Source: Rhizobiaceae bacterium | GTDB taxonomy: Bacteria > Pseudomonadota > Alphaproteobacteria > Rhizobiales > Rhizobiaceae | Length of the DNA: 64,000 nucleotides | Reading direction: 5' to 3' | Assembly (NCBI GenBank): GCA_051960255.1 | Contig: JBQCEL010000191.1 | Span: 2,604 to 66,603, forward strand | Part shown: positions 1 through 64,000 of the stretch, piece by piece | How positions within the stretch are numbered: the first letter of the stretch is position 1 | Layout of the letters: each line of letters starts with the position of its first letter | Program-made: the position numbers and the translations under genes | The notes under the pieces: model-generated | Databases searched by the model: none | Seen by the model: only the letters and a program-made list of their open reading frames with translations | What the model was told of the DNA's origin: nothing

Positions 1-151
1 GCATGCGCCCCGTGGGCCATGGTCCCAAAGGTGCGTCGTTAACGGTCTGTGATCCAGTATGTTCCGGCCAATATGGACGCCGCCTGCTCATGCACGATGC
101 GAGATGCCGCTACGACGCGGCCGTCTGCAGGGTAGGACGTCGTGCCTGCGA

Positions 152-979
152 TCAGGGCGAAAGATGGGTGCGGATCGTGGCCATGACCGGTTGCGTGTCG
201 CGCGCCACTGTCGACCAGCCCTGTTCGATGACGGTCATCATCGCATCGGCAGCGGCCTGGGGCTCGCGGGCCTTTATCGCCTCGGCGATCGCCATGTGCT
301 GGCGATAGCTGCGGTTCAATTCCTCGATGCTGTCGCTCGGAGCGCTGAGGCGGAAAGACGCCGCCAGCGCCGCGCCGATAAGCGCGCCGATAGAGCGCAT
401 CATCGGGTTTCCGGATGCCTCGATGACAAGAAGATGGAAAGCGAGATCGGCGTCAGTGAAGTGCTGCCGGTCGAGACCGGCATTCAGCATCCGTTCGGCG
501 GTCCGGTGAAGTTGCGTGACATGGTCCTCGTCACGGCGAAGCGCGGCAAGCGCCGCCGCCGTCGGCTCGATCGATTGGCGCATCTCGAAAAGACGGCCGA
601 TGAAACCTTTGTCCACCCCGGTTTCGAGCTGCCACCCGAGAAGGTCCTCATCGAGAAGATTCCAAGCGTCCCGCTCCCGCACCCAATAGCCGACCTTGGT
701 GCGGGCGGCGACCATACCCTTGGCCTCCAGCGTTTTCAGCACCTCGCGTAGCGCCGTGTTGGAGACGCCGAAACGCCGCATCAGGAGTTCCTTGCCGGGC
801 AGCGTCTGGCCGACGGGGAATTCGCCCGCAACGATGCCGAGGCCGATGCCGCGCAGCACGGTCTGGAAAGCGCCCTTGGTGGGCGAACGCCGATGTGCGC
901 CAAGCACGCCGAAGCCCTGGTGAGACCGTATGGTCCTAGCCGCCGGCTGCTCTTTCTGGAGGTCTTCCCCTTTTTTCAT
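152..979 (-). CDS. FadR/GntR-family transcriptional regulator (wHTH + FCD)
   Basis: GntR HTH (LPGKELLMRRFGVSNTALREVLKTLEAKGMV) plus FCD-type C-terminus (DLAFHLLVIEASGN); last gene of the sugar ABC operon; start ATG 979 or GTG 985. Confidence 0.9.
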   Translation of the reverse strand: MKKGEDLQKEQPAARTIRSHQGFGVLGAHRRSPTKGAFQTVLRGIGLGIVAGEFPVGQTLPGKELLMRRFGVSNTALREVLKTLEAKGMVAARTKVGYWVRERDAWNLLDEDLLGWQLETGVDKGFIGRLFEMRQSIEPTAAALAALRRDEDHVTQLHRTAERMLNAGLDRQHFTDADLAFHLLVIEASGNPMMRSIGALIGAALAASFRLSAPSDSIEELNRSYRQHMAIAEAIKAREPQAAADAMMTVIEQGWSTVARDTQPVMATIRTHLSP

Positions 980-991
980 GACCACCGTTCA

Positions 992-1993
992 TCACACAGT
1001 TGCCGCCTTGTCCACCGCGGCGAGAGCCTTTTGCGAACGCAGCGCCGCGCGCCGCGATCTGTATTTCACCAATTGCTGGTCCGCCAGCACGCCGAGAAGG
1101 ATGACCGCCCCCATCACCGCGAAATTGAGCGAACTCGGGATACCGAGCAGATTAACGAGATTCTGCAGGACCTGCAGCAGGATCGTGCCGAGGACGATGC
1201 CGAAGACCGAACCTTCGCCGCCCCTTAGCGAACAGCCGCCGAGCACGGCCGCGGCGATGGCGTAAAGCTCGTAGAAGGTGCCGTGCGACGCGGGCGAGAT
1301 GGAGCGCGTGTACATCGCGAAATAGATCGCCGACAGGCCGGAGAGCGCGCCGAGAATGATATAGGTTGCGGCGATAACCCACTGGCTTCTGATGCCGGAA
1401 TAGAGCGCCGCTTCCTCGTTTCGGCCGACGGCGAAGAGATGCCGCCCGAAGACGGATCGATGGAGTACGACGCCCATCACGATGGCGATCAGAACGAAGA
1501 CGACGAAGGTCAATGGCACGCCATGGACGCGGCCCGTCGTCAGCCATTCGAGCCAGGGGAAGCTCTGCCCGAAGGCGAAGCCGGCCGTGCCGTCATCGGT
1601 GTACCAGCGCGCGATGCCGCGATAGAGCAAAAGGCCGCAAAGCGTGACGATGAAGGGCTGCATCCGCATCTTGGTGATCAAAAAACCCTGGAGCGCGCCG
1701 AGCGCCGTTCCGGCGAGCACGATCAGCAGGACCGCCGCGATCCAATTCATCTGATAGGTGGTCAAGAGATCGATGAAGACGACGCCGAGTAGGGCGAGCA
1801 TCGATCCGATCGACAGGTCGATGCCGCCGGTGATGATGACGAAGCCTTCGCCGATCGAGAAGATGCCAAAGAGCCCGACGAGGTTGGCCGTGTTCGACAG
1901 GTTAATCGGGGAGATGAATCGCGGGTTGAGGAAGGCGACGATCGCCGAGACGATCACGACGAGGATCAGAAGACCCAGATCTTTCTTCAGCAT
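992..1993 (-). CDS. Sugar ABC transporter permease (RbsC-like)
   Basis: Hydrophobic; GGIDLS, FGRHLFAVGRNEEAALYSGI and ELYAIAAAVLGG motifs. Confidence 0.93.
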   Translation of the reverse strand: MLKKDLGLLILVVIVSAIVAFLNPRFISPINLSNTANLVGLFGIFSIGEGFVIITGGIDLSIGSMLALLGVVFIDLLTTYQMNWIAAVLLIVLAGTALGALQGFLITKMRMQPFIVTLCGLLLYRGIARWYTDDGTAGFAFGQSFPWLEWLTTGRVHGVPLTFVVFVLIAIVMGVVLHRSVFGRHLFAVGRNEEAALYSGIRSQWVIAATYIILGALSGLSAIYFAMYTRSISPASHGTFYELYAIAAAVLGGCSLRGGEGSVFGIVLGTILLQVLQNLVNLLGIPSSLNFAVMGAVILLGVLADQQLVKYRSRRAALRSQKALAAVDKAATV

Positions 1994-3516
1994 GCTCTTT
2001 CCCCGACTGGCTGAATGCGTGACCTATGGCCTACGGCGAGTTGCATGACCGCCTCTTCGCTGAACCGGTCGCGCGAAAGCTCGCCCGCGATCGTGCCCTC
2101 ATGCATAACGACCATCCGATCGCTCACCCCGACCACCTCTTCCATATCGCTCGAAATCATCAGCACGCCGACGCCGCTGTCGGCAAGACCACGCATCAGC
2201 GCGTAGATCTCGCTTTTCGATCCGACATCGATGCCGCGCGTGGGCTCGTCGAAAATCAGGATCTTCGGTTGCATGGACAGCCATTTCGCCAGCACGACCT
2301 TTTGCTGGTTGCCGCCCGAGAGACTGCCGGCGATGATCGACGCGTTGGGCGCCTTGATGCGAAGAGCGCGGATCTGGCGTTCGGCATTCTTTTCCTCCAA
2401 CGCCGAACTGACGAGGCCCGAGCGGACGAATGCCCTGATATTCGCCAGCGAGATATTCTGCGCGATCGAATCCTCGAGGATCAGCGCCGACTGCTTGCGG
2501 TCTTCCGGGATAAGATAAATGCCGCGCGCGATTGCGTCGGACGGGGAATGGACCTCGGCAATCTCACCGTTGACGCGAATTTTGCCGGCGAGCGGCCGGT
2601 CGATGCCGAAGACCGCGCGCGCCAATTCCGTCCGCCCGGCGCCGATAAGGCCCGCGAGACCGAGAATCTCGCCGCGGTGCAGCGTCAAATCGATAGAGGA
2701 ATCCGGGAATGCCGGCGTCCGGAGTCCTTTGAGTTCGAGAACGGCATCCGACGGGGCCGCGGCCGGCGGCGTGTAAAGCGACTTCAGGTCGCGCCCGATC
2801 ATCAGCCGGATCATCGCGTCATGCGTGATCTCGTGCCGGGCGAGGCGGCCGGCGACGCGGCCGTCGCGGAGCGCGACAACCCGGTCGGCGCATTCTGTCA
2901 CCTCGTGCAGGCGGTGCGAGATGAAGATGATTGCGACGCCGTTTCGCTTCAGATCGGCGATTACGGAGAGGAGACGCCGCGTCTCCGAAATCGTCAGGCT
3001 GGATGTCGGTTCATCCATGATGACGACGCGAGCGTCGAGCGACAGGGCCTTGGTGATCTCGAGGAGCTGACGCTGCGCCAGCGACAGGTCGGCGACGAGC
3101 GTTTGCGGTTCGAAATCGACATCCAGCCGCTTCAGAAGGGGTCGGACGGCGTCATGCAGGCGTTTGCGATCGACAAGCGGCAACGGCCATCCCTTCCGCG
3201 GCTCGCGTCCGATGAAGACGTTGGCCGCGGCGTCGAGATTGTCGAATAGATTGAGTTCCTGGTGGACGAAGGCGATGCCGGCGGCGATCGCGTCTTCGAC
3301 CGTCAATGCGGGGCGCTCCACGCCATCAATGCGTATAGAGCCGGAGGTCGGCGCGATCACGCCCCCCAACACCTTCATCAGGGTCGATTTTCCTGCGCCG
3401 TTCTCGCCGATGAGGCCGATCACCTCTCCCGGAGCGACCGAGAGACGGACGTCGGAAAGAGCCTGCACGCCGGGGAACGCCTTGCTTATGCCCTTGAGTT
3501 CCAGGAACGGTTCCAC
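1987..3516 (-). CDS. Sugar ABC transporter ATP-binding protein (two NBDs, RbsA-like)
   Basis: GENGAGKST Walker A, LSGGNQQK signature, DEPTRGIDVG; GTG start at 3516 with upstream GAAGGGA. Confidence 0.93.
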   Translation of the reverse strand: MEPFLELKGISKAFPGVQALSDVRLSVAPGEVIGLIGENGAGKSTLMKVLGGVIAPTSGSIRIDGVERPALTVEDAIAAGIAFVHQELNLFDNLDAAANVFIGREPRKGWPLPLVDRKRLHDAVRPLLKRLDVDFEPQTLVADLSLAQRQLLEITKALSLDARVVIMDEPTSSLTISETRRLLSVIADLKRNGVAIIFISHRLHEVTECADRVVALRDGRVAGRLARHEITHDAMIRLMIGRDLKSLYTPPAAAPSDAVLELKGLRTPAFPDSSIDLTLHRGEILGLAGLIGAGRTELARAVFGIDRPLAGKIRVNGEIAEVHSPSDAIARGIYLIPEDRKQSALILEDSIAQNISLANIRAFVRSGLVSSALEEKNAERQIRALRIKAPNASIIAGSLSGGNQQKVVLAKWLSMQPKILIFDEPTRGIDVGSKSEIYALMRGLADSGVGVLMISSDMEEVVGVSDRMVVMHEGTIAGELSRDRFSEEAVMQLAVGHRSRIQPVGERAC

Positions 3517-3638
3517 CTGTCTGCATCCCTTCGTAAGGACGGCGCGCCGGTGAGACGCCTCGTCAATCAACGCCAGCGTCCGACGGGACGCTGGCGCCGA
3601 TGAAGCCTGGCGGTCTTGGGCAACCGCCAGCGCCGCGG

Positions 3639-4589
3639 TCAACCCTTGCCCTGAAGCTTCGCCAGTTCCTTGGCGTATTCGTCGACATTGGACTTGTCGA
3701 CGACTTTCGTCGGGATGATGATCAGACCGTCCTTGGGGATGAAGGATTTATCGCCGCTCAGAATCTTGGCCATGTCCTTCATGCCTTCGTAGCCCCAGAG
3801 ATAGGGCTGCTGCACGACGGTGCCGGCGACGGTGCCTTCCTTGATGCCGCCAAGCGTGATCGGATCGTCGTCGAAGCCGGTGACCGTGATCTTGCCGAGC
3901 TGGCCCGCCTCCTTCAGCGCCTGATAGATCTGCGGGATGTTATAGGAATAGATGCCGAGCATGCAATTGACCTCGGGATGCGCCGTCAGCGTGTCCTCGA
4001 CATTGCGCTTCGCCCGGGCCTGGTCGATGTCGTCGGCGCGGACGTCTACGATCTCGATCTTGGTGCCCTTGATGACGTCCTTGATGCCCTCGATGCGCTC
4101 GCGCGCATTGTCGGCGCCGGGCAGGCCGACAAAGGCCATGCATTTACCGCCGTTCGGCAGTGCCTTTTTCAGGATCTCGCCGACCTGCTTGCCGGCCGCG
4201 ACATTGCTCGAGCCGATATAGGCGACCCGGCCACTTTTCGCGGCATCGCTGTCCGTCGTCAGAAGCAGGGTTTGCTTGGCGATCTTGGCGAGCGCGTCGG
4301 TTTCCGTCTTCGGATCGACGGCGCTGACCATGATGCCGGAAACGCCAGCGGCGACCAGATCGTCCATCAGCCGCTCCTGGATAGCGGCGGCCGACTGCGA
4401 CGGATATTTGAATTGCATGTCGTAATCAGGCAGCTCCGAATTCGCCTTCTTGACGCCGGCCTCGGCCGCCTTCCAAAAGTCGGAAGCGCCGTTTGCTACG
4501 AATACGAGTGTCTTCTTGTCGGCGGCATGGGCCGTCGCGGCAGACAGCGCAAATGCCAGCGCCACGCCCGCCAGGGCAATATTTCTCAT
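3639..4589 (-). CDS. Sugar ABC transporter periplasmic binding protein (type I fold, glucose/ribose-binding-like)
   Basis: Signal peptide MRNIALAGVALAFALSAATAHA; YIGSSNVAAG, GFDDDP; AGGAGG RBS before ATG 4589. Confidence 0.9.
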   Translation of the reverse strand: MRNIALAGVALAFALSAATAHAADKKTLVFVANGASDFWKAAEAGVKKANSELPDYDMQFKYPSQSAAAIQERLMDDLVAAGVSGIMVSAVDPKTETDALAKIAKQTLLLTTDSDAAKSGRVAYIGSSNVAAGKQVGEILKKALPNGGKCMAFVGLPGADNARERIEGIKDVIKGTKIEIVDVRADDIDQARAKRNVEDTLTAHPEVNCMLGIYSYNIPQIYQALKEAGQLGKITVTGFDDDPITLGGIKEGTVAGTVVQQPYLWGYEGMKDMAKILSGDKSFIPKDGLIIIPTKVVDKSNVDEYAKELAKLQGKG

Positions 4590-4820
4590 GATGCTCCTCC
4601 TTTGACGTACGACCGGCAAGCGCGGCCGAACTCCTCCAGCGCGATGATCCGCTAAGCGGTCCGATGCCGGCGGCGGAGATCGCAGCTTTACTTAAGCATG
4701 GGTTATTAATATGAGCAATGGCTATTTATATGATTAATACGAATAACGACGAGGGAAGATCGGAGGCGCAGGATCGCCGGCTAGAGCGCTTGAATGCTCG
4801 GGTTTGCGTTCTGAAGCCCG

Positions 4821-5303
4821 CTATTCCGCAGGATGCTTCCTGTCGCCGCCGCTTTCGTGCTGGACTTGTTGTCGGAGGGCGATTCGCTCCCTCTGCTCGA
4901 TGCCGATCAGTTCGGCGACACGCCAGACGATATTGTCCTCCAGTTCATGCAGTTCCCCGTCCGCATAGACGATCTGCCACATGATTCTGATGAATTCGGC
5001 GCGCGCGGCATGATCGAGGTGTCGCTTGAGCACGCTCGTGAAGGCGTAGAGATCGATCGCCTCCTGGTCGGCATCCTCGCCGGCCCGCATCAGTTCGTCC
5101 AATTCCTGGCCGGTCATGTCATAAGTGCTGGAGAGGATTTCGCGCAGGCTGGCTGTTTCGTCGTCGCGGCGTACGCCATCGGCGTCCATGACGTGGAACA
5201 TCAGCGCCGCGGCCGCGACCCGCGGATCGTCCGGGCTGAATCTGCCCGTTTCGGGGTGTTGGCCGGGAAGTTCACCCAGGAAGGAAATGAGACGTTCGAA
5301 CAT
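4821..5303 (-). CDS. TerB-family (tellurite resistance-like) protein
   Basis: AAAALMFHVMDADG and WQIVYADGELHELEDN motifs typical of TerB-like proteins. Confidence 0.8.
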   Translation of the reverse strand: MFERLISFLGELPGQHPETGRFSPDDPRVAAAALMFHVMDADGVRRDDETASLREILSSTYDMTGQELDELMRAGEDADQEAIDLYAFTSVLKRHLDHAARAEFIRIMWQIVYADGELHELEDNIVWRVAELIGIEQRERIALRQQVQHESGGDRKHPAE

Positions 5304-5368
5304 CGAGTACCTGATTTCTTGGTCGCATCAGCGCGACTTGATCATGGCCCTTAGCTTCGCCGGACCCA

Positions 5369-7051
5369 CTAAAATAACCGAAAGCGCCGTGATTGCCCTT
5401 CGGGGGCGGCTTCTTCCTCCACACCGGGGTCGTCCGGCGTCGGGGGCTTCCGCGCACCACTCTCGATAGCAACATGATGCTGCCGTGCGGCTTCTTCCTC
5501 CGCGCTGGGCGCGATCAGAACCGGACCATCCGGTACCGGCTTTCTATCCTCTATCCGGGCGTGCTCGCCGTTTGCCGCCGCGATATCCGCCGATGTCACG
5601 GTCGGCGCCGGCAGGTTGCCGATAGGGCCGGGCTGAGGCGAACTGTTCGTCTTTTCCGTCTCCCCAGACGTTTGCTCCATATTGCTGTCGGCCGCGGCCG
5701 GCGCGGGCGCTCTCTCGATTGCCGGAGGCGCGGTCTCTTCCCCCGATTCGATCAGTTGCCCCACCCGTTCCACAGGCTGCTGCCATTCGAAGGCATCCAG
5801 CCTGCCGGTAACGGGAGAGAGCGGCAGCCAGCGATCGGAGACATAGCCATCGGCGGCCCAGGCCGAATCCCGCGGCGCACGCAGGGCGCGCTGGAGCCAG
5901 TGCCGGACACGCCCCTGATCTCCGGTTTCGGCCTCCTCGATATCGGCCCTCAGCAGATAGGTTCCTTCACTCGGCCTGAGCCGGATCGCAGCCTCCGCCT
6001 CCTCGCGCGCGAGATTGAATTCGCCGGCATCGAGCGCCGCGCGCGCCACGGCGAGCGCCGAATCGGCATTGTTCGTCCGCAGCTTCTCCAGCTTCTGCGC
6101 CCGCATCAGCCTGTCTTGCGTGGAATCTCCCGGTCGGGCGGCAATATAGGCATCCGCGATCTCCGGATGCGGTTGCTTCTTCCACGCGGCCTCAAGGATC
6201 TTCGAACCGCGCCGCAGATCATTCTGGCGAAAGAGACTCTGTGCGGCGGTGATGGCGGCGGGAACGAGATCGGGCGCGAGGCGATTGGCTTCGAGCGCGG
6301 CGTTTTTCGCCGCGAACGCGTCGCGGTCCAGTATTTCGTTCGCCTTTGCGGTCAGCAGCACCGCCCGCCGTCTGTCCGCTTCCGCTTTCGCAAGCTGGCC
6401 AGAGGCTTTCTGCCGGTCGAGAAGTTTCAGCGCCTCATCCCACTCGCCGGCCTCGGCCTTGTCCTCGAGCGCCGCATTCGCGGCCCATATCAGCTGGGGC
6501 GCATCACGGCTGGCCTCGATCGCATAGTGACGGGCAACGTCCTTATGTCCGAGCCGTTGCGCTTCGAGATAGAGACCGTGCAGCCCGAGCGGACGCAATT
6601 CCGGATCGTCGAGCATGGCCTCGAATTTGCCGCGCGCCTTCTCATGATCGCCCTCCAATAGGAGCGTCTGCACTTCGAGCAGGTGAAGAAGCGGTTCCTG
6701 ATCGGCGCTGATCAGCTTCGTCGCCTGCTTGTTCATGCGTCTGGCGGCGGCCGCATCTCCGGCGCCGGCGGCGAGCATGCCGGTGGACAGCGCCTGATAG
6801 CCACGATCACGGCGTCGGACGCGGAAATAGCGCGACACCAGATAAGGGCTCATCCAGATGCTTTTCAGCAGCCACCAGAGGATCATGGCCGCCGCGACGA
6901 CCGCAACGACGGCGACTGCCGCGACCATCAGCGTCACTTGATATTGATAGCCGTTGAAGGTGACGACCATGTCGCCCGGCCGGTCGGCCAACCAGGCAAA
7001 GCCGAGCCCCAGCGCGAAAACGACGATAATGAAGAAAAGAATGCGAAACAT
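5369..7051 (-). CDS. hemY: Heme biosynthesis-associated TPR membrane protein HemY
   Basis: Two N-terminal TM segments (WLADRPGDMVV), TPR-like helices; follows hemC-hemD-COG4223. Confidence 0.85.
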   Translation of the reverse strand: MFRILFFIIVVFALGLGFAWLADRPGDMVVTFNGYQYQVTLMVAAVAVVAVVAAAMILWWLLKSIWMSPYLVSRYFRVRRRDRGYQALSTGMLAAGAGDAAAARRMNKQATKLISADQEPLLHLLEVQTLLLEGDHEKARGKFEAMLDDPELRPLGLHGLYLEAQRLGHKDVARHYAIEASRDAPQLIWAANAALEDKAEAGEWDEALKLLDRQKASGQLAKAEADRRRAVLLTAKANEILDRDAFAAKNAALEANRLAPDLVPAAITAAQSLFRQNDLRRGSKILEAAWKKQPHPEIADAYIAARPGDSTQDRLMRAQKLEKLRTNNADSALAVARAALDAGEFNLAREEAEAAIRLRPSEGTYLLRADIEEAETGDQGRVRHWLQRALRAPRDSAWAADGYVSDRWLPLSPVTGRLDAFEWQQPVERVGQLIESGEETAPPAIERAPAPAAADSNMEQTSGETEKTNSSPQPGPIGNLPAPTVTSADIAAANGEHARIEDRKPVPDGPVLIAPSAEEEAARQHHVAIESGARKPPTPDDPGVEEEAAPEGQSRRFRLF

Positions 7052-7059
7052 CGTCCCCG

Positions 7060-8433
7060 TCACCCAGTCTTCAAAGCATTGGCGAGCGTCTTCTGAACGA
7101 GGTCTTCCGCCTGGATACGGGTCTCAACCTTGGCGAAATAGGCGCTTCCCGCCGTCTGAACGTTCTGCGGCAAGGCCTTGTATTCCTGCACGGCCTTGGC
7201 GAAATCGCCCGCCTTGATGTCGACCTCGATGCGAGCGACCGTGGCGCCGACGCCCTTGCCGGCCACCTCGCCGACCGGCCGGACCTTGACCAGCGAGCGG
7301 GCGCTCTGCACCAGATCGTTCAATATGCCGGCGGATTTCTCCGCCGGGCGGCCCGCCTCGACCATGGCGTCCGCCGCCGGTCCAATCCCGGCGACGATCT
7401 CCTCGCGTGTCGGAACGCCTGCCGGCGCGAGCTTGCGCAGCGCATCCAGTTCCGGCGAATGGGGCGCCAGCGAGGCATAGGTGTCGAGTTCGGAGACGAA
7501 GGGCGTTCCCCTGTCGACCGCCGATTTCAGCGCCGATGCTGCTATCGCCAGGGCGACTTTCGGCTGCTCAGAATTTGAGGCGACCTTCTGCGACAGCGTC
7601 GCGAGAGACTGTTCAAGCTTGCCGAGCCGCTGCGACTGGCTGGCGAGCGCCTGGCTGTTGGCTTGCGCGTTCTTCGCCTGGCCGCTTACCTTTTGGTCAA
7701 GAGCGGTTAACCCAGCCTCGCCTGAGGCGTTCGCCTTGGCGGTATTTTCGACCTTTGAGAGCCTATTTTCCAGGTCCTTCAACTGTGTGGCGACAGCCTG
7801 GCTCGCTCCTGCGCTGGTCTTTGCTTGCGCGGCGCGGAGCTGGTCGAGGGCCGCCGCCTGCTGGTCGATCTTCTGGTTCGCCTGATCCAATCCTTGCTTC
7901 AGCGCGGCGATGCCATTGTCCGGCGGCGCGTTCTTGACCGCTGCGACATCTTTTCTCAGCGCCGCGATTTCGTTTTGCATGCTGGTTATTCGCTGGTCAT
8001 TGCCGGCATTTCCACCGAGACCGGGAATAACGCCCTTCCATTGCAGGCCACCGGCAATCAGGAGAGCAATCACGCCGCCTGCAACGCCTGCCGCCAGCGC
8101 GGAGCCGATCCCGCTCCGGCGGGAGGGAACCGTTGTCTCGTTCGACCTGACGGGCGGTTCGTCAGCAGGGGGCGGCACGTCGCCCTCACGCCCGCCAGCC
8201 TGAGCCGCGCTTTGCCCACCCGCCGGCATATTGGCCGCATCATCCTTCTCGTTTGGCGCTGGTTTTCGGTTCTCATCCGCACCAGCAGCCGCTGGTTCCG
8301 TTTCGGATGCGGAAGACACGAATTCGGGCTTGTCCGCCTTCCCTTCGATGCGGGTGACATCGTCGGCGCCGAGATCGATCGTTACCGGTTGCCTGTCGCC
8401 CTTCGAATGTCGCGCTCTTGGCGCTTTCACCAT
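7060..8433 (-). CDS. COG4223 inner-membrane coiled-coil protein (Mic60/mitofilin-like)
   Basis: PVTIDL N-terminus, one TM segment, long coiled coil, C-terminal AVDRGTPFVSELD mitofilin-like region; ORF-track start (8730) is too long. Confidence 0.8.
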   Translation of the reverse strand: MVKAPRARHSKGDRQPVTIDLGADDVTRIEGKADKPEFVSSASETEPAAAGADENRKPAPNEKDDAANMPAGGQSAAQAGGREGDVPPPADEPPVRSNETTVPSRRSGIGSALAAGVAGGVIALLIAGGLQWKGVIPGLGGNAGNDQRITSMQNEIAALRKDVAAVKNAPPDNGIAALKQGLDQANQKIDQQAAALDQLRAAQAKTSAGASQAVATQLKDLENRLSKVENTAKANASGEAGLTALDQKVSGQAKNAQANSQALASQSQRLGKLEQSLATLSQKVASNSEQPKVALAIAASALKSAVDRGTPFVSELDTYASLAPHSPELDALRKLAPAGVPTREEIVAGIGPAADAMVEAGRPAEKSAGILNDLVQSARSLVKVRPVGEVAGKGVGATVARIEVDIKAGDFAKAVQEYKALPQNVQTAGSAYFAKVETRIQAEDLVQKTLANALKTG

Positions 8434-8515
8434 AGTTCGCTCCGGATCCCGTTTCCTTGATGGCCGAAAAGGCTCTAACACAAAACGCCCCGAGAAAAAG
8501 GGCAGCGCTGTGGCA

Positions 8516-9235
8516 TCAGGGATTTGCCAGAAGGCGAAAGAGCGCGCTTTCCTCGGGTAAAGCGCAATGGACCGCCCTTTCCCTCCATCTTCCTGGTAGG
8601 GCTCCGGCAATTCTTGCGGAAAGGCAAACGAAACGCGCCTCTTGGAAAAGCGCGGGTTGCGCCACGTCGTTGTCGAGCAAATATCCGCATGCGTCCGCCG
8701 CCCTTGCCGAATAAAGCAGCACGGCGTCAAAGGGTTCCCCGGCGAGGCTGTTTCTCAGGAAATCGGCTTCATAGGGCACGATTTCGGCGTCATATGTCTC
8801 GAACGCGGCGATTTCCATGCCATTCTTCTCGATCTCCGCTTCGAAATTCGGCATGCGCGCGCGTCCGCAAAGATAGGCGAGCCGTTGAAGCCCATGTCCC
8901 TGTCCGCCAACAAGCGCGGCGAGAGCTTCAGCGTCTTCCCCGGCGCTTTGCACGTCCGTGAAATCGTGCCGGCGGAATGTTTCCGCAGTGCTTTCTCCAA
9001 CAGCGAAGGCCGGGAGATCGCGCAAGGCCGCCAGAAGCGCGGCGGGCGCGTGGCGGATGGCGTTGGCGCTGGTTGCGACCACCGCATTAAAACGCCCGTC
9101 TGGAAGTTCGCTACTCAAAGGCAGCGGAACGATGCGCGTCAGAGGGAGAACGGTGACGGAATAGCCTTTCCCGGCAAGCTTTGCCGCGGTCGTCGAGGCG
9201 GCCGGCTCAGGGCGTGTGACAAGAACGCGCGTCAT
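8516..9235 (-). CDS. hemD: Uroporphyrinogen-III synthase
   Basis: [11 protein letters not shown] start, [23 protein letters not shown]; ATG overlaps the hemC stop. Confidence 0.9.
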
Positions 9236-10161
9236 TTCCACAGATCGAAGAATTGTGGCCCGGCCTTGGCGCGGATCGCAGCGCCCGCGCGCCGGCCGAT
9301 CTCCTCGGCCGCAATTGCCGGTCCCGAATCCTCGATCGTGTGGCATTCGCTCCCGTCCGGCAGGACGATCAGGCCGGAAAATTGCAGTTGATCCCCGTCA
9401 ACCCGCGCATAACCCGCGATAGGCGTGCGGCAGGAGCCGTCGAGCGTGGCCAGGAACGCACGCTCGCAGAGCAAGGCCTGCATGGTGGGTATGTGATTGA
9501 CAGGTTTGAGGAGATCGCGTGTCGCGACATCATTGCTGCGGGCCTCGACGCAGATGGCGCCCTGTCCCGGCGCCGGCGGGAAGCTGTCGAGCGGCATGAG
9601 TTCGGTGATGACGGATTGGAGGCCGAGTCTTTTCAGGCCGGCATGGGCCAGCAATGTCGCATCGACCTGACCATCCTCCAGCTTCTTCAACCGGGTCTGC
9701 ACATTGCCGCGGAACGTTACGACCTTGAGGTCGGGCCTTGTCCGCCGCACAAGCGCCTGGCGGCGCAGCGACGAGGTGCCGACAATTGCACCCTGTGGCA
9801 GGCCGACAAGTGTCGGGGAAGTGCGGCCGATAAAAGCGTCGCGCGGGTCCTCGCGTTCCAGGAAGGCGATCAGCGCCAGACCGTCGGGAAGGACGGTTGG
9901 CATGTCTTTGGAGGAATGCACGGCCAAATCAATGCGGCCATCCAGCAGCGCCTCCTCGATTTCCTTGGTGAAAAGCCCCTTGCCGCCAATATCGGCGAGC
10001 GTCCTGTTCTGGATCCTGTCGCCGCTGGTCGACATGGCCTCGATGGTGAAATGATCCTCAGGAAGACCGTGCGCGGCCGTGAGGCGGTCGCGGACCTCGC
10101 GCGCCTGCGCCAGCGCGAGCGCGCTTCCCCTGGCGCCGATCCTGATCGTTGATGTTTGCAT
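9232..10161 (-). CDS. hemC: Porphobilinogen deaminase (hydroxymethylbilane synthase)
   Basis: [41 protein letters not shown] (cofactor Cys). Confidence 0.97.
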
Positions 10162-10244
10162 GTCGTGCCGGCCATGATAACCCGTTGACGAGGCCCTTCC
10201 TACCGGGGAAGAGCCGCTCCGGCAATGTTGGACGGACGAACGGA

Positions 10245-11330
10245 TTGACGCGCGTTCTTGGGATAGAGACGAGCTGCGACGAAACCGCGGCGGCGGTGGT
10301 GACGCTTTTGCCTGACGGTTCCGGCGAGATCCGCTCCTCGGTGGTTCTCAGCCAGATCGGCGAACATGCCGCCTTTGGCGGGGTGGTGCCTGAAATCGCC
10401 GCCCGCGCCCATGTCGAGGCTCTGGACGGCGTGATCGAGGCGGCTCTGCTCGATGCCGGGATCGAACTCAGCGAGATCGACGCAATCGCCGCGACCGCCG
10501 GGCCGGGGCTGATCGGCGGGTTGATCGTCGGGCTAACGACGGCAAAGGCGCTCGCCACCGTCTCCGGCAAGCCGCTTCTCGCGATCAACCACCTCGAAGG
10601 CCATGCGCTGACGGCGCGGCTGACAGATGGCCTCGCTTTTCCCTATCTCCTGCTTCTCGTTTCCGGCGGGCACACGCAAATTCTGCTGGTGCGCGGCGTC
10701 GGCGCCTATGAACGCTGGGCGACGACGATCGACGACGCGCTGGGCGAGGCCTTCGACAAGACGGCCAAGCTTCTCGGCTTGCCCTATCCAGGCGGGCCGA
10801 GCGTTGAGGAAGAGGCAAGAAAAGGCGATCCGCTCCGGTTCGATTTTCCCCGTCCCCTAAGGGGAGAAGCGCGCCCGGACCTTTCCTTTTCCGGCCTCAA
10901 AACGGCGGTCAGGCAGGCAGCGACCGGCATCCAGCCGCTGACCGCTGGCGATATCGCCGATATTTGCGCCTCGTTCCAGCAGGCAGTCGTGGAGACGCTG
11001 GAAGAGCGGGTCGGGCGCAGCCTTCTCCGGTTCAAGCGCTCGTTTCCGGAGGTTGCCAGCCCCTCGCTCGTCGTCGCCGGAGGTGTGGCGGCCAACGCGG
11101 CGATCCGCGCGAAACTGGAGGAAATTTGCCGGCAAGGCGGTTTCCGCTTCGTCGCGCCGCCGCTCCAATTGTGTACCGACAATGCGGTGATGATCGCCTG
11201 GTCGGGCGTTGAACGTCTCAGGGCTGGGGAGGCCGCAAACGGCATGGATGCCGTGCCGCGCTCGCGCTGGCCGCTCGATTCCGCTGCGGCGCCTCTGATC
11301 GGCGCGGGCAAAAGAGGCGCCAAGGCATGA
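10245..11330 (+). CDS. tsaD: tRNA t6A37 threonylcarbamoyltransferase TsaD
   Basis: [49 protein letters not shown]; TTG start. Confidence 0.97.
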
Positions 11331-12316
11331 GTGACCACAAGAAGGTGACGGTGATCGGCGGCGGCGCCTGGGGAACGGCGCTGGCGCTGACGATGATCGC
11401 GGCGGGGCACGGCGCGGTCCTATGGGCGCGGGAGGTGGCGACGGTCGAGGCGATCAACCAGCGGGGAGAGAACCCCCGCTATCTGCCGGGTATCGTCCTC
11501 GGCAAGCGGCTCCAGGCGACAGAGAATATTGATGCTGCGTTGAAGGACGCATCCCATGTTCTCGTCGTGGTGCCGGCACAGACCCTGCGGGCGGTATTCT
11601 CCACGGTTGCGGGGCGGATCGCGCCCGGGGTTCCGATCGTCATCTGCGCGAAGGGCATCGAGGCGTCGAGCGGCCTGTTGCCCTCGGCGATAGCGGCGGA
11701 ATTTTTCCCGGAGCAGACGATCGGCGCACTTTCCGGGCCGAGTTTCGCCCGCGATGTGGCGCAAGGCCTGCCAACGGCCGTGACGGTCGCGGCCGATGAT
11801 GCGGCCATAGCAAGGGAGCTGGCCGCCTTCCTCACGGCCCCACATTTCCGCTGCTATTCGAGCGACGACCTTGTCGGCGTGGAGCTTGGCGGCGCGCTGA
11901 AGAACGTCATGGGGATAGCGGCGGGCGCCGTCTCCGGCGCCGGTCTCGGCGCAAGCGCGCTCGCCGCCATGGTGACGCGCGGCTTCGTCGAGTTGCGACG
12001 CGTCGGCGCGGCGCTCGGCGGAAGGCCGGAAACGCTGATGGGCCTCTCCGGCCTTGGCGACCTCATCCTGACATGCGGATCGGAGCGCTCGCGCAATTTT
12101 CTTTATGGCCGTGCGCTGGCGCGCGGCGAGAATACCGAGGGACTGCCTCTTGCCGAAGGCGTCGCGACTGCTGCAATTGCGGCGAAGATCGCCGCCGAAC
12201 GTGGAATCGAAGCGCCGATCATCTCCGCCGTCTCTGCGCTTCTGGAAGGGCGCACGACGGTCGCGGAAGCGGTCACGGGATTGCTCGCAAGGCCCTTGAA
12301 AAGCGAGGACGCCTGA
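11327..12316 (+). CDS. gpsA: NAD(P)H-dependent glycerol-3-phosphate dehydrogenase
   Basis: [41 protein letters not shown]. Confidence 0.96.
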
Positions 12317-12356
12317 CGCACAGCTTGGTGCGACTACTGACCTTGAAGGACCAAGC

Positions 12357-12650
12357 ATGCTTTTCGCCATTCTTTGCCAAGACAAGCCCGGTCATCTCCA
12401 GCTTCGCCAGGAAACCCGGCCAAGCCATTTGGCCTACCTCAACGAACTCAACGAGAAAGGGGCGCTCAAATTCGCCGGCCCGTTTCTCGGCGATGGCGGC
12501 AACTCCAATGGCAGTCTTGTCATGATCGAAGCGGAGAACAGGTCAAAAGCCGAGGAAATCGCCGCCGGCGATCCCTATGCCAAGGCCGGTCTCTTCGCCA
12601 ATGTCGAGATCCGCGCCTGGAACTGGGCAATTAACAATCCTGCCGCCTAA
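12357..12650 (+). CDS. YciI-like protein
   Basis: RQETRPSHLAYL, AGPFL, GSLVMIEA, DPYAKAGLF. Confidence 0.9.
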   Translation: MLFAILCQDKPGHLQLRQETRPSHLAYLNELNEKGALKFAGPFLGDGGNSNGSLVMIEAENRSKAEEIAAGDPYAKAGLFANVEIRAWNWAINNPAA

Positions 12651-12666
12651 CGTCGGAGAAGCACGC

Positions 12667-13092
12667 GTGAACTACTGGCTGTTCAAATCCGAGCCCGATT
12701 CCTGGTCATGGGACAAGCAGAAGGCAAAAGGCCAGGCCGGGCAGGAATGGGACGGAGTTCGCAATTATCAGGCGCGCAACAATATGCGCCAGATGAAGGT
12801 CGGCGATCTCGGATTCTTCTACCATTCCAACCAGGGCATGGCGGTCGTCGGCATCGTCGAGGTTTCGGCGGCGGCGCATCATGATTCCACCACGGATGAC
12901 CCGCGCTGGGAATGCGTTGATATCCGCGCCGTACGCGCCGTGCCAAAGCCCGTGACGCTGGAGGCGGTGAAGGCCAATCCGAATCTTGCGCAAATGGTGC
13001 TGGTCAACAATTCGCGGCTTTCCGTCCAGCCCGTTACGGAAGCGGAATGGAAGGAAATCTGCCATATGGGCGGTGTCGATCCGGTTCCGTGA
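12667..13092 (+). CDS. EVE domain protein
   Basis: YWLFKSEPDSWSW, WDGVRNYQARN, FFYHS, SRLSVQPV; GTG start. Confidence 0.93.
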   Translation: MNYWLFKSEPDSWSWDKQKAKGQAGQEWDGVRNYQARNNMRQMKVGDLGFFYHSNQGMAVVGIVEVSAAAHHDSTTDDPRWECVDIRAVRAVPKPVTLEAVKANPNLAQMVLVNNSRLSVQPVTEAEWKEICHMGGVDPVP

Positions 13093-13322
13093 CCGGTAGA
13101 AAATCCCTGAAATTCCTCCTTGGGGCCAAACCAGTCAGTCCGCCAAGCGCATTGAAGCATCTCGACCGCAAACGGATAGGTTGCCGTCCGTGCTCGGCAG
13201 AGGCTGCGGCGCGGGCGCGAGCATCTCCGGTACTGCCAGCAAAATGGCATTCAACTTGCGCAGAACGAGGAGAGACTCGACAGTTCAACCGTTGCGTGCT
13301 TTTTGACATCCGAGGAATGTGA

Positions 13323-13442
13323 ATGAACTGGTGGGATCTTGGATGGGGTTTGGTCGTGCTTGGCTGCGCTTATCTCGTTTTGCCGCGCAGGCTCAGGCAG
13401 GTCCGGGAGGCGATCGAGCGTTTCGTCGGACTGAGAAACTGA
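13323..13442 (+). CDS. Putative 39-aa small membrane protein (not in the ORF track)
   Basis: GAGGA RBS 6 nt before ATG; MNWWDLGWGLVVLGCAYLVLPRRLRQVREAIERFVGLRN; hydrophobic helix followed by basic residues. Confidence 0.5.
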   Translation: MNWWDLGWGLVVLGCAYLVLPRRLRQVREAIERFVGLRN

Positions 13443-13456
13443 CGCGTTTCCCCCTT

Positions 13457-14344
13457 TCAGTCGCGGCCATCGAAGGCGTCGAAAGCCCGCCTGTATCTGT
13501 CAAGGTTAAGCGCCGTGTAGGCGGGGTAGTCGAAGACAATTTCCGAGGTGAGTTCGGAAGCCATGCTCCATAGCGTCTCACGCAGAAGCGAAGCACATTT
13601 CATCGCGCCATAGCTTTGCAGCAGCGCCGCATCCGGCTCCGCTCCGAAATAGGCCCGCAGCATCACGCGCTCGGCCTCGGGCGGCAAGCCGCAATTGGTG
13701 GCCAGGCCGCCGAGATCGAACAAGGGCGAGTTGAAGCCGCCATATTCCCAATCGACCAGCCAGAGGCGATCGCCTCCGCGCAGAATGTTGGCCGGCAAGA
13801 GGTCGTTGTGGCCGACAACGAGATCGATCCTGCCAACGGCCCGTTCGAGAGATCGCGCTTCCTGCATCAGCCGGGGGAGCGTTGCGCAATGCGGCGAATT
13901 GCGCTCCAAAAGGAATGCCGCGTAGTTGCGCAAGACGTGGAAAACCCAAAAAGCGTGGATCGGCCCGCGCACATGGGCGGTCACTTGCCCGTGCGCCTCA
14001 CGGACAAGCGCAGTGACCTCCAACAGCGTGTCTTTCTCATGGAGATCGGCTTCGGTCATGGGCGCTGCGTCGACAAAGGCTAGAACGAGAATGCCCGGTT
14101 CGACATGATGCACCACCGGCGAGACGCCCGCCTCGGCGGCGGCCCGGCTGATCGCCACCTCGTTCGACCGCGTGACACCGTGTTCTGCAAGATCATGGCC
14201 GAAGCGGACGACGAACTTGCGGCCCTGATCCTTCACGATCAGGTTGATATTGGTGATGCCGCCGGGAAGCGGCTCTATCTCACTCGGATTTGTCCAGCAG
14301 GAAAGCGTGCGGGCTTTCGCGATGGCCTCGTCGACCGCCGTCAT
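13457..14344 (-). CDS. Choline/ethanolamine kinase-like phosphotransferase (APH/ChoK family)
   Basis: GGITNINL P-loop, HNDLLPANIL (Brenner motif), LVDWEYGG. Confidence 0.88.
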   Translation of the reverse strand: MTAVDEAIAKARTLSCWTNPSEIEPLPGGITNINLIVKDQGRKFVVRFGHDLAEHGVTRSNEVAISRAAAEAGVSPVVHHVEPGILVLAFVDAAPMTEADLHEKDTLLEVTALVREAHGQVTAHVRGPIHAFWVFHVLRNYAAFLLERNSPHCATLPRLMQEARSLERAVGRIDLVVGHNDLLPANILRGGDRLWLVDWEYGGFNSPLFDLGGLATNCGLPPEAERVMLRAYFGAEPDAALLQSYGAMKCASLLRETLWSMASELTSEIVFDYPAYTALNLDRYRRAFDAFDGRD

Positions 14345-14517
14345 TCAGCTCCTCCTTCGCCGACCTCTCCCGGCGCTACCGCGCCTTACGCCGGCCCCGG
14401 TGTCGTACGAAATTTCCGGCGGCCAGCGCAAGATTGCCCCGAGCGTGGTCCCGCGGGCCTTTACCTTCATCGCCGCTCGCGTAATGCTGGCATCAGAGAG
14501 AAGCGGCGAGGACCCAC

Positions 14518-16962
14518 ATGGCGGAGATCCCCTCATCAGCAAAAGTGGTGATCGTGGGCGGGGGCATAATCGGCTGTTCGACCGCTTATCACCTCGCCAA
14601 AGCCGGCGTCGAAGTTGTCCTGCTCGAACGCAAGAAGCTGACATCCGGCTCGACCTTCCACGCAGCGGGTCTCGTCGGGCAGTTGCGTTCCAACGCCAAT
14701 GTGACGCAGCTTCTCGGTTATTCCATCGACCTCTACCGGAAGCTCGAGACGGAGACTGGCCAGGCGACAGGCTGGAAGATGAATGGCGGCTTGCGGCTGG
14801 CGTGCAACCTGGAACGCTGGACGGAGGTGCGTCGCCAGGCGACGACCGCGCGCAGCTTCGGCCTCGACATGCAACTGCTGTCGCCCCGCGAGGCGCTCGA
14901 TCTGTGGCCGCTGATGAACATCGGCGATCTCGTCGGCGCGGCCTTCCTGCCGACGGACGGGCAGGCCAATCCATCCGATATCACTCAGGCGCTGGCGAAA
15001 GGCGCGCGGATGGCCGGCGCCCGGATCATCGAAGATTGTAAGGTTCTCTCGGTCGTCATCGAGGAGGGAACAGTCAAGGGCGTGAAGACGGAGCACGGCC
15101 CGATTGCTTGCGAAAAGATCGTCGCCTGCTGCGGGCTGTGGACGCGGGAATTCGCCAAACCGTACGGCGTCAATGTGCCGCTGGTGCCGGTTAAGCACCA
15201 GTACATCGTGACGGAGCGGATCGAGGGCGTGACGCCGGACCTGCCGACGCTGAGAGACCCGGACCGGCTGACCTATTACAAGGAGGAGGTCGGGGGGCTG
15301 GTCATGGGCGGCTATGAGCCAAACCCGGTTCTCTGGGCGCTTGACGGCATTCCGAAAGGTTTCCATTACACGCTGCTCGAAAGCGATTTTAACCATTTCG
15401 AGCCAATCATGGAACTTGCGCTGGGTCGCGTGCCGGCGCTCCAGACCGTCGGCGTCAAGCAACTTGTCAACGGCCCGGAAAGCTTCACGCCAGACGGCAT
15501 GTTTATTCTGGGCGAAGCGCCGGAACAGCGCAATTTCTTCGTCGGCGCCGGCTTCAACGCGTTCGGCATCGCCTCAGGCGGCGGCGCCGGCATGGCGCTT
15601 GCCGAATGGGTCCGCGATGGAGAGCCGCCCTTCGATCTATGGCCGGCCGATATCCGCCGCTTCGGGCGGCCGCATTTCGACGATGACTGGATCCGCAAGC
15701 GGACCTATGAGGCCTATGGCAAGCATTACACCATGGCATGGCCGTCGGAGGAGCACCATTCCGCCCGTCCCTGCCGCAGATCGCCACTTTACGAGACGCT
15801 TCTGGCCGATGGCGCGGTATTCGGCGAGAAACTCGGCTGGGAGCGGCCGAACTGGTTCGCCGATCTTGCCGCCGGCGAAGAACAGAAAGACATTTATACG
15901 TTCGGGCGGCCGAACTGGCATTCGGCGGTGGGGCGCGAGCATCGGGCCTGCCGCGAGGCCGCCGTGCTTTTCGACCAGACCTCCTTTGCCAAATTTGTGC
16001 TAAAGGGCCCAGATGCCTGCGTAGCGCTCGATTGGATGGCCGCCAACAATGTCGACAGGCCGGTCGGCAGTCTGGTCTACACCCAGATGCTGAACGATCG
16101 TGCTGGCATTGAATGCGACCTGACCGTGGCGCGGACCAAGCCTGACGAATATTACATCGTTACCGGCACGGGCTTCGCCACGCACGATTTCGACTGGATT
16201 TCCCGCAACATCCCGCGAAACGTGCGGGCCGAACTGGTCGATATCACCTCGTCGAATTCGGTGCTGTCTCTGATGGGGCCGCGATCCCGCGACATTTTGG
16301 CGGCCGTGACCTCTGCCGATCTTTCCAATAATGCGTTTCCGTTCGGGACGGTGAGGATGATCGGCATCGCCGGCTGCCCGGTCATGGCGCTGCGCGTCAC
16401 CTATGTCGGCGAACTCGGCTGGGAACTGCATGTGCCAGTCGAATGCGCCGCGAACGTCTATGCGGCGTTGCGCGAGGCCGGCGCCCGACATGGGCTCGTC
16501 AATGCCGGCTATCGCGCCATCGAGACGCTTCGCCTCGAAAAAGGGTATCGCGCCTGGGGATCAGATATCGGGCCGGACCACACGCCTGACGAGGCCGGCC
16601 TCGGCTGGGCGGTCAAGATCAAGAAGGCTATCGCCTTCAAGGGGCGGGCCGCCGTCGAAGCCCAGCGCAAAAGCGGGGTCAAGAAGCGGATGGCGACCTT
16701 CGTTGCCGATCCGGATGTGATTCTGCTCGGCCGAGAAACGATCTACCGCAATGGCGAGCGAGTCGGATGGCTGAGTTCCGCCGGTTTCGGTCATACGCTG
16801 CAAAAATCCATCGGCATGGGCTATGTGCGCAATCCGGATGGCGTCACCGAGGAATACGTCACCGGAGGCCGCTACGAGCTGGACGTCGCCACCGAGCGCG
16901 TGCCCTGCAGCGTAACGCTTGCGCCTCTCCACGACCCGAAGATGGAAAGGATCAAGGCTTAG
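14518..16962 (+). CDS. GcvT-family FAD-dependent oxidoreductase (sarcosine/dimethylglycine dehydrogenase-like)
   Basis: GGGIIG FAD motif, GSTFHAAGLV (covalent-flavin His), NGPESFTPDG, C-terminal folate-binding domain (VTYVGELGWELH, LRLEKGYRAWG). Confidence 0.92.
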   Translation: MAEIPSSAKVVIVGGGIIGCSTAYHLAKAGVEVVLLERKKLTSGSTFHAAGLVGQLRSNANVTQLLGYSIDLYRKLETETGQATGWKMNGGLRLACNLERWTEVRRQATTARSFGLDMQLLSPREALDLWPLMNIGDLVGAAFLPTDGQANPSDITQALAKGARMAGARIIEDCKVLSVVIEEGTVKGVKTEHGPIACEKIVACCGLWTREFAKPYGVNVPLVPVKHQYIVTERIEGVTPDLPTLRDPDRLTYYKEEVGGLVMGGYEPNPVLWALDGIPKGFHYTLLESDFNHFEPIMELALGRVPALQTVGVKQLVNGPESFTPDGMFILGEAPEQRNFFVGAGFNAFGIASGGGAGMALAEWVRDGEPPFDLWPADIRRFGRPHFDDDWIRKRTYEAYGKHYTMAWPSEEHHSARPCRRSPLYETLLADGAVFGEKLGWERPNWFADLAAGEEQKDIYTFGRPNWHSAVGREHRACREAAVLFDQTSFAKFVLKGPDACVALDWMAANNVDRPVGSLVYTQMLNDRAGIECDLTVARTKPDEYYIVTGTGFATHDFDWISRNIPRNVRAELVDITSSNSVLSLMGPRSRDILAAVTSADLSNNAFPFGTVRMIGIAGCPVMALRVTYVGELGWELHVPVECAANVYAALREAGARHGLVNAGYRAIETLRLEKGYRAWGSDIGPDHTPDEAGLGWAVKIKKAIAFKGRAAVEAQRKSGVKKRMATFVADPDVILLGRETIYRNGERVGWLSSAGFGHTLQKSIGMGYVRNPDGVTEEYVTGGRYELDVATERVPCSVTLAPLHDPKMERIKA

Positions 16963-17966
16963 ACGACCTGAAAACAGATGGGCATTTGATCGCTTCAGCC
17001 TCGTGAATGAAGACCAGTTGGCTTGCGCCAGCAAAATGCTCAGCGCGTTGGTGGACTGACCACGCAAAGCAGAATCGCACTTACCCACAGACGGAAGTTC
17101 GCTGACAGCGAATTTTATTCTGAACCTTGAGGCGCGAATCTCCTTATACAGAGCCATCGTATGTTGAAGGGGATAGCCCTCACTCACTGGGGCTCCGATA
17201 GGAGCCTCGAGGAAGGTCGATAGCCTCCTAATTTCCGGCCGGCAGGTGCGCGGAGCATATGGCGGCGCGGGCGTAGCGGCGCGTGTATTGTTTTTTTCAT
17301 CATGGCATGCGTTGCAAAACGGATGTCGCAGCCACCCTTGCCAAACTGGCCTGCTATCGTGGGCATTTGCCAACCGGCAGCCCGCTAAGCCCGATCATGG
17401 CGTTTTATGCACACTACGATGTGTGGGAGAGCATCGCAGCACATTGCAAGGCTAACGGGTATCGTCTGACGGTTTATATTGATGATGTGACGATTTCGGG
17501 GGCTGCTCTTGCGCCTGAGGTCCTTTGGAACATCAAGCGGGCCATCCACCGTGCTGGTCTGCGCTATCACAAGGAAAAGCGCTTTATCGACCGTCCGGAA
17601 GAAATTACCGGGGTAATTGTCGACGGGGACCGGCTAATTCCACCAAACCGACAACTCAAGAAGTTGCATGAAACTCGTCGCGCGTTGAAGCGGCGAATGT
17701 CGATCGGAGTAGAAAAGAAACTCCGTGAGCGGTTGACCGGTCTGGAGGGCCAGGTTGCGCAGATCGGCCTTGTGACGGTCCGCTCGTATTCCGCTGCACC
17801 GTCGCGCACTCCAGCGACATCGCGACTTCACGCCGCGTCTGTCCCGCAAAGTGGTAACCCGCGTGTAACCACGGCCCTTTGAGCCGCTTTCGCGCCTTGC
17901 GATTTCAACCGTCCAGAAAATGGAAAAGCCGCGGAGTTCCGCAGATTTGAGAATTTTTGGAAAGTC
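16963..17966. mobile_element. Degenerate island/prophage remnant at the tRNA-Gly 3' end
   Basis: Hand-counted 60-nt lines are about 52-57% GC versus about 60-63% in flanking genes; contains an RT fragment; abuts the tRNA CCA end; no integrase and no second att copy seen. Confidence 0.6.
17277..17882 (+). pseudogene. Retron-type reverse transcriptase, N-terminally truncated
   Basis: RRVYCFF, GHLPTGSPLSP (17367), YIDDVTISG (17475), GLRYHKEK, EEITGVIV (17604; VTG-like region Y); in-frame TAG at 17274; no intact motif A or NAxxH upstream. Confidence 0.85.
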
Positions 17967-18041
17967 TGGAGCGGGCGAAGGGATTCGAACCCTCGACCCC
18001 AACCTTGGCAAGGTTGTGCTCTACCCCTGAGCTACACCCGC
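17967..18041 (-). tRNA. tRNA-Gly (anticodon GCC)
   Basis: Reverse complement GCGGGTGTAGCTCAGGGGTAGAGCACAACCTTGCCAAGGTTGGGGTCGAGGGTTCGAATCCCTTCGCCCGCTCCA: cloverleaf, TTCGAAT T-loop, encoded CCA. Confidence 0.98.
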
Positions 18042-18069
18042 TCGATGCGGACTGGCCGCAAGCCGCGCT

Positions 18070-18098
18070 TATATGACCGAAGCGGCGCGCGATTGCAA
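18070..18098 (-). promoter_or_regulatory. Putative sigma70 promoter of tRNA-Gly
   Basis: TTGCAA-N17-CATATA about 30 nt upstream of the tRNA. Confidence 0.55.
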
Positions 18099-18235
18099 CA
18101 GGGAAATGATGACCGGCCCGCGGCTGGAATAGCTTTCCGGGCGGCCTCCTATCCCGAGGGGTCTTGTTCCGGCGGGGCGTTTCGCCCTATGGCTGCGTGA
18201 AGAGATGCTTTTTTACGCACGAGAGAGCAGGCCAC

Positions 18236-18778
18236 ATGCCCGAGACATTCAGGCTCAACACGACGACACCCTCGACGGCGACACCAAAGACGCCGGATGA
18301 TCTTTTCGCCTTCCTCGATGGCCTCGGCGTCACCGTCAAGACGGTTTCCCATCCGCCTTTGTTCACCGTCGCGGATTCGCGGGAATTGCGTGGCCCGATC
18401 GAGGGCGGCCATACCAAGAACCTGTTCCTGCGCGACCGGAAGGACGCCTTTTTCCTGCTGACGGTGGAAGAGGACGCCGAGATCGACCTGAAGACGATCC
18501 ACCATGTCATCGGCGCGTCCGGGCGCGTCTCCTTCGGCAAGCCCGAACAGCTGCTGGAACTGCTCGGCGTCCGTCCGGGCGCTGTCACGGTCTTCGGCGC
18601 GATCAATGATGCCGAGGGCAAGGTCCGGATCGTCCTCGACGAATCCCTCATGATGCATGACATCATCAACGCGCATCCGCTGACCAACGAGGCGACGACG
18701 TCGATCGGCCGGCAGGACCTGTTGAAATTTCTCGAGGCGACGGGCCACGCGCCCGCCATCTTGAAACTGTCGGCGTGA
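18236..18778 (+). CDS. Prolyl-tRNA editing protein (ProXp-ala/YbaK family)
   Basis: HPPLFTVADS, GHTKNLFLRDRK, GVRPGAVTVFG, INAHPLTNEAT. Confidence 0.9.
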   Translation: MPETFRLNTTTPSTATPKTPDDLFAFLDGLGVTVKTVSHPPLFTVADSRELRGPIEGGHTKNLFLRDRKDAFFLLTVEEDAEIDLKTIHHVIGASGRVSFGKPEQLLELLGVRPGAVTVFGAINDAEGKVRIVLDESLMMHDIINAHPLTNEATTSIGRQDLLKFLEATGHAPAILKLSA

Positions 18779-18787
18779 TCGCCACAT
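18760..18787 (+). promoter_or_regulatory. Putative RpoH (sigma32) promoter of cnoX
   Basis: CTTGAA-N16-CCACAT upstream of a chaperedoxin gene. Confidence 0.55.
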
Positions 18788-18862
18788 TGCGGGCAAGCCG
18801 AAAGTCATGGTCAAATCCATCATGGTCAAATCCATGGCGACACCTTATCGAGAGGGCCAAAA

Positions 18863-19831
18863 ATGAGCGACCAGGGGAACCCTTACGGGAACGGCAACGG
18901 GAACTATGAAACGCGTACGAGTTTCGGCGCCGCTCAACCGTCTGGCGCCGAGGCTCCGACGGCGGAACTCGTCCGCGACACCACCACGGCCGGATTTTCG
19001 GCCGACGTGATCCGCGAATCGCGCAACCAGCCCGTGCTCGTCGATTTCTGGGCCCCCTGGTGCGGGCCATGCAGGCAGCTGACGCCGGCGCTCGAGAAGG
19101 TCGTCCGCGAGGCGAAAGGACGGGTGAAACTCGTCAAGATGAACATCGACGAGCACCCCTCGATTCCCGGCCAGCTCGGCATCCAGTCGATCCCCGCCGT
19201 TATCGCCTTCAAGAACGGACAGCCGGTCGACGGTTTCATGGGAGCAGTTCCCGAGAGCCAGATCCGCGATCTGATCGACAGGGTCGCCGGACCCGGCGGC
19301 GGCGACCGGATCGAGGCGGCGCTGGCCGCTGCCGTGGAGGCCCGCGGAAAGGGCGATCTTCGCGCCGCCGCGGAACTCTACGCGGCCGTCCTTGCCGAGG
19401 CGCCGGACAATATCGACGCCGCCGCCGCCCTCGCTGGCATCCTCTACGAAACGGGCGATGTCGAGGGAGCGGGCGAAATCCTGGCCGGCATTCCCGCAGA
19501 CAAGGCCGACCATCCCGATCTCGCCGCCGTCAGAGCCCGGATGGAGCTCGACAAGGAAGTCGCAGCGCTTGGCAATCCGGCGGAACTCGAGCAAAAGCTG
19601 GCCGCCAACCCGAAGGATCATCAGGCGCGTTTCGATCTCGCCATGATACAGAACGCGCGCGGCGAGCGTGAGGCGGCAGCCGATAACCTTCTCGCGATCA
19701 TGAAGGCCGACCGCGGCTGGAAGGATGACGGCGCCCGCCAGCAATTGCTGCGTTTCTTCGAGGCGTGGGGCATGATGGATGAGGCGACGCTTGCCGCACG
19801 GCGCAAACTCTCCTCCCTTCTTTTCTCCTGA
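18863..19831 (+). CDS. cnoX: Thioredoxin-TPR chaperedoxin (YbbN/CnoX)
   Basis: VDFWAPWCGPC active site followed by TPR region (ARQQLLRFFEAWG, RRKLSSLLFS). Confidence 0.9.
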   Translation: MSDQGNPYGNGNGNYETRTSFGAAQPSGAEAPTAELVRDTTTAGFSADVIRESRNQPVLVDFWAPWCGPCRQLTPALEKVVREAKGRVKLVKMNIDEHPSIPGQLGIQSIPAVIAFKNGQPVDGFMGAVPESQIRDLIDRVAGPGGGDRIEAALAAAVEARGKGDLRAAAELYAAVLAEAPDNIDAAAALAGILYETGDVEGAGEILAGIPADKADHPDLAAVRARMELDKEVAALGNPAELEQKLAANPKDHQARFDLAMIQNARGEREAAADNLLAIMKADRGWKDDGARQQLLRFFEAWGMMDEATLAARRKLSSLLFS

Positions 19832-19856
19832 TACGGCGGCATTTTGCCCATACGGC

Positions 19857-19884
19857 CTTGAGTTCGGCCGTCGCCGCGCCAAAT
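19857..19884 (+). promoter_or_regulatory. Putative RpoH promoter of the LON-N gene
   Basis: CTTGAG-N16-CCAAAT, same spacing as the 18760 site. Confidence 0.45.
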
Positions 19885-20015
19885 TCGAAGGATCGCCAGG
19901 AAAGGGTCTGAGGCACGATCCTGTAGGAGGCTATCGATCTTCCCAGAAGATCGTGCCCGGATGAAGAAAGATCTGATGCACCCCAGCGGGCGTCACGGTC
20001 TGGGAAGGGCAAAGC

Positions 20016-20687
20016 GTGCAGGCCGGAAATATCTCTTACCGAAAAGAAGGCGATCTGCCGGCGCATATTCCCGTCTTCCCACTGACGGCGGCGCTGTTGT
20101 TGCCGGGCGGCCGCATGCCGCTCAACATCTTTGAGCCGCGCTATCTGCAGATGGTCGATGCGGCGATCGCGGGTTCGCGCATCGTCGGGATGGTGCAGCC
20201 GAGCCTTGACGGCGCTGAAAGAGAGGACGGTGAGCCGGAACTCTGTCAGGTCGGCTGCGCCGGCCGCATCGTGTCCTTCGCGGAGACGGGCGACGGTCGC
20301 TATCTGGTCTCGCTTCAGGGAATCTGCCGCTTCCGCATCCTGTCCGAACTCCACGCAAAGACTCCGTTCCGCCAATGCCGGATCATGCCGTTTGTCGGCG
20401 ATCTCGACGAGGAACGGCAGGGCGGCGAGGTCGACCGACCGGCGCTGCTGCGCGTGTTCCGCGCCTATCTCGAGGCGAACGGGCTCGACGCGGATTGGGA
20501 CAGTATCAGCCGTGCCGAGAATGCAACGCTCGTCAATGCGCTCTCGATGATGTCGCCTTACGGCGCCGCCGAAAAGCAGGCGCTGCTGGAGGCCCCCGAC
20601 CTGAAGACGCGCGCCGAGACCCTTATCGCGATCACGGAGATGGAACTTGCTCGCGAAAGGGAAGATTTCGGGTCCAGCCTGCAATAG
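20016..20687 (+). CDS. LON peptidase substrate-binding (N-terminal) domain protein
   Basis: PVFPLTAALLLPGGRMPLNIFEPRYLQMV, AEKQALLEAPDL. Confidence 0.9.
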   Translation: MQAGNISYRKEGDLPAHIPVFPLTAALLLPGGRMPLNIFEPRYLQMVDAAIAGSRIVGMVQPSLDGAEREDGEPELCQVGCAGRIVSFAETGDGRYLVSLQGICRFRILSELHAKTPFRQCRIMPFVGDLDEERQGGEVDRPALLRVFRAYLEANGLDADWDSISRAENATLVNALSMMSPYGAAEKQALLEAPDLKTRAETLIAITEMELAREREDFGSSLQ

Positions 20688-20813
20688 GGTCGGGAATTCC
20701 TCATATCTCGCCCGTCTGCGAGGCCGCCCGTCGAGGCGCGCTATCCTAGCCTTGGACAAACATGCCGGTTCCGCTAGAAACATTGCGAGGGAGCGCGGAA
20801 GGGAGGTCCGGCG

Positions 20814-22715
20814 ATGACATCACGCTATCACGAGGTTTACCGGCATTGGCAGCGAGACCCGGAAGGGTTTTGGGCGGAAGCCGCGTCCGCCATCGACTGG
20901 TTCTCCCCGCCGGAGAAGATTTTCGACGCACATATGGGCGTCTATGGGCGCTGGTTCGTCGGCGCTGTGTGCAATATGTGCCACAACGCCGTCGATCGGC
21001 ATGTAGCGGGAGGTCGGGCAGAGCAGACGGCTCTGATTTATGACAGCCCCGTTACCGGGAAAAAGAGACGCTACACCTATGCGGAACTGAAGGAGGAAGT
21101 TTCAGCTCTCGCCGCGGTGCTTGTCGACCAAGGCATCGCGAAGGGCGATCGGGTGATCATCTATATGCCGATGGCGCCGGAAACGATCTTCGCGATGCTG
21201 GCCTGCGCGCGGATCGGCGCCGTTCATTCCGTCGTCTTCGGCGGTTTCGCCGCGCGCGAACTTGCAACCCGCATCGACGACGCCAAACCGAAGCTCATTA
21301 TTTCCGCGTCATGCGGCGTCGAGCCGGGGCGCATCGTCTCCTATAAGCCGCTGCTCGATCAGGCGATCACGCTTTCCGCGCACAAGCCGGAAGCCTGCAT
21401 CATTCTCCAGCGCGAGGAGGAACGATGCGATCTCGTTCGGGGACGCGATCTCGATTATGCCGAGAGCGTCGCCGGAACGCGCGGGCGTGACGTGCCCTGC
21501 GTCGCGCTCGCCGCCACCGATCCGCTGTACATCCTCTATACGTCCGGCACCACCGGCCGGCCCAAAGGCGTGGTGCGCGACACAGGCGGCCATATGGTCG
21601 CGCTCGAATGGTCGATGAAAAACGAATTCGGCGTCGATCCGGGCGAGGTCTTCTGGGCGGCATCGGACGTCGGTTGGGTCGTGGGGCATTCCTATATCGT
21701 TTACGCTCCCTTGCTTCACGGCTGCACGACTGTTCTGTTCGAAGGAAAGCCGGTCGGAACTCCCGATGCCGGGACGTTCTGGCGCGTCATCGCCGAACAT
21801 GGCGTCGTCGCGCTCTTCACCGCGCCGACCGCCTTCCGCGCGATCAGGGCGCAGGACCCCAAAGGCAGCTTCATCGGCAAGCATGACATGTCGCGCTTCC
21901 GCACGCTCTTTCTTGCCGGCGAGCGCGCGGATCCCGATACGGTCAAATGGGCGGAAGAGCATCTGGAAGTTCCGGTCATCGACCATTGGTGGCAGACCGA
22001 AACCGGTTCGCCGATCAGCCAGAATCCGGTGGGACTGGGTCTCTTGCACACCAAATATGGTTCACCTGGCGTGCCGATGCCGGGCTATGCCATGGAGGTC
22101 CTGGACGATGCCGGCCATCCGGTCGGCCGCGGCGTGCTGGGTAACATCGTGGCGAAGCTGCCGCTGCCGCCCGGCTGCCTGCCGACGCTCTGGCATGCGG
22201 ACGACCGCTTCCGGCAGGCCTATCTCGACGAGTTTCCCGGTTACTACAAAACAGCCGACGCCGGCTATATCGATGAAGACGGCTATCTCTTCATCATGGC
22301 GCGCACCGACGATATCATCAATGTCGCCGGTCATCGCCTCTCGACGGGCGGCATGGAGGAGGTTATCGCCGAGCATCCGGATGTCGCCGAATGCGCCGTG
22401 ATCGGGGTCGCCGACAAGACGAAGGGACAGGCGCCGTGCGGCTTCATCGTCCTCAATGCCGGCGTTTCAAGAGCTTTTGGGGAGATCGAGAGAGAGGTCG
22501 TGGCTCTGGTGCGCGAGAAGATCGGTCCCGTGGCGGCCTTCAAGACGGTCGTGACCGTCAAGCGCTTGCCCAAGACGCGCTCGGGCAAGATCCTGCGTGG
22601 AACGATGCAGAAGATCGCCGATCGGGAGGACTGGTCGATGCCGGCCACGATCGACGATCCGGCGATCCTGGACGAGATCACGGCGGCCTTGAGGGAACGC
22701 GGCCTCGCTTTGTGA
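20814..22715 (+). CDS. prpE: Propionyl-CoA synthetase
   Basis: YTSGTTGRPKG AMP-binding motif, DHWWQTETG, LPKTRSGKILR. Confidence 0.88.
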   Translation: MTSRYHEVYRHWQRDPEGFWAEAASAIDWFSPPEKIFDAHMGVYGRWFVGAVCNMCHNAVDRHVAGGRAEQTALIYDSPVTGKKRRYTYAELKEEVSALAAVLVDQGIAKGDRVIIYMPMAPETIFAMLACARIGAVHSVVFGGFAARELATRIDDAKPKLIISASCGVEPGRIVSYKPLLDQAITLSAHKPEACIILQREEERCDLVRGRDLDYAESVAGTRGRDVPCVALAATDPLYILYTSGTTGRPKGVVRDTGGHMVALEWSMKNEFGVDPGEVFWAASDVGWVVGHSYIVYAPLLHGCTTVLFEGKPVGTPDAGTFWRVIAEHGVVALFTAPTAFRAIRAQDPKGSFIGKHDMSRFRTLFLAGERADPDTVKWAEEHLEVPVIDHWWQTETGSPISQNPVGLGLLHTKYGSPGVPMPGYAMEVLDDAGHPVGRGVLGNIVAKLPLPPGCLPTLWHADDRFRQAYLDEFPGYYKTADAGYIDEDGYLFIMARTDDIINVAGHRLSTGGMEEVIAEHPDVAECAVIGVADKTKGQAPCGFIVLNAGVSRAFGEIEREVVALVREKIGPVAAFKTVVTVKRLPKTRSGKILRGTMQKIADREDWSMPATIDDPAILDEITAALRERGLAL

Positions 22716-22793
22716 AGGGCGCCCTTGCTGCTGACGCAAAGTTGGCGGGAAGGGTGTGAGAAGATGTCTCCTGCAAAACCAGGAGATATCGAA

Positions 22794-22967
22794 ATGGCCG
22801 CGGCTCGCATGTTTGAAAGGATTGGGCGTCGCTTTGCCTATTGGCGCGCTCTTCGCGACGAAATCCGGACAGAAAGGGTGATGAATGCCCTTCCGCGAGA
22901 GGTCCGAAAGGATATAGGGTGGCCCGACCTCTATGCCGGCCACGATGTCCGGAACCTGCGGGATTGA
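22794..22967 (+). CDS. Small DUF1127 (YjiS-like) protein
   Basis: AGGAGA RBS; WRALRDEIRTERVMNALPREVRKDIGWPD matches the R..L..L....L.DIG pattern. Confidence 0.7.
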   Translation: MAAARMFERIGRRFAYWRALRDEIRTERVMNALPREVRKDIGWPDLYAGHDVRNLRD

Positions 22968-22996
22968 ACCGCCGCTCGGCACGAAAACTGGGCTGC

Positions 22997-23030
22997 CGAG
23001 CCTCCTGACATAGTGTTGTCAGGAGGCTCG
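22997..23030. promoter_or_regulatory. Perfect 14-bp inverted repeat, candidate WYL-regulator operator
   Basis: CGAGCCTCCTGACA-TAGTGT-TGTCAGGAGGCTCG; no U-tract on either side. Confidence 0.55.
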
Positions 23031-23207
23031 TGACATTCTGCGGCAGGAATCGGCAGGAGCTTGATCGGGGAAAGCGGCTTTCAGGCCCGCAAGATCGGTT
23101 CGGACAAAAGATCAAATCGTGGACTACTGCCTGACGGCTTCGGTATGATTGCCCGTAACGGGCAGCTCGTCTCGTGCCACAAGTGCAGACATTGCAGAGG
23201 TATTCGC

Positions 23208-23918
23208 ATGCGTCGCGCAGACCGCCTCTTCCAGATCGTCCAGCATTTGCGGGGCGGGCGTCTCGTCACCGCTCGCATGCTCGGCGAGCGGCTCGAAGTC
23301 TCCGAGCGGACGATCTATCGCGATATTGCCGACCTCCAATCGACCGGCGTGCCCATCGATGGGGAGGCAGGCGTGGGCTATATCATGCGCGAAGGCTTCG
23401 ACCTGCCGCCGCTGATGTTCACGCGCGACGAAATCGTGGCGCTGGTCGCCGGCGCCCGCATGGTGCGAGCCTTCGGCGGCGCAACCATGGCCCGCGCGGC
23501 GGAAGAAGCGCTCGTCAAGATCGGGGCGGTGCTGCCGGATTCCGAAAAATCCCGCATCGCGCAGACGAGCATCCATGCGCCGACCTATGTGATTTCCGAC
23601 AGTGCGCGTCGGTCGGTGGATCTCGCCGAACGGGCAATAGAAGCGCGAGAGATATTGAGGCTCAATTATCGCGACGAAGCCGGCCGGCCGAGCGAGCGGG
23701 AGGTCAGGCCTCTCGGGCTGTGGTTCTGGGGCAAGGTGTGGACGCTGGTGGCGTGGTGCGAACTGCGTGACGATTTTCGCGCCTTCCGCATCGACCGCAT
23801 CGCCGAACTGATCGCCACCGGACGCATCTTCCGGCCCGAACGCGGCAAGACGCTCAGCGATTTCTATCGCACCGTCGAGGTTTGGGAGCGCTCGCCGCGG
23901 ATGGACGAGGCCGTTTGA
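23208..23918 (+). CDS. YafY-family HTH-WYL transcriptional regulator
   Basis: MRRADRLFQIVQHLR, LEVSERTIYRDI wHTH; WTLVAWCELRDDFRAFRIDRI WYL domain. Confidence 0.93.
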   Translation: MRRADRLFQIVQHLRGGRLVTARMLGERLEVSERTIYRDIADLQSTGVPIDGEAGVGYIMREGFDLPPLMFTRDEIVALVAGARMVRAFGGATMARAAEEALVKIGAVLPDSEKSRIAQTSIHAPTYVISDSARRSVDLAERAIEAREILRLNYRDEAGRPSEREVRPLGLWFWGKVWTLVAWCELRDDFRAFRIDRIAELIATGRIFRPERGKTLSDFYRTVEVWERSPRMDEAV

Positions 23919-23945
23919 GGCCTGAAGGCAGATTGTCTTCTGTGC

Positions 23946-25298
23946 TTAGGCCGCGTCCCGGGTTTCGGAGATCACGCCGACGATTTCGTTGACGACATTC
24001 TCGATAAGCGACTTGTCGTCGGCTTCCGCCATGACGCGGATGAGCGGCTCCGTCCCGGAAGGGCGGATCACCAGACGGCCCGTCTTGCCGAGCTTTGCCT
24101 TGGCGTCCTCGATCGCCGTCTTTACCTGTGCCGATTCCAACGGCTTGCCGCCGCTGAAGCGGACATTCCTCAGAATCTGCGGCACCGGCTCGAAACGGCG
24201 ACAGACCTCGCTCGCCGGACGTCCTGTACGCTTGATGCAGGCCAGCACCTGCAGCGCCGAAACCAGACCATCACCCGTCGTCGAGAAGTCTGAGAGGACG
24301 ATATGGCCGGACTGCTCGCCGCCGACATTGAAGCCGTGGGCGCGCATATGTTCGACCACATAGCGGTCTCCAACCTTGGTGCGATGAAGCGCCAGCCCCC
24401 TGTCGCCCAGGAACCTCTCGAGCCCTAGATTGGACATGACGGTGGCGACGATACCGCCACCGGAGAGCCGCCCGTTCTGGTGCCATGTCTCGGCCACCAG
24501 CGCCATCACCTGGTCGCCATCGACGATGGTTCCGTTCTCGTCGACGATGATCATCCGGTCGGCGTCGCCGTCCAGCGCGATGCCAATGTCGGCGCGAACC
24601 TCATGCACCTTCTTGCAGAGGCCGAGCGGATCGGTCGAACCGCATTCCTTGTTGATGTTGAAGCCGTTGGGCTCGACATTGATGGCGATGACCTCGGCGC
24701 CGAGTTCCCAGAGCGCCGCGGGAGCAACCTTGTAGGCGGCGCCGTTGGCGCAATCGATGACGACGCGCAAGCCGGCGAGCGACATGGAGCGCGGCAGAGT
24801 GCGCTTGGCGAATTCGATATAACGGTCATGCACGCCATCGATACGCTTGGCGCGCCCAAGCCCGTCGGAATCCGCGAGGTCAAGCCCGCCCTCCTTCTCT
24901 AGCAGGCCTTCGATCCTCTGCTCGATCTCGTCGGAGAGCTTGTAGCCGTCCGGGCCGAAAAGCTTGATGCCGTTGTCATGATAGGGATTGTGCGAGGCGG
25001 AGATCATGACGCCGATATCGGCGCGCAGCGACCGGGCGAGCATGGCGACCGCCGGCGTCGGGATGGGGCCGAGCAGGAACACATCCATTCCCGCGGCGCA
25101 GAAGCCCGCCACCATCGCGTTTTCCAGCATATAGCCGGAGAGCCTCGTATCCTTGCCGATGACGACGCGGTGCCGGTGATTGCCGCGCTGGAACGACATG
25201 CCGGCGGCTATGCCGACCTTCATGGCGACTTCCGCCGTCATTGGAAAAGAATTCGCGCGGCCCCGGATACCGTCGGTTCCGAAATAGCGATTTGGCAT
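23946..25298 (-). CDS. glmM: Phosphoglucosamine mutase
   Basis: [17 protein letters not shown] (catalytic Ser), [21 protein letters not shown]. Confidence 0.97.
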
Positions 25299-25423
25299 GA
25301 TTTTTTTCTGGCCCACGTTCCGCACCTCGCGCACAATTGCCATACAATGCCCGTCGCCGAGCATCACAATATATATGAAGATGTTACGGAATCTTTTCCT
25401 TCGGGCCTGCCTCTTTGGCCGAG

Positions 25424-25467
25424 GCATGATCTATTCGGGAAACCGGTGTCCACTTCCCGGATCATGC
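25424..25467. repeat. Short palindromic intergenic repeat of the GCATGATC...GATCATGC type seen in Rhizobiales
   Basis: GCATGATCtattcgggaaaaccggtgtccacttcccgGATCATGC: 8-bp perfect terminal IR plus inner CGGGAA/TTCCCG. Confidence 0.6.
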
Positions 25468-25608
25468 TCCAACTGCAGCCGGTCCGCCGCTTCTCCTTAA
25501 CCCTGTCCCTTCTCCCGAACATATACCTCGGCTTCAATCAAGTCACCACGCGAGGCGAAGCATCGTGCCGCAATCGGGCTGAAAAGCACAGGCATGCGGG
25601 GCGTCGCG

Positions 25609-26064
25609 TCAGTCCCTGAAGCGCGCTCCAACACGTTCGATCTCCGCCACCATCTTCTTGAAATTCTCGACCATGCGACGATGGAGAGCGGCGGCAGCCT
25701 CCGGATATTCCTCGAGGATGCGCCGGAACAGCCTGCGGTTGATCTTCAGGAGTTCCAGGTCGGTCAACGCGGCGGCGCCCGTGAGATGGGTGGTTTCGGC
25801 GATCAGCGCAAACTCGCCAAGGAGGCTTCCGGCCTCAGCGCGACCGACCTCCGCCCGCCCGGATTCGCGCTCGTGAAAGAGACCGACCGTGCCGGCGACG
25901 ACGACGCAGGCTCCGTCTGCTGGCTCCCCCTCGTGATAGAGATCCCTGCCGGCCGCGATCCGCATGCTCTCCGCGCCGAAAGCCAGAAGCCTTAACTGAT
26001 CTTGCGTGAAACTCCCGAAGAGACTCACGCCGGACAAGGTGCGTATGTCATCGTCCAGCGCCAA
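25609..26064 (-). CDS. Stand-alone cyclic nucleotide-binding domain protein
   Basis: LYHEGEPADGACVVVAG, GSLLGEFALI; no HTH. Confidence 0.85.
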   Translation of the reverse strand: MALDDDIRTLSGVSLFGSFTQDQLRLLAFGAESMRIAAGRDLYHEGEPADGACVVVAGTVGLFHERESGRAEVGRAEAGSLLGEFALIAETTHLTGAAALTDLELLKINRRLFRRILEEYPEAAAALHRRMVENFKKMVAEIERVGARFRD

Positions 26065-26117
26065 TCACTGTCCCCTTGACGATCGTCCCCTCCCGCCCGA
26101 CCGGCCGAAAACCCCGA

Positions 26118-26801
26118 TCAGGGAACGAGTTTATATCCGCCGCTTTCTGTCACAAGAATTTCCGCATTGGAAGGATCGCGTTCGATCTTCTGGCGTAGCC
26201 TGTAGACATGCGTTTCCAGCGTGTGGGTGGTGACGCCGGAATTATAACCCCAGACCTCTTCGAGCAGGACGTCGCGCGTCACTACCTTCTGGTCGGCCCG
26301 GTAAAGGTATTTTATGATGGAGGCTTCTTTCTCCGTCAGCCTGACCTTGCCGCCTTTCTGGTCGAGCAGAAGTTTCTGGCTCGGCTTGAATGTATAGGGG
26401 CCGACGCCGAATGTCGCGTCCTCGCTCTGTTCGTGCTGGCGAAGCTGCGCCCTTATCCGGGCAAGCAGGACAGCAAAACGAAACGGCTTGGTGATGTAAT
26501 CGTTGGCGCCGGCCTCGAGGCCGAGGATGGTGTCGGAATCGGTGTCCTGCCCGGTCAGCATGATGATCGGGGCCTTGTACCCGCTCTTGCGGAGGATCTT
26601 GACGGCCTCGCGGCCATCCATGTCGGGCAGCCCGACATCCATGATCAGCAGATCGACGATGCCGCTGCGGGCGGCCTGTATGCCCTTGCCGGCTGTTTCT
26701 TCCTGCAGCACCATGAATTCCTCATAGAGCGACAACTGCTCATGAAGGGTGCTGCGCAAATCCTCGTCGTCATCGACAATCAGGATAGTACGTGACGCCA
26801 T
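26118..26801 (-). CDS. OmpR-family response regulator
   Basis: ILIVDDD, MDVGLPDMDG, GANDYITKPF, HTLETHVYRLRQKI. Confidence 0.93.
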   Translation of the reverse strand: MASRTILIVDDDEDLRSTLHEQLSLYEEFMVLQEETAGKGIQAARSGIVDLLIMDVGLPDMDGREAVKILRKSGYKAPIIMLTGQDTDSDTILGLEAGANDYITKPFRFAVLLARIRAQLRQHEQSEDATFGVGPYTFKPSQKLLLDQKGGKVRLTEKEASIIKYLYRADQKVVTRDVLLEEVWGYNSGVTTHTLETHVYRLRQKIERDPSNAEILVTESGGYKLVP

Positions 26802-26944
26802 GCTTCGACCTATTTCTTGCGGATCGGGAGATCAATCCGTTACGCAGGACGGACGCGCCTGCAAAGCGGCTCGCGACAATTTGTTCACCGAATCGATCAT
26901 ACTCTAAAAAATGTGAAGGCAATCAACTGAATGAACTAAATGGC

Positions 26945-27466
26945 ATGCCGTTCCGAATTATCAACATACGCCGGCGGCCAGCAAGTCCGCGGCAGGGCCT
27001 TATGGCCGTCGGCTCGACGGTCTTTCCCTGCGCGCTTGGCCGCGGCGGCATTTCAGCGCTGAAACGCGAGGGGGACGGCGCGACGCCTCTTGCCGTGCTG
27101 CCGGTGCTCTGCGGCTACAGGAAGAATTCGCTGACGGCGCTGCGCTCGCCGCTTCCTGTCAGGGAAATCCGGGAAAATCTTGGCTGGTGCGACGCCCCGT
27201 CCGATCCGAATTACAACCGGCCCGTCCGGCTTCCCTATCACGCCAGCCACGAATCCATGCTGCGCGCCGACCAGCTTTACGACGTCTGCATCGTGCTCGA
27301 CTGGAATATCAGCGAGCGCAGGCGCAATCGCGGCAGCGCCATCTTCCTCCATATCGCGAGGCCGGGCCTGCAGCCGACCGAGGGCTGCGTCGCCGTCAGC
27401 CCCGCGACGATGCGGCGATTGCTGCCCCATCTTGCGAAAGGAACGCGTCTCAGGATCTGCGGATGA
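26945..27466 (+). CDS. L,D-transpeptidase (YkuD) family protein
   Basis: GDGATPL, GSAIFLH...PTEGCVA catalytic His/Cys motif. Confidence 0.85.
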   Translation: MPFRIINIRRRPASPRQGLMAVGSTVFPCALGRGGISALKREGDGATPLAVLPVLCGYRKNSLTALRSPLPVREIRENLGWCDAPSDPNYNRPVRLPYHASHESMLRADQLYDVCIVLDWNISERRRNRGSAIFLHIARPGLQPTEGCVAVSPATMRRLLPHLAKGTRLRICG

Positions 27467-27504
27467 CGCTGCTTCCCCGGATTTTCGCCTTGATGGCGGA
27501 TGCT

Positions 27505-29226
27505 TCATGCGAAGACAGGCGCGATTCGCGTCCGCTTGGGTACAAAGGAGCTGAAATCGCAGCCTTCGTCCGCCTGGAGGATCTGCTCATCGAAGAGGCG
27601 CCTGTAGCCGCGATAGTCCGCCGGCTCGATCAACGGCAACTGACCGGCGCGCCGCGCAAGCTCCGCCTCATCCACGAGAACATCCAATCGTCTGTTCTTC
27701 GTGTCCAGCCTGATCCTGTCGCCCGAACGGACAAGTCCGAGCGGACCGCTCCGCGCGGCTTCCGGCGTTATATGGAGGACGATGGTGCCGAAGGCGGTGC
27801 CGCTCATCCTCGCGTCCGAGATGCGGACCATGTCCTTGACTCCGGCCTCCGCCAGCTTTTTCGGTATCGGCAGATAGCCCGCTTCGGGCATTCCCGGCGC
27901 GCCGGCGGGCCCGGCATTTTGTAGGACGAGGACACTTTCGGGCGTGACGTCGAGATCGGGATCATCGATCCGTTCGGCGAGGTCGCGAAGGTTCCTGAAG
28001 ACGACAGCCGGCCCGGTATGCTGGAGAAGGTCCGGGTTCGCCGCCGCCTGCTTGATGACGGCGCCTCCCGGCGCGAGATTGCCTCTGAGGACCGCGATCG
28101 CTCCCGAGGGATAGACCGGATCACCGATCGGCTTCACCACCTCTTGCGCGAATGGGTCGGGGGCAGCGTCGATCTCCTCGCCAAGCGAGCGGCCGGCGAC
28201 GGTCAGGCAATCGGCATGGAGGAGCGGCCGCAGCTCGCGCAGAATGGGCGCGAGGCCGCCGGCCCTATGAAGGTCCTCCATATAGCCCTGTCCCGTCGGC
28301 TTGAGGTCGACGAGCACCGGCGTTTCTCTCCCCATTTTGTCGAATCGGTCGAGATCGATGCTGATGCCGGCGCGGCCGGCGATCGCCGTCAGATGGATGA
28401 GGGCGTTGGTGGACCCGCCGGCTGCGAGGACCACGCGCAAGGCGTTGGTGATCGATTCCGGCGTCACGATCCTGTCGGGCGTGAGGTTTTCCGCGGCCAT
28501 GGCAACAGCCCGCGCGCCGGTTTTCTCCGCGATCCTGCGCCGCTCGGCATAAACCGCCGGGATGGCGGCCGAGCCCGGCAGCATGAAGCCCATTGCTTCC
28601 GCCGCAAGCGCCATGGTGCTCGCGGTGCCCATGACCGAGCATGTTCCGATGGTCGGGGCCAATTCGTTGTTGACGGCCTCGATATCCGCCTCGCTGACCT
28701 CTCCCGCCCGATAGCGCGCCCAGAACCGGCGGCAATCGGTGCAGGCGCCGAGACGCTCGCCTTTAAAGCTTCCGGCCAGCATCGGGCCGGTGACGATCAT
28801 GATGGCCGGCACATTGGCGCTGATCGCGCCCATGAGCAGCGCCGGAACCGTCTTGTCGCAGCCGCCGATCAGGACGACGGCGTCCATCGGCTGCGCCCGG
28901 ATCATCTCTTCGGTGTCCATCGCCATCAGATTGCGCAGATACATGCTGGTGGGATGCGCAAAACTCTCCTGGATGGAGATGACGGGAAAGGGAACCGGAA
29001 CGCCACCGCTCAGCATCACCCCCCTGCTGACCGCCTCGACGATGTCGGGGACGTTACGATGGCAGGCATTGTAGCCAGAGCCGGTATCGACGATGCCAAT
29101 GATCGGCCGGCCAAGTGCCTCGTCCGTATAGCCCATGGCCTTGATGAAGGCCTTGCGCAGAAAGACGGAGAAACCGGCATCTCCGTAATTCGCAAGGTTC
29201 TTCCTCATTCCTCTGTCGTTCGGCAT
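27505..29226 (-). CDS. IlvD/Edd-family dehydratase (sugar-acid or dihydroxy-acid)
   Basis: GGCDKT, GTCSVMGTAS, GGSTNA, SDARMSGT; GGAGG RBS before ATG 29226. Confidence 0.88.
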   Translation of the reverse strand: MPNDRGMRKNLANYGDAGFSVFLRKAFIKAMGYTDEALGRPIIGIVDTGSGYNACHRNVPDIVEAVSRGVMLSGGVPVPFPVISIQESFAHPTSMYLRNLMAMDTEEMIRAQPMDAVVLIGGCDKTVPALLMGAISANVPAIMIVTGPMLAGSFKGERLGACTDCRRFWARYRAGEVSEADIEAVNNELAPTIGTCSVMGTASTMALAAEAMGFMLPGSAAIPAVYAERRRIAEKTGARAVAMAAENLTPDRIVTPESITNALRVVLAAGGSTNALIHLTAIAGRAGISIDLDRFDKMGRETPVLVDLKPTGQGYMEDLHRAGGLAPILRELRPLLHADCLTVAGRSLGEEIDAAPDPFAQEVVKPIGDPVYPSGAIAVLRGNLAPGGAVIKQAAANPDLLQHTGPAVVFRNLRDLAERIDDPDLDVTPESVLVLQNAGPAGAPGMPEAGYLPIPKKLAEAGVKDMVRISDARMSGTAFGTIVLHITPEAARSGPLGLVRSGDRIRLDTKNRRLDVLVDEAELARRAGQLPLIEPADYRGYRRLFDEQILQADEGCDFSSFVPKRTRIAPVFA

Positions 29227-29250
29227 TCTCACCTCCGGCTGCAGCAAAGC

Positions 29251-30006
29251 CTATTGCATGCCGCGTCTGCGTCGCGCCAGCATGTTCAGGCCCTCGACCA
29301 GCGCCGAGAAGGCCATCGCCGCATAGATGTAGCCCTTCGGCACATGATAGCCGAAGCCGTCTGCCACCAGCGTCATGCCGATCATCAGGAGAAAGCCGAG
29401 CGCCAGCATGACGATGCTCGGATTGGCGGAAATGAATTTGGATAGAGGCTCGGCGGCCAGAAGCATGACCAGAACCGCGCAGATGACGGCGATGAACATG
29501 ATGCCGATCTGATCGGTCATGCCGACCGCCGTGATGATGGAGTCGATCGAGAAGACGATATCCAGCATGAGGATTTGCAGGATCGCGCCGGCCATCGTCA
29601 TCGAAACCTTGCCCGTCACCCCGCTGCCGCGGTCCTGGTCGGAGGGATCGACAGAGTGGTGGATTTCCTTGGTGGCTTTCCACAGCAGGAATCCGCCTCC
29701 GGCGATCAGAATAACATCGCGCCAGGAGAAATCCTGCCCGAACACGGAAAAGACCGGCTCTGTCAGGTGAACGATGATGGAAACCGTCGTCAGGAGAAGA
29801 AGCCTGAGAATAAGCGCCCCGCCGATTCCGAGGCGGCGCGCGTTCTTCTGCTGATGCTCAGGAAGCTTGTTCGTCAGGATGGAGATGAAGATCAGATTGT
29901 CGATGCCGAGCACGATCTCCATCACCACCAGGGTGGCAAGCGCGGCCCATGCTGATGGCGAAGTGACGAAGGAAAGGTGAGGCAGAAGGTGATCCAGGAA
30001 GGACAT
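29251..30006 (-). CDS. TerC-family membrane protein
   Basis: [39 protein letters not shown]. Confidence 0.92.
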
Positions 30007-30156
30007 GCGCTTTTCTGTCTCCGCGCGGAAAGGCTCGCGCAGAAGTAGGCATGGGGGCACCCGGCGTCAATGCCGGGCGCTGCGACTGATGCGTCGGTTC
30101 GCCGGGTGGAGAAGGGCCGCTTGCTTCGGCTGACCCTGCCGTACCCCGCTGCAGGT

Positions 30157-31935
30157 TCAGCTGCTGGTCTTGCGTTGTGAGCGCAGGAACGCCGCCCGTT
30201 CGCTTTCCTCTTCCTTCAGCCTGATCTTGGCGTGCATGAGATCCCTCCAGCCGAGATAGCCGGCGAGCGTGTTGTCCTGGCGCGAGACGACGACCAGGTG
30301 CGCGGCATTGGCCTTGAGCAGCCGGTCCACGACGCTATCCAGATATTCGTCGGGATAGGCGAGGGGAACATTTGCGCCCTGAACAAGCTCGGCAAGCGAC
30401 GCATCCCTGTGCTTGCCGGCCCGCCGCCAGCCGAGCACGGTCGGCGGATCGATGATGCCGATGACCTTCCTGTCCGCGTCGAGAACCGGAAAGCTCGGAT
30501 GCTTGCGTTCCGGCGCCGTCAGGAAGCGTGTGGCGTCGTGCAGGCTCATGCTCGCCGGGACGGTCTCGACATTCCGCGTCATGACGTCGGTCACCCTTGC
30601 GAGCGCGAACGGATCGACCCGGTATTCGCGGACGATATGATAGCCGCGCCGCGCGATCTTCTCCGTCAGGATCGAACGCTTCATCAACAGCACCGTCACG
30701 ATATGGGCGCTGGCGCAGGCCGTGATCAAAGGCAGGAGAATATGGGTGTTGCCGGTCAGTTCGACCGCGAAGAAAGTCGCGGTGAGCGGCGAGCGCATCG
30801 TCCCGCCCATCGTCGCGGCCATGGCGATGAGCGGCCAGAAGCCGGACGGCGCGGCGGGCAGGATTCCGCTTACCGCGACGCCCATGGCGCCGCCCATGAT
30901 CAGCAGCGGCGCGAGCACGCCGCCTGACGTCCCCGAACCGAGCGCTACCGCCCATATGACGGCTTTCACGACGAGGAGGAGAAGCGCCACCGACGCCAAG
31001 CCGTGTCCATCGATCATCCGCGCGATATTGTCGTAGCCGACGCCGAGCGCGTGCGGCTCGATGAGGCCGCCGATACCGATCACAAGGCCGCCAATCATCG
31101 GCCACCACATCCAGTGGATCGGCAGCTTGAGGAAGCCGTCCTCACAGGCGTAGACGAGCTGGGTAAGGAGAGCGGACAATAAGCCGCCGGCAATGCCGAT
31201 AACGATCCAGGAGACGAGGCCAAGAGCCGTGATCGCCATCTCGCCATGGAAGGCGAAGAGCGGCGAGGGCATATGAAGCGCGGTGCGCTCCACCTCGGCG
31301 ATGATCGCCGCGACGGCCACCGGAATGAAGCTCCGCGGCGTCCATTCGAAAAGCAGAAGTTCGACGGCAAGCATGATGGCCGCGATGGGCGTGCCGAAGA
31401 CGGTCGTCATGCCGGCGGTGGCGCCTGCGACGAGAAGCGTCTTGCGCTCGCTGTCGCTGACCGGCAGCGCCTGCGCGATGAGAGAGCCGATCGCGCCGCC
31501 CGTCATGATGATCGGGCCTTCGGCGCCGAACGGACCGCCGCTGCCGATAGCGATGGCCGAGGAAAGCGGTTTCAGGATCGCCACCTTGGCGTCAAGGCGC
31601 GAGCGGCCAAGCAGGATGGCCTCGATGGCCTCCGGTATGCCGTGACCACGAATTTTTTCGCTGCCATAGCGCGCCATCAGGCCGACGATAAGGGCGCCGC
31701 CGACGGGGACAAGGACGGCCCAAAGGCCTAGATGCGATTGGGCTAGGTCCGGCGTCGCGATCGAGAAACGGCCGAAATAGGCGAGGTTGGTGACGAGCCT
31801 GATCAGGTCGAGGAGCAGAATGCCGGCAATGACACCTGCGGTCGCGACCACGGCCGCGATCGCGGCTATGACCAGCACGCGCGGACGTGTCGTGAAATCG
31901 CCGAGAACGGCATGGGCTGAGCGGGCGGGCCTCAT
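30157..31935 (-). CDS. ClC-family chloride channel/antiporter with CBS domains
   Basis: GHGIPE, GGPFGAEGP, FGTPIAAIMLAVE, GTSGGVLAP; CBS pair at the C-terminus. Confidence 0.92.
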   Translation of the reverse strand: MRPARSAHAVLGDFTTRPRVLVIAAIAAVVATAGVIAGILLLDLIRLVTNLAYFGRFSIATPDLAQSHLGLWAVLVPVGGALIVGLMARYGSEKIRGHGIPEAIEAILLGRSRLDAKVAILKPLSSAIAIGSGGPFGAEGPIIMTGGAIGSLIAQALPVSDSERKTLLVAGATAGMTTVFGTPIAAIMLAVELLLFEWTPRSFIPVAVAAIIAEVERTALHMPSPLFAFHGEMAITALGLVSWIVIGIAGGLLSALLTQLVYACEDGFLKLPIHWMWWPMIGGLVIGIGGLIEPHALGVGYDNIARMIDGHGLASVALLLLVVKAVIWAVALGSGTSGGVLAPLLIMGGAMGVAVSGILPAAPSGFWPLIAMAATMGGTMRSPLTATFFAVELTGNTHILLPLITACASAHIVTVLLMKRSILTEKIARRGYHIVREYRVDPFALARVTDVMTRNVETVPASMSLHDATRFLTAPERKHPSFPVLDADRKVIGIIDPPTVLGWRRAGKHRDASLAELVQGANVPLAYPDEYLDSVVDRLLKANAAHLVVVSRQDNTLAGYLGWRDLMHAKIRLKEEESERAAFLRSQRKTSS

Positions 31936-31987
31936 ACTAGGGCATTCCTTGTCATTCGATGTCAGGATGGAGATATGGTGGCCGATG

Positions 31988-32002
31988 TATCGTAACACGA
32001 TA
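31988..32002. promoter_or_regulatory. Candidate MarR operator
   Basis: TATCGT-AAC-ACGATA perfect IR between the divergent clc and marR genes. Confidence 0.55.
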
Positions 32003-32069
32003 TATAAAAGTCAAGGCGTGGCGACCGCCGTCGGTCGACAATCCGGAGAGCAAACGAGGTCGAGAACGC

Positions 32070-32486
32070 ATGCCGATGCCAAATTCAAGACTGACACAGG
32101 CTGGATATACCGCGCTGGCGGAGTTTCGCTACATTCTCAGGCGCTTTCTCGAATTCAGCGAGGACGCGGCGAGGCGCGCCGGTCTTACCCCGCGGCACCA
32201 TCAGGCCCTGCTCGTCATCAAAGGCTATGGCCGCGGCCAGCCGATCACCATCGGCGATTTGGCCGAGCGCCTGCGCATCCGCCACAACACGAGCGTGGAA
32301 CTGGCGAACCGGCTTTGCGAGAACGGTCTCGTCATCCGCAGCCACGACAATGAGGATCAGCGCCGCGTCCTGCTGCAGCTGACCAGCCTCGCCGAACAGC
32401 ACCTCGCCGACCTCTCCAGCGCCCATGTGGACGAGCTGGCGCGAATCAAGCCGCTGCTCGAGCGCGTGCTGGCGGAGTACCCATAG
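32070..32486 (+). CDS. MarR-family transcriptional regulator
   Basis: TIGDLAERLRIRHNTSVELANRL, DQRRVLLQLT. Confidence 0.9.
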   Translation: MPMPNSRLTQAGYTALAEFRYILRRFLEFSEDAARRAGLTPRHHQALLVIKGYGRGQPITIGDLAERLRIRHNTSVELANRLCENGLVIRSHDNEDQRRVLLQLTSLAEQHLADLSSAHVDELARIKPLLERVLAEYP

Positions 32487-32527
32487 AGGCGAAGGTGGAT
32501 CACGCCACGGACGTTACGTGCGCCATG

Positions 32528-32575
32528 CTCACCCCGCCGCCTCGCTTCGCCCGGCGTCCTCCCCTGGAAGGGAGG
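32528..32575. repeat. REP-like palindromic element (CCTCCC-N6-GGGAGG)
   Basis: ctcaccccgccgcctcgcttcgcccggcgtCCTCCCctggaaGGGAGG between the convergent marR and rpsP genes. Confidence 0.35.
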
Positions 32576-32642
32576 GAACAACGCGCCGCAGGTGGCCGGA
32601 GGGGTTAGGTCTCGTCCTCCCGAAGGATTGCGCCTTTTGCTA

Positions 32643-33035
32643 TCAGCTCTGCGCTTCGCCCTCGGCCGGCGCGACGACATCGGCAGCGGCGGCGGCAGCT
32701 TCTTCCTGCGCCTTCTTGATCAGCGCGAGGCGCTCGGCCGCTTTCTTGCCCGGCTGAGCCTTCGTCGGATTGTTGCGCGGCGCGCGCTTGGAAAGGCCGG
32801 CCTGATCAAGGAAACGAGCGACCCGGTCGGTCGGCAGCGCGCCGTTGCCGAGCCAGTACTTCACGCGCTCCTCGTTGAGCTTTACGCGCTCGCCATCCTT
32901 GGGAAGGAGCGGGTTCCACGAGCCGACCGCCTCGATGAAGCGGCCGTCGCGCGGGCTGCGCACGTCGGCGACGACGACATGGTAATAGGGGCGCTTCTTG
33001 GAGCCAGCGCGGGCGAGACGGATTTTCAGCGACAT
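32643..33035 (-). CDS. rpsP: 30S ribosomal protein S16
   Basis: [35 protein letters not shown]. Confidence 0.98.
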
Positions 33036-33080
33036 TTGTTACTCCTGGTGTCTGTGTCTCTAAGTGGGTTGTGACGGAAA

Positions 33081-33401
33081 TCAGTCGTTCGGGTTCGCGC
33101 CATTCTCGGCCGCTATATGCTCGTGGTGGCGGATCACTTCCCTGATGACGAAGTTCAGGAATTTCTCCGCGAAATCGGGATCGAGATGGGCATCATGCGC
33201 GAGCTGCCTCAGCCGCGCGATCTGCTGCTGCTCGCGCGCCGGGTCGGCCGGAGGCAGGCCATAGGTGGCCTTCAAAACGCCCACCGCCTTGGTGCAGCGG
33301 AATCGTTCGGCCAAAACATGGATCAGCGCCGCGTCGAAATTGTCGATCGACACGCGATAGTCGGCGAGTTGCGCGCGCGCTTTTTCCATGTCGTCCGTCA
33401 T
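33081..33401 (-). CDS. Chorismate mutase (AroQ type)
   Basis: RVSIDNFDAALIHVLAERF, PPADPAREQQQIARLR; lies between ffh and rpsP. Confidence 0.9.
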   Translation of the reverse strand: MTDDMEKARAQLADYRVSIDNFDAALIHVLAERFRCTKAVGVLKATYGLPPADPAREQQQIARLRQLAHDAHLDPDFAEKFLNFVIREVIRHHEHIAAENGANPND

Positions 33402-33414
33402 CACGCCGTTCCTC

Positions 33415-35001
33415 TCATTTCTTCTTGCCAAAGCCGGGCAAGCCGCCGCCCAGCCCGGGCAGCTTTGGACCGCCGAGACCCGGCAATCCTCCACCTCCGA
33501 GGCCCGGCAGGCCGCCGGGAAGACCCTTCATGCCCTGGCCGAGTCCGGCGGCTTCCGCCTGCTTTTTCAGCGCTTCCAGCTGCTTCGGATCCATCTTGGA
33601 GAGGTCGGGCATGCCGCCGGCGAGGCCGCCCCCGAGACCACCAAGACCCATCTTCTGCGCCATGCCGCCCATCAATCCGCGCATCATGCCGCCACCTTTT
33701 CCCTTGCCGCCCATGGCCTTCATCATGTCGGCCATGCCGCGATGCATCTTCAGGAGCTTGTTGATCTCGGCGGCATCCGTGCCGGAGCCGGCGGCGATGC
33801 GCTTCTTGCGGCTGTGCTTCAAAATGTCGGGATTCGCCCTCTCCTTTTTCGTCATCGACGAGATGATGGCGAGCTGGCGCTTGAACATGCGGTCGTCGAG
33901 GCCGGCGGCAGCCATCTGGTCCTTCATCTTGCCCATGCCGGGCATCAGCCCCATGATGCCGCCCATGCCGCCCATCTTCTGCATCTGGCGCAGCTGATCG
34001 GCGAGATCATCGAGATCGAACTTGCCGGCCTGCATCTTCTTCGCCATCTGGGCGGCTTTTTCCGCGTCGATGGTCTCGGCCGCCTTTTCGACCAGGCTGA
34101 CGATATCGCCCATGCCGAGGATGCGGTCGGCTATGCGCTTCGGATGAAATTCCTCCAGCGCATCCATCTTCTCGCCGGTGCCGATCAGCTTGATCGGCTT
34201 GCCGGTGACGGCGCGCATGGAAAGCGCCGCGCCGCCGCGGCCGTCGCCATCCATGCGGGTCAGGACGAGCCCGGTGATGCCGACGCGCTCGTCGAAATTC
34301 TTGGCGAGGTTGACGGCGTCCTGGCCGGTCAGCGAGTCCGCCACAAGTAGGATCTCGTGCGGGTTCGAGACCTTTTTGATGTCGGCCATCTCGACCATCA
34401 AGGGTTCGTCGATATGGGTGCGGCCGGCTGTGTCGAGGAGGACGACGTCATGACCGCCGAGCCTCGCCGCCTGCACGGCGCGCCTGGCGATCTCGACCGG
34501 CGACTGGCCGGCGATGACCGGCAGGGTCGGCACTTTCGTCTGTTCGCCAAGCTGACGCAACTGCTCCTGCGCGGCGGGCCGGCGCGTGTCGAGCGAGGCC
34601 ATCAGCACCTTCTTGCCCTGGCGCTCGGAAAGCCGCTTCGCGATCTTGGCTGATGTGGTCGTCTTGCCGGAGCCCTGCAGGCCTACCATCATGATGACGA
34701 CCGGCGCGGGCGCATTGAGGTCGATCGTCTGGCCTTCCTCGCCGAGCATGGCGACGAGTTCGTCATGCACGATCTTGACGACCATCTGACCGGGCTTGAT
34801 CGATTTCAGGACAGCCTGGCCGACCGCCTTCTCGCGCACGCGATCGACGAAGGGCCGCACCACTTCCAGCGCTACATCGGCCTCGATCAGCGCGCGGCGC
34901 ACTTCGCGCAGCGCCGCCGAAACATCCGCTTCCGACAGCGCGCCACGGCCCGTCAGGCCGTTCAATATGGAGCCTAGTCTTTCCTGTAAGCTCTCAAACA
35001 T
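33415..35001 (-). CDS. ffh: Signal recognition particle protein
   Basis: GLQGSGKTT, DTAGR, TRMDGDGRGG, Met-rich M domain. Confidence 0.98.
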   Translation of the reverse strand: MFESLQERLGSILNGLTGRGALSEADVSAALREVRRALIEADVALEVVRPFVDRVREKAVGQAVLKSIKPGQMVVKIVHDELVAMLGEEGQTIDLNAPAPVVIMMVGLQGSGKTTTSAKIAKRLSERQGKKVLMASLDTRRPAAQEQLRQLGEQTKVPTLPVIAGQSPVEIARRAVQAARLGGHDVVLLDTAGRTHIDEPLMVEMADIKKVSNPHEILLVADSLTGQDAVNLAKNFDERVGITGLVLTRMDGDGRGGAALSMRAVTGKPIKLIGTGEKMDALEEFHPKRIADRILGMGDIVSLVEKAAETIDAEKAAQMAKKMQAGKFDLDDLADQLRQMQKMGGMGGIMGLMPGMGKMKDQMAAAGLDDRMFKRQLAIISSMTKKERANPDILKHSRKKRIAAGSGTDAAEINKLLKMHRGMADMMKAMGGKGKGGGMMRGLMGGMAQKMGLGGLGGGLAGGMPDLSKMDPKQLEALKKQAEAAGLGQGMKGLPGGLPGLGGGGLPGLGGPKLPGLGGGLPGFGKKK

Positions 35002-35082
35002 CCAAATTCCTCATGTCTCGGACCACTGATCCGAGAAGTAGGGTTTCCGCATGTGAGTTGAAACCTCGCGCAAAAGCCAAAA

Positions 35083-35155
35083 GGCACCCGGGGGCGCATC
35101 GCGCTGCCGGGTGTTGGCCTCCGGGATCAATTTATACCTCTAGGGGTCCCGGTCG
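35083..35155 (-). ncRNA. Structured ffh 5' leader (probably the alphaproteobacterial ffh RNA motif)
   Basis: Helices CACCCGG/CCGGGTG with inner GCGC/GCGC, and CCGGGA/TCCCGG, upstream of ffh; family assignment is from memory. Confidence 0.5.
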
Positions 35156-35231
35156 GCGGCTCGGAGTCAAACTCGTCGCAGAATTGGCACGTGTAGAACA
35201 GGAAAAGCGGCGAGGAGTCAAGGGCGGCAGG

Positions 35232-38200
35232 TTACGAAGCGAACACCACCAGCAAATCCTTGGCGTCGATCTGATCGCCTGTCTTGACCAGCACTTCCGC
35301 GATCGTGCCATCTTTCTCGGCGTGCAGCGCCGTTTCCATCTTCATCGCTTCGATGGAGAGGAGGACATCACCGGCCGAAACCTTCTGCCCGCTTGTCACG
35401 GCGACGGTCGAGACCACCCCCGGCATCGGCGCTCCGACATGCGTCTCATTGCCTGCTTCCGCCTTGCGCCGTTCGCGTACGCTGGCGCCGTGCGTGCGGT
35501 CCGGCACTTTCGCCCGCCGCGGTTGTCCGTTGAGCTCGAAAAAGACAGCCACCATGCCCTTCTCGTCGACGTCCCCAATGGCAAGGCAGCGGATGACGAG
35601 CGTCTTGCCGCGCTCGATGTCGACGAAAATCTCGTCTTCCTGCTTCATGCCGTAGAAATAGACCGGCGTGGGCAGCACGCTGACCGGTCCATAGGCGTCC
35701 TGCGCGCGAGCGAAATCGGTAAACACCTTCGGATACATCAGCCAGGACGCGAATTCGAATTCGCTGAGCGGCCGCTCGAACTCGGCTTCGATCTCGGCGC
35801 GTTTTTTCGCCATGTCGGCCGGCTTCAGCAGCGATCCCGGACGGACCGTGATCGGCTTCTCGCCTTTCAGCGCCTTCTTCTGAAGTGCGGCTGGCCAGCC
35901 CGCCATCTCTCCCGGGGAAGACGGAGGCTGGCCGAGATCGCCGCGCAGCATTGTGACGACGGATTCAGGGAAGGCGATGTCCTTCGCCGGATTCTCGACA
36001 TCCGCCACGGTCAGATCCTGGCTGACCATCATCAGCGCCATGTCGCCGACGACTTTGGAGGAGGGCGTTACCTTGACGATATCGCCGAACATCAGGTTCA
36101 CGTCGTGATAGGCTTGCGCCACCTCGTGCCAGCGGGTCTCGAGGCCGAGCGAGCGCGCCTGTTCCTTGAGGTTGGTGAATTGGCCGCCCGGCATTTCGTG
36201 CAGATAGACTTCCGACGCCGGCCCCTTGAGATCGTTCTCGAAGGCGGCGTACTGGTTGCGCACGGCTTCCCAGTAAAAGGAGATGCGGCGGATCCATTCC
36301 GGATCGAGACCGGGATCGCGCTCGCTTCCCTTCAGCGCCTCGACGAGGGAGCCGAGACAGGGTTGGGAAGTATTACCGGAAAGCGCGTCCATTGCAGCAT
36401 CGACCGCATCGACCCCGGCCTCGATCGCGGCCAGGACGGTTGCGGCCGAAATACCGGAGGTGTCATGCGTGTGGAAATGGAGCGGAAGATCGGTCGCTTC
36501 GCGCAGCGCCTTGAAGAGCACGCGCGCCGCGGCGGGCTTCAAAAGTCCCGCCATGTCCTTCACCGCGATGATATGCGCGCCGGCCGCCTCGAGTTCCTTC
36601 GCCAGGCCGACATAGTAGGCGAGGTCGTACTTCGCCCGGTTGGGGTCAAGGATGTCACCGGTATAGCAGATCGCCGCCTCGCAGAGCTTGCCTTCGGCTG
36701 AGACCGCGTCCATGGCGACGCGCATATTCTCGACCCAGTTCAGGCAGTCGAAGACACGGAAGAGATCAATGCCGGCCGCCGCCGCTTGGCGCACGAAATG
36801 CTGCACCACATTATCGGGATAATTGGCGTAGCCGACGCCGTTCGCGCCCCTCAACAGCATCTGGAGGAGGATGTTCGGCGCCTTTTCACGGATGAGGGAA
36901 AGTCGCTCCCATGGGTCCTCGGTCAGAAACCGCATGGAGACGTCGAAGGTCGCGCCGCCCCAGCATTCGAGCGACAGGAGCCGCGGCAGGGCGCGGGCAT
37001 AGGCGCCGGCAATCCTGGCGATGTCATAGGTGCGCATGCGCGTGGCGAGCAGCGACTGATGCCCGTCGCGCATCGTCGTGTCGGTGACGAGCACCCGCTT
37101 TTCGCCGCGCATCCATTCGGCGAACTTTTCCGGACCGAGCGTATCGAGCTTCTGCCTCGTGCCGTCCGGGATCGGTCCCGTAAACCAGGGGACGACGGGC
37201 GGCGCGGCATCCGCCTTAGGCTTGCGCCTGCCGCGCGTCTCGGGATGGCCATTGACGGTAACATCGGCAAGATAGTTCAAGAGTTTCGTGGCGCGGTCCT
37301 GCCGCTTGACGGTGGAGAAGAGTTCCGGCGTCGTGTCGATGAAGCGCGTCGTGTAATCGTTCGCCTTGAATTTCGGATGGTTGATGATGGCTTCGAGGAA
37401 GGTGAGGTTCGTCGCCACGCCGCGAATACGGAATTCGCGCAGGGCACGGTTCATGCGCGCGATGGCCTCGCCCGGCGTTGGCGCCCATGCCGTGACCTTT
37501 TCGAGAAGCGGATCGTAATAGCGGGTGATAACAGCGCCCGAATAGGCCGTGCCGCCGTCGAGCCTGATGCCGAAACCGGTGGCGCCGCGATAGGCGGTGA
37601 CGCGGCCATAGTCGGGAATGAAATTCTGCTCGGGATCCTCGGTGGTGATCCGGCATTGCAGCGCATGGCCGTTGAGGCGGATCGCCTCCTGCTTCGGTAC
37701 GCCCGATTCCAGCGCGCCGATTGCATGTCCATCAAGGATATGGATTTGCGCCTTGACGATATCGATGCCGGTGACTTCTTCCGTCACCGTATGCTCGACC
37801 TGGATGCGCGGATTGACCTCGATGAAATAGAACTTGCCGCTGTCCGCGTCCATCAGGAACTCGATCGTGCCAGCGCCGATATAGCGGGTTTCGCGGGCGA
37901 TCTTCAGGGCATAGCCGCAGAGTTCGTTCCTTCTGGAGTCGTCGAGATAGGGCGCCGGCGCGCGTTCGACGACCTTCTGGTTGCGCCGCTGGATGGAACA
38001 GTCGCGCTCGAAAAGATGCACGGCATTTCCATGCGTGTCGCCGAGGATCTGCACCTCGACATGGCGGGCGCGCTCGACCAGCTTCTCAAGATAGACCTCG
38101 TCCTTGCCGAAAGCGGCTTTCGCCTCACGCTTGCCTTCCATCACTTCGCGCAGAAGATCGGCTTCGCCGCGGATGGCGCGCATGCCGCGCCCGCCGCCGC

Positions 38201-38708
38201 CCCAGGAGGCCTTGAGCATCACCGGATAGCCGACTTCGGCGGCCAGCGCCTTTATTTCTTCGGGATTTTCAGGCAGCGGATCGGTGGCGGGAACCACTGG
38301 CACGCCGATCTCGATCGCCAGATTCCGCGCCGCCACCTTATTGCCGAGCCGGCGCATGGTCTCAGGCTTCGGTCCGATGAAGACGATGCCGCTTTCGGCG
38401 CAGGCTTCGGCGAATTCCGGGCTTTCCGACAGGAGCCCATAGCCGGGATGGATCGCATCCGCCCCCGACAGCTTCGCCACGCGCATGATCTCCGGGATCG
38501 ACAGATAGCTCTCGATCGGCCCGAGATCATGATCGAGATGCGGGCCGCGCCCGACCTGATAGGATTCATCCGCCTTGAAGCGGTGCAGCGAATATTTGTC
38601 TTCCTCGGCCCATATGGCGACCGTTTTCAGCCCCAACTCGTTGGCGGCGCGGAAAACGCGAATGGCGATTTCGGAACGGTTGGCAACGAGGATCTTGGCG
38701 ATCGGCAA
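35232..38708 (-). CDS. pyc: Pyruvate carboxylase
   Basis: KILVANRSEIAIR, RDCSIQRRNQK, MRDGHQSLLATR, EAMKME biotin site; TTG start with GAGGAG RBS. Confidence 0.98.
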   Translation of the reverse strand: MPIAKILVANRSEIAIRVFRAANELGLKTVAIWAEEDKYSLHRFKADESYQVGRGPHLDHDLGPIESYLSIPEIMRVAKLSGADAIHPGYGLLSESPEFAEACAESGIVFIGPKPETMRRLGNKVAARNLAIEIGVPVVPATDPLPENPEEIKALAAEVGYPVMLKASWGGGGRGMRAIRGEADLLREVMEGKREAKAAFGKDEVYLEKLVERARHVEVQILGDTHGNAVHLFERDCSIQRRNQKVVERAPAPYLDDSRRNELCGYALKIARETRYIGAGTIEFLMDADSGKFYFIEVNPRIQVEHTVTEEVTGIDIVKAQIHILDGHAIGALESGVPKQEAIRLNGHALQCRITTEDPEQNFIPDYGRVTAYRGATGFGIRLDGGTAYSGAVITRYYDPLLEKVTAWAPTPGEAIARMNRALREFRIRGVATNLTFLEAIINHPKFKANDYTTRFIDTTPELFSTVKRQDRATKLLNYLADVTVNGHPETRGRRKPKADAAPPVVPWFTGPIPDGTRQKLDTLGPEKFAEWMRGEKRVLVTDTTMRDGHQSLLATRMRTYDIARIAGAYARALPRLLSLECWGGATFDVSMRFLTEDPWERLSLIREKAPNILLQMLLRGANGVGYANYPDNVVQHFVRQAAAAGIDLFRVFDCLNWVENMRVAMDAVSAEGKLCEAAICYTGDILDPNRAKYDLAYYVGLAKELEAAGAHIIAVKDMAGLLKPAAARVLFKALREATDLPLHFHTHDTSGISAATVLAAIEAGVDAVDAAMDALSGNTSQPCLGSLVEALKGSERDPGLDPEWIRRISFYWEAVRNQYAAFENDLKGPASEVYLHEMPGGQFTNLKEQARSLGLETRWHEVAQAYHDVNLMFGDIVKVTPSSKVVGDMALMMVSQDLTVADVENPAKDIAFPESVVTMLRGDLGQPPSSPGEMAGWPAALQKKALKGEKPITVRPGSLLKPADMAKKRAEIEAEFERPLSEFEFASWLMYPKVFTDFARAQDAYGPVSVLPTPVYFYGMKQEDEIFVDIERGKTLVIRCLAIGDVDEKGMVAVFFELNGQPRRAKVPDRTHGASVRERRKAEAGNETHVGAPMPGVVSTVAVTSGQKVSAGDVLLSIEAMKMETALHAEKDGTIAEVLVKTGDQIDAKDLLVVFAS

Positions 38709-38865
38709 GTGGGGCTCCTCCGGGTCTCGGCCATGCTGACAGGAGCATCTTAAAGCGCCTTGGACAACGCGCCTGTCCAAATGCGAAATTTCGCTCCGCA
38801 ACAATGTTTACCGAGTTCCTGTTGCAGCGCAACAAAAAGGCGCGGAATTGCTGCCTGCCGCCATG

Positions 38866-38895
38866 AAAAAACGCCCGGCGCGGGCCGGGCGTTTT
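38866..38895 (-). terminator. Intrinsic terminator after the liv binding-protein gene
   Basis: AAAACGCCCGGC-GCGG-GCCGGGCGTTTT 12-bp stem with T-run on the minus strand. Confidence 0.8.
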
Positions 38896-38916
38896 CCGAA
38901 ACCCCGAAGAAGGGGA

Positions 38917-40041
38917 TCAGTTCGATTGCACCTCGGTATAGGTGTATTTGCCGTCGCTTCCCTTCCCCCATTTGTACATGACGTAGTCGGGACGGGTGAT
39001 ATCGCCCTTCTCGTTGAAGCTCAGTTCACCGATCGCGGTCTTCCAGGGACCGCTGGACTTTATTTCCTTGGCGACAGTCTGCGGGTCGAGCGACTTCGCC
39101 TTGTTGGCCGCCTCGGCCATTACCTGGATCGCTGCATAGGAGTAGAGCGTGTAGGCCTCCGGCTCGAAACCTTCCTTGCGGAACCTCTCGACCAGTTCCT
39201 TCGAGGCGGGGTTCTTGCGCGGATCGGGCGCGAAGGTCATCAGCGTGCCGTTGACGGCGTCGCCCGCAATCGAAGCCAGTTCGTCGGAGACGATGCCGTC
39301 ACCGGACATGAACTGGGCCTTGAGGCCCTGATCCGCCATCTGGCGCATCATCAGGCCGGCTTCCGTGTGCAGGCCGCCATAATAGACGAAATTGACGCCC
39401 GCCTTCTTCATCCTGGAGATCAGCGCCGAGAAATCCTTGTCGCCGACATTGATGCCCTCGTCCAGAACCTCCTTGAGGCCGGCCTTGTTGAGAGCCTTGC
39501 GGGTTTCATTGGCGAGTCCTTGGCCATAAGGCGTCTTGTCGTCGATGATGGCGACCTTGGCGTCCTTGAAATGGTCCGCGATATAGGCGCCCGCGACAGC
39601 GCCCTGCTGATCGTCGCGGCCGCAGGTGCGGAACGTGTTCCAGAGCCCGCGCTCCGTGTATTGCGGGTTGGTCGAGGCCGGCGAGATCTGCAGGATGCCG
39701 TTTTCCGCGTAAACGTTCGACGTCGGGATGGAAACGCCCGAGTTGAAATGGCCGTCGACGAACTTGACGCCGTCCGCGACGAACTTGTTGGCGACCGAGA
39801 TGCCCTGCTTCGGGTCCGCGGCATCGTCGCCGATTTCGAGCTTGACCTTCTCGCCATTCATGCCGCCGGCCGCGTTGATGTCCTTGGCGGCCATCTCCGC
39901 ACCCTTCTGGAGCTGCGCGCCGAATGCCGCGTTCGCACCGGTGATCGGACCGCCGACGCCGATCAGCACATCTGCCCTCGCAGCGCCGTTGAGCGCGAAG
40001 AGCGCCGCAACGGCTACTGCGGACAACAGTGATTTTCTCAT
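38917..40041 (-). CDS. Branched-chain amino acid ABC substrate-binding protein (LivK/LivJ)
   Basis: Signal peptide; [27 protein letters not shown]. Confidence 0.93.
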
Positions 40042-40182
40042 CGATATACTCCCATTCAATTGGGTGGCTCGTTGGATTACTTCCCTCATGCGACACCCAC
40101 CCCAATCGCAGAAAGGATACTTTGCCGATTTTACCGCGCTTGTCACGCCCGTTTCAGTGGAAACAGGTTCGTTTGGTGAATG

Positions 40183-40530
40183 TCAGCTCTTGGCCTTCCA
40201 CGATAGCAGCGAGGTCTTCTCGTAAAGCCAGTGGTACTGCGTCGTCATCTGCTCCGTGCGAGTATAACGATAACCAAGCGAGCCGATGATCAGCAGAATG
40301 ATGAAGTCCGTTACATAAAAATGAATGACCTCCATCGTCCCCGCAAACAGAGCATGATGAATGAACCGGACGCCGAAAGAAAGCAGCACCATATAGAACA
40401 CGAATATCCCATAAGGCCGCCAGGTCTGGGCGCACGCCTTTCCCGTCATCCATGCCGCCCAGCCGCCGAGCACGCAAGTGATGAAGAAAAACTCCCAAAA
40501 CGACGATTCGTCATAAAGGATACCGCTCAT
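40183..40530 (-). CDS. Small membrane protein of rhizobial liv operons (DUF6867-like)
   Basis: Hydrophobic; GGWAAWMTGKACAQTWRP, RFIHHALF, QYHWLYEK. Confidence 0.7.
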   Translation of the reverse strand: MSGILYDESSFWEFFFITCVLGGWAAWMTGKACAQTWRPYGIFVFYMVLLSFGVRFIHHALFAGTMEVIHFYVTDFIILLIIGSLGYRYTRTEQMTTQYHWLYEKTSLLSWKAKS

Positions 40531-40543
40531 CACCATCTCTCCT

Positions 40544-41272
40544 TCAATGCCGGCCGCCTTCGAGATAGGCGGCCCGGACTTCGGGATTGGCAAGCAGTTC
40601 CTTGCCGCTGCCGCTCATGGTCACGTTTCCATTGACCATCACGTAACCGCGTGTGGCGAGCTTGAGCGCGCCGAATGCGTTCTGCTCGACCAGAAAGACG
40701 GTGAGACCCTGGGTCCTGTTGAGTTCCTTGATCGCGTCGAAGATCTGCCTGACGATCAGGGGCGCCAGCCCAAGCGACGGTTCGTCGAGAAGCAGAAGCT
40801 TCGGCCGCGCCATCAGCGCCCGCGCGATCGATAGCATCTGCTGTTCGCCGCCCGAAAGCGTGCCGCCGCGCTGCGCGCGCCGCTCCTTGAGCCGCGGGAA
40901 AAGCGTAAACACCTTTTCCACGTCCTCGTCGAAATATCGCAGATTGTCGAGGCTGGCGCCCATCTGCAGATTCTCGGTGACGGTCATGCGCGGAAAGATG
41001 CGCCGGCCTTCGGGCGACTGGGCGATCCTGAGGCGCGCGATCTCATGCGTCGGCATCTGCGTGATGTCGGCGCCGGCGAAGGTTATCCGGCCACTGCGCG
41101 CGCGGGGGCTGCCGAAAATGGTCATCATCAAGGTCGACTTGCCGGCGCCGTTCGCGCCGATCAAGGTCACGATCTCACCCTGATTGACCGAAACGTTGAC
41201 GCCATTGAGAGCGCGGATATTGCCGTAGTAGGTCTCGACCCGTTCGACGTTGAGAAGCGGTTCGCCGGCCAT
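40544..41272 (-). CDS. livF: BCAA ABC ATP-binding protein LivF
   Basis: GANGAGKST, LSGGEQQM, LDEPSLGLAP. Confidence 0.95.
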   Translation of the reverse strand: MAGEPLLNVERVETYYGNIRALNGVNVSVNQGEIVTLIGANGAGKSTLMMTIFGSPRARSGRITFAGADITQMPTHEIARLRIAQSPEGRRIFPRMTVTENLQMGASLDNLRYFDEDVEKVFTLFPRLKERRAQRGGTLSGGEQQMLSIARALMARPKLLLLDEPSLGLAPLIVRQIFDAIKELNRTQGLTVFLVEQNAFGALKLATRGYVMVNGNVTMSGSGKELLANPEVRAAYLEGGRH

Positions 41273-42762
41273 TATTTGCGCCTCCCCTTGGCGGATGCCG
41301 CACGGCTCGCCGCCGCCTTGCCGGCATCGGCGCGGGGCGAGGGTTCGGTTTCCTTGCTCCTGGCGAGAAGACGCGCCTGCTTGACCCACTCCTCCCTTTT
41401 TATACGACCATCGAAGGCCAGATAGGCTTCAGCCGCCTTCACGTCCGCCGCCTTCCAGGCAGCGATCTGGTCGAAATGGAAGATGCCGTGCGCGTGAAGC
41501 TTCTTTTCATTGGCGGCGCCGATCCCCTTGATGCGGGTCAGATCGTCCGCCTTGCCGCCGCGCGGTTTGACAAGCGCGCCAGACAGGGAAGCGGCCCTTT
41601 CTGCCTGCGCCGGCTTCTCCGGGGCCGCGATTTTTCCGGAGCTTCGAGCTTTCGCCGCCGCGCCGGCCGCAGCCGCGGTCGTGCCCTTCTTGTCTCGCGC
41701 TTCCGGTTTCGTCCTCTTCCGGGCGGCTGCTGCTTGCGCCTTTTCGCGCGCCTCCACGATCCTGGCGCGGGATGCGCCCGGCGAGACGGCGATATGTTCT
41801 TCCTCGTCGCTATGGGCGATCGTGTCGGCGATCGGCCCCGCGAAGAAGGAGGCTGACGGTTCGACATTGTGGGAAGCGTCCGGCTCGGCATCCAGCCCTT
41901 CGACGACGCTCTCCTCGCCAACCTCGGTCAGAAGATCCTCGATCTCCTCGTCATCGACGCCGAGATAGGCCGCGATGACCTTCGGATCGCTTTTTACCGA
42001 TGCAGGATCGCCATCCGATATTTTCTGCCCGTATTCCAGCACGACGATGTGGTCCGAAATCTCCATGACGACCGACATGTCGTGCTCGATGAGAAGGATG
42101 GAGGTGCCGCTTGCCTCCCTCACCTCGTTGAGGAGCATATTGAGGGCCGCCGATTCATGCGGGTTGAGGCCCGCAGCCGGTTCGTCGAGGCAAAGCAGTT
42201 CCGGTTCCGTGCACATGGCGCGGGCGATTTCGAGCCGGCGCTGCGCGCCATAGGGAAGATCGCCGGCTGGATCGTCGGCGCGATCGATCAGATCGGCCTT
42301 GTCGAGCCAGAACTTGGCCACCTCGATCGATTCCGCCGACGCCTTCTTATAGCCGGAGAAACCGAACAGTCCCAATATGGTGAAGCCGGAAGCCCTCATG
42401 AGCTTGTTATGCTGGGCAACGAGCAAATTCTCCAGCACCGTCATGCCGGCGAAAAGCCGGATGTTCTGGAAGGTGCGGGCGACCTTGGCGTCGCGGGTGA
42501 TGTGAAAATCGGGCATGCGCTCGAGCAGATATCGCTCGCCGCCGCGCCGTGTCATCGTGATCATGCCTTCGGTCGGCTTGTAGAAGCCGGTGATGCAGTT
42601 GAAGACGGTCGTCTTTCCCGCGCCGTTCGGTCCGATGAGAGCGGTGATCTCGCCGCGTCTCGCCTCGAAGGACAGATCGTCGATGGCGCGCAATCCCCCG
42701 AAGCGCATGGAAAGGCGCTCAACCTGAAGGATCGGGCTGGCGGATGTGGGTCTATCGAGCAT
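41272..42762 (-). CDS. livG: BCAA ABC ATP-binding protein LivG with long C-terminal extension ending in an HhH-like domain
   Basis: GPNGAGKTT, LPYGAQRRLE, DEPAAGLN; about 229 extra residues including DDLTRIKGIG...IFHFDQIAAW. Confidence 0.9.
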   Translation of the reverse strand: MLDRPTSASPILQVERLSMRFGGLRAIDDLSFEARRGEITALIGPNGAGKTTVFNCITGFYKPTEGMITMTRRGGERYLLERMPDFHITRDAKVARTFQNIRLFAGMTVLENLLVAQHNKLMRASGFTILGLFGFSGYKKASAESIEVAKFWLDKADLIDRADDPAGDLPYGAQRRLEIARAMCTEPELLCLDEPAAGLNPHESAALNMLLNEVREASGTSILLIEHDMSVVMEISDHIVVLEYGQKISDGDPASVKSDPKVIAAYLGVDDEEIEDLLTEVGEESVVEGLDAEPDASHNVEPSASFFAGPIADTIAHSDEEEHIAVSPGASRARIVEAREKAQAAAARKRTKPEARDKKGTTAAAAGAAAKARSSGKIAAPEKPAQAERAASLSGALVKPRGGKADDLTRIKGIGAANEKKLHAHGIFHFDQIAAWKAADVKAAEAYLAFDGRIKREEWVKQARLLARSKETEPSPRADAGKAAASRAASAKGRRK

Positions 42763-44159
42763 CAGCCGTGCCCCTCTTTGGTGAAACTGGCTGAAACAGC
42801 TTTCTTCTCCTTGAGAAAGGCGGTGGGCTCGCGGCTGCCAACGAAGCCGCGCGGCTTCCACACCATGACGATGACCATCGCGAGCCCGAAAAGCAGCATG
42901 CGATAAAGCTCCGGCGTGAAATCCGGACCGAAGATCACTTTCAGGAAACTCAGTTCGCGCAGGATTTCCGTGCCGCCGATCATGACCACCGCCGCCACAG
43001 CGATGCCTGTCAGCGACCCCATGCCGCCCAGAACGACGATGGCCAGCACCACGGCCGATTCGAGAAAGACGAAGGATTCGGGGCTGACGAAGCCCTGGCG
43101 CGCGGCGAAGAACGAACCGGCGAAGCCCGCGAACATCGCGCCGGTGGCGAAGGCCGTCAGCTTCGTGTTGGTGGTGTTGATGCCGAGCGAACGGCAGGCG
43201 ATCTCGTCTTCGCGCAAGGCCTCCCAGGCGCGGCCGACCGGCATGCGCCGCAGCCTGATGCTAACGAAGGCGGTCACAAGCGCCATACAGAGGATCAGGT
43301 AATAAAGGAAAATCTTGTAATAGACCCCCGACATCGGCAGGTCGAAAACCTTCGCGATGTAGTTGGGATCGCTGACATCGAAGGAAATCAGGCCGAAGAA
43401 CGTCACTTTCGGAATGCCTGAAATGCCGAATGTGCCCTTCGTCACGGCCGTCCAATTGATGAGAACGAGCCGGATGATCTCGCCGAAGGCGAGCGTAACG
43501 ATGGCGAGATAGTCGCCTCGGAGCCGCAGGACCGGGAAGCCCAGGATCACGCCCCAGCACGCCGCGAGAAGTCCGGCGACCGGGAGCAGGATCCAGAAGG
43601 ACCAGCCGAAATGGATGGCGAGCAGCGAGTAGGAATAGGCTCCGACCGCGTAGAAGGCGACATAGCCGAGGTCGAGCAGGCCGGCGAGACCGACGACGAT
43701 GTTCAATCCCCAGCCGAGCATCACATAGATGAGGATCTGGATGCCGAAATTATCGACCCATTTGAGAGAGCCCTGCAGGCCGAGCGTCGTCACGACCAAG
43801 GGCGGAAAGATGAACAGGAAAATAATCGCAAGGAGGTTGAAATTCTTCTTGAGGAAGGATTCCTGCACGATTTCGGGAACGGCGGCCGCCGCGCGGGCCG
43901 CGCGCCGCTTCGCGAGCGCGGGACGGACGAATGCGGCAAAGACGAAGCGGCCGACCATCGCCACGCCGACAAAAACCGCCAGCAGGCCCCAGCGCTGCAC
44001 GAGGATAAGTTCGTTGCGGATGTTCTGGTCGGTCTTCAGCCCGACCAGCAGGACGAACATGCCGAGCGCGACGAGACCGGTATAGACGGCCTCGCGGAAG
44101 GCGCCGGTGATGTTGCTGCTCCGCGCTTCCATACGCGGAGCCGACACAGCTTCTGCCAT
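42762..44159 (-). CDS. livM: BCAA ABC permease LivM
   Basis: [34 protein letters not shown]. Confidence 0.95.
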
Positions 44160-44162
44160 GGC

Positions 44163-45065
44163 CTACACCTTCTCCACTTCGGGACGGCCCATGAGGCCGG
44201 ATGGCATGAAGATGAGCACGATCGCGAGGACGGAAAATGCCGCCACGTCCTTGTAATCGATCGAGAAATAGGCCGACCAGAGCGATTCGATGACGCCGAT
44301 CAGGACACCGCCGACCACGGCGCCGGGAATCGAGCCGATGCCGCCCAGGACCGCCGCGGTAAAGGCCTTCACGCCAGGGACGAAGCCGTCCGAGAAGACG
44401 ACCACACCATAGTACATGAGAAACAGCGTGCCGGCGACGCCCGCCAGCGCGGCGCCCATGATGAAGGTGATCGAGATGGTCCGGTCGACATCGATGCCGA
44501 GCAGCGCCGCCATCTTGCGGTCCTGTTCGCAAGCGCGCTGCGCGCGCCCGAGCGGCGTCCGGTTCACGACATACCAGAATATGGCGAGCAGCACGACGGT
44601 GACGACGCCGATGATGACCTGCTTCAGCGATATTGTGACGCCGTCGATCGCGAAGTCGCCGTGAATGAGCGGCGGGATCGGCTTGTTGCGCGGCCCCTGC
44701 GTGACCTGGACGAAATTCGAGAGCGTGATCGACATGCCGATGGCGGTGATCAATGGCGCCAGACGGAAAGAGCCGCGAAGGGGGCGGTAGGCCACGCGCT
44801 CGATCGCCCAATTCCACAGGCCCGTCATCACAATGGCGACGGCCATCATGATGAGCAGGAACAGAACCACGTGCACGCCGCCGAACAGCGATGCGAGAAT
44901 GAGAAAAACAATGAGCGAGATGAAGGCCCCGACCATGAAAACGTCGCCGTGGGCGAAATTGATCATACCGATGATGCCGTAGACCATCGTGTAGCCGATC
45001 GCGATCAGGCCATAGATGGATCCCAGCGTCAGCCCATTGATAAGCTGCTGGATGAAATATTGCAT
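44163..45065 (-). CDS. livH: BCAA ABC permease LivH
   Basis: GLTLGSIYGLIAIGYTMVYGI, NFAHG, KAFTAAVLGGIGS. Confidence 0.95.
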   Translation of the reverse strand: MQYFIQQLINGLTLGSIYGLIAIGYTMVYGIIGMINFAHGDVFMVGAFISLIVFLILASLFGGVHVVLFLLIMMAVAIVMTGLWNWAIERVAYRPLRGSFRLAPLITAIGMSITLSNFVQVTQGPRNKPIPPLIHGDFAIDGVTISLKQVIIGVVTVVLLAIFWYVVNRTPLGRAQRACEQDRKMAALLGIDVDRTISITFIMGAALAGVAGTLFLMYYGVVVFSDGFVPGVKAFTAAVLGGIGSIPGAVVGGVLIGVIESLWSAYFSIDYKDVAAFSVLAIVLIFMPSGLMGRPEVEKV

Positions 45066-45352
45066 ACTTTCGTGGCTCCCCAAGGATGTCGCCCCATTCG
45101 CGCATCCCTTTTGGTATTTTCCCTAGTCGTACCGGTTCGGGGCCGGATTGCAACGGCATTTTTTTCGGCAAACTGCCTAATTCGCTGATGGGGTCTTCCT
45201 CAGCCTCGACCCGCCGGCCTCCGCGCCCGTCCTCCCCTGGACCATGCTGATTCGACTTTTGGCATAGTCCGGTGCGTCGAATCAATCATCAAAGCGACGG
45301 CGGCGGCGGAAGCAGGCGCTCGGCGGCTCCAAGAGCCGCAAGAACGCGGGTT

Positions 45353-46354
45353 TCACGAGACGACGAAACCGTGGGCAAAAGGGTCGCGATCGTCGATAAA
45401 GATCGTGTTCAAGCCCGTTCGCCGTGCCCAGCCGCCGATGGACGGAATGATCGCGGGCCGGCCTCCAACCATCGTTTCCGCCTCGACGCGCCCCTTGAAC
45501 AACGAACCGATGATGGATTCGTGGACGAAGCCGCCGCCGGTCTTCAACCTTCCCTTGGCATGAAGCTGGGCCATGCGGGCCGAGGTGCCAGTGCCGCAGG
45601 GCGACCGGTCGATGGCCTTGTCGCCGTAGAAGACCGCATTGCGCGCGTCCGCCTCGCCACTTTCCGGCGCGCCCGTCCACAAGATGTGCGACAGCCGGTT
45701 GATGCCGGGATTTTCCGGATGGACGAAGGAATAGGCCTCGTTCAGCCTCTGCCGCAGCACCGGACTCCAGGCGATCAGGTCGGTCGCGGCATGGTCGGCC
45801 ATGTCGCGGTAATTCTCCTGCGGTTCGACGATGGCGTAGAAATTGCCGCCATAGGCCACATCGACACTGATCGGGCCGAGGCCGGGGCAATCGATCGCCA
45901 GATTTTCTGCATAGAGGAAGGAGGGGACATTGGTGATCCGCACCTCCTCCACATGTGCGCCTTCCCGCCGGTATTCCGCGACGACGAGACCGGCCGGCGT
46001 GTCGAGCCTGAGCGTGCCCGGCGTCTTCGGCGTCACAAGGCCGTTCTCGATCGCGAAGGTGACGGTGCCTATCGTGCCGTGGCCGCACATCGGAAGGCAG
46101 CCGGAGGTCTCGATGAAGAGAATGGCGATATCGCAATCGGGGCGCGTCGGCGGATAGAGGATCGAGCCCGACATCATGTCGTGGCCGCGCGGCTCGAACA
46201 TCAGCCCGGTGCGGATCCAGTCATATTCGGCGAGGAAATGCGCCCGGCGCTCCATCATGGTCGCGCCCTCCAGCCGGGGACCGCCGCCGGCGACGAGCCG
46301 GACGGGATTGCCGCAGGTATGCCCGTCGATGCAGAAAAAGGTGTGTTGCGCCAT
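45353..46354 (-). CDS. 4-hydroxyproline 2-epimerase (proline racemase family)
   Basis: EPRGH, MCGHGTIG and DRSPCGTGTS (Cys/Cys dyad). Confidence 0.9.
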   Translation of the reverse strand: MAQHTFFCIDGHTCGNPVRLVAGGGPRLEGATMMERRAHFLAEYDWIRTGLMFEPRGHDMMSGSILYPPTRPDCDIAILFIETSGCLPMCGHGTIGTVTFAIENGLVTPKTPGTLRLDTPAGLVVAEYRREGAHVEEVRITNVPSFLYAENLAIDCPGLGPISVDVAYGGNFYAIVEPQENYRDMADHAATDLIAWSPVLRQRLNEAYSFVHPENPGINRLSHILWTGAPESGEADARNAVFYGDKAIDRSPCGTGTSARMAQLHAKGRLKTGGGFVHESIIGSLFKGRVEAETMVGGRPAIIPSIGGWARRTGLNTIFIDDRDPFAHGFVVS

Positions 46355-46363
46355 GGCGGAACC

Positions 46364-47611
46364 TCAGAAGCGATTGGCCTGATAAGGAGAAAGATCGATC
46401 GGCGAAGCCTCGCCCGAAACGAGCGCTCGGACCAAGCGCCCGGTTGCCGCGGCCTGGGTCAGGCCGAGATGGCCGTGGCCGAAAGCATAGAACAAGTTGG
46501 CGTGGCGCGGCGCCGGCCCGATGACCGGTAGCGAATCGGGAAGCGAGGGGCGATAGCCCATCCACTCCCGCCCGCCTTCCGTCTTCAGCCCCGGCAGAAA
46601 GCGTTTCGCTTTTTCGAGCATCGCCTTCGAGCGGGCGAAATTGGGCGGCAGGCGGAGCCCGCCGAATTCGACCGCGCCGCCGACCCGGATGCCGGTCGAG
46701 AGCGGCGTGACGACGAAGCCATGGCCGGAAAAGATCAGCTGCCGCTTGATGTCGAACGCATCAACGGGAAGAGTCGTGTTGTAACCGCGTTCGGTATCGA
46801 GCGGGACAGAGTCGCCGACCTGTCTGGCAAGCTGCGCGGACCACGCCCCGGCGCAAAGAACGATCTTGCGCGACTTCATCTCCCTCCCATCGGCCCCCGA
46901 CGCCTGCCAGCCGCCGCCGGCAGGTCGGATTCCCCTGACATCGGCGCGGATGAAAGTAGCGCCTTTCTGTTCCGCATAGGCCCAGATGGCCTTGCCGACC
47001 AATCGCGGATCGCTGACGGTCTTCCAGCCGGGGACGAAGGCGCCGGCAACGAACCGATCGGAAAGGCCGGGTTGATATTCGCCGAGTTCATCCTTCTCCA
47101 GATGCCGGAAGGCGATGCCGTGGCGCTCGCGCGCCTCCCAGCCCGGGAGTGAGTTATGAAACTCCGCCTTGCTCTCATAGAGTTCGAGCGAGCCGTCCTC
47201 GCGCAGCATGCCCGTCGTGCCCGAGCGCTGCATGAGACCGGCCCATTCCGCCTCGCCAAGTTTCATCAGCGCCGCCTGCGCGGCGAGCCCCGCCTCGTGG
47301 CGCCCCGGAGCGGCCGCGCGGCGGAACCGTATGAGCCACGGAAGGAGCCGCGGCAGATAGGACGGGCGGATCGACAGCGGACCCAGGGGATCGAGAAGCC
47401 ATTTGGGCGCATGGGCGAGCATGCCCTTTTGCGCCAGCGGCAACACGTCGGAGAAGGCGAAGGCGCCGGCATTGCCTGAGCTCGTCTCCTCGCAGATACC
47501 GCTCCGATCGACAACCGAGACCGCATGGCCCGACTCGGCGAGATAGGCGGCCGTACAGACGCCGATAATGCCGGCGCCGATGACGAGGATGTCGAGCTGA
47601 TCGTTGCTCAC
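46364..47611 (-). CDS. DadA-family FAD oxidoreductase (likely D-hydroxyproline dehydrogenase)
   Basis: GAGIIG, TSSGNAG, WMGYRPSLPDSLPVIG, GHGHLGLT; context next to the epimerase. Confidence 0.82.
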   Translation of the reverse strand: MSNDQLDILVIGAGIIGVCTAAYLAESGHAVSVVDRSGICEETSSGNAGAFAFSDVLPLAQKGMLAHAPKWLLDPLGPLSIRPSYLPRLLPWLIRFRRAAAPGRHEAGLAAQAALMKLGEAEWAGLMQRSGTTGMLREDGSLELYESKAEFHNSLPGWEARERHGIAFRHLEKDELGEYQPGLSDRFVAGAFVPGWKTVSDPRLVGKAIWAYAEQKGATFIRADVRGIRPAGGGWQASGADGREMKSRKIVLCAGAWSAQLARQVGDSVPLDTERGYNTTLPVDAFDIKRQLIFSGHGFVVTPLSTGIRVGGAVEFGGLRLPPNFARSKAMLEKAKRFLPGLKTEGGREWMGYRPSLPDSLPVIGPAPRHANLFYAFGHGHLGLTQAAATGRLVRALVSGEASPIDLSPYQANRF

Positions 47612-47631
47612 GGAAATATCCGCGTTTTCAT

Positions 47632-48525
47632 TCAGATCTTAGGCAGATCCGGCCGCGTCGCCAGCGCGTCCCTAATGATTTTCTCCACCCGCTCGCGCTC
47701 GGCGCCGGCAAGCGGCTGGCGCGGCAGGCGCACCCGCTCATTGCTGCCGATGGCGTGGACCTCCGCAAGCTTGATGTTCTGGACCAGATAGGTCGAGACG
47801 TCGAGATCGAGAAGCGGTCGGAACCAACGGTAAAGCTTGAGCGCCTCGGCGGTGCGCCCTTCCTTGATGAGACGGTAGATCACGACCGTTTCGCGCGGGA
47901 AGGCGGTGACGAGACCGGCGACCCAGCCAACCGCGCCGACGGATAGCGCCTCGAAGGCGAGATTGTCGACGCCTGTAAAGAGGTCGAAACGATCGCCGAA
48001 ACGGTTGATCATGTCGATCGAGCGGCGGATGTCGTCGGAGGATTCCTTGATGGCCACGATGCGGTTGTCGGACGCAAGCTCGGCCATGATGTCGGCAGTC
48101 ACGTCAACGCGGTAGGCGATGCGGTTGGAATAGACCATCACGGGCAGATCGCCAGCCGCGGCGATCATCTTGAGATTGTCTGCGGTCTCTTTGGGGTTGG
48201 TGTGGTAGATCGGGCTCGGCACGACCATCAGACCGTCAGCGCCGGCCTTCGCCGCCCGCACGGCAAGCGCCTTCGCCTCGCGGGTGGACGCTTCATTGAC
48301 GGTGAGGAGCACGGGCTTGCCCCGCGCCACGCCTTGAGCGGTCTTCAGGACCTCGAGCTTCTCGTCATGGGAAAGCATCGGCCCTTCGCCCAACGACCCG
48401 GCGACAATGAGACCGTCACATCCGGCATCCATGAGCAGAGAGAAGCAGCGCTCCATTTCCGCATGATCGAGCGCGTCATCGGCCGTGAACTTCGTGGTGA
48501 CTGCCGGGAATATACCTTTCCACAT
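47632..48525 (-). CDS. DHDPS-family protein (likely pyrroline-4-hydroxy-2-carboxylate deaminase)
   Basis: GSLGEG, MVYSNR, AIKESSDD; context. Confidence 0.82.
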   Translation of the reverse strand: MWKGIFPAVTTKFTADDALDHAEMERCFSLLMDAGCDGLIVAGSLGEGPMLSHDEKLEVLKTAQGVARGKPVLLTVNEASTREAKALAVRAAKAGADGLMVVPSPIYHTNPKETADNLKMIAAAGDLPVMVYSNRIAYRVDVTADIMAELASDNRIVAIKESSDDIRRSIDMINRFGDRFDLFTGVDNLAFEALSVGAVGWVAGLVTAFPRETVVIYRLIKEGRTAEALKLYRWFRPLLDLDVSTYLVQNIKLAEVHAIGSNERVRLPRQPLAGAERERVEKIIRDALATRPDLPKI

Positions 48526-48635
48526 CTTATCTCTCTCCGATCTGATATATTCGTGATATATCAATATAGCCGGATATATGTCAACATAGATTTCCGCGTT
48601 GATATGCGGCAGGAATCCGCCAGGGAGCGCATCTG

Positions 48636-49298
48636 TTGAACGCGGAAAGCGATATCAATTCCTTCGAGCCAGCAGCGGTCAAGGCCTATCGCGTACTGGA
48701 GCGGATGATCGTGACGCTCGAGCTGGCGCCGGGCAGCGTCACGACGGAAGGTGTTCTGATCGAGCGGCTGGGACTTGGCCGCACGCCGGTGCGCGAAGCC
48801 GTGCAGAGGCTCGCATGGGAAGGGCTTCTCGAAGTGCGCCCGCGCGCCGGCATGGCCGTCGCGCCGCTCCATGCCGGGGACTGGCTGAAGGTGCTCGACG
48901 CGCGGCGCGGGGTCGAGATCATCCTCGCCCGCTCAGCCGCCCGTTTCTATACGCGCGACGCCAATATGCGTTTCCAGAAGGCGGCGCGCGCCATGCAGCA
49001 GGCCGTCATCGCCGGCAGCGTGAACGACTTCCTCGCCGCCGACAAATCCCTCGATGAAGCAATCAATTCTGCCGCGGACAACGCCTTCGCGTCACGCCTC
49101 GCCGCGCCGTTGCAGACCCACAGCCGGCGTTTCTGGTATCGCTACAGAGCCGAGGCCGGACTGGCGGAATCGGCCGCCCAACATGTCGAGATCATCCGTT
49201 CCATACTGGATCACGACGAGGACGCAGCCGGCGTACAGGCCGATCGCCTGATAAGCCTGCTTCGTGGCCACGCCGAAGCGGTCGCCGCCGGCCTTTGA
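48636..49298 (+). CDS. GntR-family regulator divergent from the hydroxyproline genes
   Basis: LGLGRTPVREAVQRL HTH plus FCD-like domain; TTG start. Confidence 0.88.
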   Translation: MNAESDINSFEPAAVKAYRVLERMIVTLELAPGSVTTEGVLIERLGLGRTPVREAVQRLAWEGLLEVRPRAGMAVAPLHAGDWLKVLDARRGVEIILARSAARFYTRDANMRFQKAARAMQQAVIAGSVNDFLAADKSLDEAINSAADNAFASRLAAPLQTHSRRFWYRYRAEAGLAESAAQHVEIIRSILDHDEDAAGVQADRLISLLRGHAEAVAAGL

Positions 49299-49314
49299 TT
49301 ACAGGAGAAACTGG

Positions 49315-49731
49315 TCAGCTGCCCGGCAGTGCGGCTAGATTGGCCGTATCCCAGCCTTCGCCTGCCGCCATCATGCAGCTGACGCCGTTGGTTCCGGTTG
49401 CCAGGATCGTCCAGTCGCCCTTGTTCGAGACGAACACTTCGACAGCCGCTTTCGGACTGACGAGTCCGGTGGATTGCTGCTTTTCATTATAAAGCCGCCC
49501 GAGCGCATTCACCATGTCGGTGCGTTTCGCGCAGGTAACGCCCGAAACTGCCTGCAGACCTGTTACGGTGGTTTCGGTCTTGCCGGCATTCGGCCGCATC
49601 GCGATGCGGTCGGTCTTTGGAGTTGTGACGGTGGATTGGAAATGCGCCGGCGCGGCCTCCAGCCGGGGGGGAACTGTTACAACCAGGATGGCAGCTGCTG
49701 CTGCCGGAATGAGATAGGATTTGAGTGCCAT
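49315..49731 (-). CDS. Exported hypothetical protein with a Cys pair
   Basis: Signal peptide, then CAKRTDMVNALGRLYNE...GDWTILATGTNGVSCMMAAGEGW. Confidence 0.7.
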   Translation of the reverse strand: MALKSYLIPAAAAAILVVTVPPRLEAAPAHFQSTVTTPKTDRIAMRPNAGKTETTVTGLQAVSGVTCAKRTDMVNALGRLYNEKQQSTGLVSPKAAVEVFVSNKGDWTILATGTNGVSCMMAAGEGWDTANLAALPGS

Positions 49732-49885
49732 TACGGGCTCCCTGTCGTCCTTTTGCCGGCGCTTCACTTCTTGCCGGCTTCCACCCTCTCCGCTGCTCGA
49801 CCCGCGTTAACAATTCGGGACGCGCGATCTCGTTCCATCACATCTCCGTATATGCCCGCCCGCGGTATCCCGCGGCCCGAAAAGA

Positions 49886-49912
49886 AAAAGGCACGGACGA
49901 GCCCTGCCTTTT
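49886..49912 (-). terminator. Probable intrinsic terminator downstream of mmsA
   Basis: AAAAGGCA-N11-TGCCTTTT, with additional T-rich sequence on the minus strand. Confidence 0.6.
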
Positions 49913-49966
49913 GAATTTCGAAATGCGTCTGCCACACGTCCGCGCCGAACGACGCGCCGCTGTCCG

Positions 49967-50114
49967 GGCGTCAGTTCATCGTCGGCATGGCGAATTCCGC
50001 GCCTTCCTTGACGTCTGCCCGCGCGCCCGCAGCCGGAGGCGAGGACGCGCAAGCGAGAAAACTGTCTGGCGTCAGTTCATCGTCGGCATGGCGAATTCCG
50101 CCCCTTCCTTGACG
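49967..50114. repeat. 47-bp direct repeat of the mmsA 3' end (49967-50013 and 50068-50114)
   Basis: 46/47 identical; the single mismatch is synonymous (GGC/GGG Gly). Confidence 0.95.
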
Positions 50115-51568
50115 CCGGACGGCCAGCGCGACATCACCGTCTTGGTCTTGGTGTAGAAGCGGATCGAGTCCGGCCCATACTGATTGAGGTCGCCGAAGCC
50201 GGAGCGCTTCCATCCGCCGAACGTATAGTAGGAGACCGGCACCGGGATCGGCACGTTGATGCCGACCATGCCGACATTGACGCGGGACGCGAATTCCCGC
50301 GCGGCGTCGCCGTCGCGGGTGAAGATCGCGACGCCATTGCCATATTCATGCTCGGACGGAAGGCGCAGCGCCTCTTCATAATCATGCGCGCGAACGACCG
50401 ACAGCACGGGACCGAATATCTCTTCCTTGTAGATGCGCATCTCGGGCGTCACATGGTCGAAGAGGCAGCCGCCCATATAGAAGCCGTTCTCATAGCCCTG
50501 CATCTTGAAGCCGCGCCCGTCGACGACGAGCTTGGCGCCTTCCTTGATGCCGAGATCGACATAGCCCTTGACGCGCTCCAGAGCCTGCTTCGTCACCAGC
50601 GGGCCGAAATCGGCCGATGGGTCGGTGGACGGGCCGATCTTCAGGCTTTCGACACGCGGAATGAGCTTCTCAACCAGCTTGTCGGCCGTCGCCTTGCCGA
50701 CCGGCACGGCGACCGACACCGCCATGCAGCGTTCGCCCGCCGCGCCATAGCCCGAACCGATCAGCGCATCGACCGCCTGGTCCATGTCGGCGTCGGGCAT
50801 GACGATCATGTGGTTCTTGGCGCCGCCGAAGCACTGCACGCGTTTGCCGGTGCTGGCGGCGCGGCTATAGATATATTGCGCGATGTCGGACGAGCCGACG
50901 AAGCCGACCGCCTTGATGTCCGGATCGTCGAGGATCGCATCCACCGCTTCCTTGTCGCCATTGACGACATTGAGAATGCCCTCGGGCAAGCCTGCTTCCA
51001 GCATCAGTTCGGCAAGCCTGAGCGGGACTCCGGGATCACGCTCGGAGGGCTTCAGGATGAAGGCATTGCCGCATGCGATCGCCGGCGCGAATTTCCACAT
51101 CGGGATCATGGCCGGGAAGTTGAAGGGCGTAATGCCGGCGACGACGCCGAGCGGCTGGCGTACGGAGTAATTGTCGATGCCGGGGCCGGCGCCCTCGGTG
51201 AACTCGCCCTTCATCAGGTGCGGCACGCCGAGCGCGAATTCGACGACTTCGACGCCGCGCTGGATGTCGCCCTTGGCGTCGGGAAGGGTCTTGCCATGCT
51301 CGCGCGCCAGGATCTCGGCCAGTTCGTCATTGTCGCGCGCCACCAGTTCCAGAAACTTCATCAGGATGCGGGCGCGGCGCTGCGGATTGGTCGCCGCCCA
51401 GGCCGGCTGCGCCGCCTTGGCATTCTCGACCGCCGCGCGCACTTCATCGCGCGAGGCAAGCGCCACGGCGCCGCGCACGGAGCCATCCATTGGCTGCATC
51501 ACGTCCTGTTTGCGTCCGCTCTTGCCGGCGACCTTCTTGCCGCCGATGAAATGACCGTATTCGACCAT
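50072..51568 (-). CDS. mmsA: CoA-acylating methylmalonate-semialdehyde dehydrogenase
   Basis: GITPFNFPAMIP, LKPSERDP, GGAKNHM, GERCMA, EEIFGPVL. Confidence 0.93.
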   Translation of the reverse strand: MVEYGHFIGGKKVAGKSGRKQDVMQPMDGSVRGAVALASRDEVRAAVENAKAAQPAWAATNPQRRARILMKFLELVARDNDELAEILAREHGKTLPDAKGDIQRGVEVVEFALGVPHLMKGEFTEGAGPGIDNYSVRQPLGVVAGITPFNFPAMIPMWKFAPAIACGNAFILKPSERDPGVPLRLAELMLEAGLPEGILNVVNGDKEAVDAILDDPDIKAVGFVGSSDIAQYIYSRAASTGKRVQCFGGAKNHMIVMPDADMDQAVDALIGSGYGAAGERCMAVSVAVPVGKATADKLVEKLIPRVESLKIGPSTDPSADFGPLVTKQALERVKGYVDLGIKEGAKLVVDGRGFKMQGYENGFYMGGCLFDHVTPEMRIYKEEIFGPVLSVVRAHDYEEALRLPSEHEYGNGVAIFTRDGDAAREFASRVNVGMVGINVPIPVPVSYYTFGGWKRSGFGDLNQYGPDSIRFYTKTKTVMSRWPSGVKEGAEFAMPTMN

Positions 51569-51720
51569 GGTTACGCTCCCTGACTGTTCGAAAGGATCAT
51601 TCTCCGCCTTTGCACAACGGAAGGCAATGCGACCCTGAACGCAGCCGTTGTGCGAGAAATAAAGATCGTCTTGGAAAGGTGCACGAATTTCTGCATAGTA
51701 CCAGTCTTTCGAGGGCGGCG

Positions 51721-52602
51721 ATGAACTGGGATGACGTGCGTATCTTTCTCGCTGTCGCGCGGGCAGGCCAGATCCTCGGCGCCGCCCGGCGGCTCGGCCT
51801 CAATCACGCCACGGTTTCCCGGCGCGTCGCGGCATTGGAGGAATCGCTCAAGGCGCGTCTCTTCCGCAGGCTCACCACCGGCTCGGAGTTGACGCCAGCC
51901 GGAGAGCGGTTCCTGGTGGTCGCCGAGCGCATGGAAGCCGACATGATCGCGGCGCGCGCCGAGATCGCCGGGGAGGGCGATGCGCTGACGGGCATCGTGC
52001 GGATCGGCGCGCCGGATGGTTTTGGCGTCGCGTTCCTGGCGCCTCGGCTCGGCGCGCTCGCCGCTCTCCATCCGGAGCTTTCCCTGCAATTGGTGCCCGT
52101 TCCGCGCTCCTTCTCCCTGTCGAGGCGGGAAGCCGACATTGTCATCACGGTCGATCGGCCGACGGAAGGCCGCCTCGTCGCCGGCAAGCTGGTGGACTAC
52201 ACGCTCCAACTCTACGCCTCGCGCGCCTATGCGGAGGCAAACGGCCTGCCGAAAACGCCGGCCGAGCTTCCCCATCACCGGCTCGTCGGCTACGTGCCCG
52301 ACCTCGCGATCAGCCCATCTCTCGACTATGTCGACGAGATCGCGTCGGAATGGCCGGCCAATTTCTCCGTCTCTTCCTCATTGGGACAGGTCGAGGCGGT
52401 GCGCTCCGGCGCCGGCATTGGCATTCTCCACACCTTCATCGCGCGCTCGATGCCCGAACTCATCCGCCTGGAGATCGGCAAGCCGATCAGGAGAGCCTAT
52501 TGGATCGTCTATCATGAATCCGTCAGGCCGCTCAGACGTGTTCAGGCGGTGGCGGATTTCGTCGGCCGGATCGTCGAGCAGGAGCGGTGGATCTTCGCGT
52601 GA
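51721..52602 (+). CDS. LysR-family regulator divergent from mmsA
   Basis: MNWDDVRIFLAVAR, LNHATVSRRVAALE. Confidence 0.93.
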   Translation: MNWDDVRIFLAVARAGQILGAARRLGLNHATVSRRVAALEESLKARLFRRLTTGSELTPAGERFLVVAERMEADMIAARAEIAGEGDALTGIVRIGAPDGFGVAFLAPRLGALAALHPELSLQLVPVPRSFSLSRREADIVITVDRPTEGRLVAGKLVDYTLQLYASRAYAEANGLPKTPAELPHHRLVGYVPDLAISPSLDYVDEIASEWPANFSVSSSLGQVEAVRSGAGIGILHTFIARSMPELIRLEIGKPIRRAYWIVYHESVRPLRRVQAVADFVGRIVEQERWIFA

Positions 52603-52614
52603 ACAGGCCGGCCC

Positions 52615-54444
52615 TCATGCCTCGCCCGACAGGTCGCGCCGCGCCTTTTCCAGTTCCTCGGCGTAGCGGCGCATCAAATGGCCTTCGGTCAATAGCCCGA
52701 CGACCTTCTTGTTATAGAGATCGCCGACCACGGCGAGTTCCTCGCTGTTGGCGGAGGCGAACATATCGGCGGCGACCTTGACGTTCATGGAAGGGACGAG
52801 GACCGTTTCCTGGAATTTCGCCAGTTCGCGCACGGGGATGCTTTCGTCCGCCTCATCGCCCTGTTCCGCGTGCAGGTCCGGAACAAGCACGATACCGACA
52901 TAGCGTTGATCCTCATCGACGGCGATCACCCGCTGCGACGCGCCGAGCGGCACCCTTTTCCTTACCTCCGCGACGGGCAGGTCAGCATCGACCGTCCGAA
53001 CATCGCCGCGCATCATCGATCCCACTGTCAGCGAACGCATCCAGCCGACATCCTGCGCGCTTCTGATCGTCTCGCCGCGCAGATGCAGGCGCCAGGTCGA
53101 GAACGAATAGCCGAAAGTCTCGCGTACCAGCATGGCGGACATGATCGAGCCCGCCAGCACGACGCCCGTCAGCGTCAGGTCGCCGGTCGATTCAAGCGCC
53201 AGGAACGTCATCGTCAGCGGGCCGCCGACGATGCCGACAGCCACCGAGGTCATGCCGATCACCGCGGCGACGCCGGGATCGATGCCAGTCTGCGGCGAGA
53301 AGATGGCCATCAGCGCCGCGAAGATCTTGCCGAGCAGCGCTCCCAGGAACAGCGAAGCGAAAAACAACCCACCGCGAAAACCCGCGCCCAGCGATATGGC
53401 CGAAGCCGCTACCTTCATCGCGAAGACGCCTGCCACGGTCGCCAGACCGTAATTCATCTCGAGCTGGATCTGTAGCGCGCCGTGGCCGCTCGACAAGACC
53501 TGCGGGGTCCCGAGCGCCAGCAGGCCGACGAGCACGCCGCCAATCACCGGACGGATCATCGCGTCAATCGACAATTTAACGAAGATGCGGCCCACCATCG
53601 TGACGAGATACATGATCAGGATGGACGCCGCGCCGCCGATCAGCCCAAGCAGCAAATAGGGGAGATACTGATGTGGCAGCATCTTCGCTATTTCCCCGAC
53701 ATGGACCGGGAATTCGACGGCGCCGAGATAGGCCGATGAAAGAGATGCCGCGATCGCGGCCGCGAGAACCGGCGCGACATTGGCGACGGTGTAGACGCCG
53801 ATGATCAGTTCGAAGCCGTAGAAGGCCCCCGTCAATGGCGCCTGAAAAGCTGCGGCGATTGCGCCGGCCGCACCGCAGCCGACCAGGACACGCACGTCGG
53901 CCCGCCTGAGCCCAAGCGTTCGCGCCAGCCGGGAGGCGACGCCTGATCCGATCTGCGTGTAGCCGGCCTCCAGTCCGACCGAGGCGCCGCAGCCGGTCGA
54001 TACGATGGTCTGGAAGACGACGATCAGCGTGTCCACCATCGACATCCGTCCGCCATGCAGCGCATTGGCCTCAATCGGGTCGACCAGGGTGCGGTAATTC
54101 CTGTAGCGGAGATAGGCGACGCTCAGTCCCATGACGACACCGCCGGCGGCGGGAACGAGCGCGTATTGAGGATCGAAAAGCGCGAACATGCTGGACAGTC
54201 GCGCGCCCTTCGGCAAACCGAACAGGAACCAGTGCATCTGCTGCACGGTGAAGCTCATCAGGCTGACGAAGGCGCCAGAAATCGCACCGACGATGCTGGC
54301 AATGAGGACAATGAAAAGCCCTCTTGCCTTGAGCAGCGAGTACCCGCGCCGCAGGATGGCGCGATACCTGATCTTCCTGAGAAAATCGAGGCTGTCAGCG
54401 CCTAGAAGGTTGCTCCGGCGTAGGTTTTCGTCGACACCGTGCAT
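52615..54444 (-). CDS. Second ClC-family chloride channel with CBS domains
   Basis: DPIEANAL, GASVGLEAG, FQAPLTGAFYGFE, GFRGGLF; CBS pair; start uncertain. Confidence 0.88.
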   Translation of the reverse strand: MHGVDENLRRSNLLGADSLDFLRKIRYRAILRRGYSLLKARGLFIVLIASIVGAISGAFVSLMSFTVQQMHWFLFGLPKGARLSSMFALFDPQYALVPAAGGVVMGLSVAYLRYRNYRTLVDPIEANALHGGRMSMVDTLIVVFQTIVSTGCGASVGLEAGYTQIGSGVASRLARTLGLRRADVRVLVGCGAAGAIAAAFQAPLTGAFYGFELIIGVYTVANVAPVLAAAIAASLSSAYLGAVEFPVHVGEIAKMLPHQYLPYLLLGLIGGAASILIMYLVTMVGRIFVKLSIDAMIRPVIGGVLVGLLALGTPQVLSSGHGALQIQLEMNYGLATVAGVFAMKVAASAISLGAGFRGGLFFASLFLGALLGKIFAALMAIFSPQTGIDPGVAAVIGMTSVAVGIVGGPLTMTFLALESTGDLTLTGVVLAGSIMSAMLVRETFGYSFSTWRLHLRGETIRSAQDVGWMRSLTVGSMMRGDVRTVDADLPVAEVRKRVPLGASQRVIAVDEDQRYVGIVLVPDLHAEQGDEADESIPVRELAKFQETVLVPSMNVKVAADMFASANSEELAVVGDLYNKKVVGLLTEGHLMRRYAEELEKARRDLSGEA

Positions 54445-54659
54445 GCGGGAAATTCCGTGGAAAACGAGGACGCTGATAGGCACGCTGGGCGTGCGGCGCA
54501 ACCGTGCCTCCCTCCGTAGCCGGCCATTTTCATGGCATAGGCTCCCTATGCGACAAAAGGAAGCGGATTTGGTTGGTAACGGCGGCAACGTGAACCGAGG
54601 CTGAATGCGACGCTTGCGCTGGGCAGCGGCCTTTCTCGAGTCGCCGGAAGAGCGGCCGG

Positions 54660-54785
54660 TCAGCGGCCGGATGCTGCGTATAAGGCGACGGCCAGGAAGG
54701 AGAGCAGGAAAAGCACGTTCAGCCCGAGAATGAGGTTGAACGTGACGCCCGCGGCGCGGTCGACGATGGCGATTGCTCGTTTCAT
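54660..54785 (-). CDS. Putative 41-aa small membrane protein (not in the ORF track)
   Basis: MKRAIAIVDRAAGVTFNLILGLNVLFLLSFLAVALYAASGR; strong TM helix, GC3-rich codons; weak RBS. Confidence 0.55.
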   Translation of the reverse strand: MKRAIAIVDRAAGVTFNLILGLNVLFLLSFLAVALYAASGR

Positions 54786-54854
54786 CCCGCTATTGTGGCC
54801 GGAAAATACGGAAAATCGGTTAATCCAACGCGGATAATTGCCGGTAAGAACTAC

Positions 54855-55793
54855 TCAGGCGCGCGGATGCGCGGTCTCGTAGATTTCGAGCAGGCGCGCC
54901 GTATCGACCCCGGTATAGATCTGGGTCGTGGACAGGCTGGCATGGCCGAGCAGTTCCTGAATGGTCCTGAGATCGCCGCCGCGCCCGAGAAGGTGGGTCG
55001 CGAAGGAATGGCGAAGCGCATGCGGCGTCGCCGTGTCGGGCAGCCCAAGCGCGCTGCGCAATTTCTGCATCTCGCGTTGAATGATGGCGGGATTGAGCGG
55101 CCCGCCCCGTGCGCCACGGAAGAGCGGCTTGCCGGCATCGAGATGGTGTGGACAAAGCCGGCGATATTCATCGACCGCTTCTGCTACAACGGCAAGGATC
55201 GGCGCCAGCCGCGTCTTGCCGCCCTTTCCGGTGATGCGGATCGCCGTCTGCCCTTTTCCGGAGAGCACGCCTGCTGTGAGTCCCAGAGCTTCGGAAATGC
55301 GCAGGCCTGCGCCATAGAGCAGCGCCAGGACGGCGGCATTGCGCGCGGCGATCCATGGCTCTTCCGCGAGTTGGCCCTCTGTCGAAGCGACTCGGCGTGC
55401 ATCCTGCGCGGTAAGCGGCTTCGGCAGCGACTTCGGCTGTCTTGGCGCGCGCAGCGCCATCGCGCCGGCGGCGCTCGCCAGACCTTTTCGTTCGAGGAAG
55501 CGGAGGAAGGACCGTATGCCGGCAAGGCCGCGGCCGAGCGATCGCGCGCCGGTTCCACCGACGCGGCGATAAGCGAGGAAAGCGCGCAGATCGGCGGTGC
55601 GAAGTTGGGCGATGTCGCCAAGACCGGGCGGGCCGCCGAGATGGCCCGTCAGAAATTGCAGAAACTGGCGCGTATCCCGCTCATAGGCTTCGACGGTGAG
55701 GCGAGAAAGCCGCCTTTCGCCGGCAAGCGCCTGCAGCCAGGCTTGCCGCGCATCCTGCAGGTCGGTTTTGGCCGAGACGAGAAACTCTTGCAT
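54855..55793 (-). CDS. xerC: Tyrosine recombinase XerC
   Basis: LYGAGLRISE, GKGGKTR, TPHALRHSFATHLL, QELLGHASLSTTQIY. Confidence 0.88.
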   Translation of the reverse strand: MQEFLVSAKTDLQDARQAWLQALAGERRLSRLTVEAYERDTRQFLQFLTGHLGGPPGLGDIAQLRTADLRAFLAYRRVGGTGARSLGRGLAGIRSFLRFLERKGLASAAGAMALRAPRQPKSLPKPLTAQDARRVASTEGQLAEEPWIAARNAAVLALLYGAGLRISEALGLTAGVLSGKGQTAIRITGKGGKTRLAPILAVVAEAVDEYRRLCPHHLDAGKPLFRGARGGPLNPAIIQREMQKLRSALGLPDTATPHALRHSFATHLLGRGGDLRTIQELLGHASLSTTQIYTGVDTARLLEIYETAHPRA

Positions 55794-55901
55794 TCCGGCT
55801 GCACTCTTTTTCGGTTAGGGATAGCATGACGTGTTCCGGTTAGCGTCGGGTGAAGACCGGATTCGGATATCCCTTGCGAGTTGACCGTTCCCGTTGATGA
55901 A

Positions 55902-56516
55902 ATGAGCGTATCGAAACCGACCAATCCCGTGCAGATGGCCGTGATCGGCGCCCCCCATGGCGTCCAGGGCGAGGTGCGCGTCAAGACGTTCACCGGCGAC
56001 CCCGAGGCGATCGGCGACTACGGCCCGCTCTTCGCGGCCGACGGACGCATCTTTGAGATCGCCAAGGCAAGGCCAGCGAAAAATGGCGTGGTCGTCCGTT
56101 TTGCGGGCGTCGCCGACCGGGAAGCGGCCGCTGCACTTACCGGCACGCCGCTCTTTATCGATCGATCCGCACTGCCCGAGGATCTCGACGAGGAAGAATT
56201 CTATCACGCCGACCTGATTGGCCTCGATGTCCGGGCTGGCGGCGCAATGCTCGGCAGGATCGTGGCGGTCCACGATTTCGGTGGCGGCGATATCCTTGAA
56301 TTGAAACTGAAGGATGGCCGCTCGGTGATGATCCCCTTCACCCGTTCAGCGGTTCCGGAGGTCGATATCCCCGGCGGCTTCGCCCGGATCGATCCCGCCG
56401 CGTCCGGCCTCGACGCGGAAGACGAGGCGCGACCTCTGGAAGATTTCGAGGAGGGCGATTCCTTCGATGCCGCGACGCGGCCGCGCGGACCGCGTTCGGC
56501 GGGAGGCAACCGGTGA
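55902..56516 (+). CDS. rimM: Ribosome maturation factor RimM
   Basis: [36 protein letters not shown]. Confidence 0.95.
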
Positions 56517-57193
56517 GTTTCCGCGCCACCGTCCTGACGCTCTATCCCGAAATGTTTCCGGGCCATCTCGATTTGTCGCTCGCAGGCAGGGCGCTCCGAG
56601 CCGGTCTCTGGTCGCTCGACACGGTGCAGATCAGGGATTTTGCCACGGACAGGCATCGGACCGTGGACGACACGCCGGCAGGCGGCGGCGCGGGGATGGT
56701 GATGCGCGCCGACATTCTCGCCGCGGCGATCGACCATGCCGCACCGGCCGGTGACCCTCGGCCGAAGCTCTTGATGAGTCCGCGGGGCCGTCCGCTGACG
56801 CAACAACGCGTTCGCCGGCTCGCGGAAGGGTCCGGCGCTATCATCATCTGCGGCCGCTTCGAGGGCGTCGACCAGCGCGTGATCGAGGCGCGAGGATTGG
56901 AAGAGGTGTCGCTCGGCGATTACATCCTTTCGGGAGGCGAGCCTGCCGCGCTGGTGCTTTTCGATGCGGTGGTGCGGCTCTTGCCGGGCGTGATGGGCAA
57001 TCACGCGTCGGGCGAGGACGAGAGTTTCGAAGGCGGACTTCTGGAATACCCCCATTATACGCGGCCGCAGCTCTTCGAAGACCGTCCGATCCCTTCCGTC
57101 CTTCTGTCGGGCGACCATGCGAAAATCGCTGCCTGGCGGCGCGAAGAGGCGGAGAAACTGACGCGGGAGAGACGTCCGGACCTGCTTGGCTGA
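56513..57193 (+). CDS. trmD: tRNA (m1G37) methyltransferase
   Basis: [43 protein letters not shown]. Confidence 0.97.
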
Positions 57194-57241
57194 ACACGGC
57201 CCCTACATCATCTCCGCCTCGCGATTTTCTGGCCGATACGG

Positions 57242-57270
57242 GTGACAAACGCCCTCAAAGCGTGTATGAG
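57242..57270 (+). promoter_or_regulatory. Putative sigma70 promoter of rplS
   Basis: GTGACA-N17-TATGAG about 160 nt upstream of rplS. Confidence 0.5.
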
Positions 57271-57428
57271 CGCGCCCGAACCGGGAAGAAATTCCCGATC
57301 CCGTCAACAGAGACGGTGAAAACGCCCCTGTCCAGGCTCTTGCGGAACGGACATAGCCCTGCGGTCGAGGAACTGCGCGGCGAGGGAGGGCGCTCTGGCT
57401 GTCGAAAGAACAAGAAGTGGATTACGAG

Positions 57429-57938
57429 ATGGACCTGATACGTCAGCTTGAAGCCGAGCAGGCCGCCAAAATCGAGGAAAAGCGCAAGCTGCCCGCATTC
57501 GAACCGGGCGACACCGTTCGCGTCCAGGTGCGCGTCACCGAAGGCACTCGCACCCGCGTGCAGGCTTATGAAGGCGTCTGCATCGCCCGCTCCGGTTCCG
57601 GCTTCCAGGAGAATTTCACCGTCCGCAAGATTTCCTATGGCGAGGGCGTGGAACGCGTCTTCCCCGTCTATTCGCCGCAGCTCGAGGCGGTGGAAATCGT
57701 GCGTCGCGGCAAGGTCCGCCGCGCCAAGCTCTATTATCTGCGCGATCGCCGCGGCAAATCGGCCCGCATTTCGGAAAACACCGGCGTGCGCGCTCGCAAG
57801 CTGAACGACGCCGAGCGCGCCGCCGCCGCCGAGGAACAGGCGCGCCTGGAAGCGGAAAAGGTTGCTGCCGCCGAAGCGCTCGCGGCCGAGAAGGCGGCTC
57901 AGGACGCCGCCGAGGCCAACGCCGCCAAGTCGGAATAG
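57429..57938 (+). CDS. rplS: 50S ribosomal protein L19
   Basis: [37 protein letters not shown]. Confidence 0.98.
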
Positions 57939-57963
57939 ATCGAAACGGGCACCTCCGAATGGA

Positions 57964-57992
57964 GGGCGCGGGAGCGATCCCGCGCCCTTTTT
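57964..57992 (+). terminator. Intrinsic terminator after rplS
   Basis: GGGCGCGGGA-GCGA-TCCCGCGCCC followed by TTTTT. Confidence 0.9.
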
Positions 57993-58059
57993 CGTTTTCC
58001 CGCCGGTTCTCGCCGCTCCGGTTTTCGGCTAATTTCCTCCCTCGGGAGGAGATATCCAG

Positions 58060-58737
58060 ATGGTGAAGATGAAAACGACGCGGCCGGCGCTGGAGCGCGT
58101 CTATGCCGCGCAGTCGAGACAGGAACTTGCTGGCGCCTATGCCGACTGGGCGAACGAGTACGACCGCCAGACGGCGGAACTCGGCTATGGTCTTCCCTTC
58201 CTCATTGCGGCCTGGGTAGCGCGCTATGTCCAGCGTGGCCAAGGCGCCATCCTCGACGCGGGTTGCGGCACAGGGCTTTCCGGCCCATTCCTTCAGGCTC
58301 TCGGCTATGAGTCGATCGATGGCGTTGACATGTCTGCGGAGATGCTGGCGATCGCGCGCCGGCGCGGCGTCTATGGCGAATTGAAAGAGGCGGCGCTCGG
58401 CGGCCCACTGCCTTGGAGGGACGGCTATTTCAAGGCTTTTCTTTCGACCGGCGTCTTTACCGAGGGCCACGCCCCCGCATCCAGTCTCGACGAACTGGTC
58501 CGGATCACCCGTCCGGGCGGTCACGCCATCTTCACCGTGCGCGATTCCATTGTCGAAAGCGGCGGCTTCAGGCGGAAATTCGAGGAATTGAGGCAAGCCG
58601 GCCGCTGGTCTCCCGTCGAGGAAAGCCCGCCCTTCCGCGCCTTCGCCGTGGCGGAACCGGAAGTGCTGGTCCAGGCCTTCGTGTTCGAGATCCGCCAACC
58701 GCCCAAAGCTCCAATTGCCGGCGGGGCAAAACATTGA
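58060..58737 (+). CDS. Class I SAM-dependent methyltransferase
   Basis: ILDAGCGTGLSG, DGVDMSAEML, RITRPGG. Confidence 0.9.
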   Translation: MVKMKTTRPALERVYAAQSRQELAGAYADWANEYDRQTAELGYGLPFLIAAWVARYVQRGQGAILDAGCGTGLSGPFLQALGYESIDGVDMSAEMLAIARRRGVYGELKEAALGGPLPWRDGYFKAFLSTGVFTEGHAPASSLDELVRITRPGGHAIFTVRDSIVESGGFRRKFEELRQAGRWSPVEESPPFRAFAVAEPEVLVQAFVFEIRQPPKAPIAGGAKH

Positions 58738-58750
58738 TATGGGAGCCGGC

Positions 58751-58867
58751 ATGGAAAGGCTTTTTGGCAATCCCGCCTACAAGCGCTTCGTGCTGCAGGA
58801 CCACAAGCGCCTGCCGTCGCGCTTTTTCGCGCGCGTTGCAGGCGCCATGCTCGCGCGACTTCGCTGA
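58751..58867 (+). CDS. Putative 38-aa basic small protein/uORF upstream of leuC (not in the ORF track)
   Basis: GGGAG RBS 6 nt before ATG; [38 protein letters not shown]. Confidence 0.55.
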
Positions 58868-58935
58868 GTGATACGTTGCCGGCAGCCGGCCGGCAAAGCC
58901 CTATCTTTCTGCTCAGCACGCCAGGATTGATCACG

Positions 58936-60345
58936 ATGACCGCACCCAGCACACTTTACGATAAGATATTCAACGACCATGTCGTCGATCGCCAGGAAGA
59001 CGGCACCTGCCTCCTCTATATCGACCGCCATCTCGTTCATGAGGTGACGAGCCCGCAGGCTTTCGAAGGACTCAGGATAACCGGCCGCAAGGTTCGCCAT
59101 CCCGAAAAGACGCTTGCCGTCGTCGATCACAACGTTCCGACAACGGCCGACCGCAAATTGGGTATCAAGAACGAGGAAAGCCGCATCCAGGTCGAGGCGC
59201 TGGCGAAGAACGCCGCCGATTTCGGCATCGACTATTACGACGCCGCCGACCGCCGCCAGGGCATCGTCCACATCATCGGACCGGAACAGGGCTTCACCTT
59301 GCCGGGCACGACGATCGTCTGCGGCGACAGCCACACCTCGACCCATGGCGCTTTCGGCGCGCTTGCGCACGGCATCGGCACGTCGGAAGTCGAGCATGTG
59401 CTCGCGACCCAGACGCTGATCCAGAAAAAAGCCAAGAACATGCTGGTGCGCGTCGACGGCGCGCTGCCGGCGGGCGTCACGGCGAAGGATATCATCCTCG
59501 CCATCATCGGCGAGATCGGCACCGCCGGCGGCACCGGCTACGTCATCGAATATGCCGGCGATGCGATCCGTTCGCTGTCGATGGAAGGCCGCATGACTGT
59601 GTGCAACATGTCGATCGAGGGCGGCGCCCGGGCCGGCATGATTGCGCCCGATGAGACGACCTTCGCCTATATTAAGGACCGTCCGCGGGCGCCGAAGGGC
59701 CGGGATTGGGACTTGGCCCGCGCCTATTGGGAGACGCTGCGCTCCGACGAGGGCGCGCATTTCAACGAGATCGTGACGCTTGACGCGGCGAAACTGCCGC
59801 CGATCGTCACCTGGGGCTCTTCGCCGGAGGACGTCGTGGCCGTCACCGGCGTCGTTCCCGATCCCGACAGGATCGAGGACGAGAACAAGCGCAACTCGAA
59901 GAAGCGCGCGCTCGAATATATGGGCCTCTCGGCCGGCACGAAGATCACTGACATCGCGCTCGACCGCGTCTTCATCGGCTCCTGCACCAATGGCCGCATC
60001 GAGGATCTGCGCGCCGCGGCGAAGGTCGTGGATGGCAAGAAGGTTTCCGATCGCGTCAACGCGATGATCGTGCCGGGCTCCGGCATCGTCAAGGAACAGG
60101 CGGAAGCGGAAGGTCTCGACAAGATCTTTCTCGCCGCAGGTTTCGAATGGCGCGAACCCGGCTGCTCCATGTGCCTTGCCATGAACGATGACCGCCTCTC
60201 CCCCCAGGAACGCTGCGCCTCGACCTCGAACCGCAATTTCGAGGGCAGGCAAGGCTTCAAGGGCCGCACGCATCTGGTCTCTCCGGCGATGGCGGCGGCG
60301 GCGGCGATCGCCGGCCATTTCGTGGATATCCGCGACTGGCATTGA
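58936..60345 (+). CDS. leuC: 3-isopropylmalate dehydratase large subunit
   Basis: [42 protein letters not shown]. Confidence 0.98.
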
Positions 60346-60401
60346 GCACGAGAACACCGGTTTTTTGCGGCAGCCCGACGGTTGCTGTCCCGAGACACTG
60401 A

Positions 60402-60450
60402 AAGCCCTGACGGCGAGCGGAAGACCGGCTCCCGCCGGGGCTTTTTTTCT
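60402..60450 (+). terminator. Probable terminator after leuC
   Basis: AAAGCCC...GGGCTTT outer stem with inner CCGGC/GCCGG, followed by a T7 run. Confidence 0.6.
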
Positions 60451-60544
60451 CGTTCTCTTCGAGGTTTTCGAGGGTCGCTTAACCGCTTGTTCTTCCTTTC
60501 CCGCTACGCTGCCGTGAAGGCTGGGGCTGGAGCAAAAGGGGAGC

Positions 60545-61726
60545 ATGATCGGTGGCGTTCTGATTGGTCTGCTCAATCCGCTGCTCGCGACGGCTTGCGC
60601 TGCAATCTTTGCGGTCTTGTGGAAGGGATGGTGGCCCAAGGCTTACGTGGCCGAGTTTTCGCTCGGCTTTCTTCTCTATGCGGCAGCTTTCCTGCTGCAG
60701 AATTTTCCGCTCTTTGGCGATCCCGCCAACGCGCTGATCTCCAACGTGGCGATTACCTGTTTCTTTTTCCTGATGGCCCACGCCATCCTGAAGCGGGTGG
60801 GGCTGCCGGCGCCCTTCGCCGGGCTGACCTGCATTGCCGGCGTCGGGTACGCGTTTCTCCTATGGTTCATGTTCATGGACCGCGACATGACGGGCAGGAT
60901 CCTCTCCGCCAATTTCATGTATGGAGCCATGCTTTTCGTGATCGCCTGGCCGCTTGCGGGTCTGAGGGACAGGAAGCTGGCGGATAGCGTGCTGCTGACG
61001 ATCCTGCTGGTCTGCGGTTGCTATGTCGGTATCCGCACCATGAGCATGGTCGCGGTCGATGGCCATATCGTCAGTTTGGACCAATATACATCCTCGCTGA
61101 CGAAGCTGGTGCTCGATTTCTCTTCCGCGCTGTTTTCCCTCGCGGTTGCGTTCACGCTGATTTCGGCCATCATCGTCGACATAATCGAGGATTTGCGGGA
61201 AACATCGCGCACCGATCCGCTATCGGGCCTGCTCAATCGAAGAGGATTCGAGGAAAGGCTCAGCGGCGTCCTGAAGCGGCATGGACGACTGGGGACGCCG
61301 CTGGCGCTCGTCATTTGCGATCTCGACCACTTCAAATCAATCAACGACCGCTTCGGCCATGCCTGCGGCGACAGGGTCATCGCCGCCTTCGGGAAAATCT
61401 TGAGAGAGGCTACGCCGAACGGCGTGGCGGGACGTCTCGGCGGGGAGGAATTCGTGACCGTACTTCCCGATACGAACCTTCACGGCGCGCGGCTTTTTGG
61501 CCAGTCGCTGCGGCTGGCTGTCTCAGGCATGCGGATTGCCGGATTGCCGGAAGATTGCCGTGTCACCGCAAGCTTCGGCATTGCCGAAATGTCGTCGGGT
61601 GAAAGCCTGGAAAGGCTGCTCCGCCGCGCCGACATGGCGCTGCTTCAGGCGAAGCGGAACGGCCGCGACCGCGTGCAGGCGAGCGAAGCTGCAAGCGATA
61701 GGGGACAGGTTTCGGCGGTCGGGTGA
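60545..61726 (+). CDS. Membrane-bound diguanylate cyclase (GGDEF)
   Basis: Multiple TM segments, TDPLSGLLNRR, DLDHFKSIND, GRLGGEEF. Confidence 0.92.
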   Translation: MIGGVLIGLLNPLLATACAAIFAVLWKGWWPKAYVAEFSLGFLLYAAAFLLQNFPLFGDPANALISNVAITCFFFLMAHAILKRVGLPAPFAGLTCIAGVGYAFLLWFMFMDRDMTGRILSANFMYGAMLFVIAWPLAGLRDRKLADSVLLTILLVCGCYVGIRTMSMVAVDGHIVSLDQYTSSLTKLVLDFSSALFSLAVAFTLISAIIVDIIEDLRETSRTDPLSGLLNRRGFEERLSGVLKRHGRLGTPLALVICDLDHFKSINDRFGHACGDRVIAAFGKILREATPNGVAGRLGGEEFVTVLPDTNLHGARLFGQSLRLAVSGMRIAGLPEDCRVTASFGIAEMSSGESLERLLRRADMALLQAKRNGRDRVQASEAASDRGQVSAVG

Positions 61727-61885
61727 ATTCGGAAAGAGAATTATGCGTCTTTCGCGGGCTTGCCTTGCCAGTATCGCGATAGACCGCAGTGCTTTGGTTC
61801 ACCATCGTGTCGCAATGCAGGCGGGGTCGCATCTTGGATGAAAGGCTGGCGCAAGCATCATAGGAGGCGGTCCGGTACAGTCGCC

Positions 61886-61930
61886 AAACAAAACCAAACA
61901 AAAGCGCCGCCAGAAGTTCTCGGCGGCGCT
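61886..61930 (-). terminator. Intrinsic terminator downstream of ftsH
   Basis: AGCGCCGCC.../...GGCGGCGCT stem followed on the minus strand by TTTTGTTTGGTTTTG. Confidence 0.7.
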
Positions 61931-62119
61931 CCGACCTCGAAAAGGCGCCAACATTTCGCCCTCCGCTATGGCTCCGGGCGTTCGCTAAAAGGCCAAGTCA
62001 TTGGCTTTTCCCGGCCTTCGACCGAGCGCTCCGGCCGGGTCCGCCGCCCTCCGGCAGCTCCCGAGCGCCCCTCCCATCATGACGACGGCAGGATAGGTTT
62101 ACCTTCGGCAAGCCCGGCC

Positions 62120-64000
<1,881 letters not shown>

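What the first reader, a model, noticed from the sequence alone, without database searches (positions are those of the whole stretch)
17277..17882. Retron-type reverse transcriptase relic in a tRNA-Gly island
Seen: an ORF with LPTGSPLSP, YIDD and ITGV motifs in RT order and spacing, in lower-GC DNA abutting a tRNA; an in-frame stop precedes it and the first catalytic Asp and NAxxH region are absent. Established: YxDD plus a VTG-like region Y marks retron RTs, which act in anti-phage defence with an ncRNA and an effector, often in tRNA-integrated islands. Inference: a defence island has been almost entirely deleted here. This copy is probably inactive, but sister strains may hold the intact system with a possibly uncharacterised effector.
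Basis: partly seen in the sequence, partly recalled or inferred. Interest (0 to 1): 0.7.

Follow-up and report, generated by a model that had tools for sequence, protein, structure and literature searches.

The report
Broken type VI retron beside tRNA-Gly
This is the dead remnant of a known kind of anti-phage system (a type VI retron): a single deletion of about 1 kb removed its toxin gene, its antitoxin-like gene and the front of its reverse transcriptase, so it is an ordinary pseudogene and not a new system.

Summary
ORF 17283-17882 (+) carries LPTGSPLSP, YIDD and ITGV in RT order. It matches the type VI retron RT model (PADLOC RT_VI, E=4.4e-45) over model positions 114-271 of 279. Full-length relatives (about 290 aa, Hyphomicrobiales) show that 124 N-terminal residues are missing, including NAAQH and the motif-A Asp.

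The interpretation needs correcting. The 180 bases just upstream (17094-17274) are the 5' part of the retron's own structured hybrid RNA (profile E=1.6e-37). They are fused at 17274|17275 to RT codon 124, and the fusion itself creates the TAG stop. So this is a compact cassette of about 1.7 kb (hyRNA with small toxin SP, HTH, RT) that suffered an internal deletion of about 0.99 kb. It is not a large island that was nearly erased. A 2-bp deletion at 17766/17767 bypasses the native stop and adds a nonsense tail.

The junction is identical in a JGI assembly and in contigs from three other metagenome studies. The remnant is barely decayed (dN/dS 0.12), so the deletion is recent. A relative (L008) keeps SP-HTH-RT on the same right flank. 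No integrase or att repeat was found. The effector class was already described in 2025-2026.

Verdict: non-functional relic of a known system; low interest.

The parts
16963..17093 (+). Spacer between the stop of the 814-aa dehydrogenase gene and the first conserved base of the retron leader. GC is 0.54. It may hold the cassette's promoter or be native intergenic DNA; this is unresolved.
   Evidence: No homology to intact loci upstream of the leader. No sigma-70-like promoter was found. GC.
17094..17274 (+). Retained 5' part of the type VI retron hybrid RNA (hyRNA / msr-msd leader), corresponding to profile positions 5-185 of 517.
   Evidence: nhmmer with a profile built only from 24 intact loci gives E=1.6e-37. 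blastn identity is 72-79% to the region about 300 nt upstream of SP in L007, L001 and L003.
17098..17112 (+). SL-A, the conserved 5' hairpin TTCGC-TGACA-GCGAA.
   Evidence: Helix 1 of the consensus structure, nearly invariant in 24 loci; coordinates.
17189..17208 (+). SL-B hairpin (GGGGCTCC GATA GGAGCCTC).
   Evidence: Helix 2; 5 of 6 pairs show compensatory changes across relatives.
17211..17229 (+). SL-C hairpin, carrying one A.C mismatch in the window that intact relatives do not have.
   Evidence: Helix 3 is 99.4% paired in 24 intact loci. The window reads GGAAGGT...GCCTCCT.
17269..17274 (+). 5' arm of hairpin SL-D (GGGCGT), cut off by the deletion. The 3' arm, IR1, anti-SD/SD, the SP gene and IR2 are all gone.
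   Evidence: Alignments; helix 4.
17274..17276 (+). Deletion junction (17274|17275). The TAG stop is made by the join itself: T from the leader plus AG from RT codon 124 (CAG in L008).
   Evidence: The sequence is identical in L006 and is spanned by contigs of runs X1, X5 and X7.
17275..17771 (+). RT remnant, codons 124 to about 289 of about 291: palm motifs from LPTGSPLSP onward, YIDD, and the thumb with ITGV. Fingers, NAAQH and motif A are absent.
   Evidence: PADLOC RT_VI, model 114-271/279, E=4.4e-45; alignment A1; tblastn 81% to the L007 RT residues 125-291.
17283..17882 (+). The 199-aa ORF as listed (GTG start). The first ATG in frame is at 17307.
   Evidence: P0002 from the sister contig starts at the ATG.
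17766..17775 (+). Site of a 2-bp deletion (between 17766 and 17767) relative to L007 and L008. It puts the native TGA (17773-17775) out of frame.
   Evidence: Alignments; coordinates. Most homologues end ...QIAAV* at this point.
17772..17882 (+). Frameshift read-through tail (about 36 codons) with no counterpart in intact RTs. From about 17821 it runs into DNA that also flanks tRNA-Gly in Oricola genomes lacking any retron.
   Evidence: L058 and L020 match from 17821/17844. L006 has a further 1-nt deletion at 17878 that changes the stop.
17929..17944 (-). Terminator-like hairpin plus T-run of the tRNA-Gly gene (native DNA).
   Evidence: It is also present at the end of L008.
17967..18041 (-). 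tRNA-Gly(GCC), whose 3' end faces the relic. It is the left edge of the conserved tRNA-Gly / YbaK-like / thioredoxin synteny block.
   Evidence: L009 homology starts exactly at 17967.

Best explanation
The region is the inactivated remnant of a type VI retron, a compact anti-phage cassette whose intact form in related Hyphomicrobiales has three parts. The first is a structured hybrid RNA of about 510 nt that contains the reverse-transcription template and the coding sequence of a 57-58-aa toxin (SP). The second is a 101-aa HTH protein. The third is an RT of about 290 aa whose start overlaps the HTH stop.

In this lineage a single internal deletion of about 0.99 kb joined hyRNA profile position 185 to RT codon 124. 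It removed the 3' two-thirds of the hyRNA (including SP), the HTH gene and the RT fingers/motif A, and it created a TAG at the join. A later 2-bp deletion bypassed the native stop.

What remains cannot prime or catalyse reverse transcription and has no toxin, so it cannot defend. In published type VI systems, loss of HTH or of the non-coding hyRNA while SP remains is toxic. A deletion that takes SP out together with them is therefore the kind of loss a cell can survive (inference). The event is recent and fixed in a soil population.
For: Shown directly:
- RT_VI is the best model by about 90 bits over the next. Intact relatives score RT_VI 2.8e-89 and HTH_VI 2.6e-36.
- The SP-HTH-RT layout is seen in every intact locus examined.
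- The leader piece at 17094-17274 is homologous to the hyRNA 5' part (E=1.6e-37).
- No trace of SP, HTH or RT residues 1-123 exists anywhere in the 64-kb window.
- The junction is precise, and the stop is made by the join.
- The junction is identical in L006 and in contigs of three independent studies, with no alternative joint.
- The hyRNA structure is real: 94.3% of cells are paired versus 84.2% in shuffles and 41-51% with slid partners; 35 of 50 pairs show compensatory changes; 0 of 500 shuffles reach the observed values.
- Recency: 0 of 36 sites that are at least 98% conserved are violated, and 1 of 45 at the 95% level. dN/dS against L008 is 0.118.
- An independent deletion of the same kind exists in L109 (leader positions 3-212 joined to RT residue about 81).

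From the literature:
- SP is the toxin. RT, ncRNA and SP are all required for defence. HTH loss is not tolerated (10.64898/2026.04.27.721009).
- Deleting the non-coding hyRNA or mutating HTH is toxic, whereas a catalytically dead RT is not (10.1101/2025.10.22.683967).
Against: - The ORF is still open for 199 codons and its conserved residues are intact. This is also what a selected gene would look like.
- A root metatranscriptome has contigs over 17484-17989 at a depth similar to the neighbours. Their strand is unknown, they run into the tRNA, and DNA carry-over is possible.
- The intact ancestor has not been seen at this site in the same species. L008 shares only the right flank, its left flank is off the contig, and its own RT has a 1-nt frameshift near the C-terminus.
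- No empty site was found to fix the cassette's outer borders.
Confidence: 0.88

Rival explanations
1. The truncated gene, with or without the retained 5' hyRNA piece, is a functional module kept by selection. For example, it could be an RT thumb/palm fragment or an RNA decoy that binds hyRNA, HTH or a phage factor and modulates another retron elsewhere in the genome.
For: The frame is open and conserved sites are undamaged. The same allele occurs in many soil and rhizosphere metagenomes. A second lineage (L109) has the same leader-RT fusion architecture. Some RNA contigs cover part of it.
Against: Recency explains the lack of decay (dN/dS 0.118 reflects divergence before the deletion). The breakpoints differ between the window (RT residue 124; hyRNA 185) and L109 (residue about 81; hyRNA 212), so no conserved product is defined. 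The start region is unstable among strains: TAG>TGG, GTG>ATG, and extra T's after 17179 and 17290 in run X7. The stop region is unstable as well (2-bp deletion; a further 1-nt deletion in L006). SL-C carries a disruptive A.C mismatch. Strain SNPs are 3 synonymous to 3 non-synonymous, which is too few to decide. No other type VI component exists in the window.
Confidence: 0.05
2. This is the first reader's reading: the ORF is the last scrap of a large tRNA-Gly-integrated defence island that has otherwise been deleted.
For: The relic sits at the 3' end of a tRNA in lower-GC DNA. Content on that side of tRNA-Gly differs in every relative, and L009 homology stops exactly at the tRNA end. Three of 42 related retron loci also sit next to some tRNA.
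Against: Both surviving pieces belong to one 1.7-kb cassette, and the lost DNA is internal to it. There is no integrase or att repeat. Neighbours of tRNA-Gly in ten relatives are housekeeping genes, not integrases. Intact cassettes of this clade sit in many unrelated contexts without integrases nearby. DNA from about 17821 to the tRNA is native flank shared with retron-free Oricola.
Confidence: 0.05
3. The truncation is an assembly or binning artefact, such as a chimeric join or a collapsed repeat.
For: The window seems to come from a metagenome-type assembly, and tRNA genes often break contigs (several syntenic contigs end at the tRNA).
Against: A 40-mer across the junction is identical in an independent JGI assembly. 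Single contigs from runs X1 (16700-17994), X5 (16853-17995) and X7 (16970-17504) cross it, with no joints or loose ends at 17274/17275.
Confidence: 0.01

Closest known systems
Type VI retrons (Mestre et al. 2020 classification; Retron-Vpa2, bioRxiv 10.1101/2025.10.22.683967; Retron-Sen3, bioRxiv 10.64898/2026.04.27.721009)
   Same: The RT is best matched by the RT_VI model. Intact relatives have HTH_VI immediately upstream and overlapping the RT. They also have a 57-58-aa protein with a basic N-terminus and a hydrophobic C-terminal half, embedded in a structured RNA of about 510 nt. Inverted repeats of that RNA bracket the SP coding sequence, and its SD is paired. This matches the hyRNA described for Vpa2 (about 470 nt) and the IR1-IR2 pairing described for the Sen3 lineage.
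   Different: The window copy lacks SP, HTH, two-thirds of the hyRNA and RT residues 1-123, so it is a pseudogene. The intact relatives are Hyphomicrobiales. The named SP subclades in the Sen3 paper are mostly Beta/Gammaproteobacteria, Bacteroidetes or Pseudomonas, plus a heterogeneous 'Large' lineage. Which subclade this one belongs to was not tested. SP has no PADLOC model.
Solved retron RTs: Ec67 (9lm3, 9i2f), Ec86 (7v9u, 7v9x, 8qbk), Kva2, Ec78
   Same: These are the closest solved structures by sequence to the full-length relative L007 RT (E from 1e-18 to 4e-06). The palm/thumb organisation is the same, with YxDD and a VTG-like region.
   Different: They are only distantly related and belong to other retron types with different effectors. 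No type VI RT structure was found by sequence.
Decayed toxin-antitoxin or abortive-infection loci in general
   Same: The pattern of loss fits the logic of such modules. The relatives show two tolerated routes: an RT split by a frameshift or stop with SP-HTH kept (L089, L090/L091, L092, L008), or SP removed together with HTH (the window, L109).
   Different: This is an inference from a handful of loci and not a statistical test. L135 has SP followed by the RT with no HTH at all. That fits the roughly 22% of type VI retrons reported without HTH.

Membership tests
Retron reverse transcriptase | RT palm with a YxDD catalytic motif | tested here: met
   YIDD at 17475-17486, invariant in alignment A1.
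Retron reverse transcriptase | Retron-specific VTG-like motif (region Y) in the thumb | tested here: met
   ITGV at 17604-17615; EITGV is invariant in 13 sequences. That this motif marks retron RTs is from my own knowledge of Mestre et al. 2020.
Retron reverse transcriptase | NAxxH motif (region X) and the motif-A catalytic Asp | tested here: not met
   Both lie in residues 1-123, which the window lacks. They are present as NAAQH and LDVRKYFPS in all full-length relatives. The window copy is therefore a fragment and not a complete member.
Type VI retron | RT falls in the type VI clade | tested here: met
   PADLOC RT_VI scores 152 bits (E=4.4e-45) against 61 bits for the next model, RT_X. The full-length relative scores 297 bits against 138. 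No tree was built.
Type VI retron | Cro/C1-type HTH gene immediately upstream of or overlapping the RT | tested here: not met
   Absent from the whole window. Present as HTH_VI (E about 1e-36) in relatives.
Type VI retron | Small toxic protein (SP) encoded within the hybrid RNA | tested here: not met
   Absent from the window. A conserved 57-58-aa ORF with a hydrophobic C-terminal half is present in relatives. Its toxicity was not tested.
Type VI retron | Structured ncRNA/hyRNA upstream with inverted repeats | tested here: inconclusive
   Only profile positions 5-185 of 517 survive: SL-A, SL-B, SL-C and half of SL-D. The full structure is supported by covariation in 24 relatives.
Type VI retron | RT-dependent ssDNA (msDNA) and phage defence | not testable with these tools
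   This needs expression and phage assays. Given the missing parts, none is expected from the window copy.
Group II intron RT / maturase | Match to the group II RT-maturase model | tested here: not met
   TIGR04416 scores 14.5 bits against a cutoff of 300. No intron RNA was found by Rfam.
tRNA-integrated genomic island | Integrase gene and a direct repeat of the tRNA 3' end (attL/attR) | tested here: not met
   No ORF with integrase size or identity lies in 16963-17966. The longest repeat of the tRNA 3' region anywhere in the window is 12 nt, which is at chance level.
tRNA-integrated genomic island | Foreign composition and variable occupancy of the site among relatives | tested here: met
   GC is 0.55 against 0.63. 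None of 80 syntenic loci shares the DNA on the tRNA's 3' side.

The most novel reading that the evidence does not exclude
Fusions of the hyRNA 5' part to the RT C-terminal part arise repeatedly (this lineage and L109, with different breakpoints). One possibility is that they persist because the leftover RNA hairpins and/or the RT palm-thumb fragment still bind type VI partners or phage triggers and act as a decoy or regulator. Another is that the deletions are produced by the retron's own template-switching activity and not by ordinary replication slippage.
Probability: 0.04. Interest if true: 0.5.

Novelty: new member of a known kind. Interest (0 to 1): 0.18.

Why it matters
The finding matters little by itself. 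It is a recently inactivated copy of a defence system whose parts and logic were published in 2025-2026.

It has three modest uses:
- It shows that a well-populated Hyphomicrobiales branch of type VI retrons exists in soils, with a clearly covarying hyRNA. That branch includes an SD/anti-SD helix and a long-range helix bracketing the toxin gene. This extends the published RNA architecture to Alphaproteobacteria.
- The decay routes seen here agree with the published genetics. The RT can be lost alone, and SP is lost together with HTH and the RNA.
- It is a caution for annotation: the ORF is called as a 199/213-aa 'protein' in public collections although it is a junction-created fragment with a frameshifted tail.

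Tried and rejected
1. I searched for att-like repeats of the tRNA 3' end across the window and found nothing above chance.

2. I searched for remnants of RT residues 1-123, HTH or SP in 16900-18100 and in the whole window. There are none.

3. I considered that the 154-165-aa database proteins starting at the same internal Met (P0022, P0034, P0048, P0059, P0072, P0106) might be the same truncation recurring. This is rejected. The three loci I examined (for P0048, P0034 and P0072) keep SP and HTH and have an RT split by a frameshift or stop, and gene callers simply restart at that Met.

4. I looked for an intact retron or an empty site at tRNA-Gly in 80 syntenic genome loci. None has an RT, an HTH gene or the 814-aa dehydrogenase within 6 kb, so the cassette's outer borders could not be fixed that way.

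5. The promoter scan of 16900-18100 found none.

6. Rfam finds only the tRNA in the region and has no retron ncRNA hit.

7. Evidence of transcription is ambiguous. It comes from unstranded contigs, covers only part of the relic, and is contiguous with the tRNA.

8. Strain-level pN/pS rests on only 6 SNPs (3 synonymous, 3 non-synonymous) and is uninformative.

9. There is no microhomology at the window's junction. An 8-nt GCGGCGCG occurs on both sides, but both copies are retained, so simple slipped-repeat deletion does not explain it.

Full report
**Observation.** The in-frame TAG at 17274-17276 precedes it. tRNA-Gly(GCC) lies at 17967-18041 on the - strand, with its 3' end towards the ORF. 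GC falls to 0.54-0.57 across 16963-17775 against 0.63 for the window. The resemblance to RTs is not chance. Pfam RVT_1 is weak (22.6 bits, below the cutoff), but the PADLOC model for type VI retron RTs matches at E=4.4e-45 over model positions 114-271 of 279. The next best model, RT_X, scores only 61 bits. NCBIfam gives only retron models plus a negligible group II intron score (14.5 bits against a cutoff of 300).

**What is missing from the protein.** A database search found 386 homologues. The full-length ones are about 290 aa, mostly from Hyphomicrobiales (Aquibium, Agrobacterium, Shinella, Rhizobium, Labrys, Methylobacterium), and 70-81% identical over the first 163 residues of the ORF. 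In the alignment, homology begins exactly at RRVY, the first codons after the TAG. The 124 residues that precede it in intact proteins are absent, including NAAQH and LDVRKYFPS with the motif-A Asp. At the other end, intact proteins stop at ...GQVAQIAAV*, whereas the window reads on for 36 more codons. DNA alignment with the two closest intact genes (L008 at 86% nt and L007 at 75% nt) shows a 2-bp deletion between 17766 and 17767. That deletion puts the native TGA (17773-17775) out of frame.

**What the intact system looks like.** Every intact locus examined has the same layout: a conserved leader, a 57-58-aa ORF, a 101-aa HTH_3 protein, and the RT, whose start overlaps the HTH stop. PADLOC types the two larger proteins as HTH_VI (E about 1e-36) and RT_VI (2.8e-89 over the whole model). 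The small protein has a basic N-terminus and a hydrophobic C-terminal half.

This is the architecture published for type VI retrons. In Retron-Vpa2, a hybrid RNA of about 470 nt carries the msr-msd and a translationally repressed small toxin (SP). [quoted passage not shown] In Retron-Sen3, SP is the toxin and HTH neutralises it and is needed for viability. RT, ncRNA and SP are all needed for defence (bioRxiv 10.64898/2026.04.27.721009).

**The key correction: the deletion is internal.** blastn shows that window 17097-17274, immediately upstream of the TAG, is 72-79% identical to the leader of intact loci, about 300 nt upstream of SP. I aligned the leader-to-HTH region of 24 diverse intact loci (A3). 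RNAalifold gives nine helices, and 35 of 50 pairs show compensatory changes. The counts hold against both controls: 94.3% of cells are paired against 84.2% in shuffles and 41-51% with slid partners, and 0 of 500 shuffles reach any observed measure.

The structure includes:
- a near-invariant 5' hairpin (SL-A);
- three further hairpins (SL-B, SL-C, SL-D);
- a helix pairing CTTTCC-like bases with the SP Shine-Dalgarno;
- a helix pairing upstream bases with the first codons of SP;
- a long-range helix (GCAGGG...CCCTGC) bracketing the SP coding sequence.

The SD pairing suggests Vpa2-like translational repression in this clade (inference).

A profile built from these 24 intact loci alone hits the window at 17094-17274 with E=1.6e-37, covering profile positions 5-185 of 517. 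So the window keeps SL-A (17098-17112), SL-B (17189-17208), SL-C (17211-17229) and only the 5' arm of SL-D (17269-17274). It then continues directly with RT codon 124.

The join is ...GGCGGCGCGGGCGT|AGCGGCGCGTGTATTG.... The T comes from the leader and the AG from the CAG codon seen in L008, so the deletion itself made the TAG. In L007 or L001 coordinates the missing segment is about 991 bp. It comprises the rest of the hyRNA with SP, the HTH gene and RT codons 1-123. Nothing resembling these exists elsewhere in the window.

**Is it real?** A 40-mer across the junction is identical in an independent JGI metagenome contig that is 99.3% identical to the window over 8 kb (L006). Single contigs from three further studies cross it with no alternative joint: X1 at 16700-17994, X5 at 16853-17995 and X7 at 16970-17504. 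The allele is therefore fixed in a bacterium found in soil, rhizosphere and wetland samples.

**Age and state.** The RT remnant violates none of the 36 sites conserved in at least 98% of 101 full-length homologues. At the 95% level it violates one of 45 (W to C, five residues from the junction). That is no worse than intact genes. dN/dS against L008 is 0.118. The lesions beyond the main deletion are few: the 2-bp deletion at the stop, an A.C mismatch in SL-C, and strain-level indels and substitutions at the ORF's start (X7: TAG>TGG, GTG>ATG, extra T's) and end (L006: 1-nt deletion at 17878). This fits a recent deletion followed by the beginning of neutral decay. Transcription evidence is ambiguous: RNA contigs of one metatranscriptome cover 17484-17989, unstranded and contiguous with the tRNA.

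**The 'tRNA-Gly island' reading.** The block tRNA-Gly(GCC) / YbaK-like / thioredoxin is conserved in nearly all of the 80 syntenic loci fetched from related genomes; of the 42 scanned for tRNAs, 41 have the tRNA-Gly. The other side of the tRNA is different in each, and none carries an RT, an HTH gene or the 814-aa dehydrogenase. Homology to the nearest genome (L009) starts exactly at the tRNA 3' end.

So the site is a synteny breakpoint, and the cassette is foreign by composition. However, there is no integrase and no att repeat. In ten relatives the neighbour is a housekeeping gene such as ABC-3, DinB, MacB/FtsX, isochorismatase or GGT. Only 3 of 42 related retron loci lie near any tRNA (Pro, Arg, Tyr).

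DNA from about 17821 to the tRNA, including the tRNA terminator hairpin at 17944-17929, is shared with retron-free Oricola genomes. The cassette's right edge therefore lies between 17775 and 17821, and its left edge is near 17094. L008 stays homologous to the window from the RT through the 3' flank to its contig end, about 30 nt from the tRNA, and it carries SP, HTH and an RT. This is the best evidence that an intact cassette once sat here. Its left flank is not available.

**Other decay in the clade.**
- Several relatives keep SP and HTH but have a split RT (L089, L090/L091, L092; L008 has a 1-nt frameshift near the C-terminus).
- L109, whose RT remnant is about 55% identical to the window's protein, has an independent fusion of leader positions 3-212 to RT residue about 81, with 4-5 nt of microhomology, next to a tRNA-Arg.
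- A third family (L096/L097/L098/L118) starts at residue about 79 behind unrelated DNA.

These routes agree with the published genetics. The RT can be lost alone, and HTH and the non-coding RNA are lost only together with SP. This rests on a handful of loci, so it is inference.

**Verdict.** The region is a recently disabled type VI retron: a known kind of system in an ordinary state of decay. The only reading with some novelty is that such leader-RT fusions are retained or generated for a reason. The evidence does not exclude it, but nothing positive supports it.

Noticed in passing
L109:568-1397 (metagenome contig Ga0193709_1005168): An independent relic of the same architecture. hyRNA leader positions 3-212 are fused to RT residue about 81 (junction ...AGTATAG|CGCCCCCTGAT, 4-5 nt of microhomology), with no SP or HTH. 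It lies about 50 nt downstream of a tRNA-Arg(GCG) at 429-515.
   Followed up: partly
L096:2776-3522, with L097, L098 and L118 (98-99% identical to each other): A third 5'-truncated RT, with homology from residue about 79. It has an open 248-aa frame behind unrelated upstream DNA and occurs in four metagenomes. Its breakpoint is within 2-3 codons of L109's, although the two are only 66% identical in DNA. Whether this is coincidence, a hotspot or shared ancestry is not resolved.
   Followed up: partly
L089:1607-3002; L090:770-2150 (same as L091); L092:584-1995; L008:109-1487: Relatives with intact SP and HTH genes but an RT split by a frameshift or stop. L090 and L091 show the same split in two independent assemblies. 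This suggests the SP-HTH pair can persist without a working RT.
   Followed up: partly
L135:194-1397: The hyRNA and an SP-like ORF (METLGNLKRKRGQSK...) are followed directly by the RT with no HTH gene. This fits the roughly 22% of type VI retrons reported without HTH.
   Followed up: partly
L144:2975-3163; L146:430-647; L148:1179-1303: Short internal RT fragments (about 40-75 residues around the thumb). L144's and L146's lie inside their contigs, and L148's reaches its contig end. They may be further relics of this retron clade.
   Followed up: no
L114:3630-3715: A tRNA-Tyr(GTA) on the minus strand about 150 nt downstream of an intact RT, the same RT-then-reverse-tRNA arrangement as in the window.
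   Followed up: no
window 240-334: ARAGORN calls a 95-nt 'tRNA-Stop' with anticodon TTA. Rfam's tRNA model does not reach its gathering score there, so it is probably a false positive.
   Followed up: partly
window 35077-35128 (-): Rfam ffh sRNA match (61.4 bits against a gathering score of 35).
   Followed up: no
L010:5240-5603 and L011:5267-5618 (Pseudochrobactrum): tRNA-Gly(GCC) is tandemly duplicated upstream of the YbaK-like gene in these two genomes.
   Followed up: no
L009:335-1641 (-): In the nearest genome, the tRNA-Gly 3' side carries two overlapping minus-strand ORFs (298 and 137 aa) that look like a small two-gene module. They were not typed.
   Followed up: no
window 17179, 17275, 17283, 17290 (run X7 strain): A strain variant turns the junction TAG into TGG and the GTG start into ATG, and adds a T after 17179 and another after 17290 (the latter in the T-run). 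The start of the ORF is therefore not conserved within the population.
   Followed up: partly
window 17484-17989 (run X14, root metatranscriptome): RNA-library contigs cover the 3' two-thirds of the relic contiguously with the tRNA, and none covers 17079-17483. This could be read-through antisense from the tRNA gene, sense transcription or DNA carry-over.
   Followed up: partly
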